In this document: positions 1-64,000 of the stretch, in pieces
How positions within the stretch are numbered: the stretch's first letter is position 1
How the letters are laid out: every line of letters begins with the position of its first letter
NCBI GenBank assembly: GCA_037308085.1
Contig: CP147779.1
Coordinates: 1,024,001-1,088,000, forward strand
DNA length: 64,000 bases
Origin: Promethearchaeati archaeon SRVP18_Atabeyarchaeia-1
GTDB taxonomy: Archaea; Asgardarchaeota; Atabeyarchaeia; Atabeyarchaeales; Atabeyarchaeaceae
Direction: 5' to 3'
The notes under the pieces: generated by a model
What the model was told of the DNA's origin: nothing
The model's input: the letters and a program-made list of their open reading frames with translations, nothing else
Database searches by the model: none
Translations under genes and position numbers: made by a program

Positions 1-165
1 CATTTCTCTTATCTATCTCGGCAACTCTTAGCTGAACTTCCTCTGGCATTATAGCTGACATCCTCCTGTGACACAAACAAAAAGATAAGATTGCAGTGAT
101 CTTATTTTAATGTTATTCCTTAGGCAGTGGGCTAATAAACCCTGTGAAGAGGCGGCAGAGTAAGT

Positions 166-1146
166 ATGCATTCATCCATTCGAAGAGCAGATCGCGAATT
201 CGACGGGCTGAGAAAAGAGCTAATGGAACTCAAGAGCAAGAAGAACGCCGTCATACTGGCGCACAACTATCAGAGACCTGAGGTGCAGGACGTTGCTGAC
301 TTTGTGGGTGACTCGTTGGGGTTGTCAATTAGCGCGTCGCAGACCAATTGTGACCTGATACTATTCTGTGGCGTAGATTTCATGGCGGAGACGGCCAAGA
401 TACTGAATCCAGAGAAGAAGGTCCTGATCCCAGATCAGCGCTCCAAATGCCCAATGGCAATGATGCTGGATGTCGGGACTCTGTTGAAAGCGAAGAGATC
501 ACATCCAGACGCCGACGTGATAATGTATATCAACACTCATGCAGATGTCAAGGCTGAATCTGATTGCATATGTACCTCCGCGAATGCCCCAGAGATAGTC
601 AACCACTCAAACAAGGATACAGTCTTATTCGGCCCCGACGTAAACCTCAGCTACTACGTGCAGAAGAGGACATCCAAGAAGATAATCACAGTCCCAGAAC
701 GCGGGATCTGCCCGACACACCACCAGATCTCACTGGAGGAGGTTCTACTGGCGAAGGAAGAGAACCCCGACGCGATCGTACTCGCTCACCCGGAATGTAT
801 CCCTCAAATACAAGATAGCGCAGACGTCATCGCAAGTACAGAAGGAATGATCAAATTCGTAAAGAGCTCCGACAAAATCAAGTTTATCATAGCTACAGAA
901 CTGGGTGTAATTCATCGGCTGGAAAAGGAAAGCCCCGCGAGAATCTTCATACCCGCATCAGAGTACGCCATATGCCCGAACATGAAGATGCACACAATAG
1001 AGAAAATGGTGAATGCACTCAAATCAGAGCAACCTGAGATCCTGCTGGCAAAGACGACGATGGAGAGGGCAAAAGTTCCAGTGGAGAGAATGCTGACGAT
1101 ATCAGCGGCACTTGAAGCCAACAAGCAGAGATCACAGGTGCCATAG
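166..1146 (+). CDS. nadA: Quinolinate synthase
   Basis: ILAHNYQ, GDSL, FCGVDFMAETAKILNPEK, CPMA, YINT, HPEC and CPNMK motifs with the three Fe-S cysteines. Confidence 0.97.
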   Translation: MHSSIRRADREFDGLRKELMELKSKKNAVILAHNYQRPEVQDVADFVGDSLGLSISASQTNCDLILFCGVDFMAETAKILNPEKKVLIPDQRSKCPMAMMLDVGTLLKAKRSHPDADVIMYINTHADVKAESDCICTSANAPEIVNHSNKDTVLFGPDVNLSYYVQKRTSKKIITVPERGICPTHHQISLEEVLLAKEENPDAIVLAHPECIPQIQDSADVIASTEGMIKFVKSSDKIKFIIATELGVIHRLEKESPARIFIPASEYAICPNMKMHTIEKMVNALKSEQPEILLAKTTMERAKVPVERMLTISAALEANKQRSQVP

Positions 1147-1189
1147 ATTCTTCCAAGCTAGAAGGTTTCCCAACACAATCCCGAGTTGC

Positions 1190-1221
1190 GAGCCCACAGG
1201 CTTCAGCGACGGGTAACTTAC
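1190..1221 (+). mobile_element. Possible degenerate IS200/IS605-type end remnant
   Basis: AGCCCACAGGCTTCAGCGACGGGTAACTTAC resembles the AGCCC..CTTCAG..GGGTAGTTCAC terminal hairpins of IS605/TnpB elements; stem imperfect, no transposase nearby. Confidence 0.3.
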
Positions 1222-1315
1222 TGACGCCGCGTTTTCTGTCAGAATCCCAATAGAGTTATATGCACGCCCTATTTCTATAAATCATCCGTCCTAGATCAAG
1301 GAGGAGAATAGCAGG

Positions 1316-2767
1316 TTGTCCGTTTCCGAGCACGTCAAGAAGATAGATGATGTCCGCTGGGAGATCCCAACGACATACAGAGAAGGTATGCGCGTCCCAG
1401 GGAGACTGATCATGAATGAGAAGGTCATGAAAGCCCTTGACAAGGGCGTGCTAGACCAATGCGCAAACGTGGCCACGTTGCCAGGGATCTACAGGTACTC
1501 AATAGCCCTCCCCGACAGCCACTGGGGCTATGGGTTTTGCATAGGCGGTGTCGCCGCTTTTGACATGAACAGTGGTGTGGTTAGTCCGGGGGGAGTCGGT
1601 TACGACATAAACTGTGGAGTGCGGATACTGACTACTAATCTCGATGAAAAGGATGTGCGACCAAGGATTAAGGCGCTCACGTCATCAGTCTTCGACAACG
1701 TGCCGAGCGGGGTGGGCGCCACTGGGAAAATAAGAATAGAAGCCAACAAGCTCGATGCAGTGCTCGAGGGTGGCGCAAAGTGGGCTGTTCAAAATGGGTA
1801 CGGTTGGGAGGAGGATCTTGAGAGAACAGAGGAAAAAGGGTGCATGGAAGAAGCCGATGCTGACAAGGTGAGTTCTAGGGCAAAGCAAAGAGGAGCGCCA
1901 CAGTTGGGGACTCTTGGAAGCGGGAATCACTATTTGGAGACACAAATCGTCGAAAAGATCTTCGATGAAAAGGCAGCCAAAACAATGGGTGTAACCCATA
2001 TCGGCCAGGTGACTGTCATGATCCACACTGGTTCGAGAGGATGTGGACACCAGATAGCCAGTGACTACATACGTGTGATGGAAGGGGCTGCCGTGAAGTA
2101 CAAGATATCACTTCCCGATAGGCAGTTGGCATGTGCACCAATTAACTCCAAGGAGGGTGCAGACTACCTCGCTGGCATGCGATGTGGTGCCAATTACGCT
2201 TGGGCCAATAGGGAATGCATTACTCATTGGGTTAGGGAATGTTTTCAGAAGGTGTTCGCAATCGATCCCGAAAAACTAGGGCTACATATGGTATACGATG
2301 TCGCGCATAATATCGCCAAACTAGAGAATCATGAGATTGAAGGAAAGAGTGTCAGAGTCTGTGTTCATAGAAAGGGCGCTACTCGAAGTTTCGCACCAGG
2401 GCATCCTGACATACCTTCCATGTACAGCGAAATTGGGCAGCCTGTCCTTGTGGGGGGCAGTATGGGTACGGCCAGCTACATTCTGATTGGAACCCACCTG
2501 GCTATGAAGGAAACGTTCGGATCCACAGTCCATGGTGCAGGAAGGACTATGAGTAGGGCTGGTGCGACGCGCAAGTATTCTCCTAGAGACGTTATGAGGA
2601 GATTGGAGTCCCAGGGAATAGAAGTTCAGGCGGCTTCTATTGGAGAGTTGGCTGAGGAGGCGTCTGAGTCGTATAAGAATGTGGATGATGTCGTTGACTC
2701 GGCTGACAAAGCTGGTATATCCAAGAAAGTCGTTAGGCTTCGGCCTCTATCTGTGATCAAAGGTTGA
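1316..2767 (+). CDS. rtcB: tRNA-splicing ligase RtcB (no intein)
   Basis: PDSHWGYG, GYDINCGVR, GSGNHY, HTGSRG, HNIAK, HRKGATR, HGAGR motifs. Confidence 0.97.
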   Translation: MSVSEHVKKIDDVRWEIPTTYREGMRVPGRLIMNEKVMKALDKGVLDQCANVATLPGIYRYSIALPDSHWGYGFCIGGVAAFDMNSGVVSPGGVGYDINCGVRILTTNLDEKDVRPRIKALTSSVFDNVPSGVGATGKIRIEANKLDAVLEGGAKWAVQNGYGWEEDLERTEEKGCMEEADADKVSSRAKQRGAPQLGTLGSGNHYLETQIVEKIFDEKAAKTMGVTHIGQVTVMIHTGSRGCGHQIASDYIRVMEGAAVKYKISLPDRQLACAPINSKEGADYLAGMRCGANYAWANRECITHWVRECFQKVFAIDPEKLGLHMVYDVAHNIAKLENHEIEGKSVRVCVHRKGATRSFAPGHPDIPSMYSEIGQPVLVGGSMGTASYILIGTHLAMKETFGSTVHGAGRTMSRAGATRKYSPRDVMRRLESQGIEVQAASIGELAEEASESYKNVDDVVDSADKAGISKKVVRLRPLSVIKG

Positions 2768-2863
2768 CAAAAGCTTGCGGTATACTACCTTTTTTCTGAT
2801 GATTCTCTTTGTATTCAGCGGGATGCTAATAGATCCTCCCCTTCTCCTAGGTTCCTCCTATGG

Positions 2864-3148
2864 TCATTTCTTCTTCAGAAATTCCTCTTCCAGCTCTTTA
2901 TCGAATTCTCTGTCTTCTTCTGTGAGCAGTTCGTAGCAGCGTTCTCCGCGTATCTCATCTACGTACGGGAAGCACACTCGTATTTCACCTTTGTCTTCTG
3001 CAAATGAGATTGCTTGCTTTGCTTCTTCTGGTGTTAGACCTTCTTCAATTAGCGATTGCTCCATCTTGTCTGCATTGCAGAACTTGCTTTCCTTCGTATC
3101 AGATACCTGTTTTGCTTCCGATATGAGTTGGTTTTCGCTGATGGCTAT
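2864..3148 (-). CDS. Small acidic hypothetical protein, possibly winged-helix-like; about 94 aa if started at ATA
   Basis: Track ORF 2864..3064 extends in frame to an ATA overlapping the upstream stop (TAATA), preceded by GGGGAG. Confidence 0.55.
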   Translation of the reverse strand: MAISENQLISEAKQVSDTKESKFCNADKMEQSLIEEGLTPEEAKQAISFAEDKGEIRVCFPYVDEIRGERCYELLTEEDREFDKELEEEFLKKK

Positions 3149-4686
3149 TACTCCCCTTTGCTACTTAGCATTCTCATAAGTGCTTCTTGTTTTCTTCTCT
3201 GTGGAAACCCTATCTCGTTGTAGAACATTCTACTATCCTCTGACGAATTTGTCTGTAGCACCCATCTAAAGCCGTAGCCACCTTCTCTGGTGTATATCTC
3301 CCTTGGGTACTTGTTAGTGTTTATACCGAAATCATCATGGAGCATCGTTTCTTCTGACTCCAAGAGTCGTGGACGCTCGGGCTCCAACGCTTCTCGGATA
3401 TCTCCAGGTAGGGCGCGAAACGCATTTTCCGCTTTTTCCCAGCCACTTGGAAATAGTTTTCTCTGCCATCCTTCGCTAAGTGCATCAACTCGGTTTCTCT
3501 GCTCGTCTGATAGTCTATGAGTTGGGTCTACGACTCTCGACAGTGAAACTAGCCCGAATTTAGGAGAAACTGACCCCTCATCGCCAAAGGCTTGTTTCAG
3601 CCACTCCCGTTTCATCTCCTTTGATCCTTCCCGTATGAATGTAGGTACGTCCGGGTTTTGCACAATGATTTCGCCAGTTATTGCCCCCGATCTCTGTAGT
3701 ACATGTCCTATGACTTCCGTTGATGTGCGGACTTTCGCAACCTCTTCATTGCCGTATTCTTTGTTGCTTATGTTTGCTCTGCCGAATATGTTTTCTAGTG
3801 ATTCTGCGGTTCTGTTTCTTTGTTCTGCGTCATTGTTTGCGTAGCTGAATAGTAGTCTTCCGTCTTGGAATGCAGGGAGTGTCCCATCTGAGAATCTTGC
3901 GGCGTGTATTCGTGCTCCGTCGATGTTGTCCAGTTTGAAGGGTAGATTCGGGTTCTCAATCGCTCTCTTGCCTCCCATTGCCGTGATGTGGCTGTTCGGT
4001 TCATTGAGGTGTCTGTCTATGTATGTCAGGATTGGAATCAGTTTATCAGCCCTCATACCGTCCTGTTGGCCATATAGATGGTCGGATAGGTATGAGACGT
4101 TAATGTGTGTCCCTCTCTCCTCTAATTCTCGACCGAGCACTGCCGCACCTCCTGCTTTGTTTATTGCAGCTTCAAGTAACTCGTGTCTGTAATTCTTGTC
4201 TAGGCATATTTCGGTGTGTGGTGAAAGTGCGTACCATGGTGTCTCGTAGGGTGGGATTGTCATGTTTTCTCTTGGTATATGAAGGAATTCTTCACCTTGT
4301 CTTGCTTTGTATCTGTTGAGTTCCAAATCCCCTATCTTTTCTTGTTCGACTGTTGTGATCTTGTAGTGCTGATTCTTGTGGATTATTGTAAGTCCTTCGT
4401 TCATGTCGAACTTTAGGGTTGTCTTGTCGTCTAGTCTTGCTTCGTCTTTCTCGGGTATTACTCCTTGTCTTGCGAGGAGTTCCGGGTTGCCTCCGACGAA
4501 CGCTTGTGGGTCTTCGCTTAGCTTGAGAGGAACGCGTTTCTCTTCTTCGTGGTCGGCGACGTGCCTTACGCTTGCGCCAGCTTCCTTGTCGTGGTCAAGG
4601 TCTGACCACTCGGTCGGTGCCATATGCAAGCCATCTCCATCAGAAGAGCGTTGAAGATTCACGATATTTATACCCCAAGAAACCAA
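3148..4686 (-). CDS. Free-standing two-motif LAGLIDADG endonuclease-like protein (true start probably about 4623-4629)
   Basis: IHAARFSDG and WLKQAFGDEG helices; FYNEIGFPQRRKQ tail typical of DOD endonucleases; no Hint splice motifs; paralogue of 42991..45402. Confidence 0.75.
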   Translation of the reverse strand: MVSWGINIVNLQRSSDGDGLHMAPTEWSDLDHDKEAGASVRHVADHEEEKRVPLKLSEDPQAFVGGNPELLARQGVIPEKDEARLDDKTTLKFDMNEGLTIIHKNQHYKITTVEQEKIGDLELNRYKARQGEEFLHIPRENMTIPPYETPWYALSPHTEICLDKNYRHELLEAAINKAGGAAVLGRELEERGTHINVSYLSDHLYGQQDGMRADKLIPILTYIDRHLNEPNSHITAMGGKRAIENPNLPFKLDNIDGARIHAARFSDGTLPAFQDGRLLFSYANNDAEQRNRTAESLENIFGRANISNKEYGNEEVAKVRTSTEVIGHVLQRSGAITGEIIVQNPDVPTFIREGSKEMKREWLKQAFGDEGSVSPKFGLVSLSRVVDPTHRLSDEQRNRVDALSEGWQRKLFPSGWEKAENAFRALPGDIREALEPERPRLLESEETMLHDDFGINTNKYPREIYTREGGYGFRWVLQTNSSEDSRMFYNEIGFPQRRKQEALMRMLSSKGE

Positions 4687-4873
4687 GATGACATGTGTCG
4701 TCGGGCGAAATCCACATGAGTCATCATGGATTAGGAACCTAGTGATGGAAGTCGTCAGGCGAACATTCAGCTATCTAACAGCACGGCATCAGAAGCGCGC
4801 GCCGCGCAAGAAGGAAAGACCTCACCTAGGAATAGAAGAGTCGAGGAAGAGACTAGGAGAAGACTCGGTAGAG

Positions 4874-7800
4874 TTACCCGAAAAGTGCCTCTCCCCCGAT
4901 TTTGTGCCTGTCCAGAAGTTCTTGCCTCTTGGCGGCGTTCCAGCCGGCAACACCGCCATTCTTGCCGACAGACTGGTAGTAGCCAGTGATCCTCGAGTAC
5001 CACTCCACATTCTCAGAGTTGCAGTTCGGGCAAGAATCCCTTAACCCAGGCGAAGTAATATTGCAGTTCCCACACACCGTCAAATCCTTCGTATACGCGA
5101 AGTACCCGATTTGGGTCTCAGTCGCGATCTTCCTGGTTAACCTCATGAGCGCCTCTGGATCAGGGTTCGATTCTCCGAGCCATATGTGGAACATGTTGCC
5201 ACCTGACATGAGTGCCCAGAAGGGTTGCTCGACTCTAAGCTTCTCAGAGAGGGAGATTCGGGCTGCGACGTTGGCGTGAGTGCCATTTGAGTAATATACT
5301 GGTGCATCTGCTCCGTCGCTCACGGACCTCTCTTCCCAAGCCTTGAGATCACCTTTCACGACGCTCCTGGACTCCTGCGGATGATGAATTAGATCGGCTA
5401 CCGCCATGGACTGGGAGCATGACTCTGCAGGGGTTCTTGCTATCGCCAGTAGCAGACCAGATTCCTCTTCAAGCTCTTTTCTGATCTTCTCCATTTCCAC
5501 AACAGTTCTGAGCGCGAATCTTAGTGAACCGTTGCTTTCGTGTAGTTGCTCTCCGACGTGGAATTGAACCATCTCATTGACGCCAACTAGGCCTATTATG
5601 TAGCGAAGAGTCTTCACGTCCACGAGGGGCGGTAACGCCTTGCCGTCGACCTTTGGCGTCATTGTCATGAAAGGCAGGAGGCCATTCTTGATCTGTTTGT
5701 CTAGTAGTCGCTTCTTGATCTGGAAGGTCTCTATCGACATTCTCATGCTTTTCTCGATCTCATCCCATAACCGCGTATCGTTGCCTTTGGCAATGTAAGC
5801 ATGTTGTGGCATGTTGAGGCTGACAACCTGCACAGCTCCCCAGGAGAAGTGCTTCCCGTCCGTGAAGTTCAGCTTATCCCAGAACTCGGGATCCTCAGTT
5901 GGAGAACTTGCCTGATCGTAGGAGCAACACTGATAGCAGCCTAATCTGACTCCGCCATCTTCTCCTCCACTTCTATAACCTGGTATCTTGTTCTCGAAAT
6001 ACGGGATACCGAACTTGGAGGTTAATTTTGCAGCCAGAAGATAGGACTCATCATATTCAGGGCGCATGAATTCCTTGTCGTAGACAATCTCCATCTTCGG
6101 GAAGAAGAACGGCTTCCCCCACTTATCTCCTTCCATTGCCACCTCACAAAGCGCATTGAAAAACATGTGGGTCTCATCTTCATAGTCGCCATAAACGTCA
6201 TTTAGTAGCTTCCCTCCCTTGACGACGCGTATGTCCCTGAAGATCTTCGGGACTCCAGGGGGCATCTCGATTGAGGCGAATAGCAGCTGACCACCCCGAG
6301 CAACGTAGGCTTGAGTGTGCTCAAAGAAAAGCATCTGTGCGAGTTGCTTGACTCTTTCATAAGGCAATCCTCTCATATAGGGAGCGAAAAAGAGCGTGTA
6401 GTTGTACCATCCTTGTCCACCAGCCCAGTTAGTTTGAGCGGATGCCAAGGCTTTCACCGAGTGAAGGATGGCAACCTCCGCGTGCTTTGCTGGACCCGCA
6501 ACGGAGGTTCTGGCACCCACGCCATCTGGCAGAAGGCCTCCATAAAAGAAGTACCTCAAGTCATGATTCTGGCAGTTATGGACGATAATTCCTTCCGCGT
6601 TTGAAAAGACGTGAGTATCGCTATCAACAGTCAAATCATATACAAACCCACTATAAGGCACTAGCTCCTTTCTTACTATTTTCCGTTCTTCTGCTTCATA
6701 CGGATCGTTACTGGTACGTTCAAAGTCATCGGCTTCTAAATACTCATTCCTACCATCGCCACCTATGAATCTGAATCCTTTATCACGTAATTGTCTCAAG
6801 TAATTGCGCTTTTTCGTTCCTATCAAGAACATCTTCGTCTTGCTTGCTCCTGCCAAATAGGTGTACATGCTTAATGATACGCCGAATCTTCTAAACAGGA
6901 AAACCATTTGATGTGCCAAAACTGGAGAGCTTGTATGATACGCAAAGAAATAGGTTGTGCAAACACCTTTCCGTCTGACTCCTAGTTTCTGTAGTGAACC
7001 ATCACCAGAAAACAAGCCAGACAACAAGCCAATAACGAACTCTTTGTTCGTGCTCAGTAGTATGTCGGGAATTCGCTTATTGATAGCTCCTCTACTAATA
7101 CCAAAGATGTCGTGGAAGAGGTGATAAAGTGGCTTTGATGACACCATGCACTGCGGAGTCGGAGCAGTATGAGTCGTTCTGCATGGCGCCAGATAGATTC
7201 TCTCCATATGCTTGGAAAACCTATGCAAGATGTTTGGATTTGAATTTGTTATTCCCACTCCCTTTTCTTTCACAAAGTGTCCTTCACTAACAAAGAGACC
7301 TACCACTTCTCCAAGCTCCCCTGTAAGGGGGATTATCCGCTGCAGTGTTCTACGACACTTGTAGTAAGAAAAGGTTACGTTCGTGGGAAGGTGTATTCCA
7401 AGCGTTCTGATCGTCCAAAGCGGTATAGTCTTTCTATGTTTCCAGCCATACACCGTTCCTAGAGGCAAATTCAGTTTTCGAGCTATCCCATACCAACTCG
7501 AGACATCTTCTATGTACTTATTTGCTCCTTTCACATACCACTTTCTATCATCTTTTTCAATCAGTTCAAGCAAATCGAGATTTATTATCTCAGACTGCGG
7601 GTTTATTTCTTCCATTATCGATACTTTATCTCCAATCTCTATCAGTTCTGCCGCAACAACCCCCTTCCCTATGACAGGGATTGGATGATCCGGAGTCACT
7701 TTTATTGCATATCCTCCTCTACACCTCAACCGTATCAAGTTGCCATTGAAACTATGTCTATAAACTTTTGTTATTGGCTTGAAGCCTTCCGGAGTCGTGA

Positions 7801-8518
7801 TGCAGACTCTTTCCTTTGGAACGAAAATCTCCCAATTGTCCTTCTCTGATTCTAATGAACATCTATCAACAAGGTTCTCAATTGGACTGACATGCACAAC
7901 GTCACTATTTGTAAATGCTATCATTTCATCTGCCGCAATGCAGAAGGGTCTCGTCGCAAAGTACTCCAAATCGTGAATGTGGATCCTCTTCTTCATGTGG
8001 GCGTCAGCCAGGTAGGGAGGGATGACAGCAAGCAGGTTAGCCTCCTTCGCAGTCCTGTCAGCGACTTTCTTATGAAGAGTCTCTGGGTTGGGCTGGCTGT
8101 TGGCATTCTCCCGCGCCTCAAACCCTCTTCCTTCCATTATCTTTATGTAGTCATAAACCGGCATACCCACTCTCGTGTAGAAATTCCTGTAAATAGCATA
8201 CCTGGGCTCCCGAGTCGCCTTCATGAGCATTTCAGCGCAAATCAGTTCCCTGATAAGTGGACCACTAACAAATGGTAAGCGCTTGATGTGCTTGTACACC
8301 CGGTTAGCTAGTTCTTCCGATTCCTCCCTCTTCAGGGGAGTCAAGTCCGGGTAATGCTCAGTCGCTAGGGCCGTCTCCTTTAGTAAGCTGTCAATAATCT
8401 TCTGTTTATCGAAGAACTCGATTATGCCTCTGTTTGTCCTGACAAGAGGTCTACCGCGCTTGCTGAGCTGAACGCTTTCAACCCAACTTGCAACATAGGG
8501 GTCATTCATCACATCCAT
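4874..8518 (-). CDS. nrdD: Anaerobic (class III) ribonucleoside-triphosphate reductase with intein
   Basis: N-terminal ATP-cone-like region, HIHDLEY, TPAES, CxxC..CxxC zinc site, YSRITGYY glycyl-radical loop. Confidence 0.95.
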   Translation of the reverse strand: MDVMNDPYVASWVESVQLSKRGRPLVRTNRGIIEFFDKQKIIDSLLKETALATEHYPDLTPLKREESEELANRVYKHIKRLPFVSGPLIRELICAEMLMKATREPRYAIYRNFYTRVGMPVYDYIKIMEGRGFEARENANSQPNPETLHKKVADRTAKEANLLAVIPPYLADAHMKKRIHIHDLEYFATRPFCIAADEMIAFTNSDVVHVSPIENLVDRCSLESEKDNWEIFVPKERVCITTPEGFKPITKVYRHSFNGNLIRLRCRGGYAIKVTPDHPIPVIGKGVVAAELIEIGDKVSIMEEINPQSEIINLDLLELIEKDDRKWYVKGANKYIEDVSSWYGIARKLNLPLGTVYGWKHRKTIPLWTIRTLGIHLPTNVTFSYYKCRRTLQRIIPLTGELGEVVGLFVSEGHFVKEKGVGITNSNPNILHRFSKHMERIYLAPCRTTHTAPTPQCMVSSKPLYHLFHDIFGISRGAINKRIPDILLSTNKEFVIGLLSGLFSGDGSLQKLGVRRKGVCTTYFFAYHTSSPVLAHQMVFLFRRFGVSLSMYTYLAGASKTKMFLIGTKKRNYLRQLRDKGFRFIGGDGRNEYLEADDFERTSNDPYEAEERKIVRKELVPYSGFVYDLTVDSDTHVFSNAEGIIVHNCQNHDLRYFFYGGLLPDGVGARTSVAGPAKHAEVAILHSVKALASAQTNWAGGQGWYNYTLFFAPYMRGLPYERVKQLAQMLFFEHTQAYVARGGQLLFASIEMPPGVPKIFRDIRVVKGGKLLNDVYGDYEDETHMFFNALCEVAMEGDKWGKPFFFPKMEIVYDKEFMRPEYDESYLLAAKLTSKFGIPYFENKIPGYRSGGEDGGVRLGCYQCCSYDQASSPTEDPEFWDKLNFTDGKHFSWGAVQVVSLNMPQHAYIAKGNDTRLWDEIEKSMRMSIETFQIKKRLLDKQIKNGLLPFMTMTPKVDGKALPPLVDVKTLRYIIGLVGVNEMVQFHVGEQLHESNGSLRFALRTVVEMEKIRKELEEESGLLLAIARTPAESCSQSMAVADLIHHPQESRSVVKGDLKAWEERSVSDGADAPVYYSNGTHANVAARISLSEKLRVEQPFWALMSGGNMFHIWLGESNPDPEALMRLTRKIATETQIGYFAYTKDLTVCGNCNITSPGLRDSCPNCNSENVEWYSRITGYYQSVGKNGGVAGWNAAKRQELLDRHKIGGEALFG
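6575..7942 (-). mobile_element. 456-aa intein with LAGLIDADG homing endonuclease and HTH insert
   Basis: RPF|CIAADE...VTPDHP...VYDLTV...IIVHN|C junctions; GLFVSEG and GLFSGDG motifs; more AT-rich than the exteins. Confidence 0.93.
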
Positions 8519-8552
8519 GTCATGCTATCCTCCTCGCGTCATAATATGAAAA

Positions 8553-8819
8553 CTACTTTCCGACAAACCTCGTGATCTGCTCCTTCCTAAGGCTATTACC
8601 TGAGTCAAAGATTTCATTCGCTCTTAGCACATCGTTTCCTTTTACGAGCGCTGGAACGGAATATATATTCAGCATCAAAGCGTCCACTTTGTTGTCCGCA
8701 TCGTCTATACTGGACTCAACGTACTTCACGTCGATGGAATTCAGGTAACTCTTCAATGCTCTGCAACTTGGGCAATTTGTCTCCACAAACATCTTCACAG
8801 ATCTTTCTTTGCTCGCCAA
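8553..8819 (-). CDS. Glutaredoxin/NrdH-like redoxin
   Basis: CPSC and SVP motifs, 88 aa, directly upstream of nrdD. Confidence 0.85.
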   Translation of the reverse strand: MASKERSVKMFVETNCPSCRALKSYLNSIDVKYVESSIDDADNKVDALMLNIYSVPALVKGNDVLRANEIFDSGNSLRKEQITRFVGK

Positions 8820-9176
8820 GAGTTGCCTCGCCGTCCACTATCAGTGAATCAACATCCCTGTTCAGGCGGATTCACCCTGGTTGTGCGTTGATACCCTCTA
8901 CTTGGGTGAATTCCTTGGAAGATACCTCTCCCTCGGGTCCCAGAAGACATTTCCTATATTCAGCGCCATGGTTATATAAAATTTTCTTGAGTAAATCATC
9001 AACAAAAGCACGGCATCCAAAGCGGAAATTGACACCGAAGTGTCAAGGTAATACTACAGGCTTACCGGCACTTCATGGACTGCAATGACCTGTTCTCCAG
9101 ACGGCTGCCAAATCAAAAAGAGAGAAAACACAAAAGAAGTATGGAGACGCTGGGACGTCAGATTATCGCTTGACAC

Positions 9177-9311
9177 CTACTCCTCTGATTCCTCTTCTTC
9201 CTCATCCTCGAGGTCCTCGTCTTCATCCTCGTCTTCCAAGTCTTCGTCTTCCTCGTCTTCATCCTCGTCTTCTTCGTCCTCGAATTCTTCGTCTTCTTCT
9301 TTCATCTCCAA
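9177..9311 (-). CDS. 44-aa poly-acidic peptide (not in the ORF track)
   Basis: AGGAGG-N5-TTG then MEMKEEDEEFEDEEDEDEDEEDEDLEDEDEDEDLEDEEEEESEE-TAG; mixed GAA/GAG/GAC/GAT codons. Confidence 0.65.
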   Translation of the reverse strand: MEMKEEDEEFEDEEDEDEDEEDEDLEDEDEDEDLEDEEEEESEE

Positions 9312-9720
9312 GTGATCCTCCTATCATGCTTATCGTCTATCTGAGGGTGGAAGAGATCTTTTGTTAAGGCAGCTAAGAGTTGTCAACCATGAATTAGATA
9401 TTTTTGTTGCCTCAGTAAATGAGGAATAGGTGAGCTTATGAGGGCGTTTTGAGGATATTTGGATTAGAAAATTAAATTCTGGACCTTGTTGCACTCTTTT
9501 CACCACTTTTGAGCCGAATGGAGGTGGGAATTTTCTTCAATTGCCATTATCTTTGTGCACATGATAGTCGCATACGGAAATCTTCGAATCGATGGTGGCA
9601 ATCTCCAGATCAAGGCTATGCTAACCGGTTCGAAGCTCGGCAAACTACTTATATGCAAGAAATGAGGTTAATAGCGGCAATCAGTTCGCCTTGCAGGAAC
9701 CATCGCCTGGGAGTACCCAG

Positions 9721-10572
9721 ATGACAGCCAATAACTGCTCGTTCTGCTACTTGGCATGCGTGCCTCCAAAGGTCCCGAACGGGATGCCGGTATCAAGCTA
9801 TATGCGAAGCTTGGGCTGTAACGGGTTTAACAGGTTCTTCTGGCGTGTACCCACTACCAGGCTGAGGGCAGTGCTATCAAAGCCTGAACTCGCAAATGCA
9901 ATTGTTTTTAGGCGATCACGGAAGGTAATTGGGCACTCAATAAGCGAGTGCACTGGCACTGTCCGGCTTGGCAGTTTCGTCATAATAGCCTATAGATTGA
10001 ATAAACCCTCAAGGAGGATCAGAAAGGTTATTCAGAGGGCCTTGCAGAGAGCCCCATACTTCAAGCTCTGTCCGTCAGTTTACGCCTTTCCCCAATTGAA
10101 GAGAACAAGCATGACCACGAGTCAGAGCACAATCGGGCGCTCAAGTAAAAGGCAAAGCATCACTACTCCACGTGAGCTTGTAGACATTCTTAACGGATTC
10201 GACGCCAGGGTGTTGAGGCTATCGAGATTGGTTGTGCTAGATCAGGCGATGGAGAGGGAATTGGTCGAGCGTATGGTGTCGACTAGGAAGGCTCAGTGCC
10301 GCAGGTTGACGGAATCGTGCAAAAGCATCGTCTTATCTGCCCATCTGCAGAGAAGTGAGTATTTAGTGACCAGGGCTCTCAGGCTGAAACTCTCGGAGAT
10401 AAAGTACAGGTACCGTGCAGCCCGAGCAGTCCTTAGCTTCTTGAAGAGACAAATGAACATTGATATGAGCGACGAGTTGTTCAGAGCAAGCAGAGCCATA
10501 AGCTCATGTCGTGACGCGCTGAGAAGTGCCGAAGAGATGCAGACTTCGACTCCGGCAGAGACAACCCACTAA
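9721..10572 (+). CDS. Highly basic hypothetical protein with a ChrB-N/PaaX/Cas2-like segment
   Basis: FVIIAYRL..PS..RKVIQRALQ...KLCPSVYAFP resembles ChrB N-terminal domains; Arg/Lys-rich; helical C-terminus. Confidence 0.55.
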   Translation: MTANNCSFCYLACVPPKVPNGMPVSSYMRSLGCNGFNRFFWRVPTTRLRAVLSKPELANAIVFRRSRKVIGHSISECTGTVRLGSFVIIAYRLNKPSRRIRKVIQRALQRAPYFKLCPSVYAFPQLKRTSMTTSQSTIGRSSKRQSITTPRELVDILNGFDARVLRLSRLVVLDQAMERELVERMVSTRKAQCRRLTESCKSIVLSAHLQRSEYLVTRALRLKLSEIKYRYRAARAVLSFLKRQMNIDMSDELFRASRAISSCRDALRSAEEMQTSTPAETTH

Positions 10573-10681
10573 ACAGAAGCACGTTGCACAAATGTGGGCT
10601 ATACAGAAAACGTTAAAAGCGTACTGTGACATTAAGGTGTTCTTACTATTTCACGGTCGTTTGGAGGGCTGGAATCAGACA

Positions 10682-10972
10682 ATGGGAAACCTAGAGTTCT
10701 GCCCGAAATGCGGAAAACTGCTTCTCCCCCAAAAAGAAGGGAGAAAGACGATCCTTAAGTGCAGAACTTGCGGAGCAACGTACCAGCTAAAGGATATCGA
10801 GAGCTACAAGCTGAAGGTAGCTATTCCGCCCACATCGAAGGAGCGACTTGTTGTAGTTGAAGGCGGCGCTAAGAAGAAGACATCAGAGCTAACAGAGGAC
10901 GAGCGGGTCGAGGCGTACCGTCAAGCGCTCGATTACTACCAAGAAGAGGAAGAATCACCGGAAGAAACTTGA
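10682..10972 (+). CDS. RpoM/TFS-like protein with N-terminal zinc ribbon only
   Basis: EFCPKCGKLLLP...LKCRTCG; acidic tail instead of a second zinc ribbon. Confidence 0.75.
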   Translation: MGNLEFCPKCGKLLLPQKEGRKTILKCRTCGATYQLKDIESYKLKVAIPPTSKERLVVVEGGAKKKTSELTEDERVEAYRQALDYYQEEEESPEET

Positions 10973-11041
10973 GCTGGAACATTGAGGAATCCGTTCTCCG
11001 CTAAGCATATGCACCCTTCACGAGTCCGCAGCAAACCTTGT

Positions 11042-12316
11042 TCAATTGTCTTCTTTGGCAGTACTAATCGCCCCAGCCATCTTCATGATCAGAAAGTCGG
11101 GGATGGCCCTGATCAATGATTCCCTATAAGTTCTGCGACCCGACAGTATATCGGCGACTTTTCTGCTTAGCCTGCTTCTGAGTCTAGTGTCTTTCGCGAA
11201 TGCGCCGCTCATGAACCCTCTTTTTAGTGCTATGTTCTGTAGCCACCTGCCCCACTTCATATCACTGCCGATAGCTCTTCGCCAAGCGCCCTCATATTTT
11301 CCCAGGAACCTTGCCGATATATCCCCCATTTCGACAGCCTCTGAGCAAATTCTCCCCGCAATTTCGCCTGCAACCATTGAATAATGCATTCCCTCTCCAG
11401 ATATCGATGAGCAATGCCCAGCTGCATCCCCGACCACCACCAACCCATCGCCGTAGGTTGGCGAAACTAATCCAGATAAGGGGCACAAAGCCGCCTCAAA
11501 CCTCAGTATCTTTCCTCCCGCTAGCTTTCCGCTGGCAACAGGATGCCTTGTCATGACATAATCTAGAAACTTCTTGAGGCTAGTATTCACCTTGGACAAC
11601 AGCGCCCCAACGCCGACGGTCACCGAATTGTCTTTTGGCACTATCCATGCATAACCAAATGGCGATACGTCTCCTCCGTAGTAGAACTCATTCATATCTC
11701 CGATTCTCTTCTCGATCATCTGGTTGTCCATCAGTATCTGATACTGTACGCACTGGCCGAGTTGACTCGGTCTGAAGGGCGGATGAACCACAGTCTTCTT
11801 CACGATAATGGAATTAACTCCATCAGCAGCTATCAGCATCCCCGCCTTGACCCTTTCTATTCCGCCATCTGAGGCTCGTAATTTCAGCTTGTATCCACTC
11901 ACACGGGCTCCTTCATCTGCCCTTGTCACGTCTACGACTCGAATGCCCGTGTCCACGCTTCCGCCTGCTTTCCTCACCCTCTCGACTAGATGCCGTGCAA
12001 GTGTCCCTCTGTCGAAGTTCCAGAAAATCGGGTGAGCGTAGCTCACCTCATCGACTTGGTGGTTAGGCAGGACAACTCTTATTCCCCTGATCTGGCGGCA
12101 GGCAAGTTCTGGGCGTACCTTGAACATTCTCAAGGCAGCATCGCGAAGCATTCCCGCACAGGGCTTCCACTCCCCGGGATTCTCATCCTGGTCAACTACG
12201 TGGACGCTGACACCCCTCTTCGCAAGGGTCTCTGCCGCGACCAAACCAGCCGGTCCTGCACCGACAATAGTGACTGAGGTCAAGGTTAAACTAGGTCTCC
12301 ACCCAAGCGTTTCCAT
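11042..12316 (-). CDS. Geranylgeranyl reductase family FAD oxidoreductase
   Basis: GAGPAG, KPCAG, IAADG, GYAWIVP, GDAAG..SGEGM. Confidence 0.9.
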   Translation of the reverse strand: METLGWRPSLTLTSVTIVGAGPAGLVAAETLAKRGVSVHVVDQDENPGEWKPCAGMLRDAALRMFKVRPELACRQIRGIRVVLPNHQVDEVSYAHPIFWNFDRGTLARHLVERVRKAGGSVDTGIRVVDVTRADEGARVSGYKLKLRASDGGIERVKAGMLIAADGVNSIIVKKTVVHPPFRPSQLGQCVQYQILMDNQMIEKRIGDMNEFYYGGDVSPFGYAWIVPKDNSVTVGVGALLSKVNTSLKKFLDYVMTRHPVASGKLAGGKILRFEAALCPLSGLVSPTYGDGLVVVGDAAGHCSSISGEGMHYSMVAGEIAGRICSEAVEMGDISARFLGKYEGAWRRAIGSDMKWGRWLQNIALKRGFMSGAFAKDTRLRSRLSRKVADILSGRRTYRESLIRAIPDFLIMKMAGAISTAKEDN

Positions 12317-12443
12317 AAATACTGGCGGTAACTTTTGCGTGGACTCTATATTTACGCCTTGCCCACGCTTCGCTACGACATCCTTTTATCATGGATTGCC
12401 CTAAATTCTAGAAAAAGGAAGTTCCAAAAAGGAGAGTACAAAA

Positions 12444-13064
12444 TTGATCGCGATACCTTACGGTACAGAGATACTCGATCTCATTCCGGTGTTTCTATTG
12501 ATCGCTGGCATTCTCACGATCCTTTACGCTTTTGTTCGCCTAAAGGCACCAGGAAAGACAACAGGTGCCGAGACGCTAATGGGCGCAGTGACTTTCATCA
12601 TAGGCATGGCGCTTCCTGTGGGTGCCGCTCTATGCTTTGTAGACCGTGCATTTGGGATCTTCACAGTTATCCTCCTGCTAATATTGAGTGCTGCGCTCGT
12701 CTTGGGACCGATTTCCAGAATCATCAAGAAGATTCCAACATTAGGCTTAGCCGCGGTGATAGCGTTGATCGCGTCATACGTAATCGCCACATTTGTGACC
12801 GCCCTCATTCCTCAGTCTCTTCAAACCTACCTTGCGGGCTATGGCATCAGCCACTGGCTAATGATTATCCTCTTCATCATAATCCTGGCTCTCTTGTTCA
12901 CAATGCTCATTTTCGCTAAGGGTCTCATACAACTCACTGGCATGGTTCTGGGTGCCTGGCCGATCATGATTGTAATCGGTGCGATATGCGTGATTCAGGG
13001 CGTACTGCTAGCGTTTGGGATGAGCCTATCGCAGGGCTTTGAAGTAATCCTAGTGCCTTGGTAG
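12444..13064 (+). CDS. Multi-pass membrane protein
   Basis: About 6 hydrophobic segments; no family recognised. Confidence 0.7.
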   Translation: MIAIPYGTEILDLIPVFLLIAGILTILYAFVRLKAPGKTTGAETLMGAVTFIIGMALPVGAALCFVDRAFGIFTVILLLILSAALVLGPISRIIKKIPTLGLAAVIALIASYVIATFVTALIPQSLQTYLAGYGISHWLMIILFIIILALLFTMLIFAKGLIQLTGMVLGAWPIMIVIGAICVIQGVLLAFGMSLSQGFEVILVPW

Positions 13065-13216
13065 CCATGGGATTTGAGGTACGGAGTAGAACTGGCAAAG
13101 GCAAATATCCCATTCCTATTTTTCGTATATGTGCTGGCGTGTCCTACAAATCCAGCTTGGGATAGCTTTCTTGTGGAGATATCTGGCATGTAAAGGCGAA
13201 CACCGGTCTGAGAGAA

Positions 13217-14047
13217 ATGAGGATCAGAAAAGGAATAGAAATAGTGGAGAATCATCCTGCCCTATTCGTAGAACCCATCGACACGGTTGTAGTTGCAGAT
13301 CTGCATCTTGGGATAGAACGGGAACTGGCAACCACCGGTATCTTCCTTCCTCGCTTTCAGTATCAAGACATCAAGGAGTCTCTCTCATTGATCATCAACA
13401 AGGTCGCCCCCAGGCAGATCATTGTAAACGGGGATCTTAAGCATAGGTTTGGCGGGAGAACCGACCAGGAGTTCAACGAAGTCATCGATTCACTTAGCTT
13501 CCTTACAGAGAACGTGGAGAATGTAATTGTAATCCGCGGGAATCACGACAACTTTGTCAAAGGGTTGTTTGCGCGGTTCCCGAAGACAAGGTTCGTCGAA
13601 AGCGTATACACCGAAGGAGATTTCACCTTCACGCACGGTCATGTCATCCCCCTTGAGATTGGAACGCAGGAATCCAAAGTTATCGTAATAGGTCACGAGC
13701 ATCCCGCAATCGGCCTTAGGGATGACGTCGGCGCGAAAGTGAAGCTGAGAGCGCTGCTTGTAGGTTCAGCTGGACCCAAGAAGGAACTAGTAGTGCTGCC
13801 AGCATATTCGCCGCTAGCTCTTGGGGCAGAAGTGAACATGGTCACATACGACGAGGAGATACTCTCCCCGTTTCTAAAGAGCTATGTGCCCCTGGAAAGC
13901 ATGAGGGCATACGGCATAGATTCACAGTCGGGGATATTCAGTTTCCCAGAGCTAAAGTATTGGCGAGGAACTGAACCGACAACGTATTTAGCTAATGAGC
14001 ACAATCGCGGTGTAGCAAAGAGAAAACGGCGCCACAGATATAGGTGA
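13217..14047 (+). CDS. ICC-like metallophosphoesterase
   Basis: ADLHLG, NGDLKH, RGNHD, THGH, GHEHP motifs. Confidence 0.9.
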   Translation: MRIRKGIEIVENHPALFVEPIDTVVVADLHLGIERELATTGIFLPRFQYQDIKESLSLIINKVAPRQIIVNGDLKHRFGGRTDQEFNEVIDSLSFLTENVENVIVIRGNHDNFVKGLFARFPKTRFVESVYTEGDFTFTHGHVIPLEIGTQESKVIVIGHEHPAIGLRDDVGAKVKLRALLVGSAGPKKELVVLPAYSPLALGAEVNMVTYDEEILSPFLKSYVPLESMRAYGIDSQSGIFSFPELKYWRGTEPTTYLANEHNRGVAKRKRRHRYR

Positions 14048-14126
14048 AGTGCTCTCACTAGTAAAAAGGCAAAGAGATCAGAGGGCGCCGCTTTGACACA
14101 TAGAGGCGCCAACAGGTAGATTCCCT

Positions 14127-15053
14127 TTGTGGGCGAAAGCATTCTGTCCAGGTCACATAACAGGCTTCTTCGAAATATGTGACCAGCCCACCGACCCCCT
14201 AAAGCGTGGGTCACGGGGTGCCGGCGTATCAATAAACAGAGGTGTAGCCACAGAAGTCATTATCGAAGAGTCGAGTCCCGCGAAGGTGGAGGTAACCATC
14301 AACGGAAAATCCGACCCGGCTCCAGTGACGAATAGCGTAGTCAACCTCATGTCGAGACTACGCCACGACCAGACTAGTCTCCACATTAAGATCAAACATG
14401 AGTCTCTTATCCCAGTAGGATGTGGAATGGGTTCGAGTGGAGCAGGAGCGTGGGGAACAGCCCTATCGCTCAATAATTTGCTCAAGCTGAGTCTGACCCA
14501 GGACCGGGTTGGGCAGATAGCACACAGGGCTGAAGTTGAGAATAGAACAGGGCTGGGAACGGTCATCGCCCAGCAGCGAGGAGGGATCGAAATAAGACCA
14601 ACCCCAGGAGCTCCAGGAGTCGGGCATGTCGACCAGATCCCTTTTCACCCGGACCTGCGGGTAGTCTGTAGCTCGATGGGCGCAATCTCAACGAAATCAA
14701 TGCTCACCGACCCCGCAATAAGAGCAAGCATAAACAAGTACGGTGGAAAACTAGTGAAGCAAATATGCAACAGTGCCTCCCCGGAAACGCTAATGAAGTT
14801 ATCAAGAGAATTCTCGCAACGAACGAGGCTACAATCAAGGAGAGTTGATGATGGTCTAGAGATGCTAGATGAAAAAGGTTTTCACGACTGTAGCATGGCG
14901 TTGTTTGGGGATACGATTTTCTCTATTGCGTGGGAGGATGAAGCAGAGAGTATTGTTAGAGTCCTCAAAGACTGGAACAAGGTGGGTGAGACGTTCTCTA
15001 CGGCAATAGACATGATTGGCGCAAGACTCATGGGATGTGAGAAAGATGGCTAA
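14127..15053 (+). CDS. pok: Pantoate kinase (archaeal, GHMP family)
   Basis: PGHITGFF, GSRGAG, PVGCGMGSSGA, AHRAEV..TGLGTV. Confidence 0.92.
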   Translation: MWAKAFCPGHITGFFEICDQPTDPLKRGSRGAGVSINRGVATEVIIEESSPAKVEVTINGKSDPAPVTNSVVNLMSRLRHDQTSLHIKIKHESLIPVGCGMGSSGAGAWGTALSLNNLLKLSLTQDRVGQIAHRAEVENRTGLGTVIAQQRGGIEIRPTPGAPGVGHVDQIPFHPDLRVVCSSMGAISTKSMLTDPAIRASINKYGGKLVKQICNSASPETLMKLSREFSQRTRLQSRRVDDGLEMLDEKGFHDCSMALFGDTIFSIAWEDEAESIVRVLKDWNKVGETFSTAIDMIGARLMGCEKDG

Positions 15054-15831
15054 TATCCCGGAAACGCATCCAAGAGCCGCTTCTCTGAAGGTCCGAGAGC
15101 TGCTAATCGAGGGCTTCAAGGAAGGATACGTTGCGATGGCAGGGTTGATTGCCCATGGTCGCGGGGAAGCATTCGACTACCTCCTGGGAGAGGAAACGCC
15201 GCCGCCAGCCCTCATTGCCACGAAGGCAGCGGCTGCGGCTCTTTTGCTGGCAGAACGCCCCGTCATCAGCGTAAACGGAAACCTTGCCGCCTTGGCCCCC
15301 AAGGAAACAGTCGAGTTGGCGAAGCTTACTAATTCAAGGATAGAAGTCAACTTATTCTACAGGACAAAGGAACGGGAGAGGGGAATCGAAAGAGTCCTGA
15401 GAAATGCAGGCGCCACCGAAGTACTGGGCGTGGGTGACTCTGCAAGCGCGACAATACCTGAGCTTTTCAGCGAAAGAAGAAGGGTAGATCCCAGCGGCAT
15501 ACTGGTTGCCGACACAGTTCTAGTTTTGATGGAGGATGGGGATCGAACGGAAGCCCTTCGCAAAATGGGGAAGAAAGTGATTGCAATAGATCTGAATCCA
15601 CTCAGCCGGACATCGCGGGCTGCAAACATCACGATCGTAGACAACGCCGTGAGGGCAATGCCCAATTTAATGATCGAATCGAGAAAAGCAAAGAAGCAAG
15701 ACAGGTCAACCTTGTACGGACAAATCAAAGAATTTAATAATGAAAGGAACCTATTAGACTGCCTTAACCAGATCTGGAGAAGAATCTCAAGGTTGAAGAA
15801 AGAAGGGCTTGCCATGGACTATGACCTGTAG
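15046..15831 (+). CDS. pps: 4-phosphopantoate--beta-alanine ligase
   Basis: IPETHPRAASL, AHGRGEAFDYLLGE, SVNGN, EDGDR, IDLNPLSRT. Confidence 0.95.
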   Translation: MANIPETHPRAASLKVRELLIEGFKEGYVAMAGLIAHGRGEAFDYLLGEETPPPALIATKAAAAALLLAERPVISVNGNLAALAPKETVELAKLTNSRIEVNLFYRTKERERGIERVLRNAGATEVLGVGDSASATIPELFSERRRVDPSGILVADTVLVLMEDGDRTEALRKMGKKVIAIDLNPLSRTSRAANITIVDNAVRAMPNLMIESRKAKKQDRSTLYGQIKEFNNERNLLDCLNQIWRRISRLKKEGLAMDYDL

Positions 15832-15928
15832 CCCTGATCGATTTTGCCGATAAAACTCCCAACTGCAATTCCGAGCATTTATGGAGGAGGCAATTGCTTC
15901 TGGGTTTCCAAGAGGTGTTAGAAAACCG

Positions 15929-17242
15929 TTGAAGAGATCCCCACAAGAACAGAAGAATGTACTTCAGGTTGCCCTAGACTTCGAGAACATGCATCGAGCT
16001 CTACAAGTCGCATCTGAGGCTGTAAAGGGAGGCGCCGATTGGCTCGAAGCGGGGACGCCTCTCATCAAGAGCGAAGGTCTAAACTGTGTTCGAGAACTGA
16101 GGAAGAGATTTCCCGACAAGTTGATTGTCGCCGACATGAAGACAATGGACACAGGTCGATTCGAAGTAGAAATAGCAGCTAAAGCGGGGGCCCAAGTAGT
16201 AATCATATTGGCTACCGCGGATGATAGTACCATCAAAGAAGCCGTAGAGGCTGGTCGGAACTACGGCGCGCAAATAATGGCTGACCTGATCAATGTAAGC
16301 GATATGGTTTCCAGGGCTGTGGAACTCGAGAAGATTGGCGTTGACTACATTTGCATTCACATCGGAATAGATCAGCAGATGAGAGGCATGAAAGCGGAGG
16401 ACATAATCAAGAAGGTTGCCGAAGTAGTCCGCACACCCATAGCCGCAGCAGGCGGAGTAAACTCGGAGAATGTACCAACTCTGGTGGAAGCTGGCGCCCA
16501 AATAGTAATCGTCGGAGGCGCAATCACGAAAGCCGAGAACGCGGAAGAGGCTACCAGGGCGCTGAAGAAAGCGCTAGTCACTAGGACGGCGATCGCGACC
16601 AAACTCTATAAGAAATATGGCGAAGAAGACATATTCAAAGTCTTTAGAATGTGCTCAACTCCGAACATTTCCGATGCCATGCACAGAAGGGGAGAAATGA
16701 AGGGAATACTCCCAGTGTCAGCTAACTGCAAAATGGTCGGAAGGGCCTTGACAGTTCGCACATACCCTGGCGATTGGGCAAAGCCGGTCGAAAGCATTGA
16801 CATAGGCGCAGAGGGAGATGTAATAGTGATTGAAGCAGGTGGGCAAGGCCCCGCCGTTTGGGGAGAGCTGGCAACGTGGAGCTGCAGAACTCAAGGCATC
16901 GAGGGTGTCGTGATAGATGGCGCCATAAGGGATGTCGAGGATATCCGCGAAATGGGATTTCCAGCATTCTCTCGTCTGGTAAGCCCCACTGCGGGTGAAC
17001 CGAAAGGCTTCGGGGAAATTAATGTCGAGATAACCTGTGGAGACATCAAGGTGAGACCCGGTGACTACATAATCGGCGACGATAACGGGGTCGTAGTCGT
17101 ACCCAAGGAGTCAGCCGTAGAGGTAGCGAACCGATCAATCGACGTGAGAGAGAAAGAGAACAGAGTGCGAGAAGAGATAAAAAGAGGGAGTACTCTATCC
17201 AAAGTCCAGAAGCTCAAGCAGTGGGAGAAAGTCATTGGCTAA
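15929..17242 (+). CDS. 3-hexulose-6-phosphate synthase fused to an RraA/HMG-aldolase-like domain
   Basis: N-terminal LQVALD, EAGTPLIKSEG, ADMKTMDTG, HIGIDQQ; C-terminal STPNISDAM, AVWGE, DGAIRD, GDDNGVVVVP; GAGGTG before TTG. Confidence 0.9.
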   Translation: MKRSPQEQKNVLQVALDFENMHRALQVASEAVKGGADWLEAGTPLIKSEGLNCVRELRKRFPDKLIVADMKTMDTGRFEVEIAAKAGAQVVIILATADDSTIKEAVEAGRNYGAQIMADLINVSDMVSRAVELEKIGVDYICIHIGIDQQMRGMKAEDIIKKVAEVVRTPIAAAGGVNSENVPTLVEAGAQIVIVGGAITKAENAEEATRALKKALVTRTAIATKLYKKYGEEDIFKVFRMCSTPNISDAMHRRGEMKGILPVSANCKMVGRALTVRTYPGDWAKPVESIDIGAEGDVIVIEAGGQGPAVWGELATWSCRTQGIEGVVIDGAIRDVEDIREMGFPAFSRLVSPTAGEPKGFGEINVEITCGDIKVRPGDYIIGDDNGVVVVPKESAVEVANRSIDVREKENRVREEIKRGSTLSKVQKLKQWEKVIG

Positions 17243-17318
17243 GCTTCGATTAGGCTGTTTACCTTGTTTTCTTCATGGACCTGTGGTTATGCGATCCGGG
17301 TGACTTGGTGACGTATCC

Positions 17319-18248
17319 TTGCGATTGATAGTTCTTGGGGCCGGAGCCATTGGTAGCCTCTTAGGGGGTCTATTATCGGAAGTCGGACTGGACGTCACGC
17401 TAGTTGGGAGACAAGCTCACACGAAAGCCATTAGGTCGCGGGGGCTGCACATAAGTGGAGTTGTTGGAAGCAAGACTATCAGAATTGAGTCAGAAGCAAG
17501 CGCCTCTGCAATCAAGGGCAAAGCAGACATGATTCTATGCACCGTGAAAGCCTACGATACTGAGCAGGCGGCCACTGACGCAAAGACGCTGATGGGCAAG
17601 GATTCCATATTTCTATGTATGCAGAACGGGCTCGGTGTTGAGAATGAGGCGGCCAAAGTGCTCGGCGAAGCAAATGTAACAAGGGGAGTGACCAACACTG
17701 GTGCGCTTCTTGTTAAACCAGGTTACATTGAATGCACTGGAGTAGGCGACACAATCGTCGGCTGTCCAAATGAGGACTGGAAACCCAAGATCAGCGGATT
17801 AGTCGAAGCTTTAAACTCCGCAGGACTCCCAGCCATGCTCACAAGGAACATATCGAATGCTGTTTGGACAAAGGTACTCGTAAACGTCGGAATAAATGCA
17901 ATCGGAGCTATAACTCGTCTAAAGAATGGAGACCTCCTTTCGAATCCCTACTTGAAGGATCTCATGAGATCAGCTGTCACCGAAGCTCTAGCAGTATCGG
18001 AAAAGGCTGGATTGAACCTCAAGAAAGAAGACATTGTCGAGAAGACCTTCAAAATCGCTGAGGCAACGGCAGCTAACAAGAACTCGATGCTACAAGATGC
18101 TGAGAAAGGCAAGAGAACGGAGATCGACTTTATTAACGGAGCAGTCGCTAGAATCGGTAAAAGTATAGGTATCCCAACTCCGATCAATGACACGCTTACT
18201 GCCCTGGTCAAGGGCGCGGAATCACGTGCTCTTCGGAACGAAACATGA
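17319..18248 (+). CDS. panE: 2-dehydropantoate 2-reductase
   Basis: GAGAIG, VKAYD, QNG, WTKVLVN, SMLQD..GKRTEIDFING. Confidence 0.93.
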   Translation: MRLIVLGAGAIGSLLGGLLSEVGLDVTLVGRQAHTKAIRSRGLHISGVVGSKTIRIESEASASAIKGKADMILCTVKAYDTEQAATDAKTLMGKDSIFLCMQNGLGVENEAAKVLGEANVTRGVTNTGALLVKPGYIECTGVGDTIVGCPNEDWKPKISGLVEALNSAGLPAMLTRNISNAVWTKVLVNVGINAIGAITRLKNGDLLSNPYLKDLMRSAVTEALAVSEKAGLNLKKEDIVEKTFKIAEATAANKNSMLQDAEKGKRTEIDFINGAVARIGKSIGIPTPINDTLTALVKGAESRALRNET

Positions 18249-18278
18249 ACGACAGGAAGCTCACAGGAGAAATGATCA

Positions 18279-19445
18279 TTGGAAGAACAAGGGATTCCTG
18301 CTAACAAGATACTGCAAGAACTTGAGGAACGCACCAAGAACGACTATACCCATGACTCAGGCAGGATACTCGGATCGATGATATCGAAACCGCACAGATT
18401 CGCCTCCGAAGTGTACATAAAATACCTTGAAAAGAACTTAGGTGACCCAGGTCTATGCCCTGGAGTTGCGGAGATAGAGAAAGAGGCAATAGGGCTCATC
18501 GGGTCGCTACTTCACCATCCAAACGCATCAGGTAATATCGTGACGGGGGGCACCGAAGCCAACCTGATTGCGATGGCCGTTGCCCGGAACATGAGAGAAG
18601 ATACCAGAAGACCGACAATCATAATGCCGAGGTCGGCCCACGTATCCTTTGACAAAGCCGCAAGCCTACTGTGCCTTCACAAGATCAAGGTGGGTCTGAA
18701 TAGGTCCTTTCAAATGAATGTGGATGAACTCAAAAGATCCATCACCGGCGACACCGTGGCAATCGTCGCTGTCGCGGGAACGACGGTCTTAGGGGTTGTC
18801 GACCCCATCGAAGAAATATCTGAAATAGCCGAGGACAAGGGTATATTCATGCATGTAGACGCGGCATTCGGAGGCTTTGTCCTACCATTTCTAAGAGAGC
18901 TTGGATACGACACGCCAGACTTTGATTTCAGACTCAAAGGAGTCTCCTCAATGACGATAGACCCGCACAAAATGGGATTTTGCCCAATCCCAGCGGGAGG
19001 AATACTTTTCAGAAAGCGCAGCTACATCAAGTATAATGGCGTCAAAGTCCCCTACTTGGCGGGCGGAATCGCAACCCAAGGAACAATAGTAGGAACGCGA
19101 AGCGGAGCTTCAGCATGCGCTGTCTGGGCACTTCTGAAGCACCTAGGCCGCCAGGGATTCATGGATGCGGTCAAACACTGCATGGAGCTTACGAATTACC
19201 TTGTTGATAGAATCAAGAACTTGAAAGGTGTTCAGCTCACAACCCAACCCACCCTGAACATGATTGGGATCAAGTCAAACCAATATTCCATCAAGTCAAT
19301 CTGGAAGAGGCTCAGGGAAAGAAAGTGGGCGGTAGGTGGGCTCAAGGAGTCACTACGCATAGTGATCCTGCCACACATTGAACGCGAACACGTAGACGCC
19401 TTCCTAAACGATCTGCAAGCGATCCTGGAAGAGTTGAGGAGCTAA
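18279..19445 (+). CDS. mfnA: PLP-dependent aspartate 1-decarboxylase / tyrosine decarboxylase (MfnA type), beta-alanine source
   Basis: NLGDPGL, GGTEAN, HVDAAFGG, DPHK; located in the pantothenate operon. Confidence 0.88.
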   Translation: MEEQGIPANKILQELEERTKNDYTHDSGRILGSMISKPHRFASEVYIKYLEKNLGDPGLCPGVAEIEKEAIGLIGSLLHHPNASGNIVTGGTEANLIAMAVARNMREDTRRPTIIMPRSAHVSFDKAASLLCLHKIKVGLNRSFQMNVDELKRSITGDTVAIVAVAGTTVLGVVDPIEEISEIAEDKGIFMHVDAAFGGFVLPFLRELGYDTPDFDFRLKGVSSMTIDPHKMGFCPIPAGGILFRKRSYIKYNGVKVPYLAGGIATQGTIVGTRSGASACAVWALLKHLGRQGFMDAVKHCMELTNYLVDRIKNLKGVQLTTQPTLNMIGIKSNQYSIKSIWKRLRERKWAVGGLKESLRIVILPHIEREHVDAFLNDLQAILEELRS

Positions 19446-19503
19446 AGCTTTACCGTAATATTCAATTCGCTTCCTCTCCCCGGCAGATTCAAATTCTTGA
19501 TCC

Positions 19504-20187
19504 TCAGAGGAACATTCTCGAGGATTTAGCCGCAAGTTCGATGTGTTTGCGACCTTCGTTTATAACTGGATTCATGTGACCCGGGAAAAGGTGCTTCACT
19601 TCAAGACCTGAAAGCATTTCTATCGATTTTACCAAAGCATCTGGATCTCCGGTTGGGAAGTCGACCCTGCCAAAACTCCCATCGGCAAAAACCGTGTCAC
19701 CGGAAAAAAGCATACCTTTTTCCTCGTCGAAAAGGCAGATGCTTCCAGCAGTGTGACCTGGAGTATTTATGACCTTCAGCCTATTCTCGCCGATCTCTAG
19801 GGTCTCTCCATCCTTGAGTTTGACATCAACTTTCGTCGGGGGATAAGTCATGCCCATCAATGTAGAGAGGATTACTGATCCCCTGCCAGTCTCGATGTAG
19901 GGGGCCTCCAACTCGTAGACAAGCACCTGCGGAGATAGATCCTTCACGATTCTTGGTAGCCCGCCCGAGTGGTCAATATGTACATGGGTGAGAACAACTT
20001 TCCGGATAGCCTCTTTCCGGAGACCCAAAGACTCGACGTAGCGATAGATATCCGATACGGACAGCCCAGTTCCAGTATCAATCAAGGTGACGCTGTTCCT
20101 GTCTCTTAGAACATAGATATTTCCGTCAAACCCGCTCCCCTGAATCAAGTGCACATTTCCTAGCAACTGCATATAGCCAAGCCCCAA
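19504..20187 (-). CDS. MBL-fold metallo-hydrolase
   Basis: THVHIDHSGG, TPGHT, FSGD, PGH. Confidence 0.9.
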   Translation of the reverse strand: MGLGYMQLLGNVHLIQGSGFDGNIYVLRDRNSVTLIDTGTGLSVSDIYRYVESLGLRKEAIRKVVLTHVHIDHSGGLPRIVKDLSPQVLVYELEAPYIETGRGSVILSTLMGMTYPPTKVDVKLKDGETLEIGENRLKVINTPGHTAGSICLFDEEKGMLFSGDTVFADGSFGRVDFPTGDPDALVKSIEMLSGLEVKHLFPGHMNPVINEGRKHIELAAKSSRMFL

Positions 20188-20332
20188 ACCATCCTATTCT
20201 TGCGATTGTCTCAATAATAGCGGGAAATCTAGCTAGGAGCGAGAGGAGTTGACAGATATATTAATTTAGGTGGCGAACATAAAAAACTACAGAACACGTT
20301 ATCTAGATACTGTTGCCCGGAGTGAATTTGTG

Positions 20333-20665
20333 ATGCCGAAAAATGAACCCTTTGTTGAGGAAGTGGAGCGAAAGCTCGCCAAACTCAAAGACTCCGCTAA
20401 TGCGGAGGGCGTCTTCATTATCTCAAAGGAAGGTCTTCCTATTGTGAGCGTTGGTCCTCAGGGTGAAGAGGCCCTTGAAGTTATTGGGCCAATCTCATCC
20501 ACGCTTGTCCAAGTGCTAAATGAGAAGAGGAGGAAGCTGTTCTGCTACTTCTTGGGTGGCGGAGTTTTGCTGGCAGCTACGGCGGACGATAGGGGAAAAC
20601 TGAAGAAGATCGAGAAATGGGCTTCAAAGAATTCCAAGGAGATCTATGAGAAATTCCTGAAGTAG
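20333..20665 (+). CDS. Small roadblock/profilin-fold-like protein
   Basis: EGVFIISKEGLPIVS pattern. Confidence 0.5.
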   Translation: MPKNEPFVEEVERKLAKLKDSANAEGVFIISKEGLPIVSVGPQGEEALEVIGPISSTLVQVLNEKRRKLFCYFLGGGVLLAATADDRGKLKKIEKWASKNSKEIYEKFLK

Positions 20666-20709
20666 CGGAGTAACCTGAAGGAGCCGGTTGTCCTAGGGGA
20701 AGACGAAAA

Positions 20710-21099
20710 GTGAGTAATTCAAAAGGAATAGAGGACGTTATAGAAGCCCCACTTGAGACAATTCGCAATGCGGTGAAGGAAGTCTTGGGCGGGAACCCAA
20801 AGGAGCAGAAGCTGAAGGACGGCTCAACGGTCTTCACGAAAGACGTATCGGAATGCCCTCCCCAGATCAAGATCATACCGGCAGAGGACGGCAAGTTCCG
20901 CATAATATCAACATCCCTATGCAATGTCAAGGACTGCGACTACTGGCAGCGGTGCGCACAGCTTGACAGCAGCAACATGCAGGAACTGAAGGAAGCAGTT
21001 GCTAAGCTTCAAGGCAAAGTGCTTCCACGCGCAGAGAAGAAGTGGAGCATAGGCGAAGGCAAGAGCAGACACGTGGTCGATGACGCGCTGCATAGATGA
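20710..21099 (+). CDS. Hypothetical protein with Cys cluster
   Basis: EC...LCNVKDCDYWQRC. Confidence 0.6.
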   Translation: MSNSKGIEDVIEAPLETIRNAVKEVLGGNPKEQKLKDGSTVFTKDVSECPPQIKIIPAEDGKFRIISTSLCNVKDCDYWQRCAQLDSSNMQELKEAVAKLQGKVLPRAEKKWSIGEGKSRHVVDDALHR

Positions 21100-21258
21100 A
21101 CTCGCAGAACCGGCAAACAAGGACACAACCTCGTTCATGGAGTGATGTGAGTGGGTCTGATCTTCTAAACTACTTTTGCCGCAAGTAATGAAGAACGGAA
21201 CACCAATGTAAGCCGCTGGCCCGCTCGCGCAAGCTAGGTTCTGGTGAGTCTGAGAATT

Positions 21259-22230
21259 CTACTGGCGTGGCAATTTGAGAACCTGGTCGAAAGTTGCCTC
21301 ATATCTTTCCCGTACTTCCTTTGTAGTGAAGGTGTGATCCTGTGGTCCATCTCCTTCCACGACAAACGACCCGACGATCGCCCCGACTTTTGCCGAGTCT
21401 TCGAGAGAGAGCGAATTGAGCAGCCCCCACATCAAGCCAGCACGGTAACCATCTCCGGCTCCTGTTGGATCCCTGAAAACTTTCGGCTTTGCCACCGGTA
21501 TGTGTTTCGCGTAGCCCTCTCCAAGTATTGTTGACCCCTTCGCGCCCTCGGTGACAATTATGTTGGGCACCTTTTTCACGAGCTCTTCGACTGAAAGATT
21601 CAGCTTCCTCTTGACAAGTTCAATTTCATGGGTGTTGGCTATGAGCAACTTTGAGTTCGGAATTATCTTCATGAGCTGCTCCGGCGTGAATCCCGGGGTG
21701 ACTTGCCCAGGGTCGAATATGAATGGTATCTTCAACTTGCCGAGCTCGCGCGAGTAGTTGACGAATGCATCTACCGGATTGGGGGCTATTATAGCAATCT
21801 TGACCCTGTCGATAACATTTCCAACTGATTCTTTGATCGAGATCTTACCTGCGTGTTTGAGTGCTCCGGGGTGAAATACTGTGAGCTGGTTGTTTGCCGC
21901 GTCACTTACTATGTAGGCGGCGGCGGTGTGCTCCTCAGGGTGCCCAACGAGTTTCAGATCAACCCCAACTTTCCTCAAGTGCTCGTCATACTTCATTGCG
22001 ACAAAGTCGTCTCCAGTGGATGAGACAGCGATTGCCTTCACTCCCAGAAGGGCGAGGTTATATGATATGTTTCCGGCGGTTCCGCCGAATCTGACTCTCA
22101 GACTACTAACATTGAACGACCCAGTTAGGTTCTGATCAGCGTCAGGGAGTATGACGTCCTTGAACTTGCCATCAAACTTCATTATGTAGTCAAAAGCGAT
22201 GGAACCTAGGACAAGCGCTGTATTCTCCAA
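21259..22230 (-). CDS. PfkB-family kinase (adenosine/nucleoside kinase-like)
   Basis: GSIAFD, GGTAGN, DPGQ, DPTGAGDGYRAG. Confidence 0.92.
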   Translation of the reverse strand: MENTALVLGSIAFDYIMKFDGKFKDVILPDADQNLTGSFNVSSLRVRFGGTAGNISYNLALLGVKAIAVSSTGDDFVAMKYDEHLRKVGVDLKLVGHPEEHTAAAYIVSDAANNQLTVFHPGALKHAGKISIKESVGNVIDRVKIAIIAPNPVDAFVNYSRELGKLKIPFIFDPGQVTPGFTPEQLMKIIPNSKLLIANTHEIELVKRKLNLSVEELVKKVPNIIVTEGAKGSTILGEGYAKHIPVAKPKVFRDPTGAGDGYRAGLMWGLLNSLSLEDSAKVGAIVGSFVVEGDGPQDHTFTTKEVRERYEATFDQVLKLPRQ

Positions 22231-22286
22231 AAGCCATCACCTGCCTCAATCAATCACAAAAAAGCCAACTATGCACGATGTGCAGC

Positions 22287-22994
22287 TTACTCCTCTTCTG
22301 CCGCTTCTTTTCTCTCTACCTGCCTTATGACCGAAAACATCTCCGACAGCTTACCAATCTCGAACTTTGGTATGCAATCGGACGTAGATGGCTCTTCCGT
22401 CCGAGCCTCCCCTCTTCTTATTCTTACTGATACTACCTCGGCCTCATTGGCTGTTTTGATCTCCTTCTGCAGTCTTGCACCTACGAAGATAGTTTCTGCA
22501 GCTTCGACATTCATGGACTCAAATGCATCTTGGAAATTCTTGAGAACTAGCTTGTCGCCGTCATTTACAACGACGTAGTGGAATAGGTGCTGAAGGCCAA
22601 GCCTTACGAGCTTCTCCCACTCCTTCACGGGTCTACCGTAAGAGATCACGCCAATGCTGTATCTTCTGTCGCGGAGCGCAAGTAAGGTTGGAATAGTCTC
22701 GGGAAAAGGTTTCAGGAACGCGGACTTCGTGTCATGGTATGCGGTGATTGCTGCGGCTACGACCCTATCAGTCCTTTTTACTCCCAGTTTCTGAAGAGTA
22801 AGGTCGAAATGCCTATCAAAATCCTCCCCATGTTCAGATACAACGGACTTCAAGGCGTTGAAGGTACTCTCAAAGTCCAACGGGATCCCTGCTTCTAGCA
22901 TCGCCCTAACAGCGTTGATCCTTGCCATATAGACCTGCATTGAGGCGTCGTACAAGGTATCACCGAGTCCGAACAACACACATTTGATTTTCAA
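22287..22994 (-). CDS. HAD-superfamily protein with degenerate catalytic motifs
   Basis: Archaeal HAD layout, but FGLGDTL and GARLQKEI replace FDLDDTL and GDRLDKDI. Confidence 0.8.
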   Translation of the reverse strand: MKIKCVLFGLGDTLYDASMQVYMARINAVRAMLEAGIPLDFESTFNALKSVVSEHGEDFDRHFDLTLQKLGVKRTDRVVAAAITAYHDTKSAFLKPFPETIPTLLALRDRRYSIGVISYGRPVKEWEKLVRLGLQHLFHYVVVNDGDKLVLKNFQDAFESMNVEAAETIFVGARLQKEIKTANEAEVVSVRIRRGEARTEEPSTSDCIPKFEIGKLSEMFSVIRQVERKEAAEEE

Positions 22995-22996
22995 AT

Positions 22997-24109
22997 CTAG
23001 GATGTCACCACTTTCTTCAGTTTTACAGGTTTATCAGGATCAAGACCCTTGTTAACCGCAAGATGGAACGCGAGGAGTTGAATGGGCACGATGTAGGTTA
23101 TCGGAGTAAATATTTCTTCAATCTCTGCCCGACTCCTAATGCACTCGAATAGGTGTGCACCAAATCCTTCATCGCCCTCGGAGCATGTGACTCCAATCAA
23201 GCGGGCACCGAGCTTCTCGAAGTTCATAATGCTGGCGAGGGATTCCTCTTGGGTCCCTCCGCGGGACATAAACACAATGATCGGGGTCCCTTCGCTAATC
23301 AACTGCATCGGTCCATGTATGAACTCCCTTGTGGCAAACCCCTCCGCGAAAACCTCGGCGGCTTCCTTCAGCTTTAACGCCCCCTCCAGTGCCGTGGCAT
23401 AGTTTGGTCCGCTACCCAACATGAAGATAAACTTGCTTGACGCCAACTTATCAGCCAATCTAATAATTGGGGATTCAGAGAGAGTGAGCGCTTCTTCGAC
23501 ATAATGAGGAACTTCATTTATGGTTCTCTTCAACCGAGAAATGGACGCGTTGTCCAAAGCTTCATGCTTCTCGGTATAAGCAAGCGCGATTGTGAACATA
23601 GCTGCAAGCTCAGAAGTATAAGTCTTAGTAGCGGTTACAGCCTTCTCCTCGCCCGCATACGTATGCACAGTGGAATGCGCCAGCCTCGTGAGAGAACTCC
23701 CAGGAGTATTGGTTATCGCTACTACCGTTGAGCCATTTTCGCGCGCGGCAGTAGCCGCACTCAAGACATCCGCGCTCTCACCCGACTGAGACACAGCGAA
23801 AACCATAGACCTCTTGCCCGGCGAGCGCGGAACCCAGTACCTGAACTCAGATGAGGGAATAACTGACATGAACGTCTTCGTTATGGATGCCATTGCATAT
23901 TGACCGGCAAGACCGGCGTGATAGCTTGTGCCGCTTCCAGTAATATAGATCAAGTCGAAGTTCTTGAGGGGATAGAGCTCAACGAACTCCCTAGCTTCTG
24001 GAGCACTCTTTTGTAGAGTCCTCATGATTGCCTCCGGCTGCTCATGTATCTCTTTGAGCATGTCGTAAGAGTACTCCACTTTCCTACTCATGACTGAGGA
24101 CCCATCCAC
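22997..24109 (-). CDS. Double-SIS protein (GlmS isomerase-like / glucosamine-6-phosphate deaminase)
   Basis: MLKEIHEQP, GSGTSYHA, SQSGES, ATKTYT, EGALKLKE, LKKVVT; no glutaminase domain. Confidence 0.88.
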   Translation of the reverse strand: MDGSSVMSRKVEYSYDMLKEIHEQPEAIMRTLQKSAPEAREFVELYPLKNFDLIYITGSGTSYHAGLAGQYAMASITKTFMSVIPSSEFRYWVPRSPGKRSMVFAVSQSGESADVLSAATAARENGSTVVAITNTPGSSLTRLAHSTVHTYAGEEKAVTATKTYTSELAAMFTIALAYTEKHEALDNASISRLKRTINEVPHYVEEALTLSESPIIRLADKLASSKFIFMLGSGPNYATALEGALKLKEAAEVFAEGFATREFIHGPMQLISEGTPIIVFMSRGGTQEESLASIMNFEKLGARLIGVTCSEGDEGFGAHLFECIRSRAEIEEIFTPITYIVPIQLLAFHLAVNKGLDPDKPVKLKKVVTS

Positions 24110-24112
24110 TCT

Positions 24113-24534
24113 TCAGATAGCCAAACCAAATAAGCACTGATCGGGCAGTTCTAGGTTAGATAGAGGTGAAAGCACATCATCCAGCTTCCGTAGAGTAGAT
24201 CGACCGGGCGACATATTAACCATATGGGTGGTGTGTTGATCTTCGTAGGTTGGTGAGAGCCACTTTTTGGTTGATGCCTTCGATTCCTCTTCTATTCTCG
24301 CGCCGCGGCTCCACATCTTGAGTCGCCTCGGCTGAGTCAAGCCACCTGTAGTTCTTGGTTGCAGGGTGGGCGTGGCTCTCGGCGCTCTCCGCCGCACATG
24401 AATGCTTGACCTTTCAAGAAAGGCTCCACAATTGTTCGCCGGAGTTCCTCTTTCGCCAAGTTCAGTTCGAGGGCATCGCGGTCGAGTCTGCTTTTCTTCG
24501 TCACTCGAACGTGATAATATTGCATTTCAATCAT
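24113..24534 (-). pseudogene. Fragment resembling the N-terminus of TIR-like nucleotide-binding proteins
   Basis: YYHVRVTKKS..DALELNL.KEEL...VEPFLKG, then degenerates into short ORFs. Confidence 0.35.
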
Positions 24535-24768
24535 TTGCTACTATTAGCGCGCTGCACAAAAACCTATCGGGGATGTGTTCGCCAGAAACGATTTGATCTT
24601 CAAGCCTTTCGGAGGGTGTTGTCGGTTATTGTGCAAGCATGATGAAGATCACTGTTGAAGTCAGGTTTCCAAGAGACTTATCCAAGGTAAGTATATTAGT
24701 TGAGTTGATGGATATGGGGTCAGAGAGTACGCGGATCCGTTGGCCATGTAGGGAGTGGATTTGGGGCG

Positions 24769-25515
24769 ATGCAGAGAAGTAAGCCCTTCCCGAATTCCAG
24801 AGATGATCTTGCATCTAGCCCAGGGCAGCGCAGCGGACAGCGCTTCTTGGTTTTTGGTGCTCACCCTGATGACGAGGTCGTGGGTGTGGGTGGGACCATC
24901 GCTAAACTCGCTAAGACGGGGAATGAGGTATTCGTGGTCATCTTCACCAAGGGTGAGGAGGGCTATGCTGACAGAGAACTCAAAGACACGATTTCTGTGT
25001 TGCGCGAGAAGGAGATCGAGCGGGTCCGCGGGATTCTAGGAGTAAAGAAGTACGAGCTGATGGGGCGGCCAGATATGGGTCTCAAAAATGACAAGGAGAC
25101 ATTCAAGGAAACGATTCGGATGATCAGAAAATTCAGACCGGACGCTGTATTCACCCATCATAGAATTGACAGACACCGGGATCACAGGGCGGCGTCGAAG
25201 CTTGTGTCCGAGGCGTTTTGGCAGGCTGGGGAGGCCGTTGCAGTGGATCTTGGGAGCCCATGGAGGTCTAGGGCCCTTTACTATTTCGAGGAGGTTCATC
25301 CTTTCAGGTTTCCTTCGCACATAGTCGATATAAGTGAAACGTTTGATGCAAAGATCAGTGCCATGAAAACCTATACATCACAGCTTCCCGTCGTTCCCTT
25401 CATCCTTAGCGGAATAGAGGGGCAAGCAATTGCGAGGGGATCGGCCATCGGGGCGAAATACGGTGAAGCCTTCCTAAGATCCAACGCGACACCGAGAAGA
25501 GAACTCGAGTTCTGA
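24769..25515 (+). CDS. PIG-L/LmbE family N-acetyl deacetylase
   Basis: AHPDDE, HRDH, VDISE, AEAF-like motifs. Confidence 0.92.
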   Translation: MQRSKPFPNSRDDLASSPGQRSGQRFLVFGAHPDDEVVGVGGTIAKLAKTGNEVFVVIFTKGEEGYADRELKDTISVLREKEIERVRGILGVKKYELMGRPDMGLKNDKETFKETIRMIRKFRPDAVFTHHRIDRHRDHRAASKLVSEAFWQAGEAVAVDLGSPWRSRALYYFEEVHPFRFPSHIVDISETFDAKISAMKTYTSQLPVVPFILSGIEGQAIARGSAIGAKYGEAFLRSNATPRRELEF

Positions 25516-25597
25516 TCACTGCGGCTCATACACGGACTGAAGCGAATAAGGCGTAAGCATAACAGCCAGACATGGCACCTATAGGGGAGTAGCACCA

Positions 25598-26074
25598 ATG
25601 GAAAGCCCAAGGAACAGCCAGTTCGCTGAAGAATACAAGAAGTGGCAGAGAAGTAACATAGAGAATATCGTATCGATGCTTCGTTCAATAGGAAACCTCT
25701 ATGGGGAAGGCGTGTTCAAAGTGGCTTCAGCAGCCTATTCGTCCCTGATGCGCCAAAGGTGGAAGCAGATCGCAGAAGTGACCAATGATAGAAGCATTGA
25801 AGGACTCTTTCGGAAACTCTGGGACGAGTCCAGAGACTTGATATCATTCGAAGTCTCCAACAGGAGTCCTGATTCAATCTCATTGAATGTCAAATCCTGT
25901 TTCTGGGCCAATGAGTTCAAGAGGCTTCATGCCGTCGACATCGGCTACGAGCTGTGCTGCATGACTGACTTCTACATAGTTGAAGTCTTCAACTCAGAGA
26001 TAACTTACAGGCGGACTAAGACATTGATGAAGGGCGACGACCATTGCGATCATCAATACTCGATGTACGGGTAG
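25598..26074 (+). CDS. ATC-hydrolase-like (V4R-related) protein
   Basis: SCFWA, LCCMTD, RTKTLMKGDDHCD. Confidence 0.8.
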   Translation: MESPRNSQFAEEYKKWQRSNIENIVSMLRSIGNLYGEGVFKVASAAYSSLMRQRWKQIAEVTNDRSIEGLFRKLWDESRDLISFEVSNRSPDSISLNVKSCFWANEFKRLHAVDIGYELCCMTDFYIVEVFNSEITYRRTKTLMKGDDHCDHQYSMYG

Positions 26075-26218
26075 ATCTACCCGCTGTGGGCAGACTATAC
26101 CTGTATCCGCAGATAGTTGCCAGGGTCTGTTTCCTATTCAATCTTCATCATGAGAATGAGACATGATATTTAGACGAGTTGTTGGCCGATCAGCGTGTCG
26201 TAGGAGGTCTCTGTCTGT

Positions 26219-27193
26219 ATGCAGGAGCTGAGATGGAATCCGATACTTAAGGAATGGATAATTGTTGCGTCGGGCAGAAAGGATAGACCAATCGAAGACC
26301 TGGGCGAGATGAAGTGTCCATTCTGTTCAGGTTCAAGGGAGGTCGATGGCAAATGGGAAGCTCTCAGCCTGCAAAACAAATTTCCTTCGCTTGTAATGGA
26401 TCCCCCTAAGACATCCTCTAAGTCGCACTGGCTTTACAAAGTGGAGCCGGCGTACGGAGCATGCGAAGTCATTTTGGAGACCAAGGATCACACAGGCGAT
26501 CTGGGCGATCTCCCCGTTGAGAGAATAAAGCAGGTAGTCGATCTTTTCGCTGAGAGGTTTACCGCCCTAGGTTCCAAAGACGGAATAAGATACGTCTTCG
26601 AGTTCAGAAACAAAGGGAAGGAGATAGGGGTCAGTCTTCATCACCCTCACTCCCAACTCTATGCATTACCATTCATACCACCAATAATAGAGAAAGAGCT
26701 GGAAACCAGCAAAGAGTACATGGAGGAGAAAGGCGAATGCCTATTCTGTAGGGTCGTAAGAGAGGAGAGGACCGATGGAAGTCGAGTAATATGCGAAAAC
26801 GAGCACGCCATATGTTTCCTGCCCTTCTACGCCAAGTGGCCATACGAGACACATGTCTATCCAAAGCGGCATGTACAGTGCCTTCCTGACATGACAGACA
26901 GTGAGAGACTAGGTTTCGCTGCTGTTCTGAAACAGATTATCACTACGTACAACAATCTCTTTGGCTTCCCGCTCCCCTACATCATGGTCATCCACCAGAG
27001 ACCGACCGACAAGGAGTATAAGCACTATCACATGCACGTGGAATTCTACCCACCAAATAGGAGTAAAGACAAACTCAAGTTTACGGCTGGTATCGAAAGA
27101 GGCGCCGGGACATACACGATGGACTATGAACCGGAGCAGAAAGCCTCAGAACTTAGGGCGGTCTACAGACGGATCTTCGATTCAAACCACTAG
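26219..27193 (+). CDS. galT: Galactose-1-phosphate uridylyltransferase
   Basis: ELRWNP, CPFC, NKFP, HPHSQ active site. Confidence 0.93.
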   Translation: MQELRWNPILKEWIIVASGRKDRPIEDLGEMKCPFCSGSREVDGKWEALSLQNKFPSLVMDPPKTSSKSHWLYKVEPAYGACEVILETKDHTGDLGDLPVERIKQVVDLFAERFTALGSKDGIRYVFEFRNKGKEIGVSLHHPHSQLYALPFIPPIIEKELETSKEYMEEKGECLFCRVVREERTDGSRVICENEHAICFLPFYAKWPYETHVYPKRHVQCLPDMTDSERLGFAAVLKQIITTYNNLFGFPLPYIMVIHQRPTDKEYKHYHMHVEFYPPNRSKDKLKFTAGIERGAGTYTMDYEPEQKASELRAVYRRIFDSNH

Positions 27194-27245
27194 TGGCGTG
27201 TAGGGTAGATGATCTGGGCTAGTTGCTAGTCCAGTAGCGCGGATT

Positions 27246-27875
27246 CTAAAACCACAGTGCAGGAGCAGCTGGATAGAACAAGAGGTAAACGATAAACGTG
27301 ACAAGCACTGCTGCAACGGCTCCGCCGACGACCTGCGAGAGACTGTGCGCCTTAAGTCTCAGCCTAGCCCACGCGACGGGCAGAAGCAACAAGTACAGCA
27401 GCGCGGCGATCCATCCGAAGACGTAGGTAAGGCCCGTAACTGGTCCAGCAATACCGGTTGTATGGACACTGATCTTCCAAAAGAAGCTCACTAAAGCCAC
27501 CGAAGACGTGACGCAGACATAAGCGATTGAAAGAACCATGAGTGACAGCGATTGTAGGAAGAAGAAGAACACCACTCCAAGCGAGTACCCCAAGATAGCC
27601 ATCCCAAAAAGCTTTGGCCGCATACTTCTGTCTGAGACGTCTATGTCTACGACGCCCTTCGATGCATAATAGAGAACGGGCGCAATCGGGAGAACGCTCA
27701 GGAATAGTGTACCAAGAAGCACACTCGGCAATACTAGTAGAATGGGTCCCAAACCTATTGGCGACATGGCGGAGAAGACCACAACCGCCAAGAAAGCCAG
27801 AACTGGCGCCGACAAAGCAAGAGAAATCCTCTTTGCAAGCTTCTCGTAAGATTCGCCCATGGGTCCTTGGATCAT
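27246..27875 (-). CDS. PAP2-like membrane protein
   Basis: WKISVH and WAR.RLKAH..SQV motifs; multi-pass. Confidence 0.75.
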   Translation of the reverse strand: MIQGPMGESYEKLAKRISLALSAPVLAFLAVVVFSAMSPIGLGPILLVLPSVLLGTLFLSVLPIAPVLYYASKGVVDIDVSDRSMRPKLFGMAILGYSLGVVFFFFLQSLSLMVLSIAYVCVTSSVALVSFFWKISVHTTGIAGPVTGLTYVFGWIAALLYLLLLPVAWARLRLKAHSLSQVVGGAVAAVLVTFIVYLLFYPAAPALWF

Positions 27876-28066
27876 CTTCCCTAGGTTATTCGCATAGACC
27901 AGGCCGCGAGTAATGCAAATTGTCTAAATCCTTTCTGCCTAATAAAAGATACTTACCCAAGAAGACGGTGAAGATATCAAAAATCAATTATATAGGTACT
28001 CGCATCTCAAGAAAGATCGGGAGAATTGGATTACGAATCTTCGACGCCTAGAGAGGTGTCCAGCTC

Positions 28067-28525
28067 TTGCGGAGCCGCAAGTTATCAGGGACGAGGATAG
28101 TAATAAGACCACTCAGAATCAGCGACTACCAAAACATGATAGAATGTTGGAACAAGTCAGAGTTGCCTATCAAGATCAAGGGACGGGAAAGCAAGGCGTC
28201 AATGGAAAAGGAGATGCAGAACGAAGGGGCGCTATTCATCGGCGCATTTGACGGAGAGGAACTCGTGGGCCTGGTTATCGCGAACTTTGACGGCCGCAGA
28301 GGCTGGATCAACCGTCTTGCAGTCCTTCCAAAGCACAGAAAGCACGGCTTCGCAACGGAACTAATCACAGAAGCAGAGGCATTTCTGAGGGGCAAAGGAG
28401 CCACAGTAATATCTGCGCTGGTATCCCGACCAAATACCCCTTCAAGAAGACTGTTCGAGAAGAACGGCTACAAGAATGAAGAGGACATCCTCTATTACGC
28501 CAAAAGAGAGAGTCCCGAAGCATAA
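28067..28525 (+). CDS. GNAT acetyltransferase
   Basis: GWINRLAVLPKHRKHGFA, N..S..LFEKNGY. Confidence 0.9.
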   Translation: MRSRKLSGTRIVIRPLRISDYQNMIECWNKSELPIKIKGRESKASMEKEMQNEGALFIGAFDGEELVGLVIANFDGRRGWINRLAVLPKHRKHGFATELITEAEAFLRGKGATVISALVSRPNTPSRRLFEKNGYKNEEDILYYAKRESPEA

Positions 28526-28570
28526 GAGAGAAGCGCACAGAAAATCAATCTCGATAACTGAAACAGGCCG

Positions 28571-29245
28571 TTGATAAACATGTCGTCAAAGGTCGCAAGC
28601 GAGATCAAGATAGTGGCATTTGATTTCGACGGAGTGCTATTCGATGGCGAAAGCGCCGCAGCTGAAATAGGAGAAAAGTTTGGCCTAGGGAAGCAGATTC
28701 GTCAAGCACTATTCGAGCTTCTAACATGGAGCATAACCCTTCGAGAGGCAATACTGAAGTGCGGTGCTTATTGGAGAGGCATTAAGGTTGACGAAGTTGC
28801 CAAAGTAACGGGGAATCTGCACCTTCGGTTAGGCGCAGCAGAAACTGTCAAGGAGCTCAAAGCACGCTCCTACAAGCTCGCACTCATCTCCAGTGGTCTG
28901 AGCCAAGTTTCCCATGATATCATCAAGAGGAATCTTGGATTAGACTACGCGTTTGGGAACGAAGCGGAAATAGAGAATGGAGTATTCACTGGCAGGCTAG
29001 TAGGTCCCCCTGTGGACGCCAACCGCAAAGCCGAGATACTAAAGTCAATTGCCAAATCTGAGGGCGTAACGACGAAGAGCTGCGCCGTCATCGGGAATGA
29101 CCCGAATGACATTCCCATGATGCTTCTAGGAGGGCTAACAATAGGCATCAACCCTCACCCAGCTGTAGCGAGAATATCAAAAATAGTCTTGCAGAAGACA
29201 AATGATCTCAGAGAGATACTCCTCTACTTTACGCGTCCACTGTAA
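28571..29245 (+). CDS. Phosphoserine phosphatase-like HAD hydrolase
   Basis: AFDFDGVL, ISSG, K, GNDPND. Confidence 0.82.
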   Translation: MINMSSKVASEIKIVAFDFDGVLFDGESAAAEIGEKFGLGKQIRQALFELLTWSITLREAILKCGAYWRGIKVDEVAKVTGNLHLRLGAAETVKELKARSYKLALISSGLSQVSHDIIKRNLGLDYAFGNEAEIENGVFTGRLVGPPVDANRKAEILKSIAKSEGVTTKSCAVIGNDPNDIPMMLLGGLTIGINPHPAVARISKIVLQKTNDLREILLYFTRPL

Positions 29246-29290
29246 GATAAACGCCAGTCTCCGAATAGCTGACATCCGGGGAAGCAGGTC

Positions 29291-30541
29291 TCAAGTTTCG
29301 AGCCAACTCGTGATCTTCTTCTGCCCTCTGAAGATTTCAAGGATCTTGCTCTTTCGTGTCCATATCTCAAGCGGCGAACTCAACCTTCGCCTCAAGTGAT
29401 AAAGTGCGCCCTCAAGACTATTGAATCTAGTCGGCTTGTTTTTCAATGCCTCGCGAAGTATCTCTCGAAATCGAAAGACTCCAAGGGGGAGCCAGTCCTG
29501 CTTGACCTCCAAGAACGCTATCACAGCCGCTTGTCTCCTGATTTGTTTCAAGTATTCCAGGGCAGGAAGTCTAGCGGCATAGTATGCTCCACCAATATTG
29601 CTCGCGTATGTTCTTCTGCCTTGGAAGAGCTCGTGGTCGGAGGCAGGCTCGGGATTTGGACCAACAAGCCAGCATTCCAAGGCCTCGAACATCCAGGCGC
29701 TTGGAAGAAACAAGGCTTGAACATTATTGTGAAGAGCCTCATGTCCAAAGAGCATGAAATCATTCGCCCAAGCAAACCTTGTGACATCTTCGTGGAGCTT
29801 CCTTCCCAGAATGTCGTCAGTGGCGGTTATACTCCATTCAGTTGGCACGAGTCTCCTCCTCTTCTTCGTTCCAAGCAGTCCTATTGAGAGTAAACGAGTG
29901 ATCTGCCTCTGTGGAATCAAGGCATTATAGAGCTCAACCATTCCTGACGTGGCTTTCAAATCAGTGTCGCTGACAATAGCATCAACTCTATTTGGCACAG
30001 CAGGATTCTCAGCCAGCTTGAGCTTGTCCATCATCGCTGAGGGACCGATGGGGATCTCGCGCGGTGAGAAAACTATTTCTAGGCTGGGCTTCTTCGAGAA
30101 CGATGCTTCTGTCTCTGTTGGGCGAGAAGCCATAACGATCTCCTGAACTGTCTGGAGCATGCGGTCTGGGTTTTGGGCTGACGTTACTTTCACGCTGGTT
30201 TTTCCTCTGATCAAGGTGAAGCGATAGCGCAGAAGATCCTCGATCTTCTTGTCGAGCCACATTTCTGGGGAATCCATGATGGCAGTCTTTTCTCCCAAGA
30301 TCGGAGGAATCAGAGGTCCGGCTAGAACCTTCGGGTAGTTCCACGTTCCCACGAACACACCCGGCGGAGAGGAACCGTGGATTGCATCCTTCAGAATAGG
30401 ATCGAGTTCCACGATAGACTTGGCCTTCACCAAGATAGGGCATATCGACTTGCCGCATAGCCTTCTGAATCCCCTGCATTGGGCGCATCTGCTGACGTGG
30501 TGGGCTTCTTGGCCATAATTCGAAAGCCTAAGCTGAGACAT
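29291..30541 (-). CDS. Nre-family DNA repair protein, copy 1
   Basis: CxxCxG..LCG..CP, GSSPP, LVPTEWSITATD, C-terminal PIP-like QKKITSW. Confidence 0.9.
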   Translation of the reverse strand: MSQLRLSNYGQEAHHVSRCAQCRGFRRLCGKSICPILVKAKSIVELDPILKDAIHGSSPPGVFVGTWNYPKVLAGPLIPPILGEKTAIMDSPEMWLDKKIEDLLRYRFTLIRGKTSVKVTSAQNPDRMLQTVQEIVMASRPTETEASFSKKPSLEIVFSPREIPIGPSAMMDKLKLAENPAVPNRVDAIVSDTDLKATSGMVELYNALIPQRQITRLLSIGLLGTKKRRRLVPTEWSITATDDILGRKLHEDVTRFAWANDFMLFGHEALHNNVQALFLPSAWMFEALECWLVGPNPEPASDHELFQGRRTYASNIGGAYYAARLPALEYLKQIRRQAAVIAFLEVKQDWLPLGVFRFREILREALKNKPTRFNSLEGALYHLRRRLSSPLEIWTRKSKILEIFRGQKKITSWLET

Positions 30542-30667
30542 GTTTGAGCCTCTAGGGTTAACTTAGCACCGAACCCTAAATATATTCCATCTGGAGCTTA
30601 GGTTTCTCCGAAACCATGTGCGCAGAGGAGGAAATAGAGAACGGCATCAGTTGGGCGATTTCAGGTT

Positions 30668-31123
30668 ATGGCGACTCTTCAAGCTGCCAGAGCTTTTGCA
30701 CTCGGGCTCGAAGAGCCACGGGCTAAGAGTTGGGGTCTGAATCGCGCGATCTTCTACGCCGCCGCCAAGCGGGGATTCAAGGCTAAGCCTCCAGCTGAAG
30801 GATCCTTGGGTGAAATCAAGAAGAGGCCAATAGAAGAAAGTGCTGATACTTTCCATCTAGGCAGCGAGATGGCGTACAAGGTTCAGGGAAAAGATGGCAA
30901 GGCGAATTTCACGATAGGAGGAAAGGTTCAGACAGAGAGTGAGTTTCAAAGACAAATCGAATCTCGCTTTGGTGGGAAGTTCGATGAAGCGTGGAAGGAA
31001 GCGCTTGAACTGGTTAAGGAGTTTGACCGTGAAATCCTCTTATCTCAAAAGGATTTCTTCGACCTTGTGTACAAGCCAAAAAGAGATGAACTATCTGCAA
31101 AATGGACAGAGGGACTTAAATAA
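30668..31123 (+). CDS. Conserved archaeal hypothetical protein
   Basis: AKSWGLNRAIFYAAAKRGF; clean ORF. Confidence 0.7.
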   Translation: MATLQAARAFALGLEEPRAKSWGLNRAIFYAAAKRGFKAKPPAEGSLGEIKKRPIEESADTFHLGSEMAYKVQGKDGKANFTIGGKVQTESEFQRQIESRFGGKFDEAWKEALELVKEFDREILLSQKDFFDLVYKPKRDELSAKWTEGLK

Positions 31124-31138
31124 CGACTGAAACGATCA

Positions 31139-32047
31139 ATGCACAACAACTCTCCTATTCCGCTAGTCACACACGAGCTTTGGAAAAGGAGGTTTCCGTA
31201 TTTGGGAGACAAGGATCACGCTTCCTTCGACAGCCTCGATGCGGTTGGACCGATAACTGGTTACTCGCGAAGTTGCGTAAGTACTCATCTGTACCTTGAG
31301 AATTACAAGCTCCTGCTTGATGCTGGCCCCCTCACATGTTACACGCCTAGCTCCTCTAATGCCACCACCATATTGGTAACTCATCTTCACCATGACCACT
31401 GGACAGGACTAATAAGTCTGCTGGGCTTGAAGAAGTGCAGAGACTGCTTTGATCCTGTTCACGTGTATGCGCCAAGAGGCTCGATCTGGTTTCTGAAGTC
31501 GATGCTGATGGAGCTTGAGCGTAGGCGTGTACTAAGTATAATGCTCACTCCTGACCCAGACTCACAACAAATCATCAAAAACAGGATTCCAGTGGTTCTA
31601 CATGAGCTGGAGGGAAACCAGCATACAGAAGCCAGTGATCGGCTAATGATGGACACATTTAGTTCGTCCCATCACTGTGAAGGGGTAGGCTTCAAGTTAA
31701 GCATAAGAGGAGAAAGTAGCAAAGCCTGGACGCGACTTCTGACCTATACTGGTGATACCAGTATCGCAGCGGTAGACGAAGATGCGCTCTCATCGCCAGT
31801 GCTGATAACCGAGTGCACCTACTTGGAATCCGACAAGACACAGAAAGCGTTGGAGCGGGGGCACATGTCGCTAGATAACATAGTCGACATCGAATCAGGG
31901 TTCAAGGGGCAAAAGCTTCTTCTGATGCATTTCAAAGACAGCTACAAGAAAAAAGAGATACACGAAGCAATAGAATCACGAGAGTTCATGCGAGTAAAAC
32001 CTAAAGCAATATGTACGGAGATCTCAGATGCGAGGACGGGGACCTAG
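31139..32047 (+). CDS. MBL-fold hydrolase, RNase Z-like
   Basis: THLHHDH, YTGDT, ITECTY, GH, LMHF. Confidence 0.75.
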   Translation: MHNNSPIPLVTHELWKRRFPYLGDKDHASFDSLDAVGPITGYSRSCVSTHLYLENYKLLLDAGPLTCYTPSSSNATTILVTHLHHDHWTGLISLLGLKKCRDCFDPVHVYAPRGSIWFLKSMLMELERRRVLSIMLTPDPDSQQIIKNRIPVVLHELEGNQHTEASDRLMMDTFSSSHHCEGVGFKLSIRGESSKAWTRLLTYTGDTSIAAVDEDALSSPVLITECTYLESDKTQKALERGHMSLDNIVDIESGFKGQKLLLMHFKDSYKKKEIHEAIESREFMRVKPKAICTEISDARTGT

Positions 32048-32071
32048 AATAGTCTAGCGTACGCTGTCGTC

Positions 32072-34654
32072 TCACCCATACCGTATTGTGTCGACCACGT
32101 TCATTTTTGCTGCACCGTAGGCTGGATACGCTGCGCTGACAACTGATATTATTATGCTTGCTAGCGCGACGTACAGCAGGACGGTATATGGTATATCTAG
32201 TGGCACGGCGAACAGGGCGAAGGCCATTATGTCAATGAAGTAGTTCAAGGCCAGCATTCCCGTAGCCACGCCTGCCAATAGCCCAATTACGCCGAGGATG
32301 AGTGCTTCTCCAACTATCATTGCCGTGACTTGGTTCTTGCTTATGCCTATGGCTCTAAGTATGCCAATCTCCCTTCTTCTCTCAAGAATCGACATGATCA
32401 TCGTTGTCGTCATGCCGAGAAGCGAGACGATTACGGCCATCAAGACTAGGACTTGGAAGAAGGCGAATATTCTCGAAATCCCGTCCACAACCTGCTTCAG
32501 TACGTCTGATACTGTGAAAATGTAGATAGTCCCACTTGTTGCAGTAGTAATCCTCTGGGCTACAGCGTTGGGATCCTCGCCTTGGTTGACCTTGATGAGG
32601 AAGATGTTGGCATCCCTTGTGGCGTTGTACTGGCTTGGGAAGGAGTTGACGAGCGCTTTGTAATTGGTCATCGTCATCTCGTTCTCGCTTATTGGACCTA
32701 GGTTAATGAAGTCAGAGCCAAAGAATATCGCGATTACCGTGAAGTTCTGGAATTTGCCACCCTCGACCAGGACTGATACATTTTCGCCTACATTGACGCT
32801 GAGTCTGCCAGCCAGCCCTGAAGCCATGATCATTGAGGCATTACTTTGGCTGAGTGTTGTGAAGATCTGATCCACTGTGTATGTCGAGTTAATGACGCCT
32901 ACGCGCCAGACTTTGTCGAATGTCAGGGCGTCGACTCCGACAAGCGCAGTCGTTCTGCCATCGACGCTGGTCGGCTGGATTTTGAGGTAGGTGACCATAT
33001 TGACTCCGCTGATGCTGCTGATATTGTCAGCGTAACTCACTGGAAGTGAGCCACCGGTTGGCATTATGTATATGTCGGCACCGAGTTGCTGTCTTACGAA
33101 GTTGTTGATCCCCAAGTTTAGGCTGCCGGACATTCCGCCAATAAGAACGGTGAAAGTTATTCCGATGGCCACCATGCTCATTGTTAGGGAGCTCCTCCTC
33201 CTGTTTCTACCTATGTTTCTTGTGGCGATTGTTCTCCTACTTCTAAAAACCGGGTAGAAAAGGTAACTCAGAACTGCTGAGATCCCCTTCATTGCAGCAG
33301 TGGAGAGCAACAATATTCCGGCAGGGATCAATATCATCATTATGTAGATTCCTGTAAGGTTCAATGACAACTGCTGCACATCTGCTGCCGCGAAATTGGT
33401 GGATTCAGCGTAGTGGGCGTTAACATAATATGAGACAAGGAGAAAAACCCCTCCAAGGGAAGCCATTATGCCCGTCCCTAGCCTTCCTCCTCCCCCACCC
33501 CTCATCTGGGGTCGAATTGCTTGGACAACGTTGGTCTTCGACGCCGACAAGGCTGGATATACGCTTCCGACGCCAGCCACAGCTAGCCCCGACACGGCGC
33601 CAAACAGGGGAACATAAGAATTCACTATGAGGGGAGGAACGGCGACGTTCAAAACTGATGCCATGTAAGATGCCAAGAACTGCGACAGATAGATGCCAGT
33701 GACTACTCCGAAGACGCTACCGATCGCACCGAAAAATAACCCCTCCAACAAGAAGATGCGGAAGACTGTCCCTCGAGAGGAACCAATTGATCTCAGAACT
33801 CCCGTCTCATATTTCCGCTCGTTCACCGCCATGAGGAGAGAGTTCATTATCAGGATGCAGGCCACAGCTAGACTTATTGTGGCAGCCATATTCATGGCTA
33901 TTCTGAAACCATTGTTGATTCCCTGAACTTGGCTCAGCGTGCTTTCCTTCGGAGCCAAGACCTGGAAGTTGCTGCCCAACCTAGCCTGAAGAGCGCGAAG
34001 GATGGCCATCGTGTCATCAATATTTACGACCGATGCAACTATCGAATTCACTTTACCCCCGCTATCGAAAATACCCTGCGCAAGGGAGAGGTTTGTGATC
34101 ATGACTGCCGAATAGCCCTTCCCTTCAATGTGAGCTACTCCAATGACGCGGAGTGTCCACAGAGTGTCGCTTGGGGGAGATATCCGTACTTGCGAGACTG
34201 TCACTGTCGAGCCACTAGTAACGTTGTATTCCCTTGCAACCTGCTCCGTGACAATACACGAGTTGGTCTGGCTGAGAAGGTTCAGGCTTATATTCGAGAC
34301 TCCGAAGTCGTTATCCAACGCTGGGACTATGCCGACCAAAGTGAACGGTAGAATGAGACTCTGGTTGAGGTAGTATATTGAGCCACCGAGCAGAGGTGAC
34401 ACAGCTCTGATGCCAGGTTGGCTCGATACGGTTGACGAGTTGCCAATGCCAAAAGCCTCACCAGTCGCATATCTGACGCTGATATCAATATCGCCTTGCG
34501 ATGACATGACGGTGTTGGTGACTTGCACCATTAGGGAGTCGCCAGCCACATTTACTCCAACCAGTATGCTGACCGCGAAGACGACTGCCAGGATGGTAAG
34601 CCCGTTCCTCAGCTTCCGTCTACGCAGACCCCTAGTGGATATTCGTAAGCTCAA
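32072..34654 (-). CDS. MacB/FtsX-like ABC permease (duplicated domain)
   Basis: ERKYETGVLRSIG and ERRREIGILRAIG; YPA motifs. Confidence 0.92.
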   Translation of the reverse strand: MSLRISTRGLRRRKLRNGLTILAVVFAVSILVGVNVAGDSLMVQVTNTVMSSQGDIDISVRYATGEAFGIGNSSTVSSQPGIRAVSPLLGGSIYYLNQSLILPFTLVGIVPALDNDFGVSNISLNLLSQTNSCIVTEQVAREYNVTSGSTVTVSQVRISPPSDTLWTLRVIGVAHIEGKGYSAVMITNLSLAQGIFDSGGKVNSIVASVVNIDDTMAILRALQARLGSNFQVLAPKESTLSQVQGINNGFRIAMNMAATISLAVACILIMNSLLMAVNERKYETGVLRSIGSSRGTVFRIFLLEGLFFGAIGSVFGVVTGIYLSQFLASYMASVLNVAVPPLIVNSYVPLFGAVSGLAVAGVGSVYPALSASKTNVVQAIRPQMRGGGGGRLGTGIMASLGGVFLLVSYYVNAHYAESTNFAAADVQQLSLNLTGIYIMMILIPAGILLLSTAAMKGISAVLSYLFYPVFRSRRTIATRNIGRNRRRSSLTMSMVAIGITFTVLIGGMSGSLNLGINNFVRQQLGADIYIMPTGGSLPVSYADNISSISGVNMVTYLKIQPTSVDGRTTALVGVDALTFDKVWRVGVINSTYTVDQIFTTLSQSNASMIMASGLAGRLSVNVGENVSVLVEGGKFQNFTVIAIFFGSDFINLGPISENEMTMTNYKALVNSFPSQYNATRDANIFLIKVNQGEDPNAVAQRITTATSGTIYIFTVSDVLKQVVDGISRIFAFFQVLVLMAVIVSLLGMTTTMIMSILERRREIGILRAIGISKNQVTAMIVGEALILGVIGLLAGVATGMLALNYFIDIMAFALFAVPLDIPYTVLLYVALASIIISVVSAAYPAYGAAKMNVVDTIRYG

Positions 34655-34673
34655 TTACTGTTCGCCCGCGACG

Positions 34674-35366
34674 CTAATTTTCTTCGGTGGTGATTTGCCC
34701 ATCTCTGATCCTTAGAATCCTGTCCATCTTCGCTCCGACATTCGGATCATGTGTCACAATTATGAGCGTTCGTTTCTCTTCCTTCGACAACTTTAGCAGC
34801 ATCCTTACTATTTCTTCGCCTGTCTTCGTGTCGAGATCTCCTGTGACCTCGTCGCCGAGAATTATCGCGGGGTTATTGGCGAGAGCTCTGGCGATAGCGA
34901 CCCGCTGCTGTTCACCGCCACTCAACTCGTCAGGTCTATGGTTAATCCTGTTCCCCAGCCCCACAGCAGTCAACAGCTGCTTTGCCCTTGCCCCCCTTAC
35001 ATCCTTCGGAAAACCAGCAAAAATCATCGGCAGCTCAACATTCTCGAATGCTGTGAGAACGGGTATCAGGTTATAGAATTGGAATATTGGGCCTATCATG
35101 TGTCTTCTAATCAAGGTCAGTTGTTTGTCACTCATCCCTGAGATGTTAACGCCATCGATTATAACCTCACCTGAAGTCGGCGTATCCATGGCTCCAAGCA
35201 TGTTGAGGAGAGTTGTCTTTCCAGATCCGGAGGGGCCCATGATGGCTACCGCTTCACCCTCCATGATCTTAAGGTTCACCCCCCTTAAGGCATGGACGAC
35301 ATTGTCTCCTAGCTTGTATGTCTTCACTAGTTTCCTTGTCTCAACAACTACTCTACCATCACTCAT
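34674..35366 (-). CDS. ABC ATPase (LolD/MacB type)
   Basis: GPSGSGKTT, LSGGEQQRVAIARAL, VTHD. Confidence 0.96.
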   Translation of the reverse strand: MSDGRVVVETRKLVKTYKLGDNVVHALRGVNLKIMEGEAVAIMGPSGSGKTTLLNMLGAMDTPTSGEVIIDGVNISGMSDKQLTLIRRHMIGPIFQFYNLIPVLTAFENVELPMIFAGFPKDVRGARAKQLLTAVGLGNRINHRPDELSGGEQQRVAIARALANNPAIILGDEVTGDLDTKTGEEIVRMLLKLSKEEKRTLIIVTHDPNVGAKMDRILRIRDGQITTEEN

Positions 35367-35789
35367 TTCAGGCTCCCCCAGGTTGGTTTCAGATGTGGTA
35401 AGCGAAGAACTGCAAAACAGCAGTCTTAGACCTCTGATGAGAAGACTCTACGGTTTAAAAGGTTTTCGCGATGACTGGGAGTCTCGCAGAAACTCGCTCT
35501 CTTAATTCTCTTCAGCCGTCTCCATGGTCTTCAGAGACGCGCTCCGCGAAGCTCAATATATATTTCTTTTGTGTTTGCCTAGAGAGCTTTGCCATCTGGG
35601 CAACTTATTGCTGTTGAAAGCGATTTGCTAAGAGCTAGCTGAAACGTCGGGATGCCTGCTTTTGACCGGTCGCAGCGGAGATATCGATCGACATCATGTT
35701 GTCAGAAGGGTAGTGAGAAAGAAATTACCGCTTAGCCTTTCCTTTTCCTGCTTTCTGTCAGCTGGGAATCCGCCAAAACCTTGGAATTT

Positions 35790-37079
35790 CTATCCCGTAA
35801 AAAGCCCGTATCGGACGATGAGGAAGATTGTTCCCAAGCCGACAACTAGGAGTACGGTGGAGAGTCCGTCCTTAAGGTACTCCTTGTGTCCTATCCTGTG
35901 TCCTTTCTGCTCAGCCATGTCTGATGCAACTACTCCCGCTGCAGTTCCGATTATTGTTGCGCTCCCCCCTATGTCGCACCCTAATACGAGGGACCAGAGC
36001 AGGGGGAGCACTGGAAGGCTCGTTGCAGTGGCGATGCCTTGCACTAGGGGCAGCATTGTTACGGCGAAGGGGATGTTGCCCACGAAAGCGGATCCGAGCG
36101 CGGACAGCCACACCACGATAATGATCGCCAAGAGCATATTGTTGCCAATAATGCTTGCTAGTGATGTTGAAAGAGATGCGATGACGCCTGACTTCCTGAG
36201 TCCCCCAACCACTATGAAGATTGAGCCAAAGAATAGTAGAGTGGACCACTCTACGTGTTCTAAGATGAAGGTGAGTTTCTTGCCGCCCAGGAAAAGTAGA
36301 GTCGCCGCGGCTCCAAGGCTAATTTCTGCGGGACTCAAGCCCAACTCATTTGAGAAGATCAATAGGATTAGAAAAGTGATGAACATAGAGGACCCTAGCA
36401 GAAACGTCTTCCTGTCGGTAATCAAGTCCGAAGGTCTTGTTACCGGCACCCTCTTGTTGACTTTTGTTGTTCGAAGCTGTTTGCCATAACGCCATCTGAG
36501 GAAGAGGAGTAGGGCTACTAGTGAGAGGATAGCCAAAGGAGCCATGTTGATAATGAATTCTGAGAAGTTGATGCCATAGTTTAGTGATATCATTATGTTT
36601 GGCGGGTCTCCGATCGTCGTTGCTGTGCCGGCAATGTTCGCGGCGAGTATCTCAGCGATCATAAGGGGTTTGGGATCGAACTTCAGGACGTCACTTAACT
36701 GGATGGTGACGGCCAGCATGAATAGAACCACCGCTACGCTGTCGAGGAAGGCGGAGAGAACCGCTGTCAGCAGGATAAAGACGTAAAAGAGTCTCGTAGG
36801 ATTGGGACCGACGCGGTTTAACACGACCGCTCCAATGTAATCGAAGAACTGCCCTTCTCTCAAGGCACCAACTAATACCATTATGCCAAATAGAACGACG
36901 ATGGTTTCTATGCTTATATAGGAGACAACTTCTTCGATTGAGGTAAATATGCCCGCGGTTAGCATCAAGAAACCGCCGAGTAGTCCAGCGACCGATCTTG
37001 CGCGTCCTCCTGTGAGTATCAAAGCGAAGGTGAAAAGAAAGATGACTATTGCAGTTAGCTGAGCCCCAATAGGATCCAC
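35790..37079 (-). CDS. ArsB/NhaD (SLC13-like) permease
   Basis: SAFLDSV, TIGDPPN, SAFVGNIP; about 11 TM segments. Confidence 0.9.
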   Translation of the reverse strand: MDPIGAQLTAIVIFLFTFALILTGGRARSVAGLLGGFLMLTAGIFTSIEEVVSYISIETIVVLFGIMVLVGALREGQFFDYIGAVVLNRVGPNPTRLFYVFILLTAVLSAFLDSVAVVLFMLAVTIQLSDVLKFDPKPLMIAEILAANIAGTATTIGDPPNIMISLNYGINFSEFIINMAPLAILSLVALLLFLRWRYGKQLRTTKVNKRVPVTRPSDLITDRKTFLLGSSMFITFLILLIFSNELGLSPAEISLGAAATLLFLGGKKLTFILEHVEWSTLLFFGSIFIVVGGLRKSGVIASLSTSLASIIGNNMLLAIIIVVWLSALGSAFVGNIPFAVTMLPLVQGIATATSLPVLPLLWSLVLGCDIGGSATIIGTAAGVVASDMAEQKGHRIGHKEYLKDGLSTVLLVVGLGTIFLIVRYGLFTG

Positions 37080-37353
37080 TTAATTGCACCCGACCCACTG
37101 CTGTCCCAAACGAACCCAGATTCTGCTGCAGTCTCCCATACAGCTCAGGCTCTTGTCGTGTATTACGGATAGAGTACCCATTCTAATTCCAATTTATACT
37201 TTTGCCAAATGGTCTTCTATTAGCGCTATGAGAAACTGAGGTCTTCGTAAGGCAGAATTCTCTTCAATATTAACCCGCTATCAGAATTCCCACGATTAGT
37301 TGAAAATCGACGCAGCCTCACGTGAAGTAAAACAGTAAGTTATATGTACGAAG

Positions 37354-37803
37354 ATGATGAGAAGCAGATCTATGAAGAGGGCGAAAGGCGACAATCGAAA
37401 AGCAACCACCGCAGATGTCATGTTCCTTGGATCATTTCTATCAATCATAGTTTTTTCGATAGGTGCCTTTCTCGATTTCCTTTTTATCATTCCTATGCTG
37501 ATATCTTTTTTTGTTTGGCTGGGTTTGACACTCACCGTCCTAAGGCGAATGGGTGTGAGTTTGAGAACTGCATTGTTAAAGCGCAAGTTAGTTAGCGGTT
37601 TGCCCTGCAATAAGAAGCTTCACGCTTTCTACATTGTGACACTCCTGGTCTCACTGATGCTCTACTTTACACTGATGCTCGTCGGCAAGGGCCTTTATCT
37701 TCTGCTTGCTTTCACGGCGTGGTTGTACATTGGATCCCTGTTTAGCCAAGAACTCGGTGGAGAAGACAATTCAAGAAAAGTCAAGAAGACTATTAAGAAC
37801 TGA
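37354..37803 (+). CDS. Small membrane protein
   Basis: About 4 hydrophobic segments. Confidence 0.55.
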   Translation: MMRSRSMKRAKGDNRKATTADVMFLGSFLSIIVFSIGAFLDFLFIIPMLISFFVWLGLTLTVLRRMGVSLRTALLKRKLVSGLPCNKKLHAFYIVTLLVSLMLYFTLMLVGKGLYLLLAFTAWLYIGSLFSQELGGEDNSRKVKKTIKN

Positions 37804-38047
37804 TGGAGTCTTGGAGAGGTAGGCGGAAGCGGATAGGTCTTTCGGTTATTCGGGTCGGGGTCTTTTGACAAACTGGCGCGTGTTGTGGTTTTCTCTATAC
37901 TCAGCGTGCGTTGGCTTTTCAGGTATCGAGCCTAATATCAGCGCCTTTTAATAGCTAACTATATTTAGGTTCGATTAGTTCTCATCTACTTAAGCAGTTG
38001 AGCGATTCTCGATATGGAGTTGCCGACATACGTCGGAGTCAGCTGAT

Positions 38048-39634
38048 GTGATTGTAATAGGTAGCGGAATTGCAGGTCTCTACACTAGCATAGAAGCTAG
38101 TCGCCACTTGAAGGTTGCCATCGTTAACAAGAGTAGCCTGGAGGAGTGCAACACCAAGTATGCGCAAGGTGGGATAGCTGCAGCGATAGGCCCCTTTGAT
38201 TCCCCAAACCTGCATTTCAATGACACTATTAGAGCAGGGGCAGGACTTGTCGACCCTACTGCAGCGAGGATACTCGTGGAAGAGGCTCCTGACAGGATAA
38301 GTGACTTGATCAGCCTCGGCGTAACCTTTGACACAGTAGACGGCGAGATAACACTAGCAAGGGAAGGAGCCCACACCGTGCCAAGGGTTCTCCATTCCGG
38401 GGGCGACGCGACAGGTGCAAACATAGAGCAGACCCTTGGATCACTAGTAAGAAGAAACCAGAACATAAGCATCTTCGAAGACCACCTAGCTACGGAGATC
38501 CTAGTCAAAGGTGCGAAGGCTTATGGCATCAGAGCGCTGGACCGCAAAACATCCTTAACGAGAACCATCTTGGGAAAATACATAGTCCTGGCAACTGGAG
38601 GGGCTGGCATGCTCTTCAAACAAACGACAAACCCCCAAGTTGCAACTGGAGCAGGAGTGAGCATAGCCTACTTGGCTGGCGCCCTAGTATCAGACATGGA
38701 GTTCTTTCAGTTTCATCCAACTGCTCTCTGCAAGCCGGGAGCGCCGCGATTCCTGATCTCAGAGGCTGTAAGAGGTGAAGGCGGAATCCTCAGGAACTCC
38801 AAGGGAGAAGCATTTGCTCACAACTACCACCCGGACGGTGAGCTGGCTTCAAGAGACATTGTTTCCAGAGCGATCCTCGCAGAAATGAGCAAGACGAATT
38901 CTGATCATGTCTACTTGGACATTACGCACATGCCCAGCAAGATCATCGTAACGAGATTTCCGAGCATCTACAGGTTCTGCTTAACCCAAGGACTCGACAT
39001 CACGAAGGAGATGATCCCCGTTGCACCCGCAGCGCACTATATGATCGGTGGAGTCAAGACCAATGTCTGGGGCGAGACGAATATCAGGGGGCTCTACGCT
39101 TGTGGAGAAGCGGCTTGCACAGGCGTTCACGGCGCAAATCGGCTTGCAAGCAACTCCTTGATGGAGACACTTGTCTTCGGAAAGAGAATCGCAAAGCGGA
39201 TCCTATCGGAGGATCAGTGGATTGGGAGCGCCACAGAACCGAGCGACATGTCGACCTCCCTAGAGAACTACGCTGAACTATTCAGAGACGAACACCACCA
39301 CAGATCCGCTGGCGCCGACGATGTAGGTGAATTCTCGCTGGCAGACTTGCAGGAGCTAATGTGGAATAATGTCGGTATCATCCGGTCGGGCGAGAACCTG
39401 ACGGCAGCAGTTAGGCAACTTTCGAGATGGTTCAGAGAGGAGGCAGATGTAGACAGCAGCGATCCACAGAAAGCTGAGCTGGGGCTCATGATCACCTGCG
39501 CTCTTCTGATCTCGGCGACCGCCCTTATTCGCACTGAGAGTCGGGGGACTCATTACCGCGTAGATTACCCATCAGAATCGATTGTCTGGCGAAAACATGT
39601 ACTCTTCCAACGCATAAGGAACTGGGACCAGTAG
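38048..39634 (+). CDS. nadB: L-aspartate oxidase (5' end possibly frameshifted)
   Basis: GSGIAG, AQGGIAA, EGAH, QFHPT, HYMIGG, HGANRLASNSL, ESRGTH. Confidence 0.95.
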   Translation: MIVIGSGIAGLYTSIEASRHLKVAIVNKSSLEECNTKYAQGGIAAAIGPFDSPNLHFNDTIRAGAGLVDPTAARILVEEAPDRISDLISLGVTFDTVDGEITLAREGAHTVPRVLHSGGDATGANIEQTLGSLVRRNQNISIFEDHLATEILVKGAKAYGIRALDRKTSLTRTILGKYIVLATGGAGMLFKQTTNPQVATGAGVSIAYLAGALVSDMEFFQFHPTALCKPGAPRFLISEAVRGEGGILRNSKGEAFAHNYHPDGELASRDIVSRAILAEMSKTNSDHVYLDITHMPSKIIVTRFPSIYRFCLTQGLDITKEMIPVAPAAHYMIGGVKTNVWGETNIRGLYACGEAACTGVHGANRLASNSLMETLVFGKRIAKRILSEDQWIGSATEPSDMSTSLENYAELFRDEHHHRSAGADDVGEFSLADLQELMWNNVGIIRSGENLTAAVRQLSRWFREEADVDSSDPQKAELGLMITCALLISATALIRTESRGTHYRVDYPSESIVWRKHVLFQRIRNWDQ

Positions 39635-39657
39635 TCATGGCTTCATGAATTATCACA

Positions 39658-40227
39658 GTGGCGAGCAAATTGCGCGAAAACCCCGAGATACGTCCAATGC
39701 GTTTGGAGTACGTTGAGGTCATAAAGATCATGGTGATAGGCGAAGGCGGCGTAGGAAAGACAACACTAATACATCGGTTCGTGACTGGCGAGTATTCAGA
39801 CCAATCCATGACAATCGGGCTTGGGTTCGCTTCCAAGACTATGAAAGCCAGGGATGGAAAAACGGTCAAGCTTCAGATATGGGACGTTGGCGGCCAGAGC
39901 CGCTTCAGGCTCCTCCTGCCTTCTGCGAAAGGTGGCGCGAAGGGAATAGTCCTGGTTTTTGATCTCTCTGTCCCCTCAACATTCATTAAGCTCGATGATT
40001 GGGTCAGGCTTGCCAGATCAGGATTTCCACCGGACAAATCCATCCCAATTGTGCTCGTGGGTGCAAAGTGCGATCTTGCAAGGCAAGTGATGGCCGATGA
40101 GGCAAGAAGGTTCGTTGCGAGAATGAAGTTAGATGGATACGTGGAAACAAGCTCGAAAGCTAGAATCATGATTGAGGAGCCATTTGCGAGACTTCTCCGG
40201 CTGATCACTCTAAGAAAGAATTGTTGA
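39658..40227 (+). CDS. Rab/Ras-like small GTPase
   Basis: GEGGVGKT, TIG, IWDVGGQ, GAKCD, ETSSK. Confidence 0.92.
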   Translation: MASKLRENPEIRPMRLEYVEVIKIMVIGEGGVGKTTLIHRFVTGEYSDQSMTIGLGFASKTMKARDGKTVKLQIWDVGGQSRFRLLLPSAKGGAKGIVLVFDLSVPSTFIKLDDWVRLARSGFPPDKSIPIVLVGAKCDLARQVMADEARRFVARMKLDGYVETSSKARIMIEEPFARLLRLITLRKNC

Positions 40228-40241
40228 GCCACCCTTTCGCG

Positions 40242-41000
40242 TCAACCAGCTGACGCAAGCCTCATTCTTCTGATAGCACTCATGGTTAGGCGATGGTAGC
40301 GCCGCATAAACCTAGCTTTAACGTGTGCATCGTCTATTCCTCCTGTGCCTGCAAGGTCTCCTATGATGTCGCCCAGTGCATGGTAAAGTGAATCCTCTAC
40401 GGGCCCTGTGATGAATGCTGTCACGGCATTTCCCACTCTGAGCCTCAGATCGTCAGGTTTGAGGCCAAACTCGGGATCGAACCGTGCGTTAAGAGGACCC
40501 ATACTTGCCAAGTAGAGCTCTATACTTAGCCCCGTTCCTTCTCTCGCCGGGTGAATCTCCAGTCTGCCTCCCTCTTCGTCTTCTGTCCTAATGATCTCAG
40601 CCACGGTCACTTCTTTCCTCTGTTCTCCGGAATCAAGTACCTGTTCACTGACAGACTCCATCAATCCGCCACTTATGGTTCCATCTGGGCTACCAAGCAC
40701 CGTTGACGGGCTTAGCATGAGTGCGTAGGCAGCTCTGTGCTGGGGTCTCGCGAACTCCCACTTCTCTTCAATACCTTCGACCGAGGCGTCGTGTACACCG
40801 CACATCCTCAGAAGAGCGAGGGGATGTTCTGCTGTGAAGGCATAATTGGAGCCGTCGCGAAGCACAACATTACTGTCCCCCCTTACCACGTATCTTGGTT
40901 TGGCTGGGATGCCGTTCAGAGTAATTCCAGAGCCGGGCTTCGCAGGCGAAACCTTGATTACTGTTGTCTTGAGGTTCTTTTTGAGCGTGTGGAGATGTAT
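40242..41000 (-). CDS. LpxC-like zinc deacetylase (extended to an ATA start)
   Basis: TLK..PAKPGSGI..IPA, TAEH, HALGDIIGDL, distal His; GGTGAGG before ATA; track ORF is 40242..40889. Confidence 0.6.
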   Translation of the reverse strand: MHLHTLKKNLKTTVIKVSPAKPGSGITLNGIPAKPRYVVRGDSNVVLRDGSNYAFTAEHPLALLRMCGVHDASVEGIEEKWEFARPQHRAAYALMLSPSTVLGSPDGTISGGLMESVSEQVLDSGEQRKEVTVAEIIRTEDEEGGRLEIHPAREGTGLSIELYLASMGPLNARFDPEFGLKPDDLRLRVGNAVTAFITGPVEDSLYHALGDIIGDLAGTGGIDDAHVKARFMRRYHRLTMSAIRRMRLASAG

Positions 41001-41006
41001 TTTGCC

Positions 41007-42236
41007 TCACCTGCTCAGCTCTTGCATTTGATCTTCCTTCATATCCGCTGCCTCATAGGGGATCTTAGCGAGTACTTCTGCAGCCTCGATAATCTCAGCG
41101 ACGATGTCCTTCTCGTTTGGTGGACGAATTGTCGTCCAGTCCCCGGGACCAAAGACAACGACATCGGTTGCGAAGCCGCTCTCCTTTAGATCCCTAGCAG
41201 AAACCGGGAAAGGCAGCCACTCGAAGATCGGTTCGAATCCACTTACTTTCAGGAAAGCCTCGGAGATTGCATTGACTACGAAGGATCGGGCATCTTCTCG
41301 AAATGGTTGCTCCACAAATTCATCCTCCACTGATAGTTGGCAGCCACTGTTCTTGCCAACGCGTTCCGCAACATGTCGGAATTCGCCCATGAGCTCCTTG
41401 TGCGAGCACTCGGGAGGCAAAGTAACATAGCTGTAAGATGCTATGGAGCTAACCCCCTCATCAACGCCTGACAAATCTGATGCAACCCGCGTGGTTGCAA
41501 TAGACGGGTAACCGATCAGGAAATTCGCGATGGTTGCAGATGGCGCCTTCCCGTACTCGACCGGGTATAAGTGATGTCTAGGTTTCATGAATTCATCTAC
41601 GCTTTTTCCGAATCTGGTCAACGCCTCCCAAGGACTGTCTCCAAGCCACGCAAAGGCGGGACTGTGTAGCCGTCCTCTTATTGCCAACTTGAAGACCAGA
41701 CAACCCTTCTGAACATTGCATACTCTGAGGCCAGTCGACTCGATCACGACAACGTGGTTTCTGGACTCGGGAGACATGTTCGCGCACATTGTGTTTTCCC
41801 TGAGCAAGCGGACATTGAAGTAGCTATCTGTAGAACGCCTTCCCTCACTTCCCAGAAGGACGAGTGAAACATCAATGGGAGGATCTCTGTCAGCTTCAGT
41901 CGATATTGCCCTCATGGCAAGAACTGCGGACACTATCTTTCCGGCCACTAGCTGCAGGCAATTCTTATCCCCAGATACTGCATGTTTGCACCTTGCATCG
42001 GGATAATCTCCCCAAGCGTTGACGAGGTATGTTATGGAGCGGGAGTGATCGTGACCCACTCTAGTGAAATATACGACGTTGTCACCACTTCTCGTTGGGT
42101 TCCTCCTGAGGAGACTCAAGCCTGATAGGTAATCATCAACGAGATACGTGGCTGAGCCATTCTCCAGGGATTGAAAGACCTGGCAGAACAATGCATAGGC
42201 TTCACTCTCGAGCAAGTGCTGAGCTCCGCCTCCCAT
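41007..42236 (-). CDS. Divergent M20 (ArgE/DapE)-like protein
   Basis: QKG...GRLHS dimerisation entry, FGPGD..PPNE tail; metal-binding His residues not found. Confidence 0.65.
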   Translation of the reverse strand: MGGGAQHLLESEAYALFCQVFQSLENGSATYLVDDYLSGLSLLRRNPTRSGDNVVYFTRVGHDHSRSITYLVNAWGDYPDARCKHAVSGDKNCLQLVAGKIVSAVLAMRAISTEADRDPPIDVSLVLLGSEGRRSTDSYFNVRLLRENTMCANMSPESRNHVVVIESTGLRVCNVQKGCLVFKLAIRGRLHSPAFAWLGDSPWEALTRFGKSVDEFMKPRHHLYPVEYGKAPSATIANFLIGYPSIATTRVASDLSGVDEGVSSIASYSYVTLPPECSHKELMGEFRHVAERVGKNSGCQLSVEDEFVEQPFREDARSFVVNAISEAFLKVSGFEPIFEWLPFPVSARDLKESGFATDVVVFGPGDWTTIRPPNEKDIVAEIIEAAEVLAKIPYEAADMKEDQMQELSR

Positions 42237-42439
42237 ACTATTCCGAATGACTCGACACCTCCCAGGCTCGTCTAGTCAAGCAAACATGATCTATGAAAAA
42301 CCAGCTAATAACAAAGACGCTTCTCCCCGCAGCGGGAAAGCTGAGGGGCGATGGCGCCAACCCCCCAAAAACGTTAAATAGCACTCCAATTATCCATTAT
42401 CCTCACGCACAACCCAAAAGTTACGGTTGATGATAAAAC

Positions 42440-42874
42440 ATGGGCAAATCCCCAACCGGAATGTACGCCGCCAAAAAGATCGTGGAAAACCGAAAACACT
42501 TCAGGTGGCGCAACCGAGACTTCAAAAACAGAATGCTCCGAATCAGAGAAATGACCCCATCCGAAGGCGCACCACAATCCACCGGCATAGTCCTCGAAAA
42601 AGTCGGCCGAGAACCAAGAAAACCCAGCTCCGGAGTCAGAAAATGCGTGAGAATCCAACTCATCAAAAACGGCAGAACCGTCACAGCCTTCATCCCCCTC
42701 GACGGAGCCCTCGACTACGTAGACGAACACGACGAAGTACTTATTGAAGGCATTGGGGGCAGAAAAGGTGGATCAATGGGCGACCTGCCGGGGGTAAGAT
42801 ACCGCGTTATCAAGGTTAACGGCATCTCGATCCAGGCACTTTGGACAGGCAAGAAGGAAAAGCCCCTTAAATAG
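42440..42874 (+). CDS. rps12: 30S ribosomal protein uS12 (orphan, divergent)
   Basis: [32 protein letters not shown]; not flanked by nusA/rps7. Confidence 0.93.
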
Positions 42875-42960
42875 GCTGTTTTTTCGGGTCTTTTCTCCTC
42901 TTACTACACATTCGTCTTGGATGCCTCAAAGGATTCGCTGACTATGGTGCTTGCTGCACA

Positions 42961-42980
42961 TTTGTAATACTTTGTAATAC
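42961..42980 (+). repeat. 10-bp tandem duplication TTTGTAATAC x2
   Basis: Direct read, just past the 3' end of the LAGLIDADG gene. Confidence 0.8.
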
Positions 42981-42990
42981 TTCCTCTTAG

Positions 42991-45402
42991 TCATCTAGAT
43001 GAGGTTTTGGAGTTTTTCAGCATGTTCTTGAGTCTTTCTTGTTTTCTCTTCTGTGGGAAGCCAATTTCGCTGTAGAAGGTTTTAATTGCTTCTTTCGCGC
43101 CTATTTGCAGAGCCCACAAGACACCGTAGCCCCCTTCCCTTTTGTAAATCTCCTTTGGGCGCTCATTGAAGCCAATCCCAAAATCGCCTGTCAGGATTCT
43201 TGCCTCCGACTCCAGGATTTGTGGGCGTATCGAGTCTAGTGTCTCTTGGATGTCTTGAGGTAGATCTTTGAACATGTAGTACTTGACGCCTTTCTTATGC
43301 AGGTCGGCTTTGCGCGTCTTTCTCTTCCATTGTTCGCTCATGATATCAAGGCGGTTCCTCTGCTCGACCGATAGATTATGAGTTCCATCTATGGCTCTCT
43401 CCAATGTTATTATTCCGCAATGTGTCGAAGGTGATCCTTCGTCACCGAAGGCTTGTACCAGCCACTCTCGTTTCATTTCAGGTGACCCTTGTCGTATAAA
43501 CGCCGGTATGTCCGGGTTTTGCAGAATGATTCTGCCAGTTACTGCCCCTGATCTCTGTAGTGTGTGACCAACGATGTCTGTTGTTGCGCGCAGTCTTGGG
43601 ATCCTACCGTCGTCGAATATTCTGTCGGTAATGTTTGGGTCGCCGAATATGTTTCTTAGTGATTCCGCGATCCTTCTTCTTTGTTCGTCGTCTTTGTTTG
43701 TGTATTCGAATCTCGGTCCTGCGCGTTTAGGTGTGTGAATTGATCCGTCTGAGTATCTTGCTGCCATGATTCTTGCTCCGTGTGGGGTTCTTAGGTTGAA
43801 GGGGAGTTTTGGGTTTTTGATTGCTCTGGCGTTTCCTATTGCTGCGGTGTGGTGGTTTGGCTCGTCGAGGTCTCTGCCGAGGTATCTAAGGATTGGGATA
43901 AGTTTGTTGGCCACCATGCCGTCCATTCGTTCGCTCAGTTGGTCGTTTAGGTATTTGATTGCGATCTGTGTTTCTCTTTTCCTGAGTTCGTTTCGGAGTT
44001 GTGTTTTTCCTCCTGCTTTGTTTATTGCTGCGTGTAGTAGTTCATGTTTGTACTCTTTGTCGAGGTAGATGGCGATTGTTTGTGGCAGTGCGTACCATGG
44101 TGTTTCGTAGGGTGGGATTGTCTTGTTTTCTGTTGGTATGTGGAGGGTTTCTTCCCCTTGCCTTGTTTTGTATCTGTAGAGGTGTAGGTTTCCTACCTTT
44201 TCTGCTTCGATGGTTGTGATCTTGTATTCTTGGTTTTGGTATTCTATTGTGATTGCTTTGCCCTCGAGTTTGAAGGTTGTTTTTTCGCGTGGTTTTGGTG
44301 GGGGGTGTGTTTTTTCGGTGAATGGTCTGGGGGAGAGGGCTATGCCATCTGTTCTCACGGTTAGAGTTTGGGCTTCTCCTCTTCTTGCCGTTGTTAGCAG
44401 CTTCTCGGTGGCGTCTTCGCTGAGTCTTATCGCTTTGTTTTCGATTTGCCCCGTAGCGAGTATTTTCCCTTGTTGTGTTTGGATGGCGATACTTGCGTAG
44501 TCTCCGTCTCTGACTTTGAGGCCGAGTTCTTCGAGTTTCTCGGTGAGCTGTATTCTTGTTTCTCCGCTAGTTGTGGTTGGTGTGACTTGGATGCCATGTG
44601 TCCAGGGGGGCTCTCCGGGTCCTCTCACGTTTAGGACATGGACATTTACTTTGTCTCCTGTCTTGATGCCTAGGTTTTCGATGTCTGCTTTCTTGATGTT
44701 TGCTCTTGTTCCCTTCACCACTGTTAGCACGGCGATGGCTTGGACGCCGTCCTTCTCGAGCAGCGCCGTTATTATGTCTCTTCGGTGGAACTCGACGTTT
44801 GTCATGGGGTCAAGCTTTAGGTAGAATGTCTGCTGGGCTTGACTGTAGTCTACTCTTGCGCAGGGGTTTCGTGTACTCTCAATAAACGCGTCGATGCTAT
44901 AGGCTGCTCCTTTCCACTTTATGGCTATGTCTTGGCTTTCGGGTGATTGGAGGCTCCTCAATGCTTGCTCCAGGTCTTTCCCGGCCATGCGTGATAGTTG
45001 CTGTAGATCCTTTAGGGCGATGTGTTCTCTGTTGCTCTCCCAGTAGAACACTTGACTCTCACTGTATCCTAGCTCATGAGCAAGCCTGTGCCTGCTGAGG
45101 CCTAGCTCTGTGCGCCACACTCTAACTAATTCACCTGCACCAAGCACCCACGCATCGTGAACCCTTGTCTTGCTCAGCTCGGTTGTATTGGTTGCTTGTT
45201 CTGCTGCCGCCCTGTCGGTGTTGCTAAGGTGCTCTGTATTGGTCCTTGCAGAAGCGTCACCGTCGCCTCTTGTCTTGGTGCTTTCCGTTGTCTCCCCCTG
45301 CCCATGCGTGTCCACGTCATTGGGTTGTTGTTGTGGCTGCTGCTCTGATGCTTGTGATGGTTCTCGCCCGCATTCCGCTATTTTCGTGCCCTCGTTCTCC
45401 AT
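42991..45402 (-). CDS. Multidomain protein: low-complexity N-terminus, XRE HTH, AbrB-like segments, two-motif LAGLIDADG
   Basis: WRTELGLSRHRLAHELGYSESQVFYWES; LGIKTGDKV; IMAARYSDG and WLVQAFGDEG; FYSEIGFPQKRKQ. Confidence 0.78.
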   Translation of the reverse strand: MENEGTKIAECGREPSQASEQQPQQQPNDVDTHGQGETTESTKTRGDGDASARTNTEHLSNTDRAAAEQATNTTELSKTRVHDAWVLGAGELVRVWRTELGLSRHRLAHELGYSESQVFYWESNREHIALKDLQQLSRMAGKDLEQALRSLQSPESQDIAIKWKGAAYSIDAFIESTRNPCARVDYSQAQQTFYLKLDPMTNVEFHRRDIITALLEKDGVQAIAVLTVVKGTRANIKKADIENLGIKTGDKVNVHVLNVRGPGEPPWTHGIQVTPTTTSGETRIQLTEKLEELGLKVRDGDYASIAIQTQQGKILATGQIENKAIRLSEDATEKLLTTARRGEAQTLTVRTDGIALSPRPFTEKTHPPPKPREKTTFKLEGKAITIEYQNQEYKITTIEAEKVGNLHLYRYKTRQGEETLHIPTENKTIPPYETPWYALPQTIAIYLDKEYKHELLHAAINKAGGKTQLRNELRKRETQIAIKYLNDQLSERMDGMVANKLIPILRYLGRDLDEPNHHTAAIGNARAIKNPKLPFNLRTPHGARIMAARYSDGSIHTPKRAGPRFEYTNKDDEQRRRIAESLRNIFGDPNITDRIFDDGRIPRLRATTDIVGHTLQRSGAVTGRIILQNPDIPAFIRQGSPEMKREWLVQAFGDEGSPSTHCGIITLERAIDGTHNLSVEQRNRLDIMSEQWKRKTRKADLHKKGVKYYMFKDLPQDIQETLDSIRPQILESEARILTGDFGIGFNERPKEIYKREGGYGVLWALQIGAKEAIKTFYSEIGFPQKRKQERLKNMLKNSKTSSR

Positions 45403-45744
45403 AACAGACTACTATGTTTGATGGTATTTTAACTCGCCATAGGGCTCCTCTTCTCCCTCAATGCATAGGCACATAGAATTCCGCGTTTCGCCGCATTTCC
45501 CCGTGACTGTCACGAACCCAGTCGAGTGTTGTCTTCCTTTTGATGTCTTGTTGGCCACCAGGAATCTTGGTCTCATCTTGCAGGGACTGCTCGCAGGCTG
45601 GGTCTGACTTCTCGTGGCTTTGCCCGAAAAGCGTGTTCAAGCATCGGCTGTGATTCGGATTGCTGCTGGCAAGGTTTTTTATCCTGTTTAAATACAGTCA
45701 CTAGTTTGCATCAACCCATCATTTTTCGGTGAGCGAGTGGACAA

Positions 45745-48700
45745 ATGGCAATAAGATTCGTCGGGGGTTCTCCTCCAAGCGATGAGGAGACTTTTGGGAA
45801 GCTGCGCCCGTACGTGGCTGGGTGGTTCAAGGAGAAGTTTGGGGAGATGACTCCCCCGCAGAAGTACGCTATTCCTCTGATCCAGAGGAACGAGAATACG
45901 CTGGTGTTTTCCAGCACGGGGTCTGGCAAGACCTTGGCCGCCTTCCTGTCCATGATAGACAAGCTGTTCTCGATGGGTGAGAGCGGTGAGTTAGAGGAAA
46001 CTGTTTATGTCCTCTATGTTAGTCCCCTCAGGGCGCTTAACAATGATATCAAGCGGAACTTGATGGTTCCACTTGAAGGTATAAGGGAGACTTCGCGCAG
46101 GGCAAATGTGGAGTTGCCCATGATAAATGTGGCTGTGAGGACTGGGGATACGCCGCAGGCTGAGCGGAGCAGAATGCTTCGCCACCCGCCTCATATACTG
46201 ATAACGACTCCTGAGACGCTCTCTATAGTCCTTAACTCGCCCAAGTTCAGCGAGCGCCTAAAGACGATTAAGTGGGTGATTGTCGACGAGATCCACGAGT
46301 TGTGTGACTCCAAGAGAGGAGTTCACTTGTCTCTTAGCCTTGAGCGGCTCCAACACCTTATTGGCGGTGACAAGGAGTTTGTCCGAGTCGGTTGCAGTGC
46401 GACTCAGGCCCCGGTGGATGAGATAGCCAAATTCCTCGTGGGGTACCGGGATGATGGTTCTTTTAGAGACTGTAACATAGTTGATGTCTACTCTACGAAG
46501 TCGCTTGACATTGGCGTTATCACGCCAGTCTCAAATCTCGCGTATGCAAGCTACGACTCTGCAACAGACAACATGTATGAGCTTCTGAAAAAGCAGATTG
46601 ACTCGCACACTACGACACTCGTTTTTACGAATACTCGTAGCGGAACGGAGCGTATCGCCTTCAGGCTCAAGGAGTTGTATGGCGATGAATCCGTGGATCA
46701 GCTGGCAGCCCACCATGGCAGTCTGAGCCGTGATACGAGGCTCGATGTGGAAGAGCGCCTGAAGAAGGGGCAGCTGAAAGCGGCTGTCAGCTCAACTTCC
46801 CTTGAACTCGGTATAGACATCGGGTACATAGACTTGGTCTGCCAGATTGGTAGTCCCAAAAGCGTCGCTAAGGGCTTACAGAGAATCGGGAGGGCAGGGC
46901 ATGCGCTTCATGAGACTTCCATCGGTCGCCTGCTCGTTTTCGACCTTGATGACCTTGTCGAATGCACAGTATTGGTTAAGTCTGCCTACGAAGGGAAGAT
47001 CGACAGGGTTGCGATACCGAGAAACTGCTTGGATGTATTGGCCCAGCACTTGGTGGGTATGAGCATCGAATCGAAGTGGACTCCAGATGATGCATTGAGA
47101 CTGATTAGGCGTTCCTATTGTTATCATGAATTGCCTAAAGAGGATTTCATGGGTGTAATCAGGTATCTGGCAGGGGAGCATGTTAACCTCGAAGAACGCG
47201 GGGTGTACAGGAAGTTATGGTTTGACGAGGATCAGCAGGTTTTTGGTAGGAAGAGAGGCGCACGGATGATATACTTCCTGAACATTGGGACTATCCCCGA
47301 AGAATCGAATTACAGGGTTCTCCTTGAGGAGTACAGGAATCCGTTGGGGCAACTGTCGGAGAGCTTCGTTGAGCGGCTTCAGCCGGGCGACATTTTCGTG
47401 CTAGGTGGCAGAGCGTATGAATTCAGAAGAACAAGTGGCATGAAAGTCTATGTGAGGCCCGCCTTTGGTCGGCGCCCGACGGTTCCATCATGGACTGGGG
47501 AAATGCTTCCAAGGAGTTTCGACTTGTCATGCGAGATCGGCAAGTTCCGGCAGGTAATAGCTGGTAGGATTAAGAAGGAAGGTTTGGATGCTACGAAGAA
47601 GTGGCTTCTCGAAGAATACCGGGTTGACGAGAGATCTGCAGACAGCATGATCGTGTACTTCAGGAACCAGCTTGCGATCACGGGAACAGTGCCAACAGAC
47701 AAGAGGATCATGATTGAAGGGTACATCGACAAGAGAGGGAGACTCAACATAATCTTCCACAGCGTCTATGGTCGTCGGGTGAATGACGCACTGAGCAGGG
47801 CATACGCCTATGCCATAACTAGGGTCTCAAAGGTGAATGTGGGCACAGCGATTCTGGACGATGGATTCGTCATCACTCTTCCAGCAGGAAGAATGATCGA
47901 CTTGAACAGGGTTCCGCTACTCGTAAACCCTGAGAATGTCGAAGACTTCATCCGCAAGGCAATTAGAAAGACGGAGCTTTTCAAACAGAGATTCAGACAC
48001 TGCGCAGTAAGAAGCTTCATGGTTCTAAGGATGTACAAAGGGTGGGAGATATCTGTAAGCAGACAGCAGACCAGGGCGATAAAGGTCCTTGACCTGCTTG
48101 AGGGAATGGAGGACTTCCCCGTCGTAAAAGAGACTTACCGAGAGATACTTGAAGACGACATGGATCTTCCAAACGCAAAGAACGTTATCAACGGGCTAAA
48201 GAGCGGAGATATCGAGTCTAGGGTTCTTCCGCTCACTGACGTGCCTTCCCCATTCTCACACGGTCTTATCCTCGTTGGGGCTGAAGACGTGGTGTTAATG
48301 GAGGATCGCGAAGCATTATTGAGAGAGTTGCATCGGCAAGTCCTTTCAAGGGTAATAGGCGAAGCTGGGGAAGTGCTCTTCTCGGAGGAGACCGTTCAGG
48401 CTTTGTATAACCAGAGGCAGCACTTAACTCCTGAAACACAAGGGAAAGAAAAGGAAGACATAGTACGAATTCTGCATGATATAGGACCGGCGGAGATATT
48501 CCGAGACACATATCCCACGATCTTGAACAGAATGGCAGTTGATCCTGAGACCGTTAGCCAATGGGCTGAGGAGCTCGTAATGGAGGGTCGAGTAATTATC
48601 ATTAGAACTCCAAAAGGGGAGAGCTTCGGAGTTACGACAGACGACTTCGTAACCTACTATCATGTTTTCAGGAGTGCGCCAGGCGAGCTCGATGAGCTTG

Positions 48701-51700
48701 AGAAAAACATGCTGAAGGCGTTGGAAGTCAAACCTCTCAAAGCCAGCGAACTAATGGTATCGCTGAATTCCGGTTACCCCCATGTTAGGAGAGCATTGCG
48801 AAGACTGGAAAGGGCCATGCTCGTAGTGAGATCAAAGTATTCGCCGAAGGGATCCGCAAGGGAGCAAGCTCTTGAGACAACGTGGAGTCTCACGTCGAGG
48901 CATCTCCCGAGCCAGGTTTTTGCCAGTGTGGAACATGCCGATCCTGAGGAGGAGAAAGAGAAGGCCGTAAAGCATTTCCTTAGGTCCTTTGGTCCATGTG
49001 TCGCGTCGGAAGTGGCCACTCACCTCAACATGTCAGAAGAAGAAGCAGAAAAGATCTTCAACCGCCTAGAGAGGATGGGCGATGTACTGAGTGGATATTT
49101 CATACCCTCAAAGCCGCCTCGCCAGTACCTCCTTGCCGAAGACAGGGAACTACTAAAGCAGATAGAGAAGAGTCGAGAACCCATTCGTTTCCCAGAGGCA
49201 GTGGTGACCCAGCTAGTCTTGGAGAAGCAACATCTAACTCCCACCACGAGAGGCAAGGGAGAAGAAGACATAGTCACAATGATCGCCGAGCTGGGACCAA
49301 TACAGTCGCACAGAGCTTTGTACCACAGGATCGAGAAATTCGATCTAGATACACTGAGAAGGCTTTGGGCTTCCGAGAAGAAGCTAATGTTGGGCAGATT
49401 CACGGAGAGAGGTCTATCATATATCCGTACAAGTGACTTGCCGATCTACGTAGCGCTGAGAGAAGCTAACGGAGTATTGCTCTCAGACCTTGACAGACTT
49501 GTATTGGGCATCATAGAAAAGGAGAATCCTATAACCAAAGGCAGAATAACGGCATTGACCGGGCTTGAAAAACCCACGGTCGAGGAGAGTCTGGAAAGGC
49601 TTGAAGAATCTCTGCTGGTTTTGAGGACCGTCCCTTACGACATGGAGCCCGAGGCCCAGCAAGTAATCCTGTACGAGCCTGCGGGTAACTATACTTCGCA
49701 GTTTCAGAAACTCTCAAGAAGTGAGGCGCTTAGGACTCTTATCCAGCGCACCATTGAAGGACATGGGATGATCACAATACAGGGCATAATATCATTAACT
49801 AATCTTCCATACGACGAAGTCGAAAGCACCCTGTCGGCACTCAGGAGAGAGAGACTGATTGTCTCAGGGCAATTCATTGAAGGCATACCAATAGAAACCT
49901 ACCTCGTCGCGAAGGATCTCCAAAGGTTGAAGGAACTCGGCAGCGAGTTTGCTGTCGGCGGGACGAAGGAGGGTGAGATCCCATTTGAGGGCAGGATCAT
50001 GGTGGATGTCCTCGGCAATTTGGACCCCTATACTTGGAGGGTTGCCCAGCAACTGTCAGACCTCTATGGAAGTGCTTTTCTTAATCCGATAGTGGTTGAC
50101 GGCGTGCTTGTAGGGGCAGCCGACCTTCATGTTACCCAGGACCTATTGCACGTAGCTGACCTAAAGGTGTCTGAACTTCTGCTCGAAAAACCTGAGCTGT
50201 TGGAAAAAATCGCGAAACGATTCATCGAAATCGCTTCATATTACGGGCTTATGGCTGCGGAGGTCGAATTTGTCTGGGGGCAGCCGGCCGTTACAGAGAA
50301 AAACGAGAAACTGGTCAAGGTTTTCACCGAACTCGGCTATGAGATCGTTGGCGACAGGCTCTGTTGGGGAGAAACGCCTTCAGAACTATTCGACGAGCAG
50401 GTTGTCAGGGTATTTCAGTTTAAGAAGCAACACGTGGATCCAGAAACCCGGGGTAGAACAAGAGACGATGTCTATCGGATAATGCGGGACATCGGTCCCA
50501 TATGGACCCCCTGGGAGGAGAAGCTTAGCATTAGAGTGGAGGATTTGAGAAGAGAATGGGTTGAAGAATTGTTGAAGAAGGATAGGGTACTAGTCGAAGA
50601 TACTCTGCTTGGGTCAAAACCGATGCTTCTTCCGGTGAAAGACTGGCCGACTTACTGGTGGGCGTGCAAGACACCTGTGAAGCTTAGCTTAGATGCGGTG
50701 AAACTACTGAAAGTAATAAGAGAGAATGGTCCGATTTCGAAAAAGTCGCTCATTAGGAAGTCGCTGATGCACCAGTTAGACGTAGAACACCTTCTGTCGA
50801 TTCTGTGCCAAATGAGACTGATCACGAACATAGGAAACTCGACAACTGCGGGAATATGGGTCACTATTGACCAATGGCTTCCGGCAACGGTGAAGCTGGA
50901 GGACTATGTTGAGCCACATGAGGCGAGAAGGAGGATCATCCTCAGGCTTCTTAGAAGCTTGGGTCCATTAACGGTATCGCAGTTACGTGAGCTTACGGCG
51001 CTTCACTCAAGGCAGGTAAGACTAGTTCTCTCGGAACTCAGAGATCAAGGAATCGTGGGACTTGGTAGGTTCCTGAGATCTCCCAGGACGCAGATACAGT
51101 TTGTCGCTCTTGAGGACTTGGAGGAACTGCATTCCATCTCATCAATGGTGAAGGACGGAGACTATGGGAGAACGACCCGTGCTTTTACGGTACCGCCGGG
51201 CGATCCACTCTACTACGCCCTGAAGGACGAAATCAAAAGCACCTTCAGAACGGGATGGTGCTATACAGTGGTTCTAAATGACGATCTGGTCGCCGCCTTC
51301 AAATCAAAGGGAGCAAAGAAGAAACACTTCATAATAACTGATCTATTAATTCAAGGCAAGCAGGTCGAGAGGAAAGAAGTCATCCTAAAGATCATCGGCC
51401 AAATAGATGAAACTGCTAGATGCGTCGGATCCCTTGACATCGAAGTCAAGAGTATCAACGAGAAACCCGTGACCTATGAAGGCAACCAAAGTATTGTGGA
51501 GATCTTCAAGTCTGCGGGCTACAAGGCTGGCGGACTAGTTCTCTACAAACCTTTCTCAGTATCTATTCAGCCAAGCGGCAAGGAGGTTTTCGCCGAGGAT
51601 GTTTGCGTAGAGTTCTTGATGCGTAGGCAACATCTCTCTCCGCAGTACAAGGGTAGAGGAAAGGATGAAATACTCAAGGTTCTGCACGACATAGGACGTG

Positions 51701-52782
51701 TGGAATGGTCTGACTCGATTGCAGTCCGCATAGAGGAATTCAACCCCAACGATCTCGATGAACTGAAGTGGAAAGATCAAAAGATTGTTCACGGCAGATT
51801 TCTGAATGAGAACCTGACGCAAGTCCCAACCGACGAGCTACTCGAATACTACTATGCTTCGAGGTCCCCCTCATTCGTTCTAGGATACGACGATCAACGG
51901 ATTCTTGAACTGCTAACCAAGTCTGGGCCTCTAGAAGAAAAGGAGATAACGGCAAGAACTGGTCTAGATCCGGAGACTGTACGTGGATCCCTGGAAAACG
52001 TGGAGAAAGCCGCTAGAATAGTTAGAGTCAGAAAAGGTGACTCGCACTATACAACTGATAGCTGGTTCTACGATGTCATCGACCACTACCTGCCAAGCGG
52101 TTCATCACAATTCGAGAGCACGAGTCCGAAGGACGCGAGAAAGAAGATCATACTGAAGTTTCTTGCAGCAAACGGCCCTGTGAGCTTAAGGCAAATCGAG
52201 GAATGGTCACACATGGAGTTAGCTGAGATCAAATCAGTTCTATCAGAGCTTGAGGCAGAAGGAAGAATCTCCTCAAACGTCTATGTCGAAGGGGTCGCAG
52301 GCAGAAGATATGTTAGAAAGGAGGACCTGCCAGAACTGAGATCACTAGAAGAGCTGTACCTCAGCCAGAAGCTCACCAACGGGGCGCCCTACTATGTCAC
52401 ACTTCCGAACTACGACCCATTAATCAAAACATGGAAAGACGAGCTGCTCAGAGTTTTCTCAATTGGTCTAATAGAACTTGGAGCAGACTACTATATGTTG
52501 ACACTTAGATCAGGAAAACCGGTGGCTGCTATACAAGTCCACTTTGAGGTAAACACCATGAGGATACACGACATGGAGCTGCTCGACTCGCTTGACCTCA
52601 GAATTGTGCAAGACGTGATCAAGGACATAGAGAAAACCGCGCATGACTCAAGAAAAATGGAGTTGCAGATCGAGCGCATAAGCGGTAGAGGAGCCCAGGA
52701 TAAGCTGAATAGGCAGAGAGTCGAGACATTTCTTGAGAATGGTTATCGACTTAATGAAGGAATCCTGCGTAAGAAACTATAA
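45745..52782 (+). CDS. lhr: Giant Lhr helicase with four C-terminal AlkZ/HTH_42-like modules
   Basis: TGSGKT, SPLRALNND, DEIH, SAT, HHGSLS, TSLELGID, QRIGRAGH, GTIP; repeated QHLxP..G..DI...DIGP units. Confidence 0.93.
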   Translation: MAIRFVGGSPPSDEETFGKLRPYVAGWFKEKFGEMTPPQKYAIPLIQRNENTLVFSSTGSGKTLAAFLSMIDKLFSMGESGELEETVYVLYVSPLRALNNDIKRNLMVPLEGIRETSRRANVELPMINVAVRTGDTPQAERSRMLRHPPHILITTPETLSIVLNSPKFSERLKTIKWVIVDEIHELCDSKRGVHLSLSLERLQHLIGGDKEFVRVGCSATQAPVDEIAKFLVGYRDDGSFRDCNIVDVYSTKSLDIGVITPVSNLAYASYDSATDNMYELLKKQIDSHTTTLVFTNTRSGTERIAFRLKELYGDESVDQLAAHHGSLSRDTRLDVEERLKKGQLKAAVSSTSLELGIDIGYIDLVCQIGSPKSVAKGLQRIGRAGHALHETSIGRLLVFDLDDLVECTVLVKSAYEGKIDRVAIPRNCLDVLAQHLVGMSIESKWTPDDALRLIRRSYCYHELPKEDFMGVIRYLAGEHVNLEERGVYRKLWFDEDQQVFGRKRGARMIYFLNIGTIPEESNYRVLLEEYRNPLGQLSESFVERLQPGDIFVLGGRAYEFRRTSGMKVYVRPAFGRRPTVPSWTGEMLPRSFDLSCEIGKFRQVIAGRIKKEGLDATKKWLLEEYRVDERSADSMIVYFRNQLAITGTVPTDKRIMIEGYIDKRGRLNIIFHSVYGRRVNDALSRAYAYAITRVSKVNVGTAILDDGFVITLPAGRMIDLNRVPLLVNPENVEDFIRKAIRKTELFKQRFRHCAVRSFMVLRMYKGWEISVSRQQTRAIKVLDLLEGMEDFPVVKETYREILEDDMDLPNAKNVINGLKSGDIESRVLPLTDVPSPFSHGLILVGAEDVVLMEDREALLRELHRQVLSRVIGEAGEVLFSEETVQALYNQRQHLTPETQGKEKEDIVRILHDIGPAEIFRDTYPTILNRMAVDPETVSQWAEELVMEGRVIIIRTPKGESFGVTTDDFVTYYHVFRSAPGELDELEKNMLKALEVKPLKASELMVSLNSGYPHVRRALRRLERAMLVVRSKYSPKGSAREQALETTWSLTSRHLPSQVFASVEHADPEEEKEKAVKHFLRSFGPCVASEVATHLNMSEEEAEKIFNRLERMGDVLSGYFIPSKPPRQYLLAEDRELLKQIEKSREPIRFPEAVVTQLVLEKQHLTPTTRGKGEEDIVTMIAELGPIQSHRALYHRIEKFDLDTLRRLWASEKKLMLGRFTERGLSYIRTSDLPIYVALREANGVLLSDLDRLVLGIIEKENPITKGRITALTGLEKPTVEESLERLEESLLVLRTVPYDMEPEAQQVILYEPAGNYTSQFQKLSRSEALRTLIQRTIEGHGMITIQGIISLTNLPYDEVESTLSALRRERLIVSGQFIEGIPIETYLVAKDLQRLKELGSEFAVGGTKEGEIPFEGRIMVDVLGNLDPYTWRVAQQLSDLYGSAFLNPIVVDGVLVGAADLHVTQDLLHVADLKVSELLLEKPELLEKIAKRFIEIASYYGLMAAEVEFVWGQPAVTEKNEKLVKVFTELGYEIVGDRLCWGETPSELFDEQVVRVFQFKKQHVDPETRGRTRDDVYRIMRDIGPIWTPWEEKLSIRVEDLRREWVEELLKKDRVLVEDTLLGSKPMLLPVKDWPTYWWACKTPVKLSLDAVKLLKVIRENGPISKKSLIRKSLMHQLDVEHLLSILCQMRLITNIGNSTTAGIWVTIDQWLPATVKLEDYVEPHEARRRIILRLLRSLGPLTVSQLRELTALHSRQVRLVLSELRDQGIVGLGRFLRSPRTQIQFVALEDLEELHSISSMVKDGDYGRTTRAFTVPPGDPLYYALKDEIKSTFRTGWCYTVVLNDDLVAAFKSKGAKKKHFIITDLLIQGKQVERKEVILKIIGQIDETARCVGSLDIEVKSINEKPVTYEGNQSIVEIFKSAGYKAGGLVLYKPFSVSIQPSGKEVFAEDVCVEFLMRRQHLSPQYKGRGKDEILKVLHDIGRVEWSDSIAVRIEEFNPNDLDELKWKDQKIVHGRFLNENLTQVPTDELLEYYYASRSPSFVLGYDDQRILELLTKSGPLEEKEITARTGLDPETVRGSLENVEKAARIVRVRKGDSHYTTDSWFYDVIDHYLPSGSSQFESTSPKDARKKIILKFLAANGPVSLRQIEEWSHMELAEIKSVLSELEAEGRISSNVYVEGVAGRRYVRKEDLPELRSLEELYLSQKLTNGAPYYVTLPNYDPLIKTWKDELLRVFSIGLIELGADYYMLTLRSGKPVAAIQVHFEVNTMRIHDMELLDSLDLRIVQDVIKDIEKTAHDSRKMELQIERISGRGAQDKLNRQRVETFLENGYRLNEGILRKKL
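48376..52779 (+). repeat. Four protein-level repeats starting at 48376, 49186, 50386 and 51586
   Basis: LFSEE..QHLTPETQG / RFPEA..QHLTPTTRG / LFDEQ..QHVDPETRG / VFAED..QHLSPQYKG. Confidence 0.85.
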
Positions 52783-52785
52783 ACG

Positions 52786-53430
52786 GTGGAGGAGATGTCG
52801 CGGGCAATGTCAATCTGGTTGAAATATAGAGAGGAGATGGCTCAAGTAAAGAACTACCTCAAGACAACTGCTCCTCATGGAGATGACTCGTTCTTCCCCT
52901 ACAGCGATCCCGCCTACAAGTGGGAGCACACCCTGATGGTTCTGAACAGCGGCCTGCTACTCGCCAAAGAAGAGAGGGCCAACATTGACGTCGTAGCCCT
53001 TGGAGCGATTTTCCATGACGTATGCTACTACACTGCAAGCTACGAAGAGCATGGGCACGAAGGATCCAAGTACGCCACGGAGTATATGAGGAAGAAGGGC
53101 TACCCGAATGAGCTTATTGCGAACGTATCGTACGCCGTAGGTGTTCATATTGGAGAAATGAATCCCAAGACTATAGAAGCTAAAATAATCCAGGATGCGG
53201 ACACACTTGACAAGGTTGGGGCGGTCGGCGTCGCCCTGATACTATTGAACGCGGGCGCAGGAAAGTTGCTCTTTCTCGACGCGATCAACAAGTACAAGAC
53301 TGAATATGTGAAGAAACTCGACTTCATGGTCAACTCTATGTGGACAAAGAAGGCTCGCCAGATAATGGCAGAGCGGACGAACTTTCTCACCGCCTACTTC
53401 AAGCAGCTTGAAAGCGAATTAACAAGCTGA
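52786..53430 (+). CDS. HD-domain phosphohydrolase
   Basis: EH, FHD, EHG, QDADTLD; 3 nt after the lhr stop. Confidence 0.9.
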   Translation: MEEMSRAMSIWLKYREEMAQVKNYLKTTAPHGDDSFFPYSDPAYKWEHTLMVLNSGLLLAKEERANIDVVALGAIFHDVCYYTASYEEHGHEGSKYATEYMRKKGYPNELIANVSYAVGVHIGEMNPKTIEAKIIQDADTLDKVGAVGVALILLNAGAGKLLFLDAINKYKTEYVKKLDFMVNSMWTKKARQIMAERTNFLTAYFKQLESELTS

Positions 53431-54103
53431 AACCCTAGCCCTCACTCGTTCTTTCTCAATCACCTTGCATTCAAAGAATGTCAGAATTCCTGATAAAAGA
53501 GCACGATTGCGAGGTTACAATACTGCAGGAGGATACTAGATTAGGAACTTCCGTGCCTGACGATGAGATAGACTTGATTATAGCATCTCCAGCGCCCACG
53601 GTGATGCTCAATTAGAAGTAGGAAGTCTTGAAATTCATTGAACATCTTCCGGTGTTTCGAGCCGCATGCCAACCTCTGGTGCCTCAACTACGATGACAAA
53701 GTTGTCAGATGGCTTCCGAGACGTGCAGGAGCGGTGCTGATTGCTGACATGCAAAATGTTTCAACCGAGTTGGTGAACTATCAGGCATATAGACCCGCGA
53801 AGCAAAGCTGAACTACTCTGAGAAATCTACACTAACGGTGCCTTACGACAACCACCAGGGACCTAGCACAAGCAAAGCGAATTCTATCGAGCCGCCAACT
53901 CAGTTGCTTCCCACTCCTCTTAATTATATCACTCCCATTGCGAACATCTCATTTCATCCGTCATGGTTATATAGAATATCAAATTGAATTATGGAATGAA
54001 TGCGATAACTGTGGCAGCAACCGCCCGCCCCCCGGGTGAGTTGAGTAAGTAGCTTCGTTACTTGCATTCCGTGGAACGAACTCTTTGGAGGTATTGAATC
54101 ATT

Positions 54104-54487
54104 ATGAGTAAGAACCTCAGGAAAGATCTTGAAACCGTGTTAAAGGATTTTGAGTCGACGGCCGGCGATGTCGAGGGCTCAGCCCTCGTTAGAAGCGATG
54201 GTTTGATCGTTGCATTTGCGATGCCCAAGAGCACAGATGAGTCTCTAGTTGCAGCTATGTCCGCTGCTCTTCTTAACATTGGCACGCGAACAGCTAATGA
54301 ACTCAGTCGCGGTGACCTTGACAAGGTCATAGTGAGCGGTACCAAAGGCGATGTCGTCTTAATGGGTGCAGGAGCTGACTCAGTTCTCTCAGCAACCACC
54401 AAGGCAGGTGCGAACCTCGGGCTCGTACTTGTCGAGATGAAGAGAACGAGTTCAAAGCTAGGACACCTGATTTCTGGAGGTATTTAG
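54104..54487 (+). CDS. Roadblock/LC7 domain protein
   Basis: SALVRSDGL, VAAMSAALL, ANLGLVLVEM. Confidence 0.93.
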   Translation: MSKNLRKDLETVLKDFESTAGDVEGSALVRSDGLIVAFAMPKSTDESLVAAMSAALLNIGTRTANELSRGDLDKVIVSGTKGDVVLMGAGADSVLSATTKAGANLGLVLVEMKRTSSKLGHLISGGI

Positions 54488-54531
54488 CTTTTCAACTAAG
54501 ATGATAGAATTCAAGGAGGCATGCGTCTCGT

Positions 54532-54999
54532 ATGGTAAGACAAGCAAATCCGATGTTTGAGGCAATTTCCTATTACGCCTTGATGACTGCAATGGAAAAA
54601 GTGGGGATAAATCCGGGGCTACTCGCTCGACAAACGTCAACTGCTATAACCCCCGTTATGAGCGGCTTTCTCGAGAATTTCTTAGGCCGAAGTCAAATGC
54701 CAAAAGCCCTGAACGAGTTCTTCGAAATGGAAAAATTGATCTTCAAGATTGGCAACATCTGCGACGCAGAGAAAATGCAAGTGACCTGCAAGGATGGGAC
54801 ATCCGTAATGAAAATCTTTGATTGCAGCCTGCAGGAAGTAGCGAAATTTGCCAAATCCGCAGGTTACAAGCAATGTCCAATGTGCATTGTTGGAGCAATG
54901 ACGATGGGAACGGTAAAAGCCATGAACCTCGGCGACATCAAGAACCTCAAAGTTGAAAAGAACGGCGACTGTTGCACTATAAGTTTGATGTCTGACTAG
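54532..54999 (+). CDS. V4R-like hypothetical protein
   Basis: DC...CPMC...CC spacing typical of V4R-like domains. Confidence 0.55.
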   Translation: MVRQANPMFEAISYYALMTAMEKVGINPGLLARQTSTAITPVMSGFLENFLGRSQMPKALNEFFEMEKLIFKIGNICDAEKMQVTCKDGTSVMKIFDCSLQEVAKFAKSAGYKQCPMCIVGAMTMGTVKAMNLGDIKNLKVEKNGDCCTISLMSD

Positions 55000-55324
55000 A
55001 GTAGCCGCAGGATCTATTCCCTCTTTTCTTTTCGGGGGAAATGTCACTTGATTTTTCATCGACTCTGAGGTCTCATGAGCAAGTATCAACGAACAAAGGA
55101 TTCTTAAACTACATCAATTTAGGGTTGTGTAAGATTAGCTTACATATATATACGTTAATATTCTAACTGCAGCCACGAAACTAGATAATTGCTGATTCTA
55201 TGCCCTAGCTTGATCACCAGAATTATTAGGGGTTCCAATGAGAATCGCGTGAGAGATCACGTCCATTTCTCACCGAACTGGGATCGCTACTCATAAAGCG
55301 CCCAGCCTAATGGAAAATCGATGA

Positions 55325-56797
55325 ATGGGGGTATCAGCAATGACCATAATGCCTCACGTCCAAAAGATCATAGACTCGTGGGTAGTTTACAAGATGGATG
55401 TCAATGACCCGACATTCAAGTCTTGGAAGGAGATTGATGAAATAAGAAACAAGAACCTACAGAGACAAGTCAAACTCTGCGCGCAGTACAGCAGATTCTA
55501 TAAAGACTTCTTCAAGCAACACAACATCAACCCAGAGAGCATCAAGACGACTGACGATTTGCAGAAGATACCACTCACAACAAAAAAAGATTACATGGCT
55601 GATCCGCTTGCATTCAAGCTCGAATTTGACAGGCTCGGATTATATGATGCGATATGGGACATAAACTACACAGCAGGCACGACAACAGGTCATCCAACAC
55701 AATTCTACAACACCGTACACGACCACTACTCATCGCTGTTACAAGGCATAAGATCATTTAAGATAGGTGGCGGCCCTACACCAGACGATCTGATGATCAA
55801 CCTATTCCCGCTGTTTTTGCCACACATCGGTTGGATCAAGACTGTCGAATATCCCATTGCCATAGGTATACCTGTTGTATCTGCGAATGTCGGCTCCCCT
55901 CATCCCGAGTTTCCTGTGCACCGAAAACTCCAAACTGCCATAGAGCTTATTGAGCATTACTCCAAAATGCAGAAAGTTTCCAATCGCCATACTATTTTCA
56001 TGGGCGTTGCCTCATTCATAAGGCGACTGCTAATGCTAGCTGAGAGACAAGGTAGGGACTTCAGTACGGTGCGCATGGTTCGAGCGCTCGGAGAGGCGGC
56101 GCCCAAAGAGTTACGTGACGACATTAGGATGAGGCTACGGAATCTTGGCGCGGGTGAGGTATTCGTAGGCAACGATTACGGGTTCACTGAAATGCAGGGT
56201 TCAACCACTGAGTGCGTTGAGCTTGGTGGATGTCACAACCCATCACCTGAATTATACTTCTTCGAGACTGTTGATGAGAAGACGGGTGAGAGGCTGGACT
56301 ATGGAAAGGAAGGGCTACTAGCTATAACGCATCTTAATCGTCGCGGAACTGTTTTGCTTCGTTACGTAATAGGGGACCTAGCTGCAATTAAGGTGGAGAC
56401 TTGCCCAAACTGCGGTAGAAACGGTGAACGAATAGTCATCGCAACCGGGAGTACTTATGCAACTAGGACAAGTGAGTTGGTCAAACTCAAAGGGGTGCTG
56501 TTTAACCCTGAACTGCTAAGAAATGAAGTCTCTACGACTCCTGGCGTAGCTGAGTACTGTGTAGTATTCAGGAAGGAAGATCCACATGATCCTTTTTCTC
56601 CAGATGTCCTTGAACTAAGAATAGCTCACTTTGAGGGTGTGAACCAGGCTGAATTAGAGAAGGAACTTATCGATAGAGTCTTTAATGCATGTGAGATGAG
56701 ACCCAAAGTCACATTCACTGACATGAACTCTATTTTCGACCCTTCAGTTAGTCTGAAGGCACAACGTGTCTTGGACTTCAGACCGAAGCCCAAATGA
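55325..56797 (+). CDS. Phenylacetate-CoA ligase-like AMP-binding enzyme
   Basis: TAGTTTGHP, YGFTE, LRYVIGD. Confidence 0.85.
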   Translation: MGVSAMTIMPHVQKIIDSWVVYKMDVNDPTFKSWKEIDEIRNKNLQRQVKLCAQYSRFYKDFFKQHNINPESIKTTDDLQKIPLTTKKDYMADPLAFKLEFDRLGLYDAIWDINYTAGTTTGHPTQFYNTVHDHYSSLLQGIRSFKIGGGPTPDDLMINLFPLFLPHIGWIKTVEYPIAIGIPVVSANVGSPHPEFPVHRKLQTAIELIEHYSKMQKVSNRHTIFMGVASFIRRLLMLAERQGRDFSTVRMVRALGEAAPKELRDDIRMRLRNLGAGEVFVGNDYGFTEMQGSTTECVELGGCHNPSPELYFFETVDEKTGERLDYGKEGLLAITHLNRRGTVLLRYVIGDLAAIKVETCPNCGRNGERIVIATGSTYATRTSELVKLKGVLFNPELLRNEVSTTPGVAEYCVVFRKEDPHDPFSPDVLELRIAHFEGVNQAELEKELIDRVFNACEMRPKVTFTDMNSIFDPSVSLKAQRVLDFRPKPK

Positions 56798-57420
56798 GTA
56801 GGATTTGGGGTTGGAAGTCCTCGCCCTTTTATCCTACATCTCTTTCTCAAGGGCTGAAGTATTAGTTCAGCATTTGCTCAAGGAGCACGGTTAACGACAT
56901 GCTGACCTTATAAAGGATCACTAGTTGACAGGCTGGTGACAGAGAAAGCATCCATGTTTCACAGAGTATGAGCCATTGACCAAATCAACTACTACAGGTT
57001 AGAATTTCTCTAACGAAATGGCGCAGGATGAAATGTAAGAGGTGACTTGAGCAAAGGAAAGAAATATCTTATTCCTGTTGACGAAGTCGATCGGCTCTTC
57101 CAAGAGTGTCGAAGAAAGTGAGTTGGTGCGAGGAGATTGGAAGTAGCGACTTCATCTATTAGTACAGGAAGCTGTAGAAAGCAGAGGATTAGGGTACGAC
57201 AAGTAGAGCAGCCAGCAGACCCCCTTTTCTCCCCGCCAAATGCCAGAATTGCATAATAGAAAGATAGCGCCAGTTGCGCATGTGGGAATTTGTAGTTGTA
57301 GCATGCAAAAGGATTTATCCTCCGAGAATCTTTTCCCTTGAAAAGAGACCTATGGCATTGTATAGGAGAACTCTGCCATCGTCGCGCGAAATCGAGAAGT
57401 CAGGGTTCTCCTAAGATAAG

Positions 57421-58425
57421 ATGCGGTCTACTTCAGTGCAGGGGAAACGAAATCACATGCCCCAGATAACGATAACCCAACTCGCCCTAATCGTAATACT
57501 TGTCGTTACCTGTACAATCGCCTCTTTTTCCACGGACCATAATTCCCGCGCGATTAGAAGTCGGATCGCAGAGGGTCAGAGCCGACTGGCACTCTTGAGG
57601 AAGGAAAAAGGACGTCATGGTAGCGAAGTCATCGAAGCTGAGAAGTCATTGAGCAAGTTGGTGGAAGAGATGTCGAGAATTGAGCAATTCTCGTATTTGC
57701 CGAAGTTGCGAGGAGGCGAGTCCCTATCGGCGAAGCTCCGTTCCTCTCTGCCATACATCATTGGGATAACAATAGGCGTAATAGTGGGTGCCATTGTCAT
57801 AATGCTGATACCAATCATACTCATTGTTATTCTCTTCATTTTGGCGACATTTGTGGGCTCAAGCGGGCTGTTCTCTGAGTTTGTTCGCAGCCAAAACAGA
57901 GCCTTTGCCCTCTCGGCAATTCCTGCAGGTCTCTACGCATTGACCCAGGTGTTCGTTCTCCTGCAGCTGTACGACATATTCTATCTGGTGTTCTGGGTCT
58001 TTGATATTGTAGTAGTCCTCACCTTGATAGGCGTCTCAATGATATTCGGGAAGGAGCTTCAGCTGGAGATCGTCATAATACTAGTGGCGATACTGGCGGC
58101 ATGGGATATTTATGCAGTAATTTTCTCGAACGTCATGGGAGCAAACATATCGAAACTAGCATACACGCTTTTCAGCGTCCTCATCCCCAACGGAAATGGC
58201 TTCTCGCTGATTGGTGGGGGAGACTTTTTCTTCTCCTGTCTGCTTGTAACATCCTTTACGAGAAGGCTAAAGGCCGTTCCCGTAGCACTTGTATTTCTGA
58301 TTGGTGCATCTGTCACAGCGCTCATATTCGCAATGGCGATCACTGGTCAGACGATGGCACCAGCGCTTCCAGCGGTACTCGCAGCAGGACTATTCTCTGC
58401 AATATACTATCGCAGAAAACTGTGA
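57421..58425 (+). CDS. Presenilin/SPP-like (A22) intramembrane aspartyl protease
   Basis: AAWDIYAV, IGGGDF and PALP motifs in TM context; start uncertain. Confidence 0.78.
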   Translation: MRSTSVQGKRNHMPQITITQLALIVILVVTCTIASFSTDHNSRAIRSRIAEGQSRLALLRKEKGRHGSEVIEAEKSLSKLVEEMSRIEQFSYLPKLRGGESLSAKLRSSLPYIIGITIGVIVGAIVIMLIPIILIVILFILATFVGSSGLFSEFVRSQNRAFALSAIPAGLYALTQVFVLLQLYDIFYLVFWVFDIVVVLTLIGVSMIFGKELQLEIVIILVAILAAWDIYAVIFSNVMGANISKLAYTLFSVLIPNGNGFSLIGGGDFFFSCLLVTSFTRRLKAVPVALVFLIGASVTALIFAMAITGQTMAPALPAVLAAGLFSAIYYRRKL

Positions 58426-58639
58426 GAGTGAAGTGGTTCGAACCGTGCCTATTCCTCTCTATTAATGAGGATCCCTGCGCGAGGAAAGTTGCCACCAAAT
58501 TGAATGTGGATGGACACCTTATATTCCGACCTGCTCTATTGGTACTGAGTGACCTACAGTTGATATAGTGCGAGACTCCTGTCAAGGAATATCATAGATT
58601 AGGAAGGCGTTGCACAGAGTCCGATCGGCGGCTGGAACT

Positions 58640-60028
58640 ATGTCAAACGAATCCACGAAGAATGGTTATGCTGATGAAAAGAATTGGCTCGCTCCACTAC
58701 TAAGGGAGACGGGCGTCTCGGCAGCCGATCTGACCTATGATTTCAACTTGATAAAGGGAAGGGCCACGAAGAGCAATATGTGTGTCCTCTGCAAAGGTGG
58801 CAAGTTTCTTTGTGGCAAAACAAGATGCTCGGTACTGGCAAAAGCATTGACCTATAAGAAGATTGCGCGATCCATTGATAAGCTTGAGCTCGACGGAGCA
58901 TCTCCGCCCGGGGTCTTCATAGGAAGAATGGGTTACCCTAGGGTCTACGCTGGCCCTCTTGTTCCCCCAACTCATGGAGACACTTCGATCATGGATATTC
59001 CAGAACTCTGGGGGCCATGCGGATTTGCAAAGTCAATCGATGACATTATTGATTTTAGGCTGAGTCTCGTAAGGGGAAAGTCACGTATGACCGTTGATGC
59101 GGCAGCGTTAGACACCGGCAGCAGAATTATGGATGTAATAACGGAACTCGCCTTGGCAAGGGGTCCAGTTGAGACGGAAATGCTTCTCAGAAAGAAACCG
59201 AGTAGAACAGTATTGCTCGATGACGACATTCAGCCTTTTGGACCTTCGGCGCCAATCGACAAAGTGAAAGTCGGAAATGTATACTGGGATCCGCAGCTTG
59301 AGAAGGCTTACGGAGACCACGACCTAAAGGCAGCCGAGGCAGTGTCCTCGCTCTACGATAGCGGCGTGCTTGTATCCCGAATACAGAAGGCGTTCAGCGT
59401 TGGTGCCTTCGGAATCAAGAAGAACAGAAAACTCGTGCCAACGAGATGGAGCATAACCGCAGTCGACAGCCTCATATCAAAAACACTTCTGGAGAAGGTG
59501 ACTCTTCAGCCTCCCATCAATGAATACAGGATCTACGAGTCAAACTACCTTGACAACAGGTGGATCATTCTCATGGCTCCGCTATCATGGAGCTACGAAC
59601 TCGTTGAAGCATGGTACCCAGGCACCACGTGGAATCCCGACAGCAGTAACATCGTGATTTTCTCTGATCACGAAATGTTCGAGGGCAGAACAACTTACCC
59701 GGACATAGGAGGATGCTACTTCGCATCCAGGCTGGCAATAGCCGAGAGGCTCCTAGCAGAACGCCGCCAGGCAACCGTCGCCGTTCTGAGGGAGTCTCAT
59801 CCAGGGTACGTCCTCCCTGTGGGCGTCTGGTCTGTCAGAGAGAGTGTGAGAAATGCCTTGAGAAATCCCCCTATGAGGTACAACAACCTGCGTGATGCAA
59901 TCAGCCACATTTCCTCCAAGTTTGCGATACCACTATCCCGATGGCTCAAAACCAGCAAACTGCTCCAAGAGTTGCTGTATCAAACCAGGATAACTGATTT
60001 CCAGCAGTTGAGAACTTCGGAAGGGTAG
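58640..60028 (+). CDS. Nre-family DNA repair protein, copy 2
   Basis: CVLCKG..LCGKTRC, GASPP, LVPTRWSITAVD, PIP-like QTRITDF. Confidence 0.92.
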   Translation: MSNESTKNGYADEKNWLAPLLRETGVSAADLTYDFNLIKGRATKSNMCVLCKGGKFLCGKTRCSVLAKALTYKKIARSIDKLELDGASPPGVFIGRMGYPRVYAGPLVPPTHGDTSIMDIPELWGPCGFAKSIDDIIDFRLSLVRGKSRMTVDAAALDTGSRIMDVITELALARGPVETEMLLRKKPSRTVLLDDDIQPFGPSAPIDKVKVGNVYWDPQLEKAYGDHDLKAAEAVSSLYDSGVLVSRIQKAFSVGAFGIKKNRKLVPTRWSITAVDSLISKTLLEKVTLQPPINEYRIYESNYLDNRWIILMAPLSWSYELVEAWYPGTTWNPDSSNIVIFSDHEMFEGRTTYPDIGGCYFASRLAIAERLLAERRQATVAVLRESHPGYVLPVGVWSVRESVRNALRNPPMRYNNLRDAISHISSKFAIPLSRWLKTSKLLQELLYQTRITDFQQLRTSEG

Positions 60029-60105
60029 GACACTGTTTAATATCGTGAATTATTATATAAGCGTAAAACATATAAAGAACCTAATCACCTATTTCTGAGG
60101 AGGGA

Positions 60106-61197
60106 GTGCGTTACAACATGACAAAAGAGATACGAGTTGCCATAGTCGGCCTCGGAAACTGCGCATCTACGCTAGTCCAAGGGCTAACCTACTATAGAAA
60201 CGTTGAGAGCCGCGACATCGTACCAGGCTTGATGCATACAGAGCTGGGTGGCTACAAGATAAGGGACATCAAGGTCGTCGCAGCTTTTGATGTGAACAAG
60301 CTGAAGATAGGTCGCGACATAGGCGAGGCGATATTCGCCCATCCAAACGTTGCTGAGAAGTTTGCCGATGTGAAGAAGATGGGTGTGGAAGTTTCTCCAG
60401 GTCCGATTATGGATGGAGTCGCGCCTCATATGTTTGAATCATTCCATGTATATGGCAACGGGGTTCAGCCAGTCGAGCCAGTCAAGGTGCTGCAGGACTC
60501 GGGTGCCGAGATTCTCATCAACTACCTCCCTGTGGGAAGCCGAGAAGCGGCAAGATTCTATGCGCAGGCCTGCCTCGATGCAGGATGCGCCATGATAAAC
60601 TGTATCCCGGAGTTTATAGCTTCAGACCACGAATGGTCAAACAGATTCCTGGAGAAGAAGCTGCCTATTGCTGGGGATGACGTCAAGAGTCAGCTAGGTG
60701 CCACGATTCTTCACAGGGCGATAGTGAACTTGATGCTGGAGCGCGGGGTCAAGATAGAGGAGACGTACCAGCTGAACGTCGGCGGTGATACGGATTTCGA
60801 GAACATGCTCGACGAGAACCGGCTCGCGTCCAAAAGGATCAGCAAGACGCAGGCTGTTACGAGCCTCTCCAACTATGAATTCCCAACGAGGATCGGACCC
60901 TCAGACTGGGTAAGCTTCCTCAAAGACCAGAAGATCTGCTACATTTTCGTCAAGGGACGGAAATTCGGCGATCGACCAATAACAATAGACGTGAAGCTCT
61001 CGGTTGAAGACTCACCGAACAGTGGAGGCGTCGTCATAGACGTTATCAGAGGAACTAAGCTCGCTCTAGAAAGGAAGATAGGTGGAGCACTTGAGGGCAT
61101 TTCTTCCTATGCTTTCAAGCACCCGCCAGTAAATGTCACAGATGAAATCGCCAGAAAGTGGGCCCAAGACTTCATTGATGGTAAGAAGGAGCGATAG
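60106..61197 (+). CDS. ino1: myo-inositol-1-phosphate synthase
   Basis: GLGNCAS, NYLPVGS, GDDVKSQLGAT, SKRISKT, DSPNSGG. Confidence 0.95.
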   Translation: MRYNMTKEIRVAIVGLGNCASTLVQGLTYYRNVESRDIVPGLMHTELGGYKIRDIKVVAAFDVNKLKIGRDIGEAIFAHPNVAEKFADVKKMGVEVSPGPIMDGVAPHMFESFHVYGNGVQPVEPVKVLQDSGAEILINYLPVGSREAARFYAQACLDAGCAMINCIPEFIASDHEWSNRFLEKKLPIAGDDVKSQLGATILHRAIVNLMLERGVKIEETYQLNVGGDTDFENMLDENRLASKRISKTQAVTSLSNYEFPTRIGPSDWVSFLKDQKICYIFVKGRKFGDRPITIDVKLSVEDSPNSGGVVIDVIRGTKLALERKIGGALEGISSYAFKHPPVNVTDEIARKWAQDFIDGKKER

Positions 61198-61375
61198 CCT
61201 GCTGTGGCTACCGTTGATCGAGTGTGGAACCGCATCCCACTTCACGCCGATGAACTGGAGTTCCAAGTTGCCCTATCTTTTTAAGGGTGATTTGCATAAA
61301 TCTATTAGGGATCTGGATAATCGCGAGACGCCTTCATAAAACTGGAGCAAGTCCTTAGAGACCAAATTCTGAAAT

Positions 61376-62206
61376 ATGAGTGAGGGATGTAAGTTGAGTA
61401 TAAGGAAATCGAAAGAAGAAACTATTCTAGGTTCCACATGGTACCTCGTGCCCTTGTTGCTAGCTGCATACGTGTTCACTATTTATCTGATTCAGCCTTT
61501 AGCTGCGGAGAATATGGGCTCCTACGTCGTAAGTCTGACCAATGTTGCATTTACGGCTCTCGGCGCGGTGATGTTTCTAGTCGTTGCGAAGCGCTTCGGT
61601 TGGCTGCGTGTCAAACCTGGTCAGATTACGATCGCTATGTCACTGGGGCTCGTTTTCTGGACCTTGGCAGAGTTCACATTCATGGATTATGAGATAATTG
61701 GTGAGTCACCGTTTCCGTCGCTTGCTGATGTCTTCTATGTGGCAGGGTACCTGATGTTTCTGATTGCGCTGTTCATGAACATCCGAACCATCAAGATGAA
61801 ATTCAGCTCAGCGATGCTCGCAGTATGGGTCGCCCTGTCTGCTACAGCATTAGTGCTTATAGCATACTTCGCGGTCCTCCCAATAATCCAGGCGGGGATT
61901 GATGTAACCACTGCCGTTGCACTAATGTATCCTATCCTGGATCTCTTGATCGTCGTTCTTGTGTTGGTGATACTGCTAAAGTTCCGTTCTGGCGAGGTTG
62001 CGAAGCCTTGGGGGTTTCTGATACTTGGCTTCATTCTGCAGGCGGTTGGTGACACCTTCTTTGAATATGCCCAATACACCGGCACGTACACAATGGCCTA
62101 TCATCCGGCAGATATGATTCTGAGTTTGGGATACTCCATGATTCTCGCGGGTGCCGTCTTCTTCATACGGGCGTACAGGTTGCCTGGAGGAGGAAGCAGT
62201 GCTTAA
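61376..62206 (+). CDS. 7-8 TM sensor-like membrane protein
   Basis: PFPSLADVFY and YPILD motifs seen in membrane sensor domains. Confidence 0.65.
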   Translation: MSEGCKLSIRKSKEETILGSTWYLVPLLLAAYVFTIYLIQPLAAENMGSYVVSLTNVAFTALGAVMFLVVAKRFGWLRVKPGQITIAMSLGLVFWTLAEFTFMDYEIIGESPFPSLADVFYVAGYLMFLIALFMNIRTIKMKFSSAMLAVWVALSATALVLIAYFAVLPIIQAGIDVTTAVALMYPILDLLIVVLVLVILLKFRSGEVAKPWGFLILGFILQAVGDTFFEYAQYTGTYTMAYHPADMILSLGYSMILAGAVFFIRAYRLPGGGSSA

Positions 62207-62909
62207 GGGATTGCTAGTCATCCACGAAAGTGGAACCCCCATCTACACTTTTTCTCAGGAGAAGATAAGCGAGGATCGCCAACTACTGCTCTCAGGATTC
62301 CTGTCCGCGATCGAAACTTTCGCTAGTGAGACAAACATCTCGCCAGACGGCGGCTCGATTCACTCGATAAGACTCTCTCAGAGCCTTCTAACTTTTAGGC
62401 TGCTTTGCCTTGAAAATGAGAAGCAGGAGACTATCAAGTACTTCTTTGTGCTGATAACAGACATAAACAAGAACCCTAATAAGGCTGAGAACGAGGAGCT
62501 CCTCGAATACGTGATACTGAATTTCCTGAGCTACAAGAACTCCGCTTTTCGACAGAAGATGCGGCAGTTCGGCTATCAGAGAGAAGAGTTTGGGGAATTC
62601 GACGACTTCATGAACAAGATAATCGACTTGGACTGGAAGACAATAAAGAAAAAGATCAAGCCCGTACCGGGATCGCTACTTCAAGGAGTCCTCAATGAGG
62701 TAAGGGAATACATACCCTTGGACCAGATCCTGCAACTGAATCCCAAGATAGTTCGCTTAGGCACATCTTACGCTTGGCTCTCGGACGACCTTCCTGTGGA
62801 AGAGGAGAAAGCACTACTCGACAAAATAAGGGACAGGCTCTCACGGCTTTTTGGACCCAACATGTTCGACTCGATTGTTGCCAACGTCACCAAACAGTTG
62901 CAAGGATAA
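62199..62909 (+). CDS. Longin-like domain protein
   Basis: LLVIHESGTPIY..LLSGFLSAIETFASE; GGAGGAGG before GTG; overlaps the upstream stop. Confidence 0.7.
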   Translation: MLKGLLVIHESGTPIYTFSQEKISEDRQLLLSGFLSAIETFASETNISPDGGSIHSIRLSQSLLTFRLLCLENEKQETIKYFFVLITDINKNPNKAENEELLEYVILNFLSYKNSAFRQKMRQFGYQREEFGEFDDFMNKIIDLDWKTIKKKIKPVPGSLLQGVLNEVREYIPLDQILQLNPKIVRLGTSYAWLSDDLPVEEEKALLDKIRDRLSRLFGPNMFDSIVANVTKQLQG

Positions 62910-63033
62910 AGAAAAAGAGGCTAGGATCCTCGATTCAACGTTTTTTCATTAGGTAGGATCCAGCTTGGTGCTGAGCGGTTTCAGAGTCTTGCTTGCTTCC
63001 AGTTGGAAGCCGACGACTAGTATGCTCTAATGC

Positions 63034-63387
63034 CTAGACGATCGGCGGAAGAGTCTCGAATCCCAGCGCAAAGAGTATCAGTACTATCAGTTCGCACAGG
63101 AAGGATATCATTATGGACTTGTCCCAAGCGATATCTATGAGCACGTGGACGAGTAGTATTATCACGGTGTAGCCGATTATTGACCCCAGTCCACCAAGAC
63201 CGAACTGGCCGGGGATCGACTGAAGTGGCGGGATTATTAGCACGGCTATGATGGCAATGAGAAGGATCACGACTAGCTTCTTACTACTCTTTTGCGCTCC
63301 AGCAATTAGTCTAGTGCAGAGCCAAAGGACGACGAAGAGTACTAGTATCTCCACCAGAAGCACAATATACCATGGTAAAGCAGCCAT
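63034..63387 (-). CDS. Small 4-TM membrane protein
   Basis: Hydrophobic 117-aa ORF. Confidence 0.65.
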   Translation of the reverse strand: MAALPWYIVLLVEILVLFVVLWLCTRLIAGAQKSSKKLVVILLIAIIAVLIIPPLQSIPGQFGLGGLGSIIGYTVIILLVHVLIDIAWDKSIMISFLCELIVLILFALGFETLPPIV

Positions 63388-63553
63388 TCTCTATTCTCAC
63401 CATTGTCTTGACTAGTTTCTGATTTTAGACTACTGGCTGTTAATCATATGATAAGCTTTGTGCTTGAGAATCGTATCGGCAATGGATTGGCCTCATAGTC
63501 TACGCCTGCGTGAGTTGCGTATTGGATATTTCTTGGCCCAGTCGTTCGCATTC

Positions 63554-64000
63554 CTAGAAGGTTACAATGTCTGAGACTAGGGAGTTGACGTCTAGTATTT
63601 CCTTAGATAGGTCTGTGTCGATGTATGCCCTCTTCCAATCGGGTCTTCCATACCTCGCTGAGAAGACTGTCAAGACCTTATTGGAGACTGCTCTGAAGCC
63701 CGATCCGTCGAAGTATTCGTGCGCCCTGACTAGTATCTTTGCGCCTATGCCCTTTAGGAATAAGTCAACAACATCTTCCCCGAAGTACTTGATCGTAGTA
63801 ACCCCTAGGGGATCCCTTCCATAATTCTGATCGAATCCCTTTATCTCAGGTCGCGGGTCATTCCACAGAAGTTGCTGAAGTTCGCTTCCAGCTAAGTGCG
63901 CGATTTGCGTGAGAGTCGAAACCTTCTCAGGTATGCCACCATGGACAGCGAAAATCCCGTTCTCAGTTACGACAGCATGCGGTAACTTTTCGAAGAGCCT
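63554..64000 (-). CDS. PPP-family Ser/Thr protein phosphatase, 3' part (cut by window edge; not in the ORF track)
   Basis: Manual translation: FEKLP..FAVHGGI..LLWNDP..FG..VRAHE..LTVFSA. Confidence 0.9.
   Translation of the reverse strand, partial: RLFEKLPHAVVTENGIFAVHGGIPEKVSTLTQIAHLAGSELQQLLWNDPRPEIKGFDQNYGRDPLGVTTIKYFGEDVVDLFLKGIGAKILVRAHEYFDGSGFRAVSNKVLTVFSARYGRPDWKRAYIDTDLSKEILDVNSLVSDIVTF

Follow-up and report, generated by a model that had tools for sequence, protein, structure and literature searches.

A fusion of 3-hexulose-6-phosphate synthase with an RraA-like aldolase as a candidate folate-independent ketopantoate synthase in panB-less archaea and anaerobic bacteria

The pathway to vitamin B5 and CoA is committed with the formation of ketopantoate. 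PanB, which catalyses this step, is absent in many archaea (methanogens among them) and in assorted anaerobic bacteria although they contain the rest of the pathway, a gap noted ever since archaeal CoA synthesis was reconstructed by genome comparison in the 2000s. The same question of how ketopantoate is made is raised by a locus in the genome of an Atabeyarchaeia archaeon, located within the window of 64,000 nucleotides which represents the whole stretch of DNA analysed here. The preliminary description had recognised co-oriented genes for a pantoate kinase (PoK), a phosphopantothenate synthetase (PPS), a fusion protein of 3-hexulose-6-phosphate synthase (HPS) with an RraA-like domain, PanE and a decarboxylase. 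Profile searches confirm all five genes, which lie on the + strand at positions 14127–19445 of the window:

14127–15053, + strand: probable pantoate kinase (PoK; GHMP kinase, COG1829-like; PF00288, NF041122, NF040725)
15016–15831, + strand: phosphopantothenate synthetase (PPS; PF02006, 234 bits; NF010324, 349 bits, cut-off 227)
15881–17242, + strand: HPS-RraA-like aldolase fusion, 453 aa, candidate ketopantoate-forming enzyme (NF005442)
15953–16585, + strand: HPS domain of the fusion, 3-hexulose-6-phosphate synthase type, approximately residues 25–235 (TIGR03128, 219.7 bits, cut-off 200)
16613–17239, + strand: RraA-like class II aldolase domain of the fusion, approximately residues 245–453 (PF03737, 162 bits; G328-E329, R350-D351, E424)
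17319–18248, + strand: ketopantoate reductase PanE (PF02558, PF08546; TIGR00745, 270 bits, cut-off 141)
18279–19445, + strand: MfnA-type PLP decarboxylase (TIGR03812, 474 bits, cut-off 299)

The best NCBIfam matches of the kinase were the pantoate kinase models NF041122 (170 bits) and NF040725 (141 bits), both below the respective equivalog cut-offs. Because the next family, mevalonate kinase, trailed at only 38 bits, we regard the protein as a probable PoK; its gene is also collinear with the PoK genes of related operons. The alignment of PPS to NF010324 begins at residue 12, and the true start is probably located somewhat 3' of position 15016. The MfnA-type enzyme is likely an aspartate decarboxylase supplying beta-alanine, and its homologue in T. 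kodakarensis (GDC) is among the characterised genes of the CoA pathway (PMC6650551). The public sequencing runs that were found contain only DNA, obtained from freshwater-sediment and wetland metagenomes.

The genome searched for panB consists of one contig of 2,808,651 bp with a completeness of 96.9%. No match to the panB family PF02548 was present anywhere in it, the fusion included, and the best match to TIGR00222 reached only 11.6 bits (E = 0.19), so the absence of panB described earlier for the operon extends to the whole genome. Draft incompleteness was rejected as the main cause of such absences, because this genome, G001, G400 and G401 are represented by single contigs or complete chromosomes. 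The pattern of a present fusion and an absent panB also holds across whole genera. We propose that the fusion probably serves as a non-orthologous replacement of PanB, in which formaldehyde released by the HPS domain would be added to ketoisovalerate to yield ketopantoate independently of folate. The genome codes for PHI at a site away from the operon (TIGR03127, 170 bits, cut-off 160) and for two IlvD proteins, indicating that the substrates of the proposed reaction can be made.

The fusion is a full-length member of NF005442 (PRK07028; 643.3 bits, cut-off 593, residues 25–450), and its AlphaFold model (pLDDT 93, pTM 0.85) confirmed the folds of both domains with high confidence. The N-terminal domain is an HPS by its score above the cut-off and its HPS-type fold (TM 0.94–0.95 of the predicted structure to 3ajx and 3f4w), with the catalytic activity being predicted. 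It is also close to the HPS half of an HPS-PHI fusion (9LJ9; NF041755) with 223 bits; in that protein, HPS is joined to the isomerase acting in its own pathway, whereas PHI is a separate gene product in the genome studied here. The predicted structure of the C-terminal domain is similar (TM 0.81–0.87) to those of two RraA-fold class II aldolases, HMG/CHA aldolase of Pseudomonas putida (3NOJ) and PSPTO_3204 (3K4I). Residues G101/D102, R123/D124 and E199 of 3NOJ align with G328/E329, R350/D351 and E424 of the fusion, which are invariant or nearly so among 109 aligned fusions; only D102 is exchanged, for Glu. The Arg-Asp pair previously pointed out in a GAIRD motif is present as G347-A348-I349-R350-D351. 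In HMG/CHA aldolase, Arg-123 stabilises the enolate of the 2-oxoacid, while Asp-124 and Glu-199 bind the metal (PMC5065237), and this catalytic Arg/Asp/Glu set is kept in the fusion as R350, D351 and E424. The residues N71, H75, T145 and K147 from the distal pocket of 3NOJ are lost, and a fusion-specific invariant loop (AGEPKGFGE) stands in for them, as would be expected if the electrophile differs. The fusion also scores below the equivalog cut-offs for HMG/CHA aldolases (TIGR02798, 108.2 vs. 304.5 bits; NF006731, 123.4 vs. 179 bits) and differs from these enzymes by being joined to an HPS domain and by the absence of an aromatic-catabolism context.

The database name of NF005442, 'bifunctional hexulose-6-phosphate synthase/ribonuclease regulator', implies a different function of the C-terminal half, namely the regulation of ribonuclease activity, and the association with CoA genes would then be due to chance. 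The RraA fold of this half agrees with the name, but the scores against the RraA equivalogs stay far below the cut-offs (NF006875, 60 vs. 136 bits; TIGR02998, 35 vs. 241 bits). Moreover, the RNase E regulator RraA is a short protein of about 160 aa, whereas the domain of the fusion belongs to the long aldolase type of about 210 aa with a C-terminal helix and carries the catalytic Arg/Asp/Glu set. Because the phyletic and positional ties to panB described below cannot be chance either, we consider the annotated function highly improbable, and the sequence comparisons point to an aldolase taking part in pantoate synthesis.

The anticorrelation of the fusion with panB, which the preliminary description had put forward as a check, turned out to be strong in Asgard archaea, in Desulfobacterales and in 55 carriers from many phyla. 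Among 400 genomes sampled from the Asgard phylum, 44 carry the fusion above the cut-off. The panB gene is absent in 41 of these 44 genomes, compared to 51 of the 356 non-carriers (305 with panB), corresponding to a Fisher p value of 1e-26 without phylogenetic correction. In a sample of 121 Desulfobacterales genomes, all six fusion carriers are without panB vs. 6 of the 115 others (p = 2e-7). The 55 further named carriers belong to Thermoplasmatota, Bathyarchaeia, Nezhaarchaeales, Altiarchaeales, Thermodesulfobacteriota, Omnitrophota, Actinomycetota, Planctomycetota and others, and 53 of them are without panB while two contain it. Overall, panB is absent in 97 of 105 carriers, with most of the compared genomes being draft MAGs and related genomes being non-independent observations. 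Both genes are present in G153, G155, G206, G422 and G446, and additionally in G156, where the fusion is a fragment at a contig end. The bacterial panC gene was found in 23 of the 55 carriers, and 22 of these, all bacteria and including two complete chromosomes, are without panB. Part of this anticorrelation could be confounded by a lack of folate metabolism that the genomes have in common.

Neither the fusion nor panB was detected in 48 Asgard genomes. PPS is also absent in 27 of them, and whole families (f25, f27, f28 and f29) are without all three genes; the other 21 are scattered in panB-rich genera and are multi-contig drafts except for G368. Among the control genomes, Methanosarcina acetivorans contains the fusion and PPS in the absence of panB, while some PPS-bearing organisms, such as Methanocaldococcus jannaschii, contain neither panB nor a full fusion, so these must rely on salvage or on one or more further routes.

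A recurrent association of the fusion with pok, pps and panE, likewise proposed earlier as a check, and also with mfnA, was observed in about ten archaeal lineages in which PanE is encoded directly 3' of the fusion (f1, f3, f15, f16, f17, genus g46, f24, a Nitrososphaerota MAG, Hecatellales and Nezhaarchaeales), with the full order PoK-PPS-fusion-PanE-MfnA present in f1, f15 and f16. The panB-bearing Asgard genomes contain panB in equivalent clusters, arranged as PoK-PPS-PanB-PanE (G006) or PanE-PoK-PPS-PanB (G066). In genus g52, three genomes (G165, G169, G174) show the order MfnA, s9, s3, Ras-GTPase, fusion, s10, IlvE, and three others (G168, G171, G173) the order MfnA, s9, s3, Ras-GTPase, PanB, s10, IlvE. 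The same exchange occurs in genus g53 (G215 and G196 with the fusion vs. G187 and G206 with panB). The fusion and panB therefore replace each other in situ in two Asgard genera, within a slot flanked by genes for a Ras-like GTPase and IlvE. The latter is a branched-chain aminotransferase (NF009897, 413 bits), an enzyme type which interconverts valine and ketoisovalerate. In the sampled bacteria, panC never adjoins the fusion gene, and both are megabases apart in G400 and G401, so the operon evidence is archaeal only.

The fusion may instead have another role in CoA or branched-chain metabolism, acting as an oxaloacetate decarboxylase, an HMG-type aldolase or in a different C1 reaction, while another enzyme or salvage takes care of the PanB step. 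HMG/CHA aldolases and oxaloacetate decarboxylases are indeed the relatives of the RraA half that have been characterised, and the PPS-positive organisms with neither panB nor the fusion also fit, as do the non-pantothenate gene contexts in Thermoplasmatota (a DUF362/4Fe-4S gene and a YaaH channel) and Omnitrophota (CdhD-like, pterin-binding and YjbQ genes). However, such a role would leave unexplained the exact same-slot exchange with panB in two genera, the lack of panB in nearly all carriers, the 22 bacteria with panC and the fusion in the absence of panB, and the conserved position of PanE, which needs ketopantoate, directly 3' of the fusion. We therefore regard it as quite unlikely, and comparative genomics strongly supports reading the fusion as a ketopantoate synthase.

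In the mechanism we propose for this synthase, PHI would convert fructose-6-phosphate to hexulose-6-phosphate, which the N-terminal HPS domain would cleave to ribulose-5-phosphate and formaldehyde. The C-terminal RraA-fold domain, as a divalent-metal class II 2-oxoacid aldolase, would enolise 2-ketoisovalerate at C3 and add it to the formaldehyde coming from the HPS domain, yielding ketopantoate without the participation of folate or methanopterin. PanE would then reduce ketopantoate to pantoate, PoK would phosphorylate it, and PPS would join the product to beta-alanine from the MfnA-type decarboxylase. What we infer for the fusion are the two reactions, the nucleophile taking part in them and a possible passage of formaldehyde from one domain to the other, and we know of no RraA-fold enzyme acting on ketoisovalerate or formaldehyde. 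PanB (EC 2.1.2.11, PF02548) would share with the fusion the product, the 2-oxoacid substrate and a metal-assisted enolisation, and its gene is found where the fusion gene would be, both within CoA operons and at the shared chromosomal locus of sister species. In contrast, the two proteins are related neither in sequence nor in fold, which makes any equivalence one of functional analogues, and PanB uses 5,10-methylene-tetrahydrofolate as C1 donor instead of the proposed formaldehyde from hexulose-6-phosphate.

The HPS domain could serve only the RuMP pathway, given its ordinary HPS score and the PHI neighbour in bacteria. In that case, the RraA-like half alone would make the pantoate precursor, taking formaldehyde or a different C1 donor from whatever source the cell offers, the HPS half would act in pentose synthesis or formaldehyde handling, and the fusion would provide co-regulation without a hand-over of substrate. 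The typical score and fold of the HPS half are in line with this arrangement, as is the location of PHI directly 5' of the fusion in Desulfobacterales, a gene pair that would by itself lead from a sugar phosphate to formaldehyde. We consider the arrangement unlikely, because both halves are kept as one polypeptide with 50–85% identity across archaea and bacteria, and because a Fae-HPS fusion (NF009833, 587 bits) is already available for bulk RuMP flux in the same genome. Separate genes point in the same direction: no pantothenate genes are located near the stand-alone HPS loci (f25, f2, f9 and others) or the stand-alone RraA-like loci (f28 and the extra copy of G001), and PPS is absent in the panB-less Asgard families concerned. 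For the same reasons, split HPS and RraA proteins serving the pathway in those families were dropped as candidates, with f25 and f28 lacking PPS. The Fae-HPS protein also provides a precedent in this genome for an HPS joined to a formaldehyde-consuming enzyme, an accepted logic of the archaeal reverse RuMP pathway (PMC11291895), although its partner domain is a formaldehyde-activating enzyme making methylene-H4MPT and not an aldolase as proposed for the HPS-RraA fusion.

A full-text literature search yielded no paper in which ketopantoate is connected with the fusion or with another protein of the RraA fold, and the paper on Atabeyarchaeia covers HPS-PHI and Fae-HPS, with neither RraA nor pantothenate being mentioned (PMC11291895). 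We favour the view that the fusion makes ketopantoate independently of folate, with a sugar phosphate as the source of the C1 unit and with a hand-over of substrate between its domains. In this view, it represents the enzyme long missing at the start of pantoate synthesis in archaea without panB and in many anaerobic bacteria, having been swapped with panB repeatedly and even at the same locus. If this is true, the PanB gap would be filled, the widespread annotation as a 'ribonuclease regulator' would be corrected, and the RraA/HMG-aldolase fold would gain a new activity. The reverse RuMP pathway would then be tied to cofactor synthesis, and the metabolism of Asgard archaea, Thermoplasmatota, Methanosarcina and sulfate reducers could be reconstructed more reliably.

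Five same-strand ORFs with short gaps between them span positions 14127-19445 of the window, and their identities were assigned with Pfam and NCBIfam profiles. The GHMP kinase matched strongly to two pantoate-kinase models only, and because both scores lie below the cut-offs, it is regarded as a probable pantoate kinase (PoK). The next genes code for a phosphopantothenate synthetase (PPS; NF010324, 349 bits, cut-off 227), a 453-aa HPS-RraA fusion, in which 3-hexulose-6-phosphate synthase (HPS) is joined to an RraA-like domain (NF005442, 643 bits, cut-off 593; TIGR03128, 220 bits, cut-off 200; PF03737, 162 bits), a ketopantoate reductase (PanE; TIGR00745, 270 bits, cut-off 141), and an MfnA-type PLP decarboxylase (TIGR03812, 474 bits, cut-off 299), whose Thermococcus homologue is among the characterised CoA-pathway genes (PMC6650551). 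Two genes border the operon:

13217-14047, + strand, SbcD-related metallophosphoesterase (TIGR00024, 148 bits), upstream border
19504-20187, - strand, convergent gene for an MBL-fold hydrolase, downstream border

The positions of both flanking genes are conserved in the sister genome G001, and that of the MBL gene in G002 as well; in genomes G004 and G123, too, an MBL gene is located near the fusion. A candidate 206-aa ORF (12444-13064, + strand) has no Pfam or NCBIfam match, and part of it is shared with a 194-aa ORF read in a different frame. The window's own class comprises three genomes only. A search of sequencing runs found the window's DNA in wetland and freshwater-sediment metagenomes, with no RNA runs among them.

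The preliminary description had noted an operon without panB, the gene for ketopantoate hydroxymethyltransferase, and had proposed confirming its absence genome-wide. It is absent from the entire genome, a single contig of 2,808,651 bp, in which PF02548 gave zero matches and TIGR00222 only a chance match of 11.6 bits; of 14 control genomes, the same searches were positive for panB in 11. Encoded in the genome is the RuMP-pathway isomerase PHI, along with two IlvD genes, so hexulose-6-phosphate and 2-ketoisovalerate can both be made. A Fae-HPS fusion (NF009833, 587 bits) is encoded outside the window at G000:C1:439282-440466 (L162:483-1667); together with HPS-RraA, this gives the organism two HPS genes, each joined to a different putative formaldehyde consumer.

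The fusion and panB were then counted in 400 Asgard genomes, with fusions scored when above the cut-off. The fusion was present in 44 genomes and panB in 308, and both occurred only in G153, G155 and G206. Thus, 41 of the 44 fusion carriers were panB-less versus 51 of the 356 non-carriers (Fisher p = 1e-26, without phylogenetic correction, the compared genomes being mostly MAGs and related genomes non-independent observations). Among these 51 non-carriers, three have truncated or sub-threshold fusions. A further 27 of the remaining 48 also lack PPS, including every member of families f25, f27, f28 and f29, and the other 21 keep PPS, are scattered in panB-rich genera and are multi-contig drafts except for G368. 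The phyletic pattern therefore indicates that nearly every Asgard genome with the pathway has one gene or the other. An independent bacterial replicate of this pattern is given by 121 genomes of Desulfobacterales, where all six carriers fall among the 12 panB-less genomes (p = 2e-7). In another set of 55 carriers, drawn from many different phyla of archaea and bacteria, panB was present in only two (53 of 55 panB-less) and panC in 23, of which 22, two complete chromosomes among them, are without panB. The anticorrelation expected in the preliminary description is thus borne out. Methanosarcina acetivorans, a named control, likewise has the fusion and PPS without panB. Organisms of the M. jannaschii type carry PPS, but neither panB nor the fusion, which implies that another solution must exist too. 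Both genes were seen together in G153, G155 and G156 (all of genus g46), G206, G422 and G446, the fusion of G156 being a contig-end fragment. The replacement may still be under way in such genomes, or each enzyme may be used under conditions of its own.

Gene neighbourhoods were compared at 40 loci of Asgard genomes and at 80 named loci. The clustering with pok, pps and panE proposed earlier proved recurrent: PanE directly follows the fusion in families f1, f3, f15, f16, f17 and f24, in genus g46, and in MAGs labelled Nitrososphaerota, Hecatellales and Nezhaarchaeales, and the complete order PoK-PPS-fusion-PanE-MfnA is found in f1, f15 and f16. In panB-carrying Asgard genomes, panB holds the equivalent place, as in PoK-PPS-PanB-PanE (G006), PanE-PoK-PPS-PanB (G066) and MfnA-PanB-PanE (G142). 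The most telling result is the exchange of the two genes in the same slot. Fusion genomes of genus g52 show the order MfnA, s9, s3, Ras-GTPase, fusion, s10, IlvE (s3, s9 and s10 being neighbour genes), and panB genomes of the same genus show MfnA, s9, s3, Ras-GTPase, PanB, s10, IlvE; the same exchange was found in genus g53. In G206, which has both genes, panB stays in the slot and the fusion is located elsewhere. The aminotransferase flanking the slot is the branched-chain IlvE, and the ketoisovalerate that it handles is also what PanB uses as substrate.

The flanks of the slot in g52 and g53 (loci L024-L026, L028, L030, L139, L152, L156-L158) are the gene for a 530-aa Ras-family GTPase and IlvE, and a Gtr1/RagA-like GTPase is encoded close by. 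GTPases of the Ras, Arf and RagA types flank the locus in relatives.

No pan operons surround the fusion at the bacterial loci sampled. In Desulfobacterales, PHI is encoded directly upstream of it, and in Omnitrophota, Planctomycetota, Actinomycetota and Firestonebacteria a YjbQ/UPF0047 gene takes this place (L059, L061, L067, L071, L081, L093, L100, L114), in many cases with CdhD-like and pterin-binding (methyltransferase-like) genes before it and an AAA_26/DRTGG gene after it. This neighbourhood looks like a C1-metabolism context. At 11 loci of Thermoplasmatota (L047, L051, L052, L055, L060, L062, L091, L103, L104, L118, L119), a gene with DUF362 and 4Fe-4S ferredoxin domains follows the fusion, with no adjoining pantothenate genes; next, at most of these loci, come a YaaH/GPR1-family (acetate channel) gene in convergent orientation and one for a protein of about 905 aa. 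Methanomassiliicoccales-like Thermoplasmatota (L049, L056, L063, L066, L075, L088, L108) have two KaiC-like ATPase genes upstream, paired at all of these loci, and mostly an M48 peptidase gene downstream.

An alignment of 109 full-length fusions showed 50-85% identity to the window protein, and the clades of their tree roughly follow taxonomy (bacteria; Thermoplasmatota; Asgard plus TACK; a second Asgard group). For the AlphaFold model (pLDDT 93, pTM 0.85), superposition gave TM 0.94-0.95 between the predicted N-terminal half and HPS structures, and TM 0.81-0.87 between the C-terminal half and the RraA-fold HMG/CHA aldolase 3NOJ or 3K4I. The GAIRD motif noticed earlier is located at G347-D351. 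By HMMER alignment, G101/D102, R123/D124 and E199 of 3NOJ correspond to G328/E329, R350/D351 and E424 of the fusion, which are invariant or nearly so in the 109 proteins. In 3NOJ, the pyruvate enolate is stabilised by the essential residue Arg-123, Asp-124 and Glu-199 are metal ligands, and Gly-101 lines the pyruvate pocket (PMC5065237). In contrast, the distal/phosphate-site residues N71, H75, T145 and K147 are unconserved in the fusion, which instead has an invariant AGEPKGFGE loop. An enolate-forming half-site may thus be kept and the electrophile site rebuilt, a reading that is no more than suggestive, since the pairwise alignment has about 30% identity.

In NCBIfam, the family of the fusion is entry NF005442, with its C-terminal half named a ribonuclease regulator, and in the library searched, a role in pantoate synthesis was assigned to it nowhere. 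We consider it very likely that the fusion forms ketopantoate in panB-less carriers. A two-step mechanism appears fairly likely, in which the HPS half would cleave hexulose-6-phosphate to release formaldehyde, and the C3 carbanion of ketoisovalerate would be added to it by the RraA-fold aldolase half. Because a Fae-HPS is encoded in the same genome, PHI adjoins the fusion in bacteria, and the fusion is strictly conserved as one polypeptide, the simplest reading is that the HPS half serves as the C1 donor for ketopantoate.

Follow-up and report, generated by a model that had tools for sequence, protein, structure and literature searches.

A 2345-residue Lhr helicase with four tandem AlkZ-like modules in Atabeyarchaeia

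Introduction

Helicases of the Lhr family translocate 3' to 5' on single-stranded DNA (PMC7437997, PMC9841417). Reports on the AlkZ-like C-terminal domain (CTD) of long Lhr proteins differ. The mycobacterial domain shows no glycosylase activity. Tetramerisation of Mycobacterium smegmatis Lhr is essential, however, and its CTD is needed for crosslink repair (PMC9841417), while this CTD lacks the catalytic motif and bound no DNA (PMC8053096). The E. coli protein, on the other hand, has been reported to be a uracil glycosylase even without a QxQ motif (PMC10953399). Among the related HTH_42 (PF06224) proteins, the AZL2 clade is an active glycosylase that excises 7-methylguanine (PMC9040887), and the DNA-binding loop of AlkX is essential (PMC13303869). 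Long archaeal aLhr2 proteins with one additional HTH_42 domain have been noted in Methanomassiliicoccales and Thermoplasmatales (PMC8301817).

Two complete genomes of Atabeyarchaeia have been published (PMC11291895). Here we analyze an Lhr gene with four AlkZ-like modules from this lineage. It lies in a window of 64,000 nucleotides, by which we mean the whole stretch of DNA that was analyzed; its features are listed in Table 1.

Table 1. Features of the Lhr gene and its downstream neighbour (window positions; aa, residues of the 2345-aa protein)
Feature	Position	Strand	Remarks
Lhr helicase gene	45745..52782	+	2345 aa; no second Lhr and no other PF06224 protein found in the genome
Lhr core (aa 1-877): RecA1, RecA2, WH, domain 4	45745..48375	+	domain and profile matches
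R1 (aa 878-1147), three winged helices without a beta subdomain	48376..49185	+	counterparts: module 1 of three-module Lhr and bacterial CTD N-subdomain
R2 (aa 1148-1547), full AlkZ-fold module	49186..50385	+	acidic (-18); counterpart: bacterial CTD C-subdomain
R2 Q-S-H (aa 1187-1189)	49303..49311	+	at the AlkZ QxQ position; non-canonical
R3 (aa 1548-1947), full module	50386..51585	+	basic; no catalytic motif, no DNA-binding loop
R4 (aa 1948-2345), assigned as the extra terminal module	51586..52779	+	resembles the last partner-gene module of other Asgard archaea and stand-alone AlkZ-like proteins
R4 E-W-S-D (aa 1987-1990)	51703..51714	+	near the AZL2 consensus
R4-specific conserved loop insert (aa 2240-2250)	52462..52494	+	where AlkX has its DNA-binding loop
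HD-domain hydrolase gene	52786..53430	+	probable start ATG 52807; syntenic neighbour

Results and discussion

An intact helicase core is followed by four genuine repeats

The Lhr gene is the longest open reading frame of the whole source genome, a single contig of 2,808,651 bp. The same four-module gene is present in the second complete Atabeyarchaeia genome (2,756,679 bp). The core scored 1200 bits against PRK13767 (cut-off 849), its winged helix and domain 4 matched PF19306 and PF08494, and the SF2 motifs (Walker A, DEIH, SAT and motif VI) are all intact in RecA1 and RecA2. D181 and E182 correspond to M. smegmatis D170 and E171, and W583 aligns with the coupling tryptophan W597 of the mycobacterial enzyme. 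With these motor motifs, the protein is best explained as a helicase of the long-Lhr kind that uses ATP to move 3' to 5' in DNA repair. In a core tree built without characterised aLhr1 or aLhr2 references, the four-module core is nested among archaeal multi-module Lhr proteins with a support of 100, and the tree requires the number of modules to have changed repeatedly.

The initial annotation of this DNA had described an Lhr core followed by four repeats that start at residues 878, 1148, 1548 and 1948, and both the reading frame and the repeat alignment bear this out. The repeats are 270, 400, 400 and 398 residues long and share 23-28% pairwise identity (E values from 1e-17 to 1e-38, 27-50 standard deviations over shuffled sequences). 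All four pass the cut-off of PF06224; in agreement with structure prediction, this profile scan upholds their earlier description as AlkZ-like. The exact period of 400 residues is correct as a measured spacing. As a constraint it had to be rejected, as it arises despite many internal insertions and deletions and equivalent modules of relatives vary from about 360 to 420 residues.

Orthologues of 2344-2352 residues with about 66-84% identity were obtained from independent assemblies, and a search for self-similarity at the DNA level within the gene found none. Thus, the array is real and not an assembly artefact. It is also old. The dN/dS ratio is 0.05-0.16 in every module as compared to 0.02-0.07 in the core, so that all four modules are under similar purifying selection. 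A search of sequencing runs listed no RNA data set with the gene. That the extra modules are idle products of a neutral, lineage-specific duplication, or of misassembly, would fit the lability of module number and the restriction of the four-module form to one family among the best 150 of 1993 matches. The agreement of the assemblies, the lack of a DNA repeat and dN/dS ratios of R3 and R4 as low as those of R1 and R2 argue against it; the selection signal largely refutes this explanation, which we find hardly credible.

Multi-module Lhr proteins and a two-module partner gene in other archaea

A module profile was searched against 1.84 billion representative sequences, and the best 150 of the 1993 matches were examined. 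Three-module Lhr proteins of 1640-1950 residues form about 40 full-length clusters among these, whereas the four-module form is a single cluster, its 2344-2352-residue members all being from Atabeyarchaeia. The three-module form is widespread in Thermoplasmata and Asgard archaea, where it occurs in several families. Other Asgard archaea have a core-sized Lhr of about 850-970 residues or a protein of about 1410 residues with two modules that lack the beta barrel. The earlier statement that archaeal Lhr is usually core-sized therefore holds for some Asgard archaea but not for the lineages with the three-module form or the long HTH_42 form (PMC8301817).

In one Asgard family (f4) the module profile was matched in 27/27 genomes searched. 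All 21 f4 loci examined (L023-L024, L035-L051, L065-L066) contain a three-module Lhr gene of 1906-1933 codons that is immediately followed by a gene for a two-module protein of about 780 residues. A similar partner gene is found in families f13 and f23 (L030, L031, L052, L054, L058) and in L069. Partner proteins have 700-810 residues and two AlkZ-like modules, C1 and C2, and are mostly missed by Pfam; C1 often has a Q at the motif position and lacks the loop described below. The partner gene often follows the Lhr gene as TAA-ATG without a gap, giving an apparent frame of 2700 residues. Read-through of this in-frame junction was rejected because gaps of +1, -1, -4 and -8 nucleotides also occur. 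Thus, the number of modules among the relatives is two, three or three plus two, a range of 2 to 5.

The Asgard three-module Lhr and its partner share several features with the 2345-aa protein: the order of the modules, the loop insert on the last module and a C1-C2 junction that matches the one between R3 and R4. They differ from it in that five modules are distributed over two polypeptides, as compared to four in one polypeptide, and in that C2 lacks the H/Q motif. The three-module proteins probably overlap with the long aLhr2 proteins of PMC8301817, with which the Atabeyarchaeia protein has in common an archaeal Lhr core and a long AlkZ-like tail; a single extra HTH_42 domain was described there, as opposed to the multi-module array, fourth module and partner gene found here. 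Previous work thus covers Lhr itself, the AlkZ-like CTD and long forms in archaea. No description of the multi-module array, the fourth module or the partner gene was found in the literature searched, which covered few subscription papers. As to the question raised at the outset of whether this architecture is a described common subtype, the three-module form is widespread, and no multi-module array was found described in the literature searched.

Several additional observations were made in this survey. In the two-module Asgard proteins L025, L028 and P0019 the RecA domains are interrupted by one or two segments of about 500-570 residues, probably inteins, and L028 has an in-frame TAA within its second module. 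P0007, P0008 and P0102 are Lhr proteins of 1730-1790 residues with a first module of three winged helices, followed by a C-subdomain of the bacterial type and one more domain at the C-terminus, which is DUF5591 in P0007. In the Asgard family f9, Lhr domain 4 was not found (0/56 genomes searched), and many of these genomes have stand-alone AlkZ-like genes. A stand-alone gene for a 371-residue AlkZ-like protein with a Q-W-D motif is also present in the second Atabeyarchaeia genome (L034:5595-6710); none was found in the complete genome that contains the window.

R1 and R2 together correspond to one bacterial CTD

Confident AlphaFold2 models were obtained for R4 (pLDDT 91.5) and for R1-R3 (85.2). 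The R4 model matched AlkX (9ZD6; Z 28.8, rmsd 3.1, 340 residues aligned), AlkZ (5UUJ; Z 27.4, rmsd 3.6, 326 residues) and the M. smegmatis Lhr CTD (7LHL; Z 25.1, rmsd 4.5, 364 residues), and the R2 model matched 9ZD6 with a Z score of 29.8. The fold of three winged helices and a beta subdomain, which is shared with AlkZ, YcaQ/AlkX and AZL2, is assigned to R2 and R4 by structure match and to R3 by model and profile. R1 has the winged-helix part only and stops after the third winged helix, confirming the earlier remark that the first repeat lacks the DP-containing beta region; the beta subdomain is thus present in three modules only. It is about 30 residues longer than that of AlkZ, as in the Lhr CTD.

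In each full module the beta subdomain (positions 52390-52779 in R4, with equivalents in R2 and R3) resembles GNAT folds (Z 11-12, about 120 residues aligned, rmsd 2.5-3.5), and its end is similar to motif B. A GNAT activity was rejected, the acetyl-CoA motif A after strand 4 being present in no module class. The AlkZ/Lhr beta domain is possibly of degenerate GNAT origin; the literature search found no paper linking HTH_42 with GNAT.

R1 and R2 are colinear with the entire CTD protomer of M. smegmatis Lhr (7LHL 893-1503; Z 24.8, 517 residues), the rmsd of 18.1 reflecting a predicted hinge between R1 and R2 that is unlike that in 7LHL. In profile comparisons, bacterial-type C-subdomains and modules matched at 99.3%. 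As judged by eye, the LCWG at the end of R2 coincides with the LDWG that ends E. coli Lhr. Thus, the protein corresponds to one ordinary long Lhr (aa 1-1542) followed by two extra copies of the C-subdomain: R1 and R2 together are one bacterial Lhr CTD, R3 and R4 are additional, and the four repeats are not four protomers of a tetramer. As compared to long bacterial Lhr (bLhr-HTH; M. smegmatis 5V9X/7LHL and E. coli), which has the same core, the Asgard protein has two further full modules, three winged helices in R1 where the bacterial counterpart has two, and neither the tetramer salt-bridge pair nor E. coli D1536.

These results bear on the proposal, made in the initial annotation, that the array is a single-chain mimic of the bacterial oligomer. 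The repeats of a monomeric enzyme would then pack as a pseudo-D2 cylinder in place of the CTD tetramer. In favour of such a mimic, tetramerisation is essential in M. smegmatis, and interfaces that have become fused can drift in sequence. It retains some weight because the beta-bearing modules of a partner-gene lineage add up to exactly four (M2, M3, C1 and C2), as many as the tetramer has C-subdomains. The 2345-aa protein itself, with R1 and R2 accounting for one protomer, has three copies of the C-subdomain and not four. In addition, neither residue of the main interface pair R1286-D1237, which is retained in E. coli, is present in any repeat when mapped by eye via E. coli Lhr, and the number of modules in relatives is variable, having changed repeatedly over the core tree. 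We regard the proposal as weakened by these findings and as rather improbable.

Catalytic and DNA-binding features differ between the modules

At the motif position, where AlkZ has QAQ, the residues are EIF in R1, QSH in R2, WTP in R3 and EWS in R4; QAQ aligns with the R2 and R4 sequences. A canonical (Q/H)xQ or QxD motif is present in none of the four modules. In R2, Q-[ST]-H is found in 10/10 orthologues but is not retained in module 2 of other lineages. The R4 motif reads HWSD in three of the ten orthologues, QWTD in three, QWSD in one, ELSD in two and EWSD in the 2345-aa protein. Its first position is thus always H, Q or E, and D1990 is invariant. The form (H/Q)-W-(S/T)-D, present in 7/10, fits the AZL2 consensus (H/Q)-aliphatic-(S/T)-(D/E) only if tryptophan is allowed, and the 2345-aa protein has E rather than H or Q at the first position. 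The earlier claim that only repeat 2 keeps an AlkZ-like motif is incomplete, R4 being AZL2-like in most orthologues.

The minor-groove DNA-binding loop is absent in R1-R3. R4 alone carries a conserved insert, seven residues longer and with an invariant core, which by its position is a putative DNA-binding loop. R4 combines this insert with its AZL2-like motif; the array differs from AlkZ, AlkX and AZL2 by its tandem arrangement on a helicase, by the lack of QxQ/QxD and by the absence of the loop in R1-R3. The modules also differ in charge. R3 is the sole basic module (+10 here; orthologues range from +4 to +15), with a lysine-rich loop at positions 51301-51327, whereas R1, R2 and R4 are acidic, the net charge of R4 being -10.

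A further proposal had been that of a multi-lesion-sensing helicase-glycosylase, with several modules acting on different damaged bases, R2 for example through its Q-S/T-H. The invariance of this motif at the catalytic position and the uracil glycosylase activity reported for E. coli Lhr without QxQ speak in its favour. R2 and R3, however, lack the loop that AlkX and AlkZ need, the R2 motif does not recur in module 2 of other lineages, and the position of the catalytic D1536 of E. coli Lhr is occupied by C1540 in R2 (10/10 orthologues) and by leucine in R3 and R4 of the 2345-aa protein. Moreover, the genome has a UDG-family gene of its own. We therefore consider this proposal very unlikely.

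R4 is the extra module

Comparison with 60 three-module Lhr proteins gave R1 and R2 as best matches of their modules 1 and 2 in 49/60 and 53/60 cases, respectively, and in the tree R2 clusters with module 2 (SH-aLRT 97). R3 is in the place of module 3 (M3) and is its best match in 38/60. Judged by sequence, R4 is thus the extra module.

Several features connect R4 to C2 of the partner gene. The loop segment has 27 residues in R2 and R3, every second module has 27-28, and the median is 27 in M3 and C1, as compared to 34 in R4, 36-37 in C2 and a median of 36.5 in stand-alone proteins; the R4 loop is hence 2-3 residues short of C2 and the stand-alone median. The R3-R4 junction has 37 residues, that between C1 and C2 35-40, and that between M2 and M3 mostly 31. 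A profile of the C2 beta region favours R4 with 29.8 bits as against 13.7 and 1.1 bits. Deep branching is poorly resolved in the module trees. In a free tree, R3 and R4 fall with stand-alone proteins rather than with C2 (93), and a tree constrained to group R4 with C2 is not rejected (p-AU 0.345). A hybrid origin of R3 from M3 and C1 was not demonstrated, the tail scores being uninformative. The four-module chain may have arisen by fusion with loss of one module, by fission with duplication or by capture of a free gene. Probably, it is a fused form of the Lhr-plus-partner complex, which is itself absent from the literature searched.

Genomic neighbourhood

The whole neighbourhood of the Lhr and HD-domain genes is syntenic in Atabeyarchaeia. 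The HD gene directly follows Lhr in 6/7 Atabeyarchaeia loci with downstream DNA, at gaps of up to 118 nucleotides, and is absent after the L002 orthologue; no HD homologue was found in any other multi-module Lhr locus examined. The adjacency reported in the initial annotation is thus correct, but the tight coupling is not conserved, and a role of the HD hydrolase as functional partner is not supported.

Upstream of Lhr, positions 42991-45402 (-) code for an 803-residue HTH protein. On visual inspection, its C-terminal part resembles a LAGLIDADG or intein endonuclease. The genome has five paralogues of this protein. L033 alone has a homologue at this site, L001-L003 having none there, and the gene is possibly a mobile insertion beside Lhr. 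An archaeal gene for Nre, a mitomycin C repair factor, lies 6 kb downstream (58610-60028, +) and is syntenic in L002 and L003, which may be coincidence. A Ras/Rab-type small GTPase (39658-40227) and a small protein that appears roadblock-like by eye (54104-54487) are typical Asgard eukaryotic-signature genes.

A proposed division of labour

The reading that we favour with moderate confidence is a division of labour within a repair helicase: the array would be largely a non-catalytic scaffold, and the terminal R4 would engage the lesion. The core would load onto single-stranded DNA at a stalled fork or crosslink and unwind 3' to 5'. R1-R2 would serve as the inherited scaffold, the basic R3 would hold duplex nucleic acid, and R4 would be the module at the lesion, where it may cut the glycosidic bond of an alkylated or crosslinked purine and so excise it. 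The chain would be the fused equivalent of the Asgard three-module Lhr and its two-module partner, one module shorter. Counted against such a role of R4 are the glutamate at the first motif position, the tryptophan in place of an aliphatic residue, the net acidic charge and the shorter loop. As C2 has the loop without the H/Q motif, the role common to R4 and C2 may be non-catalytic.

The main rival is a purely structural array, in which all four modules are dead pseudo-enzymes that serve oligomerisation, partner binding or generic binding of duplex or RNA:DNA, with no lesion-specific role of R4. The lack of QxQ/QxD in every module, the acidic nature of R1, R2 and R4 and the rarity of H/Q at the motif position of three-module Lhr (M2 3/60, M3 1/60) are in line with this, as is the M. 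smegmatis CTD, motif-less and not binding DNA (PMC8053096). It is opposed by the invariant loop insert of R4, by its AZL2-like motif with the invariant D1990 and by the terminal position of the loop-bearing module in partner genes as well; on balance, we think a purely structural array unlikely. Equally doubtful is an extension of the lesion-engaging reading to a self-contained crosslink-repair machine, in which a translocase would be joined to catalytically dead copies of the fold and, after these, to R4 as an active AZL2-type glycosylase. In that case a fused archaeal Lhr-plus-partner hetero-complex would replace the bacterial homotetramer and would be a conserved feature of Asgard lineages close to the root of the eukaryotes.

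Conclusions

Overall, the work presented here corrects the view of archaeal Lhr as a core-only protein and points to an unannotated two-module partner gene. The natural series of two, three, four and three plus two non-identical modules offers a means to tell scaffold, DNA-binding and catalytic roles apart for each module.

Follow-up and report, generated by a model that had tools for sequence, protein, structure and literature searches.

The described systems close to the helicase reported here include the full-length bacterial Lhr proteins (bLhr-HTH), such as M. smegmatis Lhr (7LHL) and E. coli Lhr, whose helicase core precedes a winged-helix subdomain and one AlkZ-fold unit. This large C-terminal domain is said to distinguish bacterial from archaeal Lhr (PMC7437997), and in mycobacteria it is required in crosslink repair via the quaternary structure of the protein, whose function depends on tetramerisation (PMC9841417). 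Uracil-DNA glycosylase activity resides in the C-terminal domain of E. coli Lhr even though this domain has no QxQ motif (PMC10953399). Catalytic motifs of the QxQ or QxD type are instead present in AlkZ, YcaQ and AlkX, stand-alone proteins of about 370-410 aa that are built of three winged helices and a C-terminal domain and display a basic concave face; YcaQ requires both Gln45 and Asp47 (PMC7367128). As for archaea, HTH_42 proteins have been reported to be almost absent, with 12 sequences (PMC9040887), and the literature on Lhr proteins with three such modules is limited to the mention of 'an additional HTH_42 domain' in the aLhr2 of Methanomassiliicoccales (Hajj et al. 2021, PMC8301817).

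The window, that is the whole stretch of 64,000 nucleotides that was analysed, comes from a closed Atabeyarchaeia genome and harbours an Lhr gene whose 2345-aa product carries a C-terminal array of four AlkZ-like modules, here called m1 to m4 (Table 1). A preliminary description, made from the sequence alone, had claimed a single ORF with an Lhr core of about 875 aa; both claims were borne out, with no stop in frame and an intact core. In particular, the archaeal Lhr equivalog NF010338 matches residues 12-871 with 1199.9 bits (cut-off 849), and the E. coli Lhr equivalog NF007284 is not passed (542.3 bits, cut-off 1496). Pfam recognizes DEAD at 36-223, Helicase_C at 278-386, WH_Lhr at 415-578 (E 5.6e-37) and DEAD_assoc, the signature Domain 4, at 649-838 (E 4.3e-57), while the helicase motifs GSGKT (at 59), DEIH (at 181) and QRIGRAGH (at 379) are all intact. 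The protein is predicted to be an aLhr2-type, ATPase-competent 3'-to-5' DNA/RNA:DNA repair helicase. It is the sole Lhr-family helicase found in the complete genome of this Asgard archaeon, in which DEAD_assoc has one match and no AlkZ-like match over the cut-off is present elsewhere.

Table 1. Coordinates of the Lhr gene, its domains and the downstream gene, as positions in the window
Feature	Coordinates	Strand	Remarks
Whole gene, Lhr with four-module C-terminal array, 2345 aa	45745..52782	+	Stop codon 52780-52782; frame open throughout
Lhr core, residues 1-871: RecA1, RecA2, WH1, Domain 4	45745..48357	+	NF010338, Pfam
m1, residues 872-1147: half module, three winged-helix motifs, no C-terminal domain	48358..49185	+	
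m2, residues 1148-1547: full AlkZ fold, three winged helices and C-terminal domain	49186..50385	+	
m3, residues 1548-1947: full AlkZ fold, only basic module	50386..51585	+	
m4, residues 1948-2345: full AlkZ fold, Atabeyarchaeia only	51586..52779	+	
HD-domain phosphohydrolase gene, 214 aa	52786..53430	+	Pfam HD E 8.5e-12; 3 nt past the Lhr stop

An ORF of this length could also be explained by misassembly of the repeats, by fusion of neighbouring genes or by an intein that adds to the length. Such causes do operate on similar ORFs: inteins supply part of the length of other very long Asgard Lhr ORFs (2513 aa in Baldrarchaeota, 1919 aa in one Odinarchaeota genome), and an apparent 2700-aa frame in another family corresponds to two genes split by a TAA stop. 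For the Atabeyarchaeia gene, an artefactual origin is nevertheless extremely improbable. The repeats are only 22-25% identical as protein and lack long DNA repeats, which makes their collapse or expansion in assembly impossible, and the gene is crossed without joints by two contigs from different studies (121 kb and 8.9 kb), so that an assembly artefact was rejected. Intein-added length was rejected as well, although true of the Baldrarchaeota and Odinarchaeota forms, since no intein domain occurs among the Pfam families reported for the 2345-aa protein. In parallel, six further orthologues from independent assemblies have lengths of 2344-2353 aa, with identities of 81-93% in the core and 60-84% in the modules. 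The modules are probably old, diverged paralogues under purifying selection.

The repeats had been placed at residues 878, 1148, 1548 and 1948 and claimed to be AlkZ-like, and the claim holds at the levels of both sequence and predicted fold. The Pfam AlkZ-like family (PF06224) matches four stretches of the protein and, when each repeat is scanned alone, m1, m2, m3 and m4 score 44.3, 35.4, 58.4 and 51.2 bits, respectively, against a cut-off of 25.9 bits. The module-start motif QH(L/V)xP is found at residues 892, 1162, 1562 and 1962, with a resulting spacing of 270, 400 and 400 aa. The exact 400-aa period indicated in the preliminary description is thus correct for the module starts, and it is present in every orthologue, but it does not extend to the DP motifs (LDPY at 1426, GDPL at 1819 and YDPL at 2223), which lie 393 and 404 aa apart, meaning that insertions and deletions cancel out within the period. 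In the three-module relatives, the module spacings differ from the 400-aa period. The DP-containing beta region was rightly noted to be missing from the first repeat, as m1 is a half module made of winged helices only and devoid of the DP-containing C-terminal domain; its model contains three helix-helix-helix-strand-strand units and Pfam places a WH4_Lhr match at 1065-1145. The GPIQ motif is confined to the second repeat, as had been observed.

Sequence searches against the PDB were of limited help, as phmmer with the C-terminal region returned nothing useful and a four-row profile produced weak 7LHL matches only, thus calling for a comparison of folds. In the predicted AlphaFold models, m2 matches the AlkX/YcaQ-DNA complex (9zd6) with Z 29.2-29.6 and AlkZ (5uuj) with Z 25.3, the latter value being also obtained for m4 against 5uuj over model residues 800-1165. 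In its secondary structure, the m3 model follows the pattern of m2 and m4, and 7lhl_A aligns across m3-m4 with Z 23.4. The full modules have in common with AlkZ, YcaQ and AlkX (5UUJ, 9ZD6) the three winged helices, the C-terminal domain and the DP motif at the start of this domain, with an rmsd of 2.9-3.9 Å over 325-330 residues. The C-terminal subdomains of the full modules also give matches to the GNAT fold (Z 9.2-12.3 over 110-122 residues), with no acetyl-CoA Q/RxxGxG/A motif at its canonical place between strand 4 and helix 3; the sole match to the pattern, in m4 at 2311, falls in another loop.

The first two modules correspond to the tetramerising C-terminal domain of bacterial Lhr, to which the preliminary description had pointed. 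The model of m1 and m2 aligns with 7lhl_D over 520 residues (Z 24.6; chain residues 893-1505; Foldseek E 1.1e-14), where m1 takes the place of the N-terminal subdomain within the C-terminal domain of 7LHL. Profile matches locate E. coli Lhr residues 916-1088 on m1 and 1105-1410 on one full module. Bacterial full-length Lhr also shares the module-start motif QHLTPE, and the tail of m2 resembles the C-terminus of E. coli Lhr, LCWG being aligned to LDWG. In contrast to the bacterial architecture, the Atabeyarchaeia chain has two further AlkZ-fold units, m3 and m4, and its m1 contains three winged helices instead of the two found in the bacterial winged-helix subdomain.

The models predict a complete AlkZ/AlkX fold, inclusive of the C-terminal domain, for all three full modules, which would suit a helicase that delivers three active DNA glycosylases, each specific for different lesions. 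A multi-lesion helicase-glycosylase of this kind had been suggested in the preliminary description, and the activity of the E. coli Lhr C-terminal domain, which likewise lacks the QxQ motif, speaks in its favour. The proposal is weakened by the residues at the catalytic positions, as assigned by profile alignment of seven orthologues against Q45-I-D47 of E. coli YcaQ. Indeed, a QxQ or QxD motif is found in no module in this alignment, and the Gln and Asp that YcaQ needs are nowhere present together. At the QxD columns, m1 has hydrophobic-F-R/K; m2 has Q-T/S-H (Q-S-H here), with invariant Q and H; m3 has P-W-E/D (P-W-E here), with an invariant acidic residue; and m4 has H/Q/E-W/L-S/T (E-W-S here), variable among orthologues. 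The conservation of these positions in m2 and m3 argues for the glycosylase reading, as does the R-S-D found there in the m3 of Thermoplasmatota, whose Asp is kept in 39/61 sequences, and one or more modules may have a non-canonical active site. On the other hand, Asp1536 of E. coli Lhr is not conserved and has no equivalent in the aligned modules, where m2 has C, m3 has Y and m4 has R/K; in other m2 tails from archaea, this position is occupied by A, V or L.

The charge of the modules points in the same direction. As a rough indicator of a surface that binds DNA, the net charges are -9 for m1, -18 for m2, +10 for m3 and -10 for m4, the two halves of m3 having pI 9.4 and 9.0. The negative charge of m2 and m4 is at odds with the positively charged DNA-binding surface of AlkZ/AlkX (PMC13303869). 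Thus, compared with the AlkZ, YcaQ and AlkX enzymes, the Atabeyarchaeia copies are in tandem, fused to a helicase and devoid of the motif, with two out of three full copies being acidic. The combination of acidic m2 and basic m3 is also present in 56 Thermoplasmatota proteins, with median net charges of -15 and +4. As the AlkZ/YcaQ motif would have been lost or never present, the array is probably not a set of three glycosylases, and the reading of every full module as an active enzyme is rather improbable.

Archaeal Lhr had been taken to be usually core-sized, a view that needs correction, as Lhr chains with several modules are not rare among archaea. A search with the alignment of Domain 4, m1 and m2 retrieved at least 516 related archaeal loci and, among the best 80 of them, most have a three-module form of about 1800-1950 aa, which occurs in Thermoplasmatota and several Asgard lineages. 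This form is the standard aLhr2-type protein in Methanomassiliicoccales and other Thermoplasmatota. As a type, the architecture has counterparts elsewhere; only the fourth module is specific to the Atabeyarchaeia cluster among the loci compared. Of this widespread archaeal family, which has hardly been described, the 2345-aa chain is the longest form in a single polypeptide. In the module tree, sequences from Thermoplasmatota and Asgard archaea come together by module type, separately for m1, m2 and m3 (SH-aLRT 94, 91 and 87, respectively), and no decision is given between m2 and m3 as the origin of m4. The aLhr2 of Methanomassiliicoccales has the same type of core, orthologous m1, m2 and m3 and the same combination of acidic m2 and basic m3. 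It differs in that the chain ends at m3, which has a shorter C-terminal domain, and in that one HTH_42 is recognized both in the paper and by Pfam, whereas Pfam finds four in the Atabeyarchaeia protein, to which a complete m4 has been added.

A different arrangement is found in a Heimdall-type Asgard family, with a match in 31/31 genomes. It has the same type of core and m1-m3, and the AlkZ-fold modules beyond m3 are on a separate polypeptide, a 781-aa two-module protein encoded directly downstream of the three-module Lhr; the gene pair was seen in the members examined in detail. The TAA stop of Lhr is followed at once by the ATG of the partner, which is not recognized as AlkZ-like by Pfam, and the operon comprises a total of five modules as compared to the four of the Atabeyarchaeia chain. 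The position of a two-module gene directly after a three-module Lhr argues that the modules work together as an assembly.

An assembly of this type could substitute for the bacterial tetramer, as had been proposed in the preliminary description, with the AlkZ-fold units packing in cis to replace the contacts between protomers and the protein being monomeric, and the number of full AlkZ-fold units is compatible with it: bacteria have one per chain (four per tetramer), archaeal chains have two or three, and the Heimdall-type family has 2+2, split between adjacent genes. The dependence of mycobacterial Lhr on tetramerisation is a further argument for this possibility. In the three-module model, a pTM of 0.56, which makes the relative placement of the modules only moderately confident, would be above the expectation for wholly independent placement. 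Against a defined packing in cis, the five models are uneven, with a mean pLDDT that ranges from 68 to 81. When m3 and m4 were treated as separate chains, the complex-prediction score was 0.01, which is evidence neither way. Altogether, we regard a single-chain tetramer substitute as unlikely.

The HD-domain phosphohydrolase gene that follows Lhr is possibly co-transcribed with it, and the sister genome has a copy of it, with 69% identity, at the equivalent place. The preliminary description had defined this hydrolase as coupled to Lhr, of which the adjacency is correct and the coupling is not supported, as a BLAST search against the ORFs of 88 related loci found an HD gene beside Lhr in the sister genome only. 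Its candidacy as a conserved partner was rejected on these grounds.

With slightly more confidence than doubt, we favour the view that the protein is a repair helicase equipped with a mostly non-catalytic array for DNA recognition and scaffolding. According to this view, the Lhr C-terminal domain would have been extended module by module, starting from m1 and m2, which correspond to the bacterial Lhr C-terminal domain, with m3 being added in the archaeal relatives and m4 in Atabeyarchaeia. The basic m3 would be the likeliest unit to bind DNA or lesions, and the acidic m1, m2 and m4 may serve for scaffolding or for contacts with proteins, so as to position the helicase on DNA that is damaged or branched. 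A more daring version, to which we assign a low probability, sees the AlkZ-fold units as a countable set that would build a body similar to the bacterial tetramer either in cis (three units in Atabeyarchaeia) or in cis and trans (2+2 in the Heimdall-type family), with the basic m3, through R-S-D in Thermoplasmatota and P-W-E/D here, carrying a new, non-QxQ site for lesion recognition or excision. If true, this would be a previously unrecognised archaeal machine for helicase-coupled repair of crosslinks or base damage in the lineage closest to eukaryotes.

Collectively, these data indicate that many Thermoplasmatota and several Asgard lineages have an Lhr C-terminal domain even larger than the bacterial one, with two or three AlkZ-fold units that are under-detected by Pfam and whose number varies between lineages, sometimes by means of a separate partner gene. 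The series of 0, 2 (winged-helix only), 3, 4 and 3+2 modules represents a natural test set for the role of the Lhr C-terminal domain, be it oligomerisation, lesion recognition or catalysis, and the Atabeyarchaeia protein is its extreme single-chain case.

The Lhr gene is a single open reading frame of 2345 codons that runs without internal stop. Over residues 12-871, its helicase core (residues 1-871) scores 1199.9 bits against NF010338, the equivalog for archaeal Lhr (cut-off 849), and helicase motifs I (GSGKT at 59), II (DEIH at 181) and VI (QRIGRAGH at 379) are intact. C-terminal to the core, the Pfam AlkZ-like family PF06224 identifies four separate stretches, and the corresponding repeats m1 to m4 (residues 872-1147, 1148-1547, 1548-1947 and 1948-2345), each scanned singly, score 44.3, 35.4, 58.4 and 51.2 bits, above the cut-off of 25.9. 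The repeats are 22-25% identical to one another and share no long DNA repeats. A start motif, QH(L/V)xP, recurs at residues 892, 1162, 1562 and 1962 with spacings of 270, 400 and 400 aa, while m1 ends before the DP-containing C-terminal domain of repeats 2-4. These results show that the preliminary description of an Lhr core followed by four AlkZ-like repeats, the first lacking the DP region, was correct, the AlkZ-like assignment being firmly supported. Its exact 400-aa period, however, applies to the module starts only, since the DP motifs of m2-m4 lie 393 and 404 aa apart, and spacings differ again in three-module relatives. The window's genome (G000) contains one DEAD_assoc (Lhr) match, this gene, and no AlkZ-like match over cut-off outside it.

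Features of the Lhr locus and of related loci in other genomes (nucleotides of the window unless stated otherwise)
Feature	Position	Strand	Remark
Ras/Roc/Arf-type small GTPase, 189 aa	39658-40227	+	Pfam Ras, E 2e-37
803-aa protein, divergent from Lhr	42991-45402	-	sole Pfam match an HTH_3 motif
Lhr with four AlkZ-like repeats	45745-52782	+	one ORF
DEAD	Lhr residues 36-223		Pfam
Helicase_C	Lhr residues 278-386		Pfam
WH_Lhr	Lhr residues 415-578		Pfam
DEAD_assoc	Lhr residues 649-838		Pfam
Archaeal Nre gene (Nre_N + Nre_C)	58610-60028	+	5.8 kb downstream of Lhr, same strand
Three-module Lhr + two-module partner	L025:6030-14156		also loci L011, L012, L026, L028
Baldrarchaeota Lhr, 2513 aa	L030:2808-10346		inteins
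Odinarchaeota-labelled Lhr, 1919 aa	L041:4038-9794		inteins

The four-repeat gene is a real observation. Orthologues of 2344-2349 aa occur in other assemblies, with 69-82% identity across the repeat region, and in two species of the same family the frame measures 2353 aa and, where truncated at the end of its contig, 2247 aa. Among named genomes the nearest is that of Candidatus Atabeyarchaeum deiterrae isolate Atabeyarchaeia-2, with 71% identity. One study's 121-kb contig, from which the window's DNA possibly derives, is identical across the whole gene stretch, an 8.9-kb contig from a second study covers nearly all of it, and no joints were seen in either. No intein domain is present among the Pfam families listed for the protein. 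Compared with the window, whose frame is open, the contigs of two runs differ within 45881-52225 by scattered 1-nt indels and a few substitutions, for example at 47240 and 48547; each occurs in single contigs only, and they resemble strain variants or long-read errors.

Structure prediction also bears out the AlkZ-like fold and shows a correspondence with the long bacterial Lhr. For m1+m2 (residues 872-1547, 77-row alignment), an AlphaFold model reached a mean pLDDT of 89.7, and its top Foldseek matches were the C-terminal domain of M. smegmatis Lhr (7LHL, E 1e-14), DNA-bound AlkX/YcaQ (9zd6) and AlkZ (5uuj). By VIA-align, m2 superposes on 9zd6_A with Z 29.6 (rmsd 2.9 A, 329 residues) and on 5uuj with Z 25.3, and the whole model on 7lhl_D residues 893-1505 with Z 24.6 (520 residues aligned). 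The m2-m4 model (residues 1148-2345; mean pLDDT 81.2, pTM 0.56) repeats one secondary-structure pattern three times; its m4 matches AlkZ with Z 25.3, and 7lhl_A aligns across m3-m4 with Z 23.4. In profile matches, E. coli Lhr 916-1088 corresponds to m1, without the middle winged helix, and 1105-1410 to a full module. Therefore, m1+m2 corresponds to the C-terminal domain of bacterial Lhr (Warren et al., PMC8053096), with m3 and m4 as further units of the AlkZ fold.

The C-terminal subdomain of full AlkZ-type modules, called a beta-barrel in the literature, shows a GNAT-like strand/helix order in each full module. The subdomains of m3 and m4 (within 50386-52779) and of m2 (about 49950-50385) match GNAT acetyltransferases with Z 9.2-12.3 over about 110-122 residues. 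An acetyl-CoA motif is absent from its canonical place, and a literature search found no AlkZ-GNAT fold link.

Archaeal Lhr had been taken to be usually core-sized. Core-only forms do exist, but a long three-module subtype is common. An exhaustive profile-free search with m2-m4 returned 112 representatives; proteins of 1700-1950 aa make up about 40 of these, and 2344 aa is reached in one 50%-identity cluster only. Related loci found by scanning species-representative genomes number at least 516, of which the 80 best-ranking ones come from Atabeyarchaeia, Asgardarchaeum abyssi, Heimdallarchaeota, Baldrarchaeota, Odinarchaeota and many Methanomassiliicoccales and other Thermoplasmatota. By iterated module profiles, nearly all consist of core, m1 (winged helices only), a full m2 and an m3 that is full or has a shortened C-terminal domain, and among them a fourth module is confined to Atabeyarchaeia proteins. 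A tree built on the winged-helix parts clusters each of m1, m2 and m3 across phyla (SH-aLRT 94, 91 and 87) and leaves Atabeyarchaeia m3 and m4 as unresolved long branches. Two loci labelled Dialister hominis (L092) and Bacteroidaceae bacterium (L094) encode archaeal-type three-module Lhr (1882 and 1847 aa) resembling Methanomethylophilaceae forms; both are probably archaeal gut-metagenome contigs that were binned wrongly.

Matches occur in 46 of 400 Asgard genomes; in one Heimdall-type family, 31 of 31 genomes have one. A core search separates two Asgard Lhr classes: one shares 51-66% identity with the window's core and spans everything from core-only proteins (849-890 aa) to the long forms, and the other, at 33-36% identity and 940-976 aa, is present in most Asgard genomes sampled (including loci L126-L136). 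The window's genome, with its sole DEAD_assoc match, yielded no member of the latter. In those Heimdall-type members that were inspected closely, a three-module Lhr (about 1915 aa) ends in TAA; an ATG comes directly after it and opens a gene for a protein of about 781 aa composed of two full modules. As both genes use one frame, read-through would yield a product of about 2700 aa. The length of the Baldrarchaeota and Odinarchaeota-labelled proteins is instead due to LAGLIDADG-domain inteins inside the helicase core; they carry two winged-helix-only modules without the C-terminal AlkZ subdomain.

Published accounts place the Lhr C-terminal region in bacteria and not in archaea (Buckley et al., PMC7437997) and put the number of archaeal HTH_42 proteins at 12 (Bradley et al., PMC9040887), and a literature search found no description of tandem AlkZ-fold modules in Lhr. 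These have probably gone unreported because the Pfam AlkZ-like model picks up just a single domain in one Methanomassiliicoccales protein and misses the Heimdall-type partner altogether.

An HD-domain gene does follow, starting 3 nt past the Lhr stop codon, but its suggested coupling to Lhr is not supported. Only the sister genome preserves the order of Lhr, HD, AMP-binding enzyme, unknown ORF and Nre, and likewise the upstream HTH_3 protein in its position (69% identity). This neighbourhood is ordinary synteny of close relatives and no evidence for a functional link. The Nre family is DNA-repair-associated; the nearby Ras-family GTPase, typical of Asgard archaea, agrees with an Asgard origin.

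The proposed multi-lesion helicase-glycosylase is unsupported by the catalytic residues. YcaQ requires both Gln45 and Asp47 (PMC7367128). At the Q45-I-D47 columns, read via a module profile alignment of seven orthologues, m1 has hydrophobic-F-R/K, m2 Q-T/S-H, m3 P-W-E/D and m4 H/Q/E-W/L-S/T. E. coli Lhr glycosylase requires Asp1536 in its LDWG tail (PMC10953399); m2 has LCWG, and the Asp1536 position is Y in m3 and R/K in m4. In Thermoplasmatota (loci L031-L100), m3 has a conserved GGLRSD, with R-S-D on the catalytic Q-I-D in 39/61 sequences, and the corresponding m2 segment is deleted in 35/56. Net charges are -9, -18, +10 and -10 for m1 to m4, and an acidic m2 with a basic m3 likewise occurs in 56 Thermoplasmatota proteins. 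Among orthologues the modules are 60-84% identical, below the core (81-93%), and are therefore constrained, not decaying.

The most likely role of the array is that of an appendage for DNA recognition and scaffolding, mostly non-catalytic, in which m3 would be the best candidate for DNA contact; it may hold a non-canonical catalytic site. The suggestion of a single-chain oligomer mimic, in which extra units would take the place of tetramerisation in cis, would fit both the variable number of units and the modules encoded in trans. The window's Lhr stands at the extreme of an archaeal Lhr subtype that is common yet essentially undescribed, and its architecture is lineage-specific.

What the first reader, a model, noticed from the sequence alone, without database searches (positions are those of the whole stretch)
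45745..52782. 2345-aa Lhr with four tandem AlkZ-like modules, three on an exact 400-aa period
Seen: an ~875-aa Lhr core, then repeats at residues 878, 1148, 1548 and 1948. The first (270 aa) lacks the DP-containing beta region present in the others (LDPY, GDPL, YDPL). Established: archaeal Lhr is usually core-sized, and long bacterial Lhr has an AlkZ-like winged-helix C-terminal domain that drives tetramerisation. Inference: a single-chain mimic of that oligomer, or a multi-lesion-sensing helicase-glycosylase. Only repeat 2 keeps an AlkZ-like GPIQ. A coupled HD hydrolase follows.
Basis: partly seen in the sequence, partly recalled or inferred. Interest (0 to 1): 0.72.

Follow-up and report, generated by a model that had tools for sequence, protein, structure and literature searches.

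The report
Asgard Lhr helicase with four AlkZ-like modules
A real, conserved 2345-residue DNA-repair helicase of an Asgard archaeon carries four tandem copies of an AlkZ-type DNA-glycosylase fold, the longest member of a previously undescribed series of archaeal Lhr proteins that add such modules one by one, though most copies lack the known catalytic residues.

Summary
Window 45745-52782 (+) is one 2345-aa ORF: an intact Lhr core (1-877), then four homologous modules starting at 878, 1148, 1548 and 1948. Each module alone passes Pfam's AlkZ-like cut-off. R1 is a 270-aa, three-winged-helix module without the C-terminal domain.

An AlphaFold model of R4 matches YcaQ/AlkX, AlkZ and the MsmLhr C-terminal domain (CTD) at Z 25-29. 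Six orthologues from independent assemblies keep the same spacing, and every module is under purifying selection.

- R1 and R2 are the positional equivalents of the bacterial Lhr-CTD. R3 and R4 are additions.
- Three-module Lhr proteins (1700-1950 aa) are common in Asgard archaea. The four-module form is one 50%-identity cluster.
- One Asgard family (29 of 29 genomes) supplies two extra modules as a separate downstream gene.
- The AlkZ (H/Q)-aliphatic-(Q/D) motif is absent from R1-R3. R2 has an invariant Q-(S/T)-H. R4, not R2, carries a motif resembling the active AZL2 variant.
- The single-chain oligomer idea remains untested.
- HD gene adjacency reflects family-wide synteny.

Verdict: a new variant of a known kind, of moderate interest.

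The parts
45690..45697 (+). TTTAAATA, a possible archaeal TATA box about 48 nt upstream of the ATG
   Evidence: Read directly from the sequence. Not tested further.
45745..52782 (+). Whole Lhr gene, 2345 codons plus stop
   Evidence: It is the only DEAD_assoc match in the 2.81-Mb genome, and it holds all four of the genome's AlkZ-like matches.
45745..48375 (+). Lhr core (aa 1-877): RecA1, RecA2, winged helix and Domain 4. Motif I GSGKT is at aa 59-63, motif II DEIH at 181-184, motif VI QRIGRAGH at 379-386.
   Evidence: Pfam. NCBIfam NF010338 scores 1199.9 bits against a cut-off of 849. Motif positions. The core is 32.6% identical to E. coli Lhr over residues 22-951.
48376..49185 (+). Module R1 (aa 878-1147): three winged helices plus a linker helix, with no C-terminal domain. 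It is the positional orthologue of the first, short module of other long Lhr proteins.
   Evidence: AlkZ-like 44.3 bits. It aligns to repeat-profile positions 1-256 only. It falls in the first-module clade, support 98/83.
49186..50385 (+). Module R2 (aa 1148-1547): a full module. It is the positional orthologue of the AlkZ-like subdomain of the bacterial Lhr-CTD. Q1187-S-H1189 sits at the catalytic-motif position. The tail GDRLCWGETPSE (1536-1547) is invariant.
   Evidence: Second-module clade, support 90/83. The tail resembles the E. coli Lhr C-terminus ...GLDWG. Its C-terminal domain is the most conserved part of the CTD, 81% mean identity among orthologues.
50386..51585 (+). Module R3 (aa 1548-1947): a full module. 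The motif position reads W-T-P and varies among orthologues.
   Evidence: Its best partner is R4, and its place in the tree is unresolved.
51586..52779 (+). Module R4 (aa 1948-2345): a full module. E1987-W-S-D1990 sits at the catalytic-motif position, and orthologues read H/Q-W-S/T-D. Its nearest relative outside the family is a free-standing 386-aa protein.
   Evidence: AF2 model: pLDDT 90.9, pTM 0.88. Foldseek and VIA-align hits to 9ZD6, 5UUJ and 7LHL. Motif. P0022 scores 156 bits and is a genuine stand-alone gene.
52786..53430 (+). HD-domain phosphohydrolase gene downstream. The true start is probably about 21 nt further in.
   Evidence: Pfam HD E 8.5e-12. NCBIfam PRK10119-like, below its cut-off. 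An HD gene follows the orthologous Lhr in G012 and on the contigs of P0007 and P0006, after gaps of 68-118 bp.

Best explanation
This is the single Lhr-type DNA-repair helicase of an Asgard archaeon. Its C-terminal domain has grown by stepwise addition of AlkZ/HTH_42-type modules.

The core is an intact SF2 motor. By homology it should be a 3'-to-5' translocase on single-stranded DNA that acts at forks or RNA:DNA hybrids. R1 plus R2 correspond to the bacterial Lhr-CTD (a short winged-helix subdomain plus an AlkZ-like subdomain). R3 and R4 are extra full modules, and the four-module form is confined to this family. Together with the core's winged helix, the chain carries 13 winged-helix domains.

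Each full module is a C-shaped three-winged-helix clamp plus a C-terminal alpha/beta domain, the shape in which YcaQ/AlkX holds duplex DNA. The known glycosylase motif is missing from R1 and R3 and incomplete in R2. Most modules are therefore inferred to be non-catalytic binders of DNA or of damaged DNA, or structural units. R4 is the only plausible active glycosylase module, because it has an AZL2-like motif.

Shown here: architecture, homology, fold, positional orthology of R1 and R2, purifying selection, and distribution.
Inferred: DNA binding, the division of labour among modules, and a role in repair of alkylation, crosslink or uracil damage.
For: - Architecture and repeat statistics.
- Core: NF010338 at 1199.9 bits, with motifs I, II and VI present.
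- Homology to AlkZ: the module profile hits AlkZ 5UUJ at E 1.7e-21 and the YcaQ-like 9ZD6 at E 5.9e-19.
- Fold: R4 model pLDDT 90.9. Z 28.6 to 9ZD6 (340 aligned, rmsd 3.1), Z 27.0 to 5UUJ, and Z 25.5 to MsmLhr-CTD residues 1081-1503.
- E. coli Lhr resolves into core, short module (~913-1100) and full module (~1110-1538) with the same profile. This fits WH2-3 plus WH4-6/barrel in PMC8053096.
- Tree: R1 groups with first modules (98/83) and R2 with second modules (90/83).
- Selection: dN is 0.18-0.25 in the modules and 0.09-0.10 in the core, with dS saturated. All four modules are therefore under purifying selection.
- Motif reading: set against the published (H/Q)-aliphatic-(Q/D) and AZL2 H-aliphatic-(S/T)-(D/E) motifs. 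AZL2 excises 7mG (PMC9040887).
- Graded series: 41 representative clusters have tails of 811-1070 aa after a full core, mostly with three module matches, against one cluster with a 1469-aa tail.
Against: - No biochemical data exist for any long archaeal Lhr.
- The motif register is tentative. The modules have five fewer residues than AlkZ between the motif glycine and the conserved Arg downstream of the motif.
- The window's own R4 has Glu where AZL2 has His or Gln.
[quoted passage not shown] Absence of the AlkZ motif therefore does not prove a module inactive. In R2 the aligned position is Cys-1540, but an invariant Asp-1537 lies three residues upstream.
- R2's Q-(S/T)-H is invariant in six orthologues, which could mark a variant active site.
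Confidence: 0.55

Rival explanations
1. Single-chain pseudo-oligomer. The four modules pack against one another into a compact body that replaces the CTD homotetramer of bacterial Lhr, so the protein works as a monomer with one motor. The extra modules are structural and do not read DNA.
For: - In MsmLhr the CTD nucleates a tetramer and occludes the AlkZ-like cleft (PMC8053096).
- The inter-module junctions are short and strongly conserved: the R2 tail and linker are invariant, and the R3-R4 junction is nearly so.
- The three-module model has pTM 0.58 at 1198 aa, above what three independent thirds would be expected to give.
- In family f4, two further modules come as a separate protein encoded directly downstream of Lhr in 26 genomes where both genes lie on one contig. 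The 2-module gene is present in 29 of 29 genomes. This fits module-module assembly in trans.
Against: - Stoichiometry differs. This protein has one short and three full modules on one core. The bacterial assembly has four short, four full and four cores.
- The five AF2 models scatter from pLDDT 64.6 to 79.1. Neither the predicted aligned error (PAE) nor the coordinates were available, so no inter-module contact was seen.
- Purifying selection on whole modules does not discriminate between the two readings.
Confidence: 0.25
2. Multi-lesion helicase-glycosylase. Several modules are active glycosylases with different lesion specificities, delivered by one motor.
For: - Each module keeps the AlkZ-like fold family above the Pfam cut-off and is under purifying selection.
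- Streptomyces genomes carry 2-5 AZL paralogues with different specificities (PMC9040887).
- E. coli Lhr-CTD is an active uracil-DNA glycosylase without QxQ (PMC10953399).
Against: - The (H/Q)-aliphatic-(Q/D) motif is absent from R1 (E-I-F) and R3 (W-T-P, variable among orthologues) and incomplete in R2 (Q-S/T-H). Only R4 resembles a known active variant.
- R1 lacks the C-terminal domain altogether.
- The position aligned to the E. coli catalytic Asp-1536 is Cys, Tyr and Arg in R2, R3 and R4.
Confidence: 0.12
3. The winged-helix arrays bind RNA, RNA:DNA hybrids or partner proteins. The CTD would then be a scaffold or substrate selector, for example at R-loops, and not a damage reader.
For: - Characterised Lhr helicases prefer RNA:DNA hybrids (cited in PMC8053096 and PMC9040887).
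- Purified MsmLhr-CTD and E. coli Lhr-CTD did not gel-shift DNA.
- Lower-ranked Foldseek matches are generic winged-helix arrays such as RPC62, TFIIIC and SelB, the last of which binds RNA.
Against: Those matches are weak (TM below 0.25). The matches to DNA-bound YcaQ/AlkX and to AlkZ cover the whole module at Z 27-29.
Confidence: 0.07
4. Artefact: a misassembled or wrongly fused reading frame.
For: None found.
Against: - The same 4-module ORF of 2344-2352 aa occurs in a second closed genome (G012) and on independent metagenome contigs from JGI, Logan and NCBI, at 67-82% identity.
- There are no internal stops and no DNA repeats.
- dN is far below the saturated dS in every module.
Confidence: 0.01

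Closest known systems
Bacterial Lhr with HTH_42 C-terminal domain (bLhr-HTH: M. smegmatis Lhr 1507 aa, PDB 5V9X and 7LHL; E. coli Lhr 1538 aa)
   Same: Same Lhr core, 32.6% identical to E. coli Lhr over about 930 residues. The CTD begins in the same way, with a short winged-helix module followed by a full AlkZ-like module. R4 matches MsmLhr-CTD residues 1081-1503 at Z 25.5. The R2 tail ...LCWG resembles the E. coli C-terminus ...LDWG. Like the bacterial CTD, it lacks a complete QxQ motif.
   Different: Two additional full modules, so the tail is 1469 aa against about 650. R1 has three winged helices, not two. The position aligned to E. coli Asp-1536 is Cys-1540. Oligomeric state is unknown. 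The host is archaeal.
AlkZ / YcaQ (AlkX) / AZL2 stand-alone interstrand-crosslink and alkylpurine DNA glycosylases (HTH_42, PF06224; PDB 5UUJ, 9ZD6)
   Same: Three tandem winged helices plus a C-terminal domain in a C-shape. The module profile hits 5UUJ at E 1.7e-21. The R4 model matches at Z 27-29. The R4 motif (E/H/Q)-(W/L)-(S/T)-D resembles AZL2 H-aliphatic-(S/T)-(D/E).
   Different: Fused in fourfold tandem to a helicase. QxQ and QxD are absent. There are five fewer residues than in AlkZ between the motif glycine and the next conserved Arg. Each module has about 45 extra C-terminal residues (beta-alpha-beta-beta) that are shared with Lhr-CTDs and that the match to YcaQ/AlkZ does not cover.
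Three-module archaeal Lhr proteins (about 1700-1950 aa; e.g. P0016 1895 aa, P0020 1907 aa, P0010 1803 aa), found in databases but not found described in the papers searched
   Same: Core, short module, full module and third module. R1 and R2 are positional orthologues of their first and second modules.
   Different: One module fewer: their tails reach at most 1070 aa against 1469 aa here. In family f4 two more modules are supplied by a separate 780-aa protein encoded directly downstream.
Archaeal aLhr2 'Lhr-core' helicases (M. thermautotrophicus, S. solfataricus Hel112, T. barophilus aLhr2) and the Methanomassiliicoccales aLhr2 with an HTH_42 extension (Hajj et al. 2021, PMC8301817)
   Same: Same core family. 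That paper already noted an HTH_42 extension in a few archaeal aLhr2 proteins.
   Different: Those proteins are core-sized or carry a single detected HTH_42 domain. Tandem multi-module forms and Asgard long forms are not described there.

Membership tests
Lhr helicase (Lhr-core) | Domain order DEAD, Helicase_C, Lhr winged helix, Domain 4 (DEAD_assoc) | tested here: met
   Pfam: 101.6, 57.3, 127.1 and 193.5 bits, all above the cut-offs and in the right order. NCBIfam NF010338 equivalog: 1199.9 bits against a cut-off of 849.
Lhr helicase (Lhr-core) | Intact ATPase and helicase motifs I, II and VI | tested here: met
   GSGKT at 59-63, DEIH at 181-184, QRIGRAGH at 379-386.
Lhr helicase (Lhr-core) | ATP-dependent 3'-to-5' translocation on ssDNA, with unwinding of RNA:DNA or forked DNA | not testable with these tools
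   Needs biochemistry. Inferred from homology only.
HTH_42 / AlkZ-like superfamily (PF06224) | Sequence match above the Pfam gathering score | tested here: met
   R1 44.3, R2 35.4, R3 58.4 and R4 51.2 bits, each scanned alone, against a 25.9-bit cut-off.
HTH_42 / AlkZ-like superfamily (PF06224) | Fold: three tandem winged helices plus a C-terminal domain forming a C-shape | tested here: met
   Met for R4: Z 28.6, 27.0 and 25.5 to 9ZD6, 5UUJ and 7LHL. R2 and R3 show the same secondary-structure pattern in the 1198-aa model. R1 has only the three winged helices and lacks the C-terminal domain.
AlkZ/YcaQ DNA glycosylases (catalytically active HTH_42) | Catalytic motif (H/Q)-aliphatic-(Q/D) after the first-winged-helix glycine | tested here: not met
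   R1 reads E-I-F, R2 Q-(S/T)-H, R3 W-T-P and R4 E-W-S. Motif definition from PMC9040887.
AZL2 subfamily of HTH_42 glycosylases | Variant motif H-aliphatic-(S/T)-(D/E) | tested here: inconclusive
   R4 reads E-W-S-D in the window, E-L-S-D in one orthologue, H-W-S-D in two, Q-W-T-D in one and Q-W-S-D in one. The middle residue is aromatic in five of the six, the first residue is Glu here, and the register depends on where a 5-residue length difference from AlkZ falls.
Bacterial Lhr-CTD (bLhr-HTH type) | CTD made of a short winged-helix subdomain followed by one AlkZ-like subdomain | tested here: met
   R1 and R2 fill these positions. The E. coli Lhr CTD resolves into the same two modules. First- and second-module clades have support 98/83 and 90/83. 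The window protein then continues with R3 and R4, which the bacterial type lacks.
Bacterial Lhr-CTD (bLhr-HTH type) | Uracil-DNA glycosylase active-site Asp (E. coli Asp-1536) | tested here: inconclusive
   The aligned residues are Cys-1540 (R2), Tyr (R3) and Arg (R4). An invariant Asp-1537 lies three residues upstream in R2, and an acidic residue recurs at that spot in four of the five second-position modules compared.
Bacterial Lhr-CTD (bLhr-HTH type) | CTD-driven homotetramer | not testable with these tools
   Needs a measurement of the oligomeric state in solution, or a structure.

The most novel reading that the evidence does not exclude
AlkZ-like modules work as a fixed-number assembly of about four to five per Lhr motor. 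This family supplies them in cis (one short and three full modules). Family f4, apparently Heimdallarchaeaceae, supplies them partly in trans (a three-module Lhr plus an obligatory two-module partner). Together they would form a monomeric, pseudo-oligomeric equivalent of the bacterial Lhr tetramer body, with one catalytic module (R4, AZL2-like) and the others acting as non-catalytic duplex clamps. If so, this would be a natural 'concatenated oligomer' that makes the unexplained role of the Lhr-CTD directly testable.
Probability: 0.2. Interest if true: 0.65.

Novelty: new variant of a known kind. Interest (0 to 1): 0.5.

Why it matters
The function of the Lhr C-terminal domain is unsettled. It tetramerises in mycobacteria with its AlkZ-like cleft occluded. 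It is reported to be a uracil-DNA glycosylase in E. coli. It lacks the AlkZ catalytic motif in both.

Asgard archaea offer a natural series with two, three and four modules in one chain, and three modules plus two in a partner protein. In this series the number of modules and their catalytic status vary while the motor stays the same. That allows direct tests of three questions:
- Do the modules bind DNA damage?
- Do they assemble with each other?
- Do cis-linked modules replace oligomerisation?

The series also extends HTH_42 glycosylase-like proteins, reported as very rare in archaea (12 sequences in PMC9040887), to many Asgard lineages.

Tried and rejected
1. Direct phmmer of the 1476-aa tail against PDB sequences found only generic winged-helix matches. 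A 43-sequence module profile was needed to reach AlkZ.
2. Complex prediction with R3 and R4 as separate chains returned 'no answer' (score 0.00, controls not run). This is neither for nor against inter-module packing.
3. Origin of R3 and R4 by fusion with the f4-type two-module partner: not supported. The partner's modules score at most 72 bits against R3 or R4, while R4 scores 156 bits against the stand-alone P0022. In the tree they do not group with R3 or R4. Whether R4 arose by duplication of R3 or by capture of a stand-alone gene is unresolved, because that part of the tree is a polytomy.
4. The 2513-aa Lhr of G029 looked like a five-module candidate. It is a two-short-module Lhr with two inteins in the core.
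5. A three-module Lhr (P0010) and a member of the two-module-protein cluster share a longest-contig length, but the two-module gene is not among the genes flanking that Lhr. Adjacency is shown only for family f4.
6. dN/dS ratios could not be computed because dS is saturated. Only the contrast between low dN and saturated dS is used.
7. Naming the organism below 'Asgard' failed. The only named relative is 'Promethearchaeati archaeon LC30', and a literature search for its accession prefix found nothing.
8. No paper describing tandem multi-module archaeal Lhr was found. The library does not cover all journals.
Full report
**1. What is there**

Window 45745..52782 (+) is a single uninterrupted ORF of 2345 codons. 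The first 877 residues are a complete Lhr core:
- Pfam finds DEAD, Helicase_C, WH_Lhr and DEAD_assoc, in that order.
- NCBIfam equivalog NF010338 scores 1199.9 bits against a cut-off of 849.
- Motifs GSGKT, DEIH and QRIGRAGH are present.
- The core is 32.6% identical to E. coli Lhr over about 930 residues.

The window lies in a 2.81-Mb single-contig genome. This ORF is the genome's only Lhr and contains all four of its AlkZ-like matches. The closest named relative is a 'Promethearchaeati archaeon', that is, an Asgard archaeon.

**2. The repeats are real**

Residues 878-1147 (R1), 1148-1547 (R2), 1548-1947 (R3) and 1948-2345 (R4) align to each other in register. Identity is 24-28%, with BLASTP E-values from 4e-13 to 4e-36, and none of them matches the core. 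Scanned alone, each passes Pfam's AlkZ-like gathering score: 44, 35, 58 and 51 bits against 25.9.

The N-terminal module motif starts at residues 891, 1161, 1561 and 1961, a spacing of 270, 400 and 400. All six orthologues keep that spacing. The internal DP motifs are 393 and 404 residues apart, so the 'exact period' holds only at the module boundaries.

R1 stops after the third winged helix and the linker helix, and lacks the C-terminal ~130-aa domain. There is no repeat at the DNA level. The architecture recurs in a second closed genome and in independent JGI, Logan and NCBI assemblies at 67-82% identity. dN is 0.18-0.25 in every module, against 0.09-0.10 in the core, with synonymous sites saturated. 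All four modules are therefore maintained by selection.

**3. The modules are AlkZ-like in sequence and fold**

A 43-sequence module profile hits AlkZ (5UUJ) at E 1.7e-21 and a YcaQ-type protein (9ZD6) at E 5.9e-19. An AlphaFold2 model of R4 has pLDDT 90.9 and pTM 0.88. Its matches are:
- 9ZD6, AlkX/YcaQ bound to DNA: Z 28.6, 340 residues aligned, rmsd 3.1.
- 5UUJ, AlkZ: Z 27.0.
- MsmLhr-CTD residues 1081-1503: Z 25.5, 362 residues aligned.

A 1198-residue model of R2-R4 repeats the same secondary-structure pattern three times, with pLDDT 79.1 and pTM 0.58. With three winged helices per module and one in the core, the chain has 13 winged-helix domains.

**4. Place in a series**

The repeat profile splits the E. 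coli Lhr CTD into a short module (~913-1100) and a full module (~1110-1538). This matches the published WH2-WH3 plus WH4-6/barrel layout (PMC8053096).

An exhaustive profile search of 1.84 billion representative proteins found 481 hits. Among the best 150, 48 have a full core:
- 41 have tails of 811-1070 aa, mostly three modules at 1670-1946 aa total.
- Exactly one 50%-identity cluster has a 1469-aa tail with four modules, and it is this family.

In 301 genomes of the phylum, 204 carry an Lhr Domain 4. Most of the listed frames are 850-980 aa. Whole families carry long forms: f4 at about 1911-1941 aa, f13 at about 1640-1800 aa, and f1 (this one) at about 2350 aa. A 2513-aa outlier is a two-short-module Lhr with two inteins.

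In a module tree, R1 groups with first-position modules (support 98/83) and R2 with second-position modules (90/83). R3, R4, third-position modules and stand-alone proteins form an unresolved group. R4's best match outside the family is a genuine stand-alone 386-aa gene.

**5. Extra modules supplied in trans**

In family f4 the three-module Lhr is followed, with no gap in the locus read in full (L009, G026), by a 779-aa gene made of two full modules. That gene was found in 29 of 29 f4 genomes and in none of the other 272 at E 1e-20 or better. Wherever both genes lie on one contig (26 genomes), it starts 3.22-3.24 kb from the Domain 4 match, which is immediately downstream of Lhr. NCBI names for that protein cluster point to Heimdallarchaeota and Heimdallarchaeaceae. 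The number of modules per helicase therefore appears to be under selection in more than one lineage, in cis here and in trans there.

**6. Catalytic residues**

Active HTH_42 glycosylases carry (H/Q)-aliphatic-(Q/D). The AZL2 clade carries H-aliphatic-(S/T)-(D/E) and excises 7mG (PMC9040887). Anchored on the preceding helix and glycine, the modules read as follows:

| Module | Motif position | Conservation in six orthologues |
|---|---|---|
| R1 | E-I-F | E and F conserved |
| R2 | Q-(S/T)-H | invariant |
| R3 | W-T-P | variable |
| R4 | E-W-S-D here; H-W-S-D, Q-W-T-D, Q-W-S-D or E-L-S-D elsewhere | S/T-D conserved |

No module has the canonical motif. R4, not R2, resembles a known active variant. 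The register is tentative, because the modules have five fewer residues than AlkZ between the motif glycine and the next conserved Arg.

E. coli's catalytic Asp-1536 for uracil excision (PMC10953399) aligns to Cys-1540 in R2, Tyr in R3 and Arg in R4. An invariant Asp-1537 lies three residues upstream, within the invariant R2 tail GDRLCWGETPSE. The C-terminal domain of R2 is the most conserved part of the CTD, at 81% mean identity.

**7. Most likely mechanism**

The Lhr motor translocates on single-stranded DNA at stalled forks or hybrids (inferred from characterised homologues). Its tail of C-shaped winged-helix modules engages duplex DNA or damaged DNA, or the modules engage each other. Most modules are non-catalytic, with R4 the one plausible glycosylase.

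The pseudo-oligomer reading is open. The short, conserved junctions, the pTM of 0.58 and the f4 partner protein are compatible with it, but no contact was observed. The multi-glycosylase reading is disfavoured by the motif analysis, though E. coli Lhr's non-canonical activity means it cannot be excluded.

**8. Context**

The HD gene follows Lhr in all orthologous loci examined, along with S12 upstream and an AMP-binding gene downstream. That is general synteny among close relatives. Other Lhr families have different downstream genes. HD orthologues are 207-208 aa, so the GTG at 52786 is probably not the true start, and tight translational coupling is doubtful.

**9. Novelty**

The papers found describe bacterial Lhr-CTDs, core-sized archaeal Lhr, and a single HTH_42 extension in Methanomassiliicoccales aLhr2 (PMC8301817). 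None describes tandem multi-module archaeal Lhr or the f4 partner gene. This is a new variant of a known kind: real, conserved and experimentally useful, but an extension of a series and not a new principle.

Noticed in passing
L009:1444-3783 (-) next to L009:3784-9507 (-); family f4 genomes: In one Asgard family (29 of 29 genomes; NCBI names point to Heimdallarchaeaceae), a three-module Lhr is directly followed by a ~780-aa gene made of two full AlkZ-like modules. NCBI annotates members of that cluster as 'hypothetical protein'. It is a likely obligate partner of Lhr.
   Followed up: partly
window 52387-52779 (R4 residues 2215-2345; model residues 268-398): The C-terminal 'barrel' domain of the module matches small GNAT acetyltransferases over their whole length (Z 10-12, about 120 residues aligned, rmsd about 2.9). 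Only R4 has an RxxGxG/A-like stretch (R-I-S-G-R-G-A, aa 2311-2317) where GNATs bind acetyl-CoA. R2, R3 and E. coli Lhr lack it, so this may be a shared fold only.
   Followed up: partly
L011:690-8231 (G029:C9): A 2513-aa Asgard Lhr carries two inteins (Intein_splicing and LAGLIDADG_3), one in each RecA domain, plus two short winged-helix-only modules.
   Followed up: yes
window 42991-45402 (-): An 803-aa protein with an N-terminal HTH_3 domain and no other recognised family sits between the S12 gene (42440-42874) and Lhr. It is absent from that position in the P0007 and P0006 loci and present in G012. The surrounding region has a strong AT skew of -0.41.
   Followed up: no
window 50353-50385 and 51550-51600: The inter-module junctions are short and unusually conserved. 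GDRLCWGETPSE is invariant, and QPSGKEVFAE is nearly so, in six orthologues at about 70% overall module identity.
   Followed up: partly
L013:5114-6274: A stand-alone 386-aa AlkZ-like gene, the closest non-family relative of R4, lies among methyltransferase and acetyltransferase genes with no Lhr nearby. It too lacks the QxQ motif, reading S-W-M.
   Followed up: partly
L019:1-538 and L020:48-305: Small GTPase genes (Arf/Ras/Roc) lie a few kb upstream of the orthologous Lhr loci, as is typical of Asgard genomes.
   Followed up: no
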